From: a virus
Lineage: Duplodnaviria > Caudoviricetes
DNA length: 64,000 nt
Reading direction: 5' to 3' (one strand)
IMG/VR virus record: IMGVR_UViG_3300028888_000053
Span: 128,001-192,000 of that record
Shown here: positions 1 through 64,000 of the stretch, one piece after another
How positions within the stretch are numbered: position 1 is the stretch's first letter
Layout of the letters: every line of letters starts with the position of its first letter
Notes under the pieces: generated by a model
Database searches by the model: none
The model's input: the letters and a program-made list of their open reading frames with translations, nothing else
Told to the model about the DNA's origin: nothing
Translations under genes and position numbers: made by a program

Positions 1-203
1 CCAAGGGTGAAAGGAGTATTTTACAAGGTTTCGAGTAGTGTTTGCAAGTTTTCTAAACTTGTCTGGATGTTGCCTACTTCTGGAGACAGGAGTGTGTTTA
101 TTGGCGATAGTCAAGAAAATGGTAATCGGTGTTGGTCAAGACTCAGCCACACGGTCAGGCTTCTCGTGAGGGAGTGATGGGTTCGAATCCCACAAGCCTA
201 CAA
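1..203 (+). ncRNA. 3' part of a structured non-coding RNA ending in a tRNA-like T-arm (5' end outside window)
   Basis: Hairpins CAAGTTT/AAACTTG, ACTTCTG-GAGA-CAGGAGT, TTGGC-GATA-GTCAA and TTCTC-GTGA-GGGAG, then TGGG-TTCGAAT-CCCA; no long ORF. Confidence 0.4.
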
Positions 204-249
204 CAAACTTTTAAAACCTAGTCCTGTAGAGGTTAAGGCTCGAGAAAAG

Positions 250-624
250 ATGAAAATGACAATTGAAGAAGTGCGTAGAGGAATGGCTGGTAGTGATTTC
301 GACATCGATAAGAATCGATATTACGATGAAGAAGAGGAACAACATCTCTGCCAACAAAAAGAGACAGAAGATAAGTGGAGTGATAGATTTCCGAACATTA
401 CGTTTTGGATTGTCGAACTTCAATATCGAAGTGCTGATTTACCTCCATATATATGGGCATTGTGCCGTGTATTCTTAAGTAAATCGCAAGCAATTGCGTT
501 TGCAAAGGAATTAAAGAACAAGTACAATGACATTCGTATTCGTTGCCAGAAGAACTTGAGACAACCAAAAACTGTATACAAGGTTCTGGATGACGGAACT
601 GTAGAAAAAATAAAGGAGGCCTGA
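250..624 (+). CDS. hypothetical early protein
   Basis: 124-aa ORF followed by a terminator. Confidence 0.7.
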   Translation: MKMTIEEVRRGMAGSDFDIDKNRYYDEEEEQHLCQQKETEDKWSDRFPNITFWIVELQYRSADLPPYIWALCRVFLSKSQAIAFAKELKNKYNDIRIRCQKNLRQPKTVYKVLDDGTVEKIKEA

Positions 625-642
625 TTAGGTCTCCTTTTTTTT
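612..642 (+). terminator. intrinsic terminator
   Basis: AAAGGAGGCCT/AGGTCTCCTTT stem plus T run. Confidence 0.75.
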
Positions 643-671
643 AAATAATTTCAAATCAAACAAAAAAAACA

Positions 672-995
672 ATGGAAAAGAAGAACAAGCAAAAATTGTT
701 GTTCGTGGTTAGGAATCACGGAAACAGCGTGGACGTGTACAACCGTTCAATTTTGGGAGTATTCAGTACTGCTGAAAAGGCAGCTGAAGCAACAAAACGA
801 CAGATGAAAATCGCCAAAAAGGGTGGACATGAGATCTACCCTGAGGTGAAGGTTTGTCGCCTGAACCTCGGTGGTTACATGGGTTGTTCTGCATTCTCTA
901 TTAAAGAGATGCTTGAAGACCCTAAGGCCTTCACTAAGAAGGTAAGAGAGTGGAATACCTGGAACTGTGAAATCTTTGACAAGTTTCAGTTATGA
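672..995 (+). CDS. hypothetical early protein
   Basis: 107-aa ORF with A-rich Bacteroidota-type leader. Confidence 0.7.
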   Translation: MEKKNKQKLLFVVRNHGNSVDVYNRSILGVFSTAEKAAEATKRQMKIAKKGGHEIYPEVKVCRLNLGGYMGCSAFSIKEMLEDPKAFTKKVREWNTWNCEIFDKFQL

Positions 996-1294
996 AGATT
1001 TCCATTCCACAACAGATGCTTCAAATTCCTCAGGAAAAAGAAGCGTTCGTGATGGGTCTCCTCAAGGCCCAAGGTATTGAATTTTATGTTGAGAAGAAAG
1101 TAAAGTATCTCAAAGAGATACCATTTTCTACTCGCGTAAAATATATCCTTCGTGAACTCCAGTTGGATCAAATTCGTGTTGTTGATTTCGTGGCTGTTAT
1201 GCCTCGAAAGAACTTCCGTAAGATTCGAATGGCTGGACCGAAGTCAGAAAAAGAGATCGAGAACTACTTAAAGCTGTTAGGCTATGAGTGGTGA
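992..1294 (+). CDS. stand-alone RNA polymerase alpha C-terminal-domain-like protein
   Basis: FSTRVKYIL...IRVVDF...KIRMAGPKSEKEIENYLKLLG matches the alphaCTD pattern S.R...L...I..D...K...G.KS..EI...L...G. Confidence 0.6.
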   Translation: MKISIPQQMLQIPQEKEAFVMGLLKAQGIEFYVEKKVKYLKEIPFSTRVKYILRELQLDQIRVVDFVAVMPRKNFRKIRMAGPKSEKEIENYLKLLGYEW

Positions 1295-1418
1295 TCTTTT
1301 TATAGACCATAGTTAGATGGGTTAAGTTAAGTGGTTTGCCGATCCTGTTACTAATTAGTCGCAATACAGGACTATATTCCTAAAAACGTGAGAGGAATAT
1401 TTTTTTGCACCATTTAGT

Positions 1419-1550
1419 ATTATTTTTGGTAATTTTTGCCTGAGATGACATTATTTTAAGTGGTTTTTGCCTGAAATGATATTATTTTTTAATATTCGTG
1501 CCTGAGGGAACATTATTTTGGGTAATTTTTGCCTGAGGGAACATTATTTT
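1419..1550. repeat. 31-bp tandem repeat array (iteron-like), about 4.3 units
   Basis: GCCTGA at 1438, 1469, 1500, 1531; ATTATTTT at 1419, 1450, 1481, 1512, 1543. Confidence 0.9.
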
Positions 1551-1553
1551 AAA

Positions 1554-3311
1554 TCAAATTGTTAATGCTAAGTTGTAACCACGTACAGTTTTATTTGCTA
1601 TTTTTTTAACAACTTGTTCAACCTTATACTCATGACATTCTTCTATTAAGGCTGCTTTTGGTTTTAATATCTGTATATTATGTCGTCTAAATGCATTAGC
1701 AAAAATTGTTTTTAAAGTAGAAGTTGCAACAAAACCTTCTTTGAAGATTTCTCTAAAGATAGTTGGTAATAGTCTTTTTTCATTTAATAACTATAACAAT
1801 TTATCTTTATTGTAATCTAAGGTTTCCATTTCTCCTGTAGTTACGTATTTACAAAGATCTTCGAACTCTGGATAATCTTCTAAAAATGATTCATCTTTAG
1901 TTCTTATGTATTCTTTAAGTAAAGTACTATAACTAACGCTTCTTGCTCTTTTTAAAGCGACTTCAAAGCTATCCCAATAGTGTTGCTTTAGTACATTAAA
2001 TTTAGAAGATCTCTTATAAGCATCTGTTATATGTAATCCATTCATATATGATTCACGTAACTTTTGTTTGTAAATTAAATATTGCTTTTTAAGCTCATTG
2101 TATTTAATTCCATCTTCTTCCATAGAAACAATGTCTGCTTCTAAGTCAAGACGCTTAGCAAGTAAAGCTAATTGCTTTTTTGTCATTTTAGCAGACATAT
2201 CAATTAATGTGTGAGCATCATCTTCTTTCTCTGCCATTTGTTCTTCAAACTCTTCTTTAGAAGGTAATATGGCATTGGTAGAGTATAAATGAATAAGTCT
2301 ATCTCTAAAGATATTTTGATGCTTTTCATTAAAGCGAATTCTACCTGCGATTTGTTCCATTGTGGTTGATACATCTACTAAAGTATATGTTTTCTTTGCA
2401 TCTGACACTACTATCATTAATCCGTTGTCAGTAAATAGATTACAACCTTGGAAACACTTTTTAGTAAAGAAATTCAATGTCTTATTTGGAGCTGAAACAG
2501 ATTCTATTTCATATCCATTTAATAAGTATCGATTATAAGATTTATCTGCACAACAAATTTTTACTAAGTCTGGATCTAATTTTAATGTATCACAGACTTG
2601 ACGAATACTCTTAACAGAATTAAAGAAAATATATAATTCTCTTACGTTGTGCTGTTTTCCATCTACTCCTTGTAAAGATAAACCATGTTCTAAAAATTGT
2701 TCAATTATCTTTGCTAAAGTACCAGTGACATTCGGAACTTTATAACGCATTGGTGTTAATTTAATGGTATTATCCCATTTTATTCTATAGTGTGGTAATT
2801 TATTTAGAAATTCTATTTCTAAAGTATCATCAATAGGAGTTGCAGATAAAAAAGTATAATGATTGTAACGTGATACAGTATTCATTAAACTTTCAATGGC
2901 TGATTGACGAAAATCCATATCTTCTAAAATAAGATGGTATTCGTCTATTAGTACTTTATATTCTAATATTTCAGAACCAAGCCATTTAGTAAGTTTTTCG
3001 AAACTATCATAAGTAACTGCAATTTTACGCATGCCAGGATTCATTTCTAGATAGTAATTCAATTCGAATTTTTTAAAGCCTTTATAACCTTTAAAAACTT
3101 CATACTTATTATTCTTATCTTCCGCAATACTATCTATTAAATCAACAAACGGACATACTATAATGTATTTACAATCACAATTGGCAGCTAAATAAGTTGC
3201 ACCAACATCGGTTTTGACTTTATTTAATACTCCATGAGGAAGTCCATGTTCAAAACCATGAATTTCGCTAACATAACGAGCACCTTTCGAATCAATTTCT
3301 CTATATTCCAT
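1554..3311 (-). CDS. SF2 helicase-like putative origin-binding/replication initiator protein, 585 aa with TAG(1791-1793) read as Gln
   Basis: Motifs KTDVGAT, LIDEYH, LSATP, FQGCN, QIAGRIR; frame stays open 78 codons past the TAG to a TGA at 1554-1556; flanked by repeat arrays. Confidence 0.75.
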
Positions 3312-3398
3312 ATTACATTAAAATTAAATTATTAATACTAGTGCAATTATAATATAGAGATATATAGAAATCAAATAAATTAAAGAAATAGTAAAAAA

Positions 3399-3781
3399 GT
3401 TACATTTTTTTGTTCGTATAGTGAAAAATTTCCGTAAAAATGTAACCTTGGCTTTTAATTCATTTATTTTAAATTAGTTATAACACAGACCTAATTTTGC
3501 TGAAAAAAGGTTACATTTTTTTGTTCGTATAGTGAAAAGTTTCCGTAAAAATGTAACCTATATTTCAATGATTGATTTTATAAATATTAAACTTTATATC
3601 TTATTTATTTAATAATAAAAAAGGTAACATTTTTTTGTTCGTATAGTGAAAAATTTCCGTAAAAATGTTACACATACTATTAATTACTTGGTTTTTAGGT
3701 ATTTATACTAAGAATGTAATTTTGCTGAAAAAGGTTACATTTTTTTAACCGTATAAGTAAATTTATCCGTAAAAATGTAAC
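3399..3781. repeat. four 48-bp palindrome-ended repeats with 62-66 bp AT-rich spacers (candidate replication origin)
   Basis: GTTACATTTTTTTGTTCGTATAGTGAAAAATTTCCGTAAAAATGTAAC-like units at 3399, 3510, 3624, 3734. Confidence 0.9.
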
Positions 3782-3794
3782 CATCAATATATAT

Positions 3795-3868
3795 CGCGGA
3801 GTGGAGCAGTGGTAGCTCGCTTGTCTCATAAGCAAGAGGTCGTGGGTTCGAGTCCCACCCTTCCGCAA
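3795..3868 (+). tRNA. tRNA-Met(CAT), initiator-like (C1:A72 mismatch)
   Basis: Anticodon arm CTTGT-CTCATAA-GCAAG, T-arm GTGGG-TTCGAGT-CCCAC; two extra C before the acceptor 3' strand. Confidence 0.85.
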
Positions 3869-3872
3869 CTAT

Positions 3873-4016
3873 AGAGGAGTAGCTCAACTGATAGAGCGTA
3901 GCATTTTAAATTATACAAATAGTGTCGAAGCCAGACATCAGTACTATTGTAACAAAATATCATGTAGATGTGATAAGTTAATGCTAAGGTTATAGGTTTG
4001 AATCCTATCTCTTCAA
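3873..4016 (+). tRNA. tRNA-Lys(TTT) interrupted by a 71-nt insertion (3907-3977) between positions 34 and 35
   Basis: Removing 3907-3977 gives TAGCA-TTTTTAA-TGCTA and an intact cloverleaf; the insert ends in G. Confidence 0.75.
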
Positions 4017-4020
4017 CTAT

Positions 4021-4093
4021 AGAGTAGTAGTTCAGTTGGTAGAATGCTTGGTTTGGGACCAAGTGGTCGCCCGTTCGAGTCGGGTCTACTCTA
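4021..4093 (+). tRNA. tRNA-Pro(TGG)
   Basis: Canonical cloverleaf; anticodon arm CTTGG-TTTGGGA-CCAAG. Confidence 0.95.
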
Positions 4094-4217
4094 CGTGTCC
4101 TATTGTTTTTTTTGTTTATTTATTATTTACTATGTTGTTAAACTTGCCTTCTACAGTCTGAGAGAGATAGTAGAAGGTTTCTTTAGAAACTATTTATTAA
4201 CCCAAAATACAAACAAA

Positions 4218-4424
4218 ATGGAAAAGTTAAAGAGCAAGCCCATACTCGTAGCAATACGTAAGGGTACCTGCGTCTTTGAAGGCGCAGAAGGCGAAACTTA
4301 TTTCGCAACATCACGTGTAGCTAATGACATCGTTAACGGAGTAAAAGACATCTTCGTTAATCGTAATGTCGAAGTAAATGGTCACTCTATAGGTGACTGG
4401 TTAGCAACTCCTTCACGGTTCTAA
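4218..4424 (+). CDS. hypothetical protein
   Basis: ATG at 4218 with A-rich leader; the upstream part of the track ORF overlaps tRNA-Pro. Confidence 0.65.
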   Translation: MEKLKSKPILVAIRKGTCVFEGAEGETYFATSRVANDIVNGVKDIFVNRNVEVNGHSIGDWLATPSRF

Positions 4425-4657
4425 TCATGGATAAGGTATCATCCTCACTGATTCTCGCGTTCTTTGTATTGTGTACACTACTCCAAGTGTATGCAATCAA
4501 AGACAACGAGAGTTGGTTCCTTCGCGCTTGGATAGGCGTAGAAGTAATATGCGAAATAATTATGGCCATCCTAATCATTATAGCATGAGCTGGAAATTTG
4601 TAGTATTTGGTATCATAGCTATACTTTGGGCTATTTACCGAGAAGATCATACATCCG

Positions 4658-4903
4658 ATGAAGAGCGTAGAAATATCTGGCGTTAAATGCGTATATTATA
4701 TTAATAAGGTAAGCGACTTATCTTATGATATTAATATATGTGTTTCTCATAAACCGGAAGAACGTGTGGAATTTCACACCGAAGCACCACATCATATGAG
4801 AGAATTTAAAGGGAAGACCATGATTTACATCACTAAGGTGATTAAACAATGGGAAATTGATTCCTGGGTAAGAAAACAAGTGTTGAAAAAGTTTAAAAAT
4901 TGA
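4658..4903 (+). CDS. hypothetical protein
   Basis: 81-aa ORF. Confidence 0.55.
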   Translation: MKSVEISGVKCVYYINKVSDLSYDINICVSHKPEERVEFHTEAPHHMREFKGKTMIYITKVIKQWEIDSWVRKQVLKKFKN

Positions 4904-5536
4904 TAAATTAGGTTGAAAAATTAATAAATTAGGTTTTTAATTTTGCTTGAAGAAGGGAAAGAGGGAAGTGGTCAAACATCCCTCAATCCCTTTATTCATG
5001 CGGGTTTCAAGCATTTCTCCTCACCTTGTGTGACCGCCGCGCCCGCCGCGTTTTTTTTAACCTCCTATTTTTTCAAAATTTGACTTTTTAATATCTCGCC
5101 TAGAACCTATACTTCTGGCTGAAACTCATCATTAATTTTCCCTCGTTTTCTCTATTATCTTATCAGATATCTTCGAATTTCACCCTTCAACTACATTGAA
5201 CTTCCAATCCATTTGAAACCGAAAATTTTCGAAAATTTTTGAATTTTTTGACATGTTTTTTGAACAAATCATTAAGTATATCATTAAATTTTAAGAATTA
5301 TCTCGAATAATTTGGTTTATAATACTATTAGGATTATAATTATGAATTTTTTTGAAATTTTGCAAAACCACGTTGAATATATAGGTGAACACGTTTTTGT
5401 ACCTATTTTAGTGATATTAGCAATTATAGTAGGATTTCTATTGTCTTTAGCTTTAGCGTGGTTTCTTTTATTTCGTGTATACTGTATATTTAGCGGTGTT
5501 TGGAATTGGTTAAAAGATCAATAACATTTTAACATT

Positions 5537-6661
5537 ATGTTTAAAAAGATAACTAACAAGAAGGCTTTTCTCTGGTCTCCGACATTAGAAATGAATGAAG
5601 ATCAGATTAAAAGTTCGAAAGTAGACGATATAATCATTGCTGGTAATCATTTCAAGATGTACCACGATGACTGGAAGCATCACATACACATTAAATGTAC
5701 AGACAGATGTGACAGTAATTGTTCTTTTTGTATTGAGAAGAGTGAGAGGGATAATCCTCAAAACGTTAAGAATCTTTTAGAATCTTCTAAATTTATTCTC
5801 AAGACTTTGAATAATCAAGGCATGTTACGTACTGTTTCGATTACTGGTGGTGAGCCTATGATTTTTCCAAAGATTAACGAATTGATTGACATTATCAAGT
5901 CTTATAACATAATGTTATTGAGCATTAATACTAATGGTTATAACATTAACAAGTTACAGGATTTTGATGGTTGGATAAACATTTCCAAACATGCTATAGA
6001 TGATCGTGATGTCTTTAAGCGTGATTTTGTGATTACTCCTAAATACTTAATGCGGTTTAGGAAGACTCATCCTCATATAAAGATTAGGCTTCAATGCGTA
6101 TTAGGTACGAGTAATATATCCACCATCAATGATGTTTTCAAATTCATTGATTATTTTAAAGGTTATGTAGATGATTTTTCTTTTAGAAATTTGATCATAG
6201 ATGGTAAGGAGTCTTGTATTAACGATACGCTTTTAAGCTTGCGATATATATTATTTACATATCATGAGTTTGTTGAGCAAGTTATTCAGGACTATTATGT
6301 ATATGAAACATATATATATAATGGTATTCCTATTACCATTTCCTGGTCAAACATGAAAGAATTAATGAATTACAATGAGTCTCACAACAGTAATTTTCTT
6401 GAAGAGATTATAGTTCATCCTGATGGTATCATTTCTGGTTCTTGGAACAAGAAGTCATTAGTGATATACACTCCTAGTGATACTAAAGGCAATGAATATA
6501 TACCATGTTTAGGCAAGAATTGTGCTCAGAAGGAAAGCTGTCGTAGATATTGTGGTAATCAAGCGAAAAAGATTACTACAAAGCGTAAAAAACCAGTAGT
6601 AATACCGGCTGATTCTTGTCATTCAGCTGATAAACATTGGGGTGGTTCATCATGTTGGTAA
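5537..6661 (+). CDS. radical SAM protein
   Basis: CDSNCSFC (CxxxCxxC), ITGGEP and INTNG motifs. Confidence 0.9.
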   Translation: MFKKITNKKAFLWSPTLEMNEDQIKSSKVDDIIIAGNHFKMYHDDWKHHIHIKCTDRCDSNCSFCIEKSERDNPQNVKNLLESSKFILKTLNNQGMLRTVSITGGEPMIFPKINELIDIIKSYNIMLLSINTNGYNINKLQDFDGWINISKHAIDDRDVFKRDFVITPKYLMRFRKTHPHIKIRLQCVLGTSNISTINDVFKFIDYFKGYVDDFSFRNLIIDGKESCINDTLLSLRYILFTYHEFVEQVIQDYYVYETYIYNGIPITISWSNMKELMNYNESHNSNFLEEIIVHPDGIISGSWNKKSLVIYTPSDTKGNEYIPCLGKNCAQKESCRRYCGNQAKKITTKRKKPVVIPADSCHSADKHWGGSSCW

Positions 6662-6718
6662 TGATTATTTAACTTCTACTATTGATTCCTGTAATTTTTA
6701 AATTGATTTTTAAAAAAA

Positions 6719-6922
6719 ATGAAGAAGTTACTATTTTTCCTCTGTTTAGTATTTACCAGTTGTACTTCTTTTAAGGATATAACAATAGATTCTTGTGAAT
6801 ATCGTTATCGGTATGAAGAGAATTCACATCACAGTGAAGTCTATTTACTTCACAAGAAGAGTTGTAAGTATTGTGCTCAGAAGCGTCAGAAAGCATTACA
6901 AACATTAAAAAAGCAGTTATGA
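6719..6922 (+). CDS. small lipoprotein
   Basis: MKKLLFFLCLVFTSC lipobox. Confidence 0.6.
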   Translation: MKKLLFFLCLVFTSCTSFKDITIDSCEYRYRYEENSHHSEVYLLHKKSCKYCAQKRQKALQTLKKQL

Positions 6923-7106
6923 TACTTAACATATTTCTCATTACGATCCTAGTTATAATTTACTTATTTTTTGTAAGTTACATTGTAACTGGTTTGTTCA
7001 CTGGTAATGACTCGTGTCTTGACATTGCGGGTTATTTGATTTGCGGTTTATTATTTGGTATCATTTTAGGTCCTATGGCTTTAGCTATAGACATAAGGGA
7101 TAAGTT

Positions 7107-7361
7107 ATGGCAAGTTTAAAGGATGTATTATATCAAATGGCGCTTTTCAGTCTAATGTCTAATGACGTTTCTAATCGAAGAGAAGAAGTTGAGCGTCAAA
7201 ACGAACGACTGAAAGCATGGAAAAAAGCTCAGAATTTACGGATTCAAAAGCTTAACAAAGATCATAGACCGAAACAAGTATTTTCCATACATGGCATTAA
7301 AATTGAGGCGAAGAGTCGTAAGGATGCCATAAAGATTTACATGTTTCAGTTGAAACAATAA
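7107..7361 (+). CDS. hypothetical protein
   Basis: 84-aa ORF. Confidence 0.6.
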   Translation: MASLKDVLYQMALFSLMSNDVSNRREEVERQNERLKAWKKAQNLRIQKLNKDHRPKQVFSIHGIKIEAKSRKDAIKIYMFQLKQ

Positions 7362-7444
7362 TAGTGATAATGTTAATTAGCTCTTTTGGGGGCTAATGCC
7401 CCCGTTGTCTTTTAAATCATAAAAGATAATTTTAAAGTTTTTGG

Positions 7445-7479
7445 GAAGGTTCGTTGTGATAACGAGCCTTCTTTTTTTT
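7445..7479 (+). terminator. intrinsic terminator
   Basis: GAAGGTTCGTT/AACGAGCCTTC stem plus T8. Confidence 0.75.
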
Positions 7480-7485
7480 ACTATT

Positions 7486-7965
7486 ATGGAGAAATATTTT
7501 ATTATTCGTGCAAACGAATGGTGTCTATATTGGATTAAAGGCACAATAAAAGATTTGGAGTTATTTTTAAAGTCTTTAAATATTAATATTAAGACTTATA
7601 AAAGTATTAACTATCATGATATGCATTTGATTTATAATCAAAAGATTATCACTGAGGTTACTGCTTTGGGTTATAATTCCGATTTGTATGAAGAGTTGAA
7701 AAAAGAAATCTCAACAAGATTGATTAATATAAATAGGGAGGCTTATAGCTGGCATAAAGACAAGTTAGAAGATACTTTGCATGCTGTTTGCGATCATGTT
7801 CCTGTTAAGTCTAATAGAATTGATATTTTAGTTAGTGATGGTAAGGAATATGAATTACCTCCTAATCATTTTTGTGGTAGAAGAACATTCATAAAATTCT
7901 CTGACGTTGATTTAGCTGAGTTTAAAAGACGTGTTAGAGATGTTGGTTATATAGAATTATGTTAA
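7486..7965 (+). CDS. hypothetical protein
   Basis: ATG at 7486 just downstream of the terminator. Confidence 0.65.
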   Translation: MEKYFIIRANEWCLYWIKGTIKDLELFLKSLNINIKTYKSINYHDMHLIYNQKIITEVTALGYNSDLYEELKKEISTRLININREAYSWHKDKLEDTLHAVCDHVPVKSNRIDILVSDGKEYELPPNHFCGRRTFIKFSDVDLAEFKRRVRDVGYIELC

Positions 7966-8213
7966 AAGTTGGTGATAAAGTCAAAATCAAGGATCGTGAA
8001 TCACTTATAGAATTACGAAATTCTGGTTTTCCGATACCTATCTCTATGTTAAGACATAGCGGTAAAACGTATACTATTACAGAACGTGGTAAACAAAGAC
8101 AGACACGATTTGGAGATGGTTATTGCTATGTTTTAGACACTCCATTAAGATGGTTTTGGAGTAATGTATGTTTTGAAGATCCACAAGAATCATTAATAAT
8201 AAATTTTGTATGA
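7959..8213 (+). CDS. SH3/KOW-like paralog 1 (tail LIINFV)
   Basis: KVGDKVKIK...SGK..TI...Y.L...WFWSN. Confidence 0.75.
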   Translation: MLKVGDKVKIKDRESLIELRNSGFPIPISMLRHSGKTYTITERGKQRQTRFGDGYCYVLDTPLRWFWSNVCFEDPQESLIINFV

Positions 8214-8518
8214 AAGTAGGAGATAAAGTCAGGATTAAGGATCTAGAAGCCTTATATAATGGTAATATTGCCATTCCTTTCGGTATTAATCCTGAAATGT
8301 TTCAATATTCTGGTCAGATTGCAACCATTACAAATATTGCTGAGAACACATATCATCCAGAAGATTTTTCATCAGAATTACAATCTGATGGTTGTTTCTA
8401 TTATTTAAGTTTTGGTAGAAATTGGTCTTGGTCAAATCCAATGTTTGAATTAGTTGATTCGGATGAAGATTCTATCAAGGAAACTAAACCGAAACAAATA
8501 ACTATTAATTTTGTATGA
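8210..8518 (+). CDS. SH3/KOW-like paralog 2 (tail ITINFV)
   Basis: KVGDKVRIKD; ATGA coupling. Confidence 0.75.
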   Translation: MKVGDKVRIKDLEALYNGNIAIPFGINPEMFQYSGQIATITNIAENTYHPEDFSSELQSDGCFYYLSFGRNWSWSNPMFELVDSDEDSIKETKPKQITINFV

Positions 8519-8742
8519 TGGACATTGGTGATAAAGTAAAAGTTAAGGACTTACATGAAGTATATCATGGTTTTAATTTATCTGATTGGTTTTCGTCTTT
8601 ATCAGGTACCATCGGAGAAATTGAAGAAGAATATATTTTTGGTGAAGACAAAGTTTATAAGCTTAGTGGTTTAAATTGTTATTTTCCAGAAAGAGCATTA
8701 GAACCAATAGAAGCTAAACAATCATTAATATCATTTGTATGA
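8515..8742 (+). CDS. SH3/KOW-like paralog 3 (tail LISFV)
   Basis: DIGDKVKVKD; ATGA coupling. Confidence 0.75.
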   Translation: MMDIGDKVKVKDLHEVYHGFNLSDWFSSLSGTIGEIEEEYIFGEDKVYKLSGLNCYFPERALEPIEAKQSLISFV

Positions 8743-18741: not shown

Positions 18742-18981
18742 ATGGAACAATTTTTATTGAACTTAAGCAATCATCAAATACAAGATATTTTGCAAGAGAT
18801 TGGGATGCTTGAAGATGGTAATTGTTCTTATACTGCAGAGGAAATATTTAAGGCAGGAATGGAATATGCTATTAACAAAGGAATATTGTGGCTAAATGAG
18901 AATATAGACTTTGAGCATAATTATCCATCAACAAAAGAGGAGTTAATTAAAGATTTTTGTAAGGCTCAGACAGAAGGTTAA
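18742..18981 (+). CDS. hypothetical protein
   Basis: 79-aa ORF. Confidence 0.6.
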   Translation: MEQFLLNLSNHQIQDILQEIGMLEDGNCSYTAEEIFKAGMEYAINKGILWLNENIDFEHNYPSTKEELIKDFCKAQTEG

Positions 18982-18985
18982 AATT

Positions 18986-19291
18986 ATGGTACAGTTAATA
19001 GACAAAGACGCTTTAGCAGCGGAGATAAAAAAATTAAAAAGTGTTTTTGTAAACGAACGTGATGGTTTTGAAAAAGGCTATCACTATAGTTTAAATTTAC
19101 TTATTTCTTTTCTCGATACACTTGAAATAAAAGATACAGACTTGAAGAAAGAAATTCATGAAACAGCCGAAGCATTTGCAAAAATAATCAGAGCAAATTT
19201 AACAGGAATAGATAAAGATGTTCAATATCAGTTTGAACAACTTTATAAAGAAATTACTGGTGAGAGAATGTATCAAGGATATAGTGATTAA
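18986..19291 (+). CDS. LIDK-family paralog
   Basis: LIDKDALAAEIKKLK...FLDTLE. Confidence 0.7.
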   Translation: MVQLIDKDALAAEIKKLKSVFVNERDGFEKGYHYSLNLLISFLDTLEIKDTDLKKEIHETAEAFAKIIRANLTGIDKDVQYQFEQLYKEITGERMYQGYSD

Positions 19292-19304
19292 AAAATAATA
19301 ACTT

Positions 19305-19586
19305 ATGGAACTGATAGACAAATCCACTTTAGTAGCGGAAATAGAAAAATTAAAAGATGAAGCAGAGATATATCCGTCAGATTTTTATTGTGGTAGATTA
19401 TCTCTTTGTAAAGAACTGATTAATTTTCTCGATACTCTTGAAGTGAAGGTGATGGATTTGGAAAAGGAGTTTAATGAATACATGCGGTCTATTACTATCA
19501 AAGATATAAAAGATAAGCCATTCACGCAATTATTTGCTTGTGCCAAGTATTTCTTTGAACTCGGATTGCAATCAAAAGAAGAATAG
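19305..19586 (+). CDS. LIDK-family paralog
   Basis: LIDKSTLVAEIEKLK...FLDTLE...AKYFFELGL. Confidence 0.7.
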   Translation: MELIDKSTLVAEIEKLKDEAEIYPSDFYCGRLSLCKELINFLDTLEVKVMDLEKEFNEYMRSITIKDIKDKPFTQLFACAKYFFELGLQSKEE

Positions 19587-19588
19587 TT

Positions 19589-19861
19589 ATGAAATACATT
19601 GACGCAGAACGCATAAAAAAAGAAATAAGAAAATTGGCAGATTGGTACCAAAACATATTGACTGATGACTTGTGCGATAAACTTATTGATTTCGTTGATG
19701 CTGCCATGCCATTTATTCCACCACAAAACTCTCTACAAGAAGAAGCGGACTTAGAACGAGAAATTACACGAGTATCAAAAAATGAGTATTTTGATTTTAC
19801 TGATTGGAAATCTATTGCTCGACATTTCTATGAATTTGGATTAACACAGAAAGGTGAATAA
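19589..19861 (+). CDS. LIDK-family paralog
   Basis: YIDAERIKKEI...ARHFYEFGL. Confidence 0.7.
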   Translation: MKYIDAERIKKEIRKLADWYQNILTDDLCDKLIDFVDAAMPFIPPQNSLQEEADLEREITRVSKNEYFDFTDWKSIARHFYEFGLTQKGE

Positions 19862-20090
19862 TATGACAAAGGAAAAAACTATGCCTAAACTTATTGATAA
19901 AGATAAATTAGTGTCAAAAATAGTCAAAAGGATAGAATTCGATCAAGAAATAATTGATAATTGTAAGCAAAACAATTTTCATCCAAATTTACAATACTTT
20001 TACAAAGGTAGAAAAGATGGTTATGAGCGAATTCTTGAGATTATTGATAAAATAAGTTTCAATGATGATAATGTAGTTAATTTTAAATAA
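19854..20090 (+). CDS. LIDK-family paralog
   Basis: LIDKDKLVSKI. Confidence 0.65.
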   Translation: MNNMTKEKTMPKLIDKDKLVSKIVKRIEFDQEIIDNCKQNNFHPNLQYFYKGRKDGYERILEIIDKISFNDDNVVNFK

Positions 20091-20862
20091 TATGACACAA
20101 CAGGAAAAACAAACGGTTAAAGATTTTCATCGTCATTGTATGACATATCTTTTTGGAGAATTTTCTTGTAAAAAATGCAAGAAACTTATTAAACCAAGTG
20201 ATTGTATTGGGTGTCCCATTAAAAATAGTTAGTTATGAAATACATTGAACAATATCTACAAGACGTTGTTAAAATTAAACCATTAGGTAAAATTACAACG
20301 AAAGAAGATGAACTTAATGGTTTTTCAGGTGAAATGGTATATATCGATGGAAAATGTTCTGATATATTTATTTCTCATGCAGATTATGCCAATTATTTAG
20401 AAAGTGTGATTAATGAATACGTAGAATGGGAAAACGAAAAACAGTAGTACAAGAATATCTTGATTCATTAACTAAAGATGATTTATTAGCGATCATAAAG
20501 TATGGTCTTCGTGGTTCTAACGCTCCATTAGATGTTGATGTTGAAGACATTTTTACTTGTATCGGTTGTAAATACATTGAAGAAGGATGATTTACTTAAA
20601 AAGAATTTTGAATTTATTCCTGTGGCTAATAAGAATTGTCGCAGGAATTGCAATTATCATGGTTATTTATCCACTTGATTTGTTAGCCATCCCTATTTAC
20701 TACGTCAAGACTGGACGTAATTATTTGTTAGACTTTAGACCGTTAGGATTTGCTATAGTGCGTTGGATTTGTGGATGCGATTTTGAATGGAAAGATAATT
20801 AATATTAAATAATAATTTAAACAGAATCTCTTGGTAGCTCAATTGGATAGAGCAACAGTCTT

Positions 20863-21479
20863 TAATATTTGGAGCTTTTATGTGGGAAATTGAGAAATTA
20901 ATCAAGAAGGGTGATTATATGTATGCTTTAGTACCTGAACACCCTCATGCTACTAAAAATGGTTACGTGTTACACCATCGAATTGTTGTAGAAAACCATA
21001 TAGGTAGATTACTCAATGCTGATGAAGTTGTTCATCATAAAAACCATAATAAATTTGATAACAGAATTGAAAATCTCGAAGTGTTGAATTATAAAGAGCA
21101 TGTTAGAAAGCATAGCTTAGAACAGGGAAGGAAATGGGCTGTACTCAAATGCCCTATATGTGGAAAAGTGTTTGAGATGCCTTATAACAAAACTGTATAT
21201 CAAAAATATCCTAACGATTCTAATAAAGCACAATGTTGTTGTAGAGCGTGTGGGTGTAAGTTAGGTAGATTGAAACAACTGAACAGAATAACTCATGAAA
21301 TGGAGATTGCTATATCGGGGAATCTCCTATCTGTATACAAAAAATATACAGAGGACAACCCCGAGGTAACCTTAGATTAAGAGGGTACCGTAGAGACTAT
21401 ACGCAATCCGCCTGAAATGGCGAAGGGATAGTCCAGACTACAACATTTCATAATGGCTATAGTAATATAGAGTAGTAAG
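20863..21479 (+). mobile_element. group I intron (617 nt) carrying an HNH homing endonuclease gene
   Basis: 5' exon ends in U and intron ends in G; P3 GATTGC/GCAATC, R GTAGAGACTA, S GGATAGTCC, P9.0 ACTAC/GTAGT. Confidence 0.9.
20880..21380 (+). CDS. intron-encoded HNH homing endonuclease with C-terminal Zn finger
   Basis: HHRIVVENHIGR...VHHKNHNKFDNRIENL; CPICGK...CCRAC. Confidence 0.9.
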   Translation: MWEIEKLIKKGDYMYALVPEHPHATKNGYVLHHRIVVENHIGRLLNADEVVHHKNHNKFDNRIENLEVLNYKEHVRKHSLEQGRKWAVLKCPICGKVFEMPYNKTVYQKYPNDSNKAQCCCRACGCKLGRLKQLNRITHEMEIAISGNLLSVYKKYTEDNPEVTLD

Positions 21480-21536
21480 CTAAACTGTGGGTCTTGGGTT
21501 CGAGTCCCAACCAGGAGACTAAAAATATATAACAAT

Positions 21537-23138
21537 ATGATATCAATAATAATTCCAATTTATAATAGAGAATTATTCTTAGAGAAATGTTTGAATTCTG
21601 TACAAAGACAAACATTTGTTGACTTTGAATGTATTCTTGTTGATAATAATTCTACTGATCATAGTGTAGAAATTTGTCAATCATTTTTATCCGATGATAG
21701 ATTCAAACTTATTCATTGTCAAGAACAAGGAGTTAGTCATGCCAGAAATAAAGGTATAGAATATGCTTCTGGAGATTGGATAATGTTTATTGATTCTGAT
21801 GATTACATAGCAGATAATTTTGTAGAAATGCTCTATAAAACTATGCTAGATCATCCTGGGTATAAATGTTATACGTGTGAATCTATTACTTTACAACATA
21901 CAAATATTTCTATTTGGAACGACTTGCCAGAAGGTGAGAGAACAAAAGATGATGTTACCAATTTTAATATTTGGAAAAGATGGGCAACAGTTTGGAATGC
22001 TCTTTGGGCAAAAGAAGTATTTGATCATATTAAATTTAATACCAATGTTAAATTAGGAGAAGATGAATTAGTTGACATTGAATACTGGATGAGATATGGA
22101 AAATTATATCATATTAAATATCGTGGTTATTTCCATTATGTAAACCCATCGAGTATTAGTGTTGATCAGAATAATTATAAACATAGTACAATGTTATTAT
22201 TGTGCCTTGTTGAAAATTTAATTCATAAATACGATAATTTAACCAAAGAAATTGAGAATGCTATTAGATACATTTATAATGTAAAGTATAGTGATAAGTA
22301 TCCAGGAATTGATTATGTTGTACCTTATACTAATGCAACGAAAGATAAGATAAAAGCATTAATGCAATTCTATAACTATGAAGGAATGGTTGATGATGAT
22401 GAAGAATTAGCAAAAAGATATAATGCTGAAGATACAATCTTTAATATGTCAATACGGTCTGTTGCTAAAAATTTACCATTTATCAGATTAATTCATCTTA
22501 TTGTAGAAGATGAAACACACATTCCCGATTGGATAGATATTGAGAAGGTGCATATTGTTTATCATAAGGATTTTATGGAAGATTACCCAAGTTATAATCC
22601 TTGTTGTATAGAATATTGTCTGGGAAATATACCATTTCTATCAGAGAAATTTTTATATGCAAACTCAGATTATATTGCTACAAAAGAATTATCGGCAGAT
22701 GATTTCTTTGATGAAGATAAAACTAGAAATCGCTTTCGAACAGCAGCACAATCTGATAAACAATGTGATATTATCTTTAACAATTCGTATCATTTAATAT
22801 TTGATGAAGGCACACCTATATCACCAATAAAACATTTCTTTACTCCAATGGTAACAAAACGAGTAAAAGAAGTACAAGAGCTTTATAAAGATAAGTTAGT
22901 ATATACTAAGTTTAGGAGTAGTGCAAATTACAATCAATATATTTATCCTTTATATGATCTTAAAATTGGTGCGATTAGTGAGTCAACTTTAATTTGTTAT
23001 ACAACAGAAGGTGAGTTTAATATTCAAAAATGGCAAAGAGCAGATGTTGTGTGCTTAGAGAATATTGATGATACAAATCCTTTAATAACAGTATTTGGTC
23101 ATTTCTTCCGTTTTGAAAAATGTAAATACGAAAAATGA
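21537..23138 (+). CDS. GT2 glycosyltransferase fused to a Stealth-family phosphoglycosyltransferase-like domain
   Basis: ISIIIPIYN...VDNNSTD...GVSHARN...FIDSDD; then IDYVVPY, SIRSVAKNLPFIRLIHLI, VHIVYHKDF, LSEKFLYANSD, KFRS, CKYEK. Confidence 0.85.
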   Translation: MISIIIPIYNRELFLEKCLNSVQRQTFVDFECILVDNNSTDHSVEICQSFLSDDRFKLIHCQEQGVSHARNKGIEYASGDWIMFIDSDDYIADNFVEMLYKTMLDHPGYKCYTCESITLQHTNISIWNDLPEGERTKDDVTNFNIWKRWATVWNALWAKEVFDHIKFNTNVKLGEDELVDIEYWMRYGKLYHIKYRGYFHYVNPSSISVDQNNYKHSTMLLLCLVENLIHKYDNLTKEIENAIRYIYNVKYSDKYPGIDYVVPYTNATKDKIKALMQFYNYEGMVDDDEELAKRYNAEDTIFNMSIRSVAKNLPFIRLIHLIVEDETHIPDWIDIEKVHIVYHKDFMEDYPSYNPCCIEYCLGNIPFLSEKFLYANSDYIATKELSADDFFDEDKTRNRFRTAAQSDKQCDIIFNNSYHLIFDEGTPISPIKHFFTPMVTKRVKEVQELYKDKLVYTKFRSSANYNQYIYPLYDLKIGAISESTLICYTTEGEFNIQKWQRADVVCLENIDDTNPLITVFGHFFRFEKCKYEK

Positions 23139-23354
23139 TAACAACTATTTATTTTGTTGGAGTTGTTTTAGCTTTTATTGTTAACACAATTCATCTTTAT
23201 GTTTTCTTTAAAGATGTTCGGAATAAACCGTATAGTACTTATAATAAAGTATTAGTAGCAATTTATAGTTCTATAATCATTGGATTTTTATCTTGGATAG
23301 GACTATTCTTTGTTTCTGTTTCTTTATTTTATAGACTCAAAAACCCTCAAGAAT

Positions 23355-23918
23355 ATGACAGTAATATATTCTAATGCTGAAGATGCAGATACTATAATTC
23401 TGCAAGAAATTTGGAGAGGTATTCCAGACGTTACTGTAATAGAAATTACATCTAATACAGTTGGGTGGGAAGACGTTGTTAATGATGCTATTGACAATGA
23501 AGATGATACATTAATCTTTGCTGGGCATGGTACTATACATGGATTATTAGCACCATTAAACTATTCATCAGAAGAATACATATTACATAAATTTAATGTG
23601 AACTTAATACACGCTAAAAGAAGTATATGTATTTGGTGTATGGCATCTACATTCTGTTTTAATCATAGATTTGAATCACTTGCTACCTCTATGTTTATTT
23701 CTAATCCAAGAGAAGCCTTCGAGAATGGATGTTGTGATGTTACAAGAGATGATATTGAACGACAAAATATATTATTTTATCGTGACTTGAATTACTTGTT
23801 ACAAAGCGATATCCCATTTAGAGATTGGAGAATGAAATTAAAAGTGAATGTTGATATGTACGACGACGTCGATGTGTTTAATAGAAATGGATTATGTTAC
23901 ATTTTATCTAATAAGTAA
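23355..23918 (+). CDS. possible clan CD (caspase/gingipain-like) peptidase-fold protein
   Basis: LIFAGHG followed about 35 residues later by CIWC. Confidence 0.4.
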   Translation: MTVIYSNAEDADTIILQEIWRGIPDVTVIEITSNTVGWEDVVNDAIDNEDDTLIFAGHGTIHGLLAPLNYSSEEYILHKFNVNLIHAKRSICIWCMASTFCFNHRFESLATSMFISNPREAFENGCCDVTRDDIERQNILFYRDLNYLLQSDIPFRDWRMKLKVNVDMYDDVDVFNRNGLCYILSNK

Positions 23919-24118
23919 AGTTTTATGATAATGTTTATTAGTATATATTTAGGAATAGCGTTATATCTAATTGTATTGGCCTTGTTATACTGCATAGTAA
24001 GACACTATTCTGGACCAGATTCTCCGGCGTTGTTATTACCTTTAATGTGGCCTGCACTTCTATTTCTATTGCCTGTTTTATTAATATGTTTTGTTATATT
24101 AAAATTATGCGATAAAAT

Positions 24119-24628
24119 ATGGCCGCAATAGATAAATTGTACGTTGATTCATATTATGAATATAATAATCTCAGAACATGGGCTATAGCCTATTATCCTG
24201 AATTATTATTTTATTTCTATGATATCACAGTTGATTATTCCACATTTGAGAAGAGAAGACAAGAATGGATTAGAAAATTTAAAACACAAGTAAGAAATAC
24301 GTTTACAAGATTTGGTAAGTTTAATACAGCAGAAGAAGCTGTTAATAATCTTATCAAATATTATAAACGAACTGCAGGTTATGATTGTTCTAGAGAGCAA
24401 GCTGAAGATGAATTTAAGTATTGGTCTCATCAAATGGAAATAATAGAAAGTGATTCACTTTTAGAATTAGAATATAAATTTCCAGTAATGAACACACCAT
24501 TATCTGTAGATAAAAAACTAAAGTGGATTTGTCCAATTCCTTGTATTAGAAAGTATCTTGAAGAACAATGTGGATATAAAACTCACTGGTATCATAAGTT
24601 ATTTTGGAAAGGTAAAAAACATTTTTAA
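24119..24628 (+). CDS. hypothetical protein
   Basis: 169-aa ORF. Confidence 0.7.
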   Translation: MAAIDKLYVDSYYEYNNLRTWAIAYYPELLFYFYDITVDYSTFEKRRQEWIRKFKTQVRNTFTRFGKFNTAEEAVNNLIKYYKRTAGYDCSREQAEDEFKYWSHQMEIIESDSLLELEYKFPVMNTPLSVDKKLKWICPIPCIRKYLEEQCGYKTHWYHKLFWKGKKHF

Positions 24629-24654
24629 TTACAATGTATTATTCTTAAATAAAA

Positions 24655-25098
24655 ATGAATAACGGAATTATTCCATATAAAAATAAAATTAAACCTATAT
24701 TTATAGATAGTGATAAATCTGTAAGATGTATAGATTGTATTTATTTTTCTTCGTTTGAAGGTTATTATAATGATTCGTGTGATGAATCAGATTGGTTTTG
24801 TGTTGAATATTGCCCGCTACGAAAGATTAGGCTTAAAGATCCTTTTAATAAAATTTGCTGTGACCAATTTGTTGCACAAGACAAACATATTAACTGTGAA
24901 AATTGCAAGTTTTGTGTTCGAGATTACTCGTCTTATCAATGTCAAAAACGCAATCTAATAGAAACTACTTCACACTATCGTTGTTCTGAATTTAAATATA
25001 GAAATGAAAATAATCCAGTTTCTAATGAAGAAATTTGTACTTTTTTATGTGGTTTAATCATTGTAACAACGTTTGTTTGTTTATGTGCATTTTGTTAA
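24655..25098 (+). CDS. Cys-rich protein with C-terminal TM helix
   Basis: Two CxxCxF/Y...C...C units. Confidence 0.65.
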   Translation: MNNGIIPYKNKIKPIFIDSDKSVRCIDCIYFSSFEGYYNDSCDESDWFCVEYCPLRKIRLKDPFNKICCDQFVAQDKHINCENCKFCVRDYSSYQCQKRNLIETTSHYRCSEFKYRNENNPVSNEEICTFLCGLIIVTTFVCLCAFC

Positions 25099-25159
25099 CA
25101 TAACCTATGGCTAGTATAATAATTGCTTATTTATACTTCAATGGTAATTAATTAAAGTT

Positions 25160-25231
25160 GCTCCAATAATTAAACGGATATAACATGAATCCTCTAAGTT
25201 TCTATTTCGGGTTCGATTCCTGGGTAGGGCA
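25160..25231 (+). tRNA. degenerate tRNA; loop contains CTCTAA (amber suppressor CTA or Arg TCT with C33)
   Basis: D-loop AACGGATA, T-arm TCGGG-TTCGATT-CCTGG; weak acceptor and anticodon stems. Confidence 0.5.
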
Positions 25232-25380
25232 CTATTAACATTTTTAATATGGGATTATTTGGAAATGTAATTCGAGAAGTTAGAGATACAGTCAAAGATT
25301 CTTTAGAAGAATGTGGCTGTAAATCTGTAATATCAGAAGTCAAAGATGTTTTTAAAGCATTAATTGGCAAATAAAGTGTA

Positions 25381-25943
25381 GATTCCGTAGCTCAGTTGGT
25401 AGAGCACAGCACTTTAAACTAAAAGAAGAGTGCATAGGCGAGAAATCCCTATGTAGAATCTCCTAAATTCGGTGGAAATCCTTAGCCTACTAGATACAAT
25501 ACTGTTATGGGATGGCTACAGTACATTAAACAATAATGTGTAAGGACTATACCGAGCGAAAATAGTATCTCAGATAAGTCTAATTAACTTATATCGTAAG
25601 AACTGAGCAGGCGTTAAAAGTAGAGCAAATCAGATATGTCTACATACTATAATCGTGTAGAGGCCAAACGGGAGATATCTAAGTTGGAATTGTATTCCTC
25701 AATGGTAATGAGGTATCTAGCAATCGTACTAGGTAGGTGTTCAAATCACCAATACTCTTGCAAGAATTCCAATAAGATAAAGAGATGGTCCAGATCACAA
25801 CAGACACAAGTCTTTAGGCAACCTCTCTAAGAGCAGCATAAGACTATAGAGGTGATAGTGCAAGAATTCTAAAGTGTTTGGCTATGGTAACATAGTGTGA
25901 TAGGTTAATGCTGGGGTCACGAGTTCGAATCTCGTCGGAATCA
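25381..25943 (+). tRNA. tRNA-Lys(TTT) split by a group I intron (exons 25381-25414 and 25905-25943)
   Basis: Joined exons give CAGCA-CTTTTAA-TGCTG; acceptor GATTCCG/CGGAATC. Confidence 0.92.
25415..25904 (+). mobile_element. group I intron (490 nt, no ORF) with expanded peripheral domains
   Basis: P1 exon CTT/IGS GAG with U.G pair; P3 ATCTCC/GGAGAT; compensated P7 GGCCA/TGGTC; P9.0 ATCAC/GTGAT; terminal G. Confidence 0.9.
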
Positions 25944-25970
25944 CTATTAACAATTTTTAATATAATTTTA

Positions 25971-26002
25971 CTTGAAATTTGGTCAAAATAGTATTATATT
26001 TG
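25971..26002 (+). promoter_or_regulatory. Bacteroidota primary-sigma promoter (-33/-7)
   Basis: CTTG-N20-TATATTTG matches TTTG-N19/21-TAnnTTTG. Confidence 0.65.
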
Positions 26003-26157
26003 CAATCGGGATGAGGAAAGCAGCTCGTAGTTTGATTTGAATTAACAGTTTTTTTGCTTTTTTGTTTTCATATTGATTCAAATTAAACCTATGAGCTGCT
26101 GTTTTTCAGATTATATTACGCTTTAGATGTTGAATGTTAATTTAAATTATTTAATTT

Positions 26158-26748
26158 ATGAAGAAATTCATTTTTGCCGTTATGGCATTGTTGTGCATGG
26201 TTGCATGTAATCCAAAGAAGAGTGAAACTGTTCCTGTTCAAGAGGAAACACCCGTAGAATTGATCGTTGGTAATACAATCTCAACTGATCGTCAGTACAT
26301 GTTTATGAATTATGGAGGTGATTATCGTTGGTATGAGACTTGTATTACTCTTGATGATTATCTTGATAGTGAGAACTGCAACGGCTCAATTGAAAGTATT
26401 TCTAATGTTTTCCAAGTAGTTAAAGGTGATAGTACTTCTTTTGATCCATATGTAATCATGTCATCTTATACTCGTACATCAAGTAATACTGAAGTTATAT
26501 CTGGATTTTGGGTTGGTGATGAGCCTATGAATGAAGAGGAAATTAATTTAACTTTTAAAGATGCTTATGAATTCTTAATGGAAGCTAATTGTCCTAAACC
26601 TCATTCAAGACATTGTGTTCTTAGAAAAGAACTTGGACCTAAAATAGATGTGGCACCACAATACATTTTTGGCAATCAACAGTATCAAGTGTATGTTGAT
26701 GCCTTTGATGGTATTGTAACGGATCATAATCCGGCTTTTAATGAGTAA
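26158..26748 (+). CDS. lipoprotein
   Basis: MKKFIFAVMALLCMVAC lipobox; PepSY-like C-terminus (VYVDAFDG). Confidence 0.75.
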   Translation: MKKFIFAVMALLCMVACNPKKSETVPVQEETPVELIVGNTISTDRQYMFMNYGGDYRWYETCITLDDYLDSENCNGSIESISNVFQVVKGDSTSFDPYVIMSSYTRTSSNTEVISGFWVGDEPMNEEEINLTFKDAYEFLMEANCPKPHSRHCVLRKELGPKIDVAPQYIFGNQQYQVYVDAFDGIVTDHNPAFNE

Positions 26749-26905
26749 TCACTTTGTTCATTAGCATAAGAGCCCTGTAGCGCGCAGGGACGTGCAGATA
26801 CATCATTGAATGTATAGTAAATCGTAACGTTACCTATCCCTTGATCTCTGAGATAGCTGCGGTTCAGTAGTTTTCCTGAAAATACGAAGAGATTATTTTT
26901 TATTT

Positions 26906-27240
26906 GCCTAGGTGATGAAAAGGTAAACATTCCAGACTTGCATGTAACTAATTTAATATCAGTTACTTAGAGTGCATTTAATCGAAAGGTTTAATGTAGA
27001 ATCTCGCTAACAAACAGAAACCTTGAATATGGTGACATATTCTTTGGCGATGGCTCACTAAATGGATATTATATCCTAAATGGCGTAGAGACTATATACG
27101 AGACACCTAAACGATAACGTATGGTGATGAAATAGTCCAGACTACAACATCTCAAGTTAGATGGCTTATTTAAAAGTAAGAGTAGTAAGAAAATCTGGTG
27201 GAACGTAGGTTCCTTGGGGGTTCGAGTCCCCTCCTGGGCA
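26906..27240 (+). tRNA. tRNA-Leu(TAA) split by a group I intron (exons 26906-26939 and 27190-27240)
   Basis: Joined exons give CCAGA-CTTAAAA-TCTGG, long variable arm GGAAC-GTAG-GTTCC, acceptor GCCTAGG/CCTGGGC. Confidence 0.92.
26940..27189 (+). mobile_element. group I intron (250 nt)
   Basis: R CGTAGAGACTA, S AAATAGTCC, P9.0 ACTAC/GTAGT, terminal G; GAGTGCAT...ATGTAGAATCTC shared with the Lys intron. Confidence 0.9.
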
Positions 27241-27262
27241 CTATCTAATAAATACAAAGTAA

Positions 27263-27598
27263 ATGTCTACTATAAACGATATAATTAATTATTTTAATAA
27301 TCTTCCACCATTTAAATGTGTAGATGACATACCTGATATTCCATTTTTTAAGGATCGAGAATTGTACACAAATGTAATAGTTAAAAATTTAATACGTTGT
27401 GGTGCGATTCCAAAGAAAGATCTTAAAATTGGTAAAACATATCAAGGATCATGTAGAAATACAAATAAAGCTATATGGAATGGTACGGAATTTGAATATG
27501 AAAGATATAAGTTTGGTTACTTATACGAAGATGCAGTTAATCATTTTGAAGATGATGATGGTTACGATGTTTTTGTGCCGTTAAAAGAAGACTTTTAA
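27263..27598 (+). CDS. hypothetical protein
   Basis: IPKKDLKIGKTYQGSCRN...HFEDDDGYDVFVP. Confidence 0.75.
   Translation: MSTINDIINYFNNLPPFKCVDDIPDIPFFKDRELYTNVIVKNLIRCGAIPKKDLKIGKTYQGSCRNTNKAIWNGTEFEYERYKFGYLYEDAVNHFEDDDGYDVFVPLKEDF

Positions 27599-64000: not shown

Follow-up and report, generated by a model that had tools for sequence, protein, structure and literature searches.

Gene organization at the helicase locus

The stretch of DNA analyzed here (the window, 64,000 nucleotides) corresponds to bases 128,001 to 192,000 of a 212,277-bp IMG/VR phage record with a GC content of 31.5%. ORF translation places a helicase gene on the minus strand at window positions 1554 to 3311, with an ATG start at 3311; it stands alone on the minus strand, flanked by small plus-strand genes and a tRNA array. 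Under translation table 11, the ORF (3311 to 1791, minus strand) has 506 codons and is ended by a TAG at 1793 to 1791, hereafter TAG507. Beyond this codon, 78 codons are open (1790 to 1557) before a TGA at 1556 to 1554. A single TAG after residue 506 followed by 78 more open codons is what a first-pass annotation of the locus had described, and the residues that it quoted match the translation exactly. Its description of the tail as basic agrees with a net charge of about +7 in the translation (14 K/R versus 7 E). A plus-strand gene at 1554 to 3311 was considered and rejected, since translation of the plus strand gave no ORF there. The features of the locus, in window coordinates, are as follows.

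1419 to 1552, unstranded: four iteron-like direct repeats with a start-to-start spacing of 31 nt that start 2 nt beyond the helicase stop codon
1554 to 3311, minus strand: whole helicase gene, comprising the TGA stop and 585 sense codons if TAG507 is counted as Gln (ORF, full-length homologs, and AF2 model)
1557 to 1790, minus strand: 78-codon tail, residues 508 to 585 (AF2 model, winged-helix matches, and codon changes relative to L001, a 98% identical relative)
1791 to 1793, minus strand: TAG codon 507, within a helix, where the alignment column is variable and of the surface type (ORF, AF2 model, and alignment)
1794 to 2276, minus strand: mostly helical middle region, residues 346 to 506, ending within helix 502-513 (AF2 secondary structure)
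2277 to 3311, minus strand: two RecA-like domains, residues 1 to 345 (invariant columns, Foldseek matches in the PDB, and a weak Pfam DEAD match)
3393 to 3782, unstranded: four copies of a 55-nt element with a spacing of ~111 nt, between the helicase start and the tRNA array

Genetic code of the phage

The two arms of the genome differ in their use of TAG. From 0 to ~124 kb, genes lie on the minus strand and contain 857 in-frame TAGs, or 21.4 per 1000 codons, a frequency equal to that of CAA. From ~124 kb to the end, genes lie mostly on the plus strand, and in-frame TAG occurs at 1.3 per 1000 codons on a greedy gene map. ORF coverage of the first 120 kb rises from ~0.3 to ~0.98 once TAG is treated as sense (counting ORFs of ≥100 codons, measured from stop to stop). 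The helicase gene contains one TAG, where ~12 would be predicted from the late-arm density. Two other helicases encoded by the genome, one DnaB-like and one SF2, are TAG-free.

A tRNA(CUA) gene sits in the heavily recoded arm at genome positions 110815 to 110890 (minus strand), ~17.1 kb before the start of the window. It was missed by ARAGORN with default settings and found by the Rfam tRNA model (38.7 bits), and relaxed ARAGORN settings gave the anticodon CTA. The tRNA has a GC content of 57%, and its acceptor stem starts with UGG, as does that of the phage's tRNA-Gln(UUG).

TAG codons also fall at invariant glutamine positions. The gene for an M15 endolysin (window 39246 to 39692) contains three in-frame TAGs and has TAG-free neighbors. 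TAG109 of this gene aligns with an invariant Gln among 26 sequences, and the endolysin relatives at loci L088 and L089 yield the same protein only when TAG is read as Gln. In the homologous helicase gene at locus L090, a TAG stands at the invariant Gln320 of motif VI. With a tRNA(CUA), 857 in-frame TAGs, and TAG at invariant Gln positions, it is well supported that this phage reads TAG as glutamine (genetic code 15), and the first-pass annotation was right on this point. A search of the genome for an RF1/RF2 or GlnRS gene that might explain how RF1 is overcome found none.

Some tRNA-like genes in the window have unusual features. At 3873 to 4016, a tRNA gene whose anticodon loop carries a 72-nt insert scored 45.5 bits against Rfam and was absent from the ARAGORN output; we considered it as a UUA suppressor and rejected this assignment, and no splice choice gives CUA. 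An odd tRNA-like gene with an apparent 6-nt anticodon loop (AUUUUA) lies at 34988 to 35057, and a low-scoring “tRNA-Asn” with the anticodon AUU lies at 13380 to 13453.

The tail as part of the helicase protein

A word-indexed search returned 1528 homologs. The best of these, mostly 586 to 590 aa long, align over 99 to 100% of the read-through product, and among them is a protein encoded on a Bacteroides chromosome and named “DEAD/DEAH box helicase family protein.” When 1.8 billion representatives were searched exhaustively, 1166 homolog clusters were recovered at an E value of ≤1e-3, mostly of ~560 to 650 aa and typically of 580 to 620 aa. Many homologs with 25 to 30% identity align as far as query residue ~580, and the tail motifs GF[VI]S, PKA[ST]LIE, and GY are conserved in the alignments. 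The first-pass annotation had proposed that homologs be aligned across the site, and it would have given up its reading if they ended at the TAG or if the extension showed no coding conservation. The alignment has sense residues at the TAG site and homologs that continue past it, and the extension is conserved as coding sequence.

Close variants of the gene tell a similar story. The 98% identical relative L001, from another sample, keeps TAG at codon 507, and its tail has neither indels nor stops. Of all codons, ~87% are the same in L001 as in the window; the tail differs by 8 synonymous and 5 nonsynonymous codon changes, and the core by 50 and 12, respectively. A third variant from another sample (P0394) likewise ends at residue 506. 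A protein of 585 aa (P0393), encoded on an ENA contig of 212,417 bp, matches the read-through product at every residue; most likely this contig carries the same TAG, because the protein collection translates some contigs with TAG=Q.

Public gene callers report the tail as a separate 78-aa gene (P0231). Across its 78 codons, no in-frame ATG, GTG, or TTG was found, and the tail therefore has no means of independent initiation and is reachable only by read-through. A look-up of the 506-aa ORF in the ESM Atlas returned matches only within its own family. These results support the view that the TAG interrupts one gene rather than ending it and that the tail is a conserved part of the protein. The locus is thus one gene, the full-length product of which needs amber suppression.

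Domain architecture and predicted fold

An AF2 model of the read-through protein, built from a 39-sequence alignment, has a pLDDT of 88.4. In this model, residues 1 to ~345 form two RecA-like domains, residues 350 to 513 are helical, and the C terminus has an alpha-beta-alpha-alpha-beta-beta order. DSSP assigns the tail the end of helix 502-513, helices 515-521, 530-543, and 553-558, and strands 526-529, 562-571, and 574-583. The isolated C-terminal 90 residues fold at a pLDDT of 94.3 with a winged-helix topology and a beta-hairpin wing. The top VIA-align matches of this domain are all winged helices (Z scores of 5.0 to 5.7) and comprise cullin WHB, RFX, Cdt1, PadR, and the origin-binding domain of phage P4 (1ka8). 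Foldseek gave the C-terminal domain weak matches at E values of >0.2. The structure matches, which rest on predicted models, support a winged-helix fold and point to no specific function; the resemblance of the extension to a winged helix, proposed earlier from the letters, is borne out by the agreement of the AF2 topology and the VIA-align matches.

The core belongs to the SF2 type. Motifs II (DEYH), III (SAT), and VI (QIAGRIR) are conserved in the family, in which D123, E124, A157, T158, Q320, R324, and R326 are invariant. Motif I (window 3194 to 3220; residues 31 to 39) has the noncanonical form K-T-D-V-G-A-T, with the family consensus TGxGGT. It departs from the canonical Walker A motif (GxGKT/S) in having no Lys before the Thr, and the invariant K31 lies upstream. 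Given this odd motif I, ATPase activity of the helicase is presumed from the sequence. Foldseek matched the core to DbpA, Vasa, XPB, RecQ5, and Hel308 in the PDB over ~365 residues (E value of 4e-9), and a Pfam search of the protein gave a weak DEAD match. Sequence-profile searches of PHROGs, NCBIfam, and the PDB gave nothing useful for either the protein or the tail.

One homolog of ~900 aa has an N-terminal BT4734-like domain, which we take to be a primase-related fold. In Bacteroides, homologs of the helicase adjoin integrases. This is a large, uncharacterized helicase family found in phages and on Bacteroides chromosomes.

Codon 507 and other interruptions among relatives

Homologs carry K (10), A (5), S (4), N (4), Q (4), E (3), R (3), and other residues at column 507, and at least two of the four Q residues are themselves TAGs read as Q. 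The column is variable and therefore uninformative on the identity of the residue as Gln. The AF2 model places residue 507 within helix 502-513 rather than in a linker. TAG507 was seen only in a lineage of 98 to 100% identity, and relatives at 62 to 63% identity have K or T. Exact-pattern scans of viral and metagenome collections found no close relatives with another codon at 507.

How the protein collection was translated bears on these comparisons. Code-15 translations (“with_TAG=Q”) account for P0122, P0208, P0272, and probably P0393. We considered P0272 (a 97% endolysin relative) and P0393 as cases in which CAR codons had replaced TAG and rejected both; some contigs of the collection are translated with TAG=Q, and the two proteins therefore provide no evidence of TAG/CAR turnover. 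In a protein translated with code 15, a Q may conceal a TAG, and readings of recoded sites from alignments must take this into account.

The helicase gene is uninterrupted at 67 of 80 viral loci. Elsewhere, TAG occurs in this helicase at about residue 132 (L034 and L036), 194 (L049), 357 (L092), and 516 (L011). A helicase with 48% identity (L090, 3001 to 4749) has 14 in-frame TAGs, one of them at column 507, and its gene is fully recoded. TGA occurs at W110, W179, and other positions in helicase loci whose frame needs TGA as sense.

The 22-kb phage contig L012, which reads better with TAG as sense, has a frame change in the helicase at an A5 run near residue 505 (7480 to 7770), with an intact winged helix encoded in the -1 frame beyond that point. 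The change reflects either an error of assembly or a frameshift at this same domain boundary. The TAG of L011 and the frame change of L012, both near the boundary, may be a hint of selection for an interruption at that point; of five independent single-TAG events, two fall near the boundary, which is not a significant share. On a 183-kb phage contig (L013, 6001 to 8445), the region matched to 579 query residues by tblastn extends over 2445 nt, and the first ORF stops after 589 codons; the long match may reflect a second partial copy or an insertion.

The RNA downstream of TAG507 folds no better than shuffled sequences (z = 0.04), and the +4 base and neighboring codons resemble those of the 857 ordinary sense TAGs. 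Because RNA structure is absent, the context is ordinary, and relatives at 62 to 63% identity have no TAG, the site does not resemble one of programmed, site-specific read-through. A scan with a strict Bacteroidota promoter motif gave 17 matches, mostly intragenic, and sigma-70 promoter matches were below the shuffle expectation.

TAG as an apparent stop in the plus-strand arm

In the TAG-poor arm, 22 ORFs contain TAG, and in 8 of the 22, the TAG lies 0 to 7 codons ahead of the next TAA or TGA, often at what looks like a typical gene junction. Seven of these ORFs, which seem to end in TAG and have a backup stop, lie in the window at the following positions of the plus-strand arm; the eighth is just past the window end.

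8981 to 9268
15432 to 15800
19305 to 19592
20235 to 20471
36967 to 37602
37759 to 38163
62676 to 63194

The mean distance to the backup stop in the eight ORFs is 3.9 codons, compared with 16.9 codons after TAA or TGA terminators (P of ~0.005, a value subject to ascertainment bias). In the remaining TAG-containing ORFs of this arm, the codon stands either within the first ~20 codons, where it probably reflects an overextended start, or well inside the ORF. Since at least eight ORFs in the arm of the helicase seem to end at TAG, the codon is not unambiguously sense there. TAG probably terminates several early-arm genes, with read-through buffered by the backup stops.

Repeats and a possible origin-binding role

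Within the 212-kb genome, the 31-nt-period repeat is confined to 1419 to 1552, and L001 has a related set. By the homologous helicase genes of L002 and L003, no comparable iteron-like repeats were found. Each 55-nt element on the other side of the gene consists of a 12- to 14-bp inverted repeat around a 26-nt spacer, and the full element is unique to 3393 to 3782 in the genome. The minimum of the cumulative GC skew is at genome position 124,410, ~5 kb away. The repeats at 1419 to 1552 are a possible binding site or origin element.

Sequence searches returned no PF02399 (UL9) match at an E value of ≤1 for the protein or at ≤0.01 for 39 family members. A search of BFVD gave an unnamed 606-aa protein as the best match, followed, as the best named matches, by “replication origin-binding proteins” of the UL9 type. 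These matches, from giant viruses and one herpesvirus, had E values of 1e-12 to 5e-9, TM scores of 0.4 to 0.5, and large root mean square deviations. The origin-binding role that the first-pass annotation gave to the helicase is plausible, with circumstantial support from these structural neighbors and from the nearby repeats.

Explanations for the interrupted gene

We postulate that this is a single code-15 gene in which TAG507 is an ordinary, young sense TAG and that the full-length protein is functional, a reading to which we give a probability of roughly 0.75. The helicase would then be a 585-residue SF2-type protein with a C-terminal winged helix. The phage tRNA(CUA) would decode TAG507 as glutamine, at a position in a helix that appears variable and tolerant of Gln and where the TAG would be evolutionarily young. 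As a side effect, synthesis of full-length helicase would presumably have to wait until the suppressor tRNA is active, and where host RF1 wins, a 506-residue product lacking the winged helix would be released. We infer that ribosomes read through codon 507 in vivo and that the helicase acts in replication, possibly by binding the adjacent iterons.

The first-pass annotation had gone further and suggested that TAG507 is a device for making two isoforms and timing replication. RF1 would stop translation early and yield the core, and suppressor tRNA would later yield the full-length protein, at which point replication would start or change. Such a deliberate switch would agree with the general model of Borges et al. 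and would fit an arm in which TAG appears to be a real stop in at least eight ORFs, such that both meanings of TAG coexist. The position of TAG507 is also suggestive, in that termination there removes exactly the winged-helix module. Every known variant of the lineage retains the codon, an independent TAG lies 8 to 9 residues away in L011, L012 changes frame at ~505, and the gene has 1 TAG rather than the ~12 that late-arm density predicts. However, because the codon is confined to a lineage of 98 to 100% identity, with K or T in its place at 62 to 63%, its conservation carries little weight. Single TAGs at 132, 194, and 357 lie in the RecA core, where truncation would give no useful isoform, and one phage has 14 TAGs spread along the gene. 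TAG507 is in a helix rather than a linker and has no special RNA structure or context, and the two events near the boundary among five are not significant. A young, lineage-limited TAG, interruptions at other sites elsewhere, and the lack of RNA structure speak against the switch, which we regard as unlikely. We are also doubtful, and slightly more so, of the idea that TAG507 is a selected gate through which a core without the winged helix is made before the suppressor accumulates and an iteron-targeted full-length protein is made later, with L011 and L012 as parallel solutions.

It is very improbable that TAG507 is a recent nonsense mutation in a gene that is being inactivated or shortened, with a decaying tail. 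The TAG is young, and the gene lies in an arm where TAG can terminate, but two diverged variants have tails with no indel or second stop, and substitutions in the tail are mostly synonymous or conservative. The tail, moreover, retains all family motifs and folds at a pLDDT of 94, and the phage encodes an amber suppressor for Gln along with 857 sense TAGs. We give still less credence, very little in all, to read-through that is programmed and independent of the suppressor, as in Q-beta A1, or to a split gene encoding two polypeptides. The separate public call of the 78-aa tail would suit a split gene, yet the tail offers no in-frame ATG, GTG, or TTG. Programmed read-through is opposed by downstream RNA that is indistinguishable from shuffles (z = 0.04), by a context like that of the 857 sense TAGs, and by the presence of a dedicated suppressor tRNA. 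A single recoded gene with an ordinary sense TAG thus remains our preferred explanation.

As it stands, TAG507 is the expected consequence of code 15. Annotation under the standard code breaks the gene up, as public gene calls show, into a “helicase” of 506 aa and an orphan of 78 aa and hides a conserved helicase and winged-helix architecture that is common to >1000 protein clusters of phages and Bacteroides chromosomes. The locus is also a clear case of a gene that is associated with replication, lies in the mostly standard-code arm of a dual-coded phage, and needs a suppressor tRNA. If this dependence were regulatory, the model of the code switch as a timer would extend from lysis and structural genes to replication.

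Comparison with known systems

Recoding of TAG to Gln has been described in gut phages, including crAss-like, Lak, and related phages (Yutin 2021, PMC7886860; Borges 2021; Peters 2022, PMC9523058; see also Ivanova 2014, as cited in Yutin 2021). In one of these reports, reassignment is found mostly in late genes, with a PolB gene containing multiple TGA codons also noted (Yutin 2021), and the code switch has been proposed as a regulator of late genes (Borges 2021, preprint, 10.1101/2021.08.26.457843). The same preprint reports replication modules that are standard code in some clades and “variably encoded in alternative code” in others. In Zeta crAss-like phages, a recoded stop disrupts a helicase ORF, and backup stops follow rare TAGs (PMC12386605, 2025). 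Recoded stops in phage replication genes are therefore already published, and TAG507 is an ordinary case of a known code change.

The phage studied here shares with other code-15 gut phages a genome of two arms, one heavily recoded for TAG and the other mostly standard, its own tRNA(CUA), and TAG at conserved Gln positions. It does not differ from them in kind; what this locus presents is a single TAG in a helicase-winged-helix family within a TAG-poor arm.

UL9-type proteins of herpesviruses and giant viruses (PF02399) likewise place a C-terminal domain of the DNA-binding type after an SF2 helicase, and as structural neighbors in BFVD, they are better than the generic DEAD-box matches in the PDB. 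They are, however, ~850 to 1300 aa long, compared with 585 aa here, where the C-terminal domain is a simple winged helix. Herpes simplex virus also makes a C-terminal-only isoform (OBPC).

The alpha protein of phage P4 (1ka8) has an iteron-binding winged helix at the C terminus of a phage replication helicase, and in our phage, iteron-like repeats adjoin the gene. The match to 1ka8 (Z score of 5.1 and a root mean square deviation of 2.6 Å over 67 residues) is tied with those to many unrelated winged helices, such as cullin WHB, RFX, and Cdt1, and so speaks to fold only. The P4 helicase is of the SF3 type and fused to a primase, unlike the SF2-type helicase described here.

In Q-beta A1, read-through likewise appends a functional C-terminal domain, and two products are possible. 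Q-beta A1 arises by leaky termination at one site, whereas the phage described here has a genome-wide reassignment of TAG with a dedicated tRNA.

Follow-up and report, generated by a model that had tools for sequence, protein, structure and literature searches.

The stretch of DNA analyzed here (hereafter, the window) comprises 64,000 nt, bases 128001-192000 of a 212,277-bp IMG/VR virus record with a G+C content of ~32%, and belongs to a gut or rumen phage with a 212-kb genome. Near the start of the window, a tight cluster of three tRNA genes on the plus strand consists of tRNA-Met (3795-3867), an interrupted tRNA-Lys gene (3873-4016), which begins after a 5-nt spacer, and tRNA-Pro (4021-4094), which follows after another 4 nt and has the 5′ leader, and most of the 5′ strand of the acceptor stem, in common with the interrupted gene. 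The acceptor stem of tRNA-Met is irregular, with one extra base in the 3′ strand of the Rfam alignment, and this tRNA shows 90.6% identity to one from Prevotella phage Lak-A2. The genes of the window near the cluster resemble those of Bacteroides, including a gene for a DEAD-box helicase with 53% identity to a protein of B. thetaiotaomicron. As called, this helicase (1791-3311, minus strand) has 506 aa, compared with 585 aa in a near-identical strain represented by a 212,417-bp ENA assembly and 586-590 aa in the Bacteroides homologs; the copy in the window may be truncated or its start miscalled. Between the helicase gene and the tRNA cluster (3387-3782) lie 2-4 copies of a repeat of ~110-176 nt, 80-85% identical to one another, with boxes that, judged by eye, are similar to the TAnnTTTG-like -7 boxes of Bacteroidota; it is in these repeats that the Logan contigs of related strains break.

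The interrupted gene is readily recognized as a tRNA. The region 3873-4016 matches the Rfam tRNA model (RF00005) end to end with 45.5 bits (gathering score 29), leaving 72 nt unaligned in the anticodon loop, and ARAGORN in intron mode calls a tRNA at the same positions. The 5′ exon corresponds to tRNA positions 1-34 (3873-3906; A15, A19 and U34 at 3887, 3891 and 3906, respectively) and the 3′ exon to positions 35-73 (3978-4016; U48 at 3991, U56 at 3999, A72 at 4015 and the discriminator A at 4016). Between them lies an insert of 71 nt (3907-3977), which, as originally predicted and in agreement with both programs, occupies the 34/35 site, the same as the 490-nt intron (25415-25904) of the second tRNA-Lys gene in the window. 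Removal of 3907-3977 yields a 73-nt cloverleaf identified by ARAGORN as tRNA-Lys(ttt), that is, tRNA-Lys(UUU), with the conserved nucleotides of the D and T loops and a 7-nt anticodon loop reading UUU. The D, anticodon and T stems pair perfectly, and the acceptor stem contains a G4.U69 wobble and an A1xA72 mismatch, so that 20 of the 21 stem pairs and all universal nucleotides are retained.

The body of this tRNA differs from that of the second tRNA-Lys (25381-25944), which has G15, G19, C48 and C56, in carrying A15, A19, U48 and U56; both matched pairs, A19(3891)-U56(3999) and A15-U48, were found where they had been predicted. A scan of IMG/VR for the same D-arm recovered 6 phage tRNAs, every one of which has U56, and A19-U56 is thus, on these sequences, a recurrent and evidently working variant of the elbow that is not peculiar to the interrupted gene. 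The two pairs indicate that the tRNA body was under selection at some time and do not imply current use. The further argument that such compensated pairs speak against decay is not upheld, as the pairs do not indicate that selection continued after the loss of the intron core. Two other tRNA-like genes of the same genome have unusual anticodon arms: the gene at 13380-13453, called as Asn(att) or as CUA with a 2-nt "intron", seems to have a 9-nt anticodon loop, and the gene at 34988-35057 combines perfect acceptor, D and T arms with a 6-nt anticodon loop.

Across the whole genome, the intron mode of ARAGORN yields four tRNA genes with an interruption; all of them lie within the window, and in each the insert separates positions 34 and 35. 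The other three genes, likewise on the plus strand, contain full group I introns: tRNA-Lys(UUU) (25381-25944) with the 490-nt intron, tRNA-Leu(UAA) (26906-27241) with an intron of 250 nt (26940-27189), and tRNA-Arg(UCU) (20828-21519) with an intron of 617 nt (20863-21479). The last of these introns encodes a 166-aa HNH endonuclease (20880-21380; PHROG E-value 5e-17, Pfam HNH_3 E-value 5e-10), with the ORF beginning 17 nt into the intron and ending close to the core motif at 21390. The guide sequence of the Leu intron (near 26975-26983) includes the same hexamer as that of the Lys intron, which forms 6 of 6 pairs with the Lys exon and only 4 of 6 with its own Leu exon, suggesting either a recent move from a tRNA-Lys site or a shared ancestor. 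Between the Lys and Leu genes, a 196-aa ORF (26158-26748) has no Pfam hits, and tblastx detects a homolog beside the intron-bearing tRNA-Lys of another IMG/VR contig, L201 (IMGVR_UViG_3300021387_001157).

The Rfam group I intron model (RF00028) is insensitive to this family of introns: the 490-nt Lys intron aligns to the whole model with 29.4 bits (E-value 2.3e-5), and a complete 196-nt tRNA-Lys intron from a related locus of a metagenome scan (L106) scores 45.1 bits (E-value 1.3e-10), neither reaching the gathering score of 50; for the Arg and Leu introns there is no match even at an E-value of 1, and the search of the whole genome gave no hit. Nevertheless, the Lys, Arg, Leu and L106 inserts share core blocks and the architecture of the 3′ end, and we treat them as one family of group I introns, of the type that occurs in tRNA genes of bacteria. 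In the 3′ domain of this family, the 3′ strand of P7 is followed by CAG, a 5-nt P9.0 strand and one or two P9 hairpins, the last of which has a GNRA loop and leads into the complementary P9.0 strand, A-R-G and the exon. P9.0 covaries: the Arg/Leu type, the Lys intron of the window and L093, a 152-kb relative, have three different complementary pentamer pairs. This relative also contains a tRNA-Leu(UAA) with a 234-nt intron and, at 2419-2483, a 65-nt hit to the tRNA model (49 bits) that may be another shortened tRNA-like gene.

Against this background, the 71-nt insert can be resolved into parts. Its first 19 nt (3907-3925) represent a remnant of the P1 loop and guide sequence, identical at 13 positions to 25415-25433, with the guide hexamer (3920-3925) at intron offset 14-19, exactly as in the full Lys intron. 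A junction of 5 nt (3926-3930) then stands where, by comparison with the 3′ domains of the family, P2-P8 and both strands of P7 are missing, including the P7 3′ strand that reads TAGTC or TGGTC in the full introns. The segment 3931-3940 comprises the CCAG motif (3931-3934; end of P7/J7-9), the start of the predicted CCAGAC (3931-3936), and then the 5′ strand of P9.0 (3937-3940); it is followed by the 5′ strand and GUAA loop of a P9 hairpin (3944-3954), identical to 25881-25891 at 10 of 11 positions, of which the 3′ strand is broken by an insertion of ~10 nt. The insert closes with the 3′ strand of P9.0 (3970-3974), a pentamer that has the same sequence in the full Lys intron, and then AA and the terminal G (3977). 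The originally noted complementary pentamers 3935-3939 and 3967-3971 do exist; in the family geometry, P9.0 is formed by 3937-3940 and 3971-3974 (4 bp, or 4 of 5), after which come A-A-G and the exon. The span from CCAG to the terminal G is 47 nt, the same length as in the Arg intron.

The case for common ancestry begins with the ends of the insert. The identities to the 490-nt Lys intron that had been pointed out, 13 of 19 at the 5′ end and 8 of 9, with the terminal G, at the 3′ end, were reproduced on recomputation and are rare by chance, being reached by random positions of the window at frequencies of 3.9e-4 and 9e-5, respectively; among the full introns in our set, no pair exceeds 10 of 19 at the 5′ end. 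Furthermore, aligning the insert collinearly with the 490-nt intron, with long deletions allowed, gives a score of 42, which was attained by none of 1000 shuffles (15.5 +/- 5.1, maximum 35) and, across three kinds of null with ~3000 trials (means of about 12-17 +/- 5-6, maximum 35), by none either. The 47-nt 3′ part of the insert, aligned with the 47-nt 3′ domain of the Arg intron, achieves a score that only 3 of 1000 shuffles reach. The interior (3926-3968), by contrast, does not align significantly with the full intron in a local comparison without anchoring (266 of 500 shuffles reach its score), and the detailed register was therefore taken from the family structure; an alignment with free gaps that placed the middle of the insert in the J6/7-P7 5′ region was dropped in favor of the P7-3′/P9.0 register, because only the latter fits both the family geometry and the P9.0 pairing. 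The weak interior and the AT-richness of the insert are what one would expect of an unrelated filler, or an unrelated mobile insert, at 34/35 that resembles an intron by chance; however, the anchored matches of the ends, the offset of the guide hexamer, the geometry of P9.0 and both alignment tests make such a coincidence very improbable. On these homologies, the insert descends from a group I intron of the tRNA-Lys lineage that lost whatever separated the guide sequence from the end of P7, and the original description of it as a core-less derivative keeping a P1 remnant, P9.0 and the terminal G holds.

What the insert lacks is equally clear. The absence of P3-P7, noted from the outset, was borne out by the failure of RF00028 to match the region 3700-4200 even at an E-value of 10 and by a search for the group I core motifs, which, within the genome, occur only in the three full introns. 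The guide hexamer (3920-3925) forms 5 of 6 pairs with the 5′ exon, and the guide position opposite U34 is U (3920), as had been cautioned, giving UxU instead of U.G at the splice site. The predicted fold of the insert is weak, with a z-score of -1.0 both alone and within the pre-tRNA, where the minimum-energy fold preserves the cloverleaf and lengthens the anticodon stem by two pairs. Because the guanosine pocket of P7 is absent, together with the rest of the P3-P8 core, and the pair at the 5′ splice site is UxU, self-splicing of the insert is excluded.

The interrupted gene is not an assembly artefact, given that a separate JGI contig from the same sample (L092, which together with L097 represents the same genome) carries an identical locus and that the independent ENA assembly of the near-identical strain has the same 906-nt spacing across the tRNA cluster. 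No diverged relative carrying the locus was found in IMG/VR, among GenBank phages or in one metagenome scan. Specifically, scans of IMG/VR anchored on proteins (the radical-SAM gene, the helicase and an alignment of 18 radical-SAM sequences) recovered no relative with the locus, a pattern scan for the D-arm in the same database returned only unrelated tRNAs, a gapped exon-insert-exon pattern search had no match, and the 462 loci obtained with the GLF-like gene as an anchor were all unrelated; among GenBank phages, neither the locus nor the full intron has a similar counterpart. Contigs of closer strains (93% and about 69% nucleotide identity) all end at the borders of the cluster: L090 (93%) stops 111 nt from the helicase start, L091 stops inside tRNA-Met, and L098 and a contig from SRR9006805 begin downstream of the locus. 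The metagenome scan yielded 13 loci, only one of which, L106, contains a tRNA-Lys. An Rfam search of 13 relative loci detected no other tRNA with an insert of intermediate size. In L106, the counterpart of the radical-SAM gene that neighbors the interrupted tRNA-Lys is 47% identical, and just upstream of it lies a tRNA-Lys(UUU) with the complete 196-nt intron at 34/35; we therefore take a full intron to be the ancestral state of this neighborhood.

We consider the interrupted tRNA-Lys to be, most probably, a young relic, a disabled and redundant tRNA pseudogene, and assign to this reading a probability of about 0.5. The gene would be redundant because an intact tRNA-Lys(UUU) gene with a self-splicing intron lies 21.5 kb downstream. 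A single large deletion inside an ancestral intron of 200-250 nt could have removed P2 through the 3′ strand of P7, and smaller lesions would have followed, namely, the change of the guide-sequence G to U, the insertion of ~10 nt in P9 and the A1xA72 mismatch. Given that tRNA-Met and tRNA-Pro flank the gene with spacers of 4-5 nt, it is presumably still transcribed and released with its neighbors, as a tRNA-shaped RNA of ~144 nt in which the anticodon is split. Intact exons next to an insert that has drifted for long would have implied selection, an argument that we dropped, as the single-deletion anatomy removes the evidence for long drift; because this anatomy fits one recent, large deletion, intact exons are also to be expected of a young pseudogene. 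Several observations nevertheless weigh against a relic. The exons are flawless apart from A1xA72, with A19-U56 and A15-U48 matched; the gene keeps its slot in the tight cluster of three tRNAs, the length of which is the same in the near-identical strain; the elements that a helper ribozyme would read are all intact, namely, the target in the 5′ exon, the 3′ strand of P9.0, the terminal G and the initial 8 nt of the 3′ exon; and other large phages with group I tRNA introns keep short inserts in tRNAs that are otherwise intact. These points do not demonstrate function, but a long-dead gene would look worse.

A first alternative is removal in trans. Group I ribozymes can cleave and trans-splice substrates held only by their guide sequence, in vitro as well as in engineered cells, and the full tRNA-Lys intron (25415-25904), acting either as an excised ribozyme or before its own splicing, might remove the insert in trans and thereby supply a second working tRNA-Lys(UUU). 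The helper would hold the 5′ exon with its guide sequence and the 3′ end of the insert with the 5′ strand of its P9.0, and accept the terminal G of the insert in its P7 pocket, with the anticodon stem of the tRNA keeping the exons together. Indeed, the guide hexamer of the helper pairs with the 5′ exon at 6 of 6 positions, with U.G at the splice site, compared with 5 of 6 and UxU for the hexamer of the insert, and its P9.0 5′ strand pairs 5 of 5 with 3970-3974, compared with 4 of 5 for the strand of the insert itself; the terminal G and the beginning of the 3′ exon are conserved, and the exons are intact. All these matches, however, are also predicted by recent common descent, with counts too small to tell the two apart, the P1 remnant of the insert and an alternative hairpin (3958-3975) would compete with binding of the helper, and we know of no natural group I intron that depends on a helper. 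On balance, we regard such removal in trans as unlikely, and as slightly less likely still the more specific proposition of a non-autonomous group I intron occurring in nature, with the insert pared down to a minimal substrate module after shedding its core and spliced by the tRNA-Lys ribozyme 21.5 kb away. The proposed module, consisting of the target in the 5′ exon, the P9.0 3′ strand and the terminal G, would be to the ribozyme what a miniature transposable element is to the transposase of its full-length counterpart.

Two readings of lower probability do without a ribozyme. In one of these, which we consider quite doubtful, a host endonuclease would cut the precursor and RtcB reseal it, as proposed for "enigmatic" phage inserts; inserts of 26-94 nt recur in otherwise intact tRNAs of several phages with group I tRNA introns, and those of Lak megaphages are identical across cohorts (PMC6784885). 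B. thetaiotaomicron, a likely relative of the host, does possess RtcB, which served as the control in our search. The phage genome itself, however, contains no match to RtcB, Rnl2 or the splicing endonuclease EndA (PF01974, which the same search detects in archaeal controls), whereas the search of the phage for Rnl1, also without a match, had a control that matched nowhere either. Moreover, no bacterial tRNA-splicing endonuclease is known to us, the predicted pre-tRNA fold offers neither a 3-4-3 bulge-helix-bulge nor a tight hairpin, and, unlike the "enigmatic" inserts, this one is explained by descent from a ribozyme. Similarly improbable, in our estimate, is that the RNA functions unspliced, as a 144-nt tRNA-shaped decoy or competitor with a masked anticodon, possibly directed at host anticodon nucleases that attack tRNA-Lys or at enzymes of tRNA modification and processing. 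The elbow and acceptor are intact, two more tRNA-like genes with altered anticodons are present in the genome (13380-13453 and 34988-35057), and tRNA-Lys is a frequent target of anti-phage nucleases. Conversely, a decoy for anticodon nucleases should display the anticodon loop rather than split it, and by itself the insert does not fold stably (z-score -1.0). The young relic remains the reading that we favor.

Whichever reading is correct, the locus belongs to a broader and little described phenomenon, the common presence of group I introns in tRNA genes of large uncultured phages. A 2014 review placed all phage group I introns in protein-coding genes (PMC3984707), as against the at least 117 IMG/VR viral contigs (loci L112-L228) in which we found a 16-nt core motif spanning the P7 3′ strand and P9.0. 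Among the matches listed, 85 contigs have the motif within a tRNA that ARAGORN calls, in inserts of 182-1143 nt, none of which is core-less; the anticodons called for these matches include Leu(UAA), Lys, Asn, Phe, Arg and Ser, although such calls are unreliable for intron-bearing genes. Short inserts of 26-94 nt that ARAGORN detects in well-formed tRNAs of five contigs (L196, L201, L136, L171 and L139), some with a T-arm-like hairpin or a shared module, look unrelated to the 71-nt insert. Four of these contigs (L201, L136, L171 and L196) combine a group I tRNA intron with tRNAs or tRNA-like genes bearing inserts of 27-94 nt, and two pairs of such genes (L201 5243-5366 and 6063-6183; L136 4578-4702 and L171 7943-8058) have in common a hairpin and, after it, a conserved block containing ACAGC, which suggests a mobile or functional module. 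If the relic is indeed dead, it offers a snapshot of a self-splicing intron turning from a harmless passenger into a lesion that kills its gene, for which one internal deletion would have been enough, and three working sister introns in the same phage are available for comparison. Splicing of the insert, if it occurs, would provide the first natural example of a group I intron dependent on a ribozyme supplied in trans.

Several known systems resemble this insert in part. Among them are the IC3-type group I introns in the anticodon loops of bacterial tRNAs, exemplified by cyanobacterial and plastid tRNA-Leu(UAA), interrupted at U34/A35, and Azoarcus tRNA-Ile. The insert shares with them the tRNA host gene, the 34/35 site, the terminal G, P9.0 and a guide sequence complementary to the anticodon stem-loop, but it lacks P2-P8, the guanosine pocket of P7 and the U.G pair at the splice site, and its 71 nt are far below the ~180-200 nt that form the minimum of the family among the matches listed. 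Engineered trans-acting and trans-splicing group I ribozymes and fragmented introns that reassemble demonstrate that a core provided in trans can act on a substrate recognized by the guide sequence, precisely as the helper model requires. These, however, are laboratory constructs or two-piece organelle introns, the halves of which rebuild a single core, unlike the helper model; we are aware of no natural intron described to borrow a complete sister ribozyme. The group III introns of Euglena plastids are likewise streamlined mini-introns derived from a self-splicing class and thought to depend on trans-acting factors, but they are group II-derived, numerous, conserved and known to be spliced.

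Degenerate group I introns without catalytic sequences, removed by unidentified machinery, have been described in the nuclear rDNA of lichen fungi (PMC8527467) and, like the insert, are catalysis-deficient group I derivatives in a gene for a structural RNA, in their case an essential one. They differ in being eukaryotic, in residing in rRNA, in their length of about 300 nt and in that their removal was seen on Northern blots, whereas the insert belongs to a phage tRNA, is far smaller and is known from the gene sequence. Finally, the original assertion that the insert has no equivalent in phages stands only in part: tRNAs of Lak megaphages carry "enigmatic" introns (Devoto et al. 2019, PMC6784885) that are similarly short, incapable of self-splicing and located in the anticodon region of tRNAs of large phages, yet none of these has been traced to a group I intron. 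It is in this respect that the insert stands apart, as the Lak introns have no recognized relation to group I, whereas the insert can be followed, one segment after another, to a full ribozyme encoded by the same phage.
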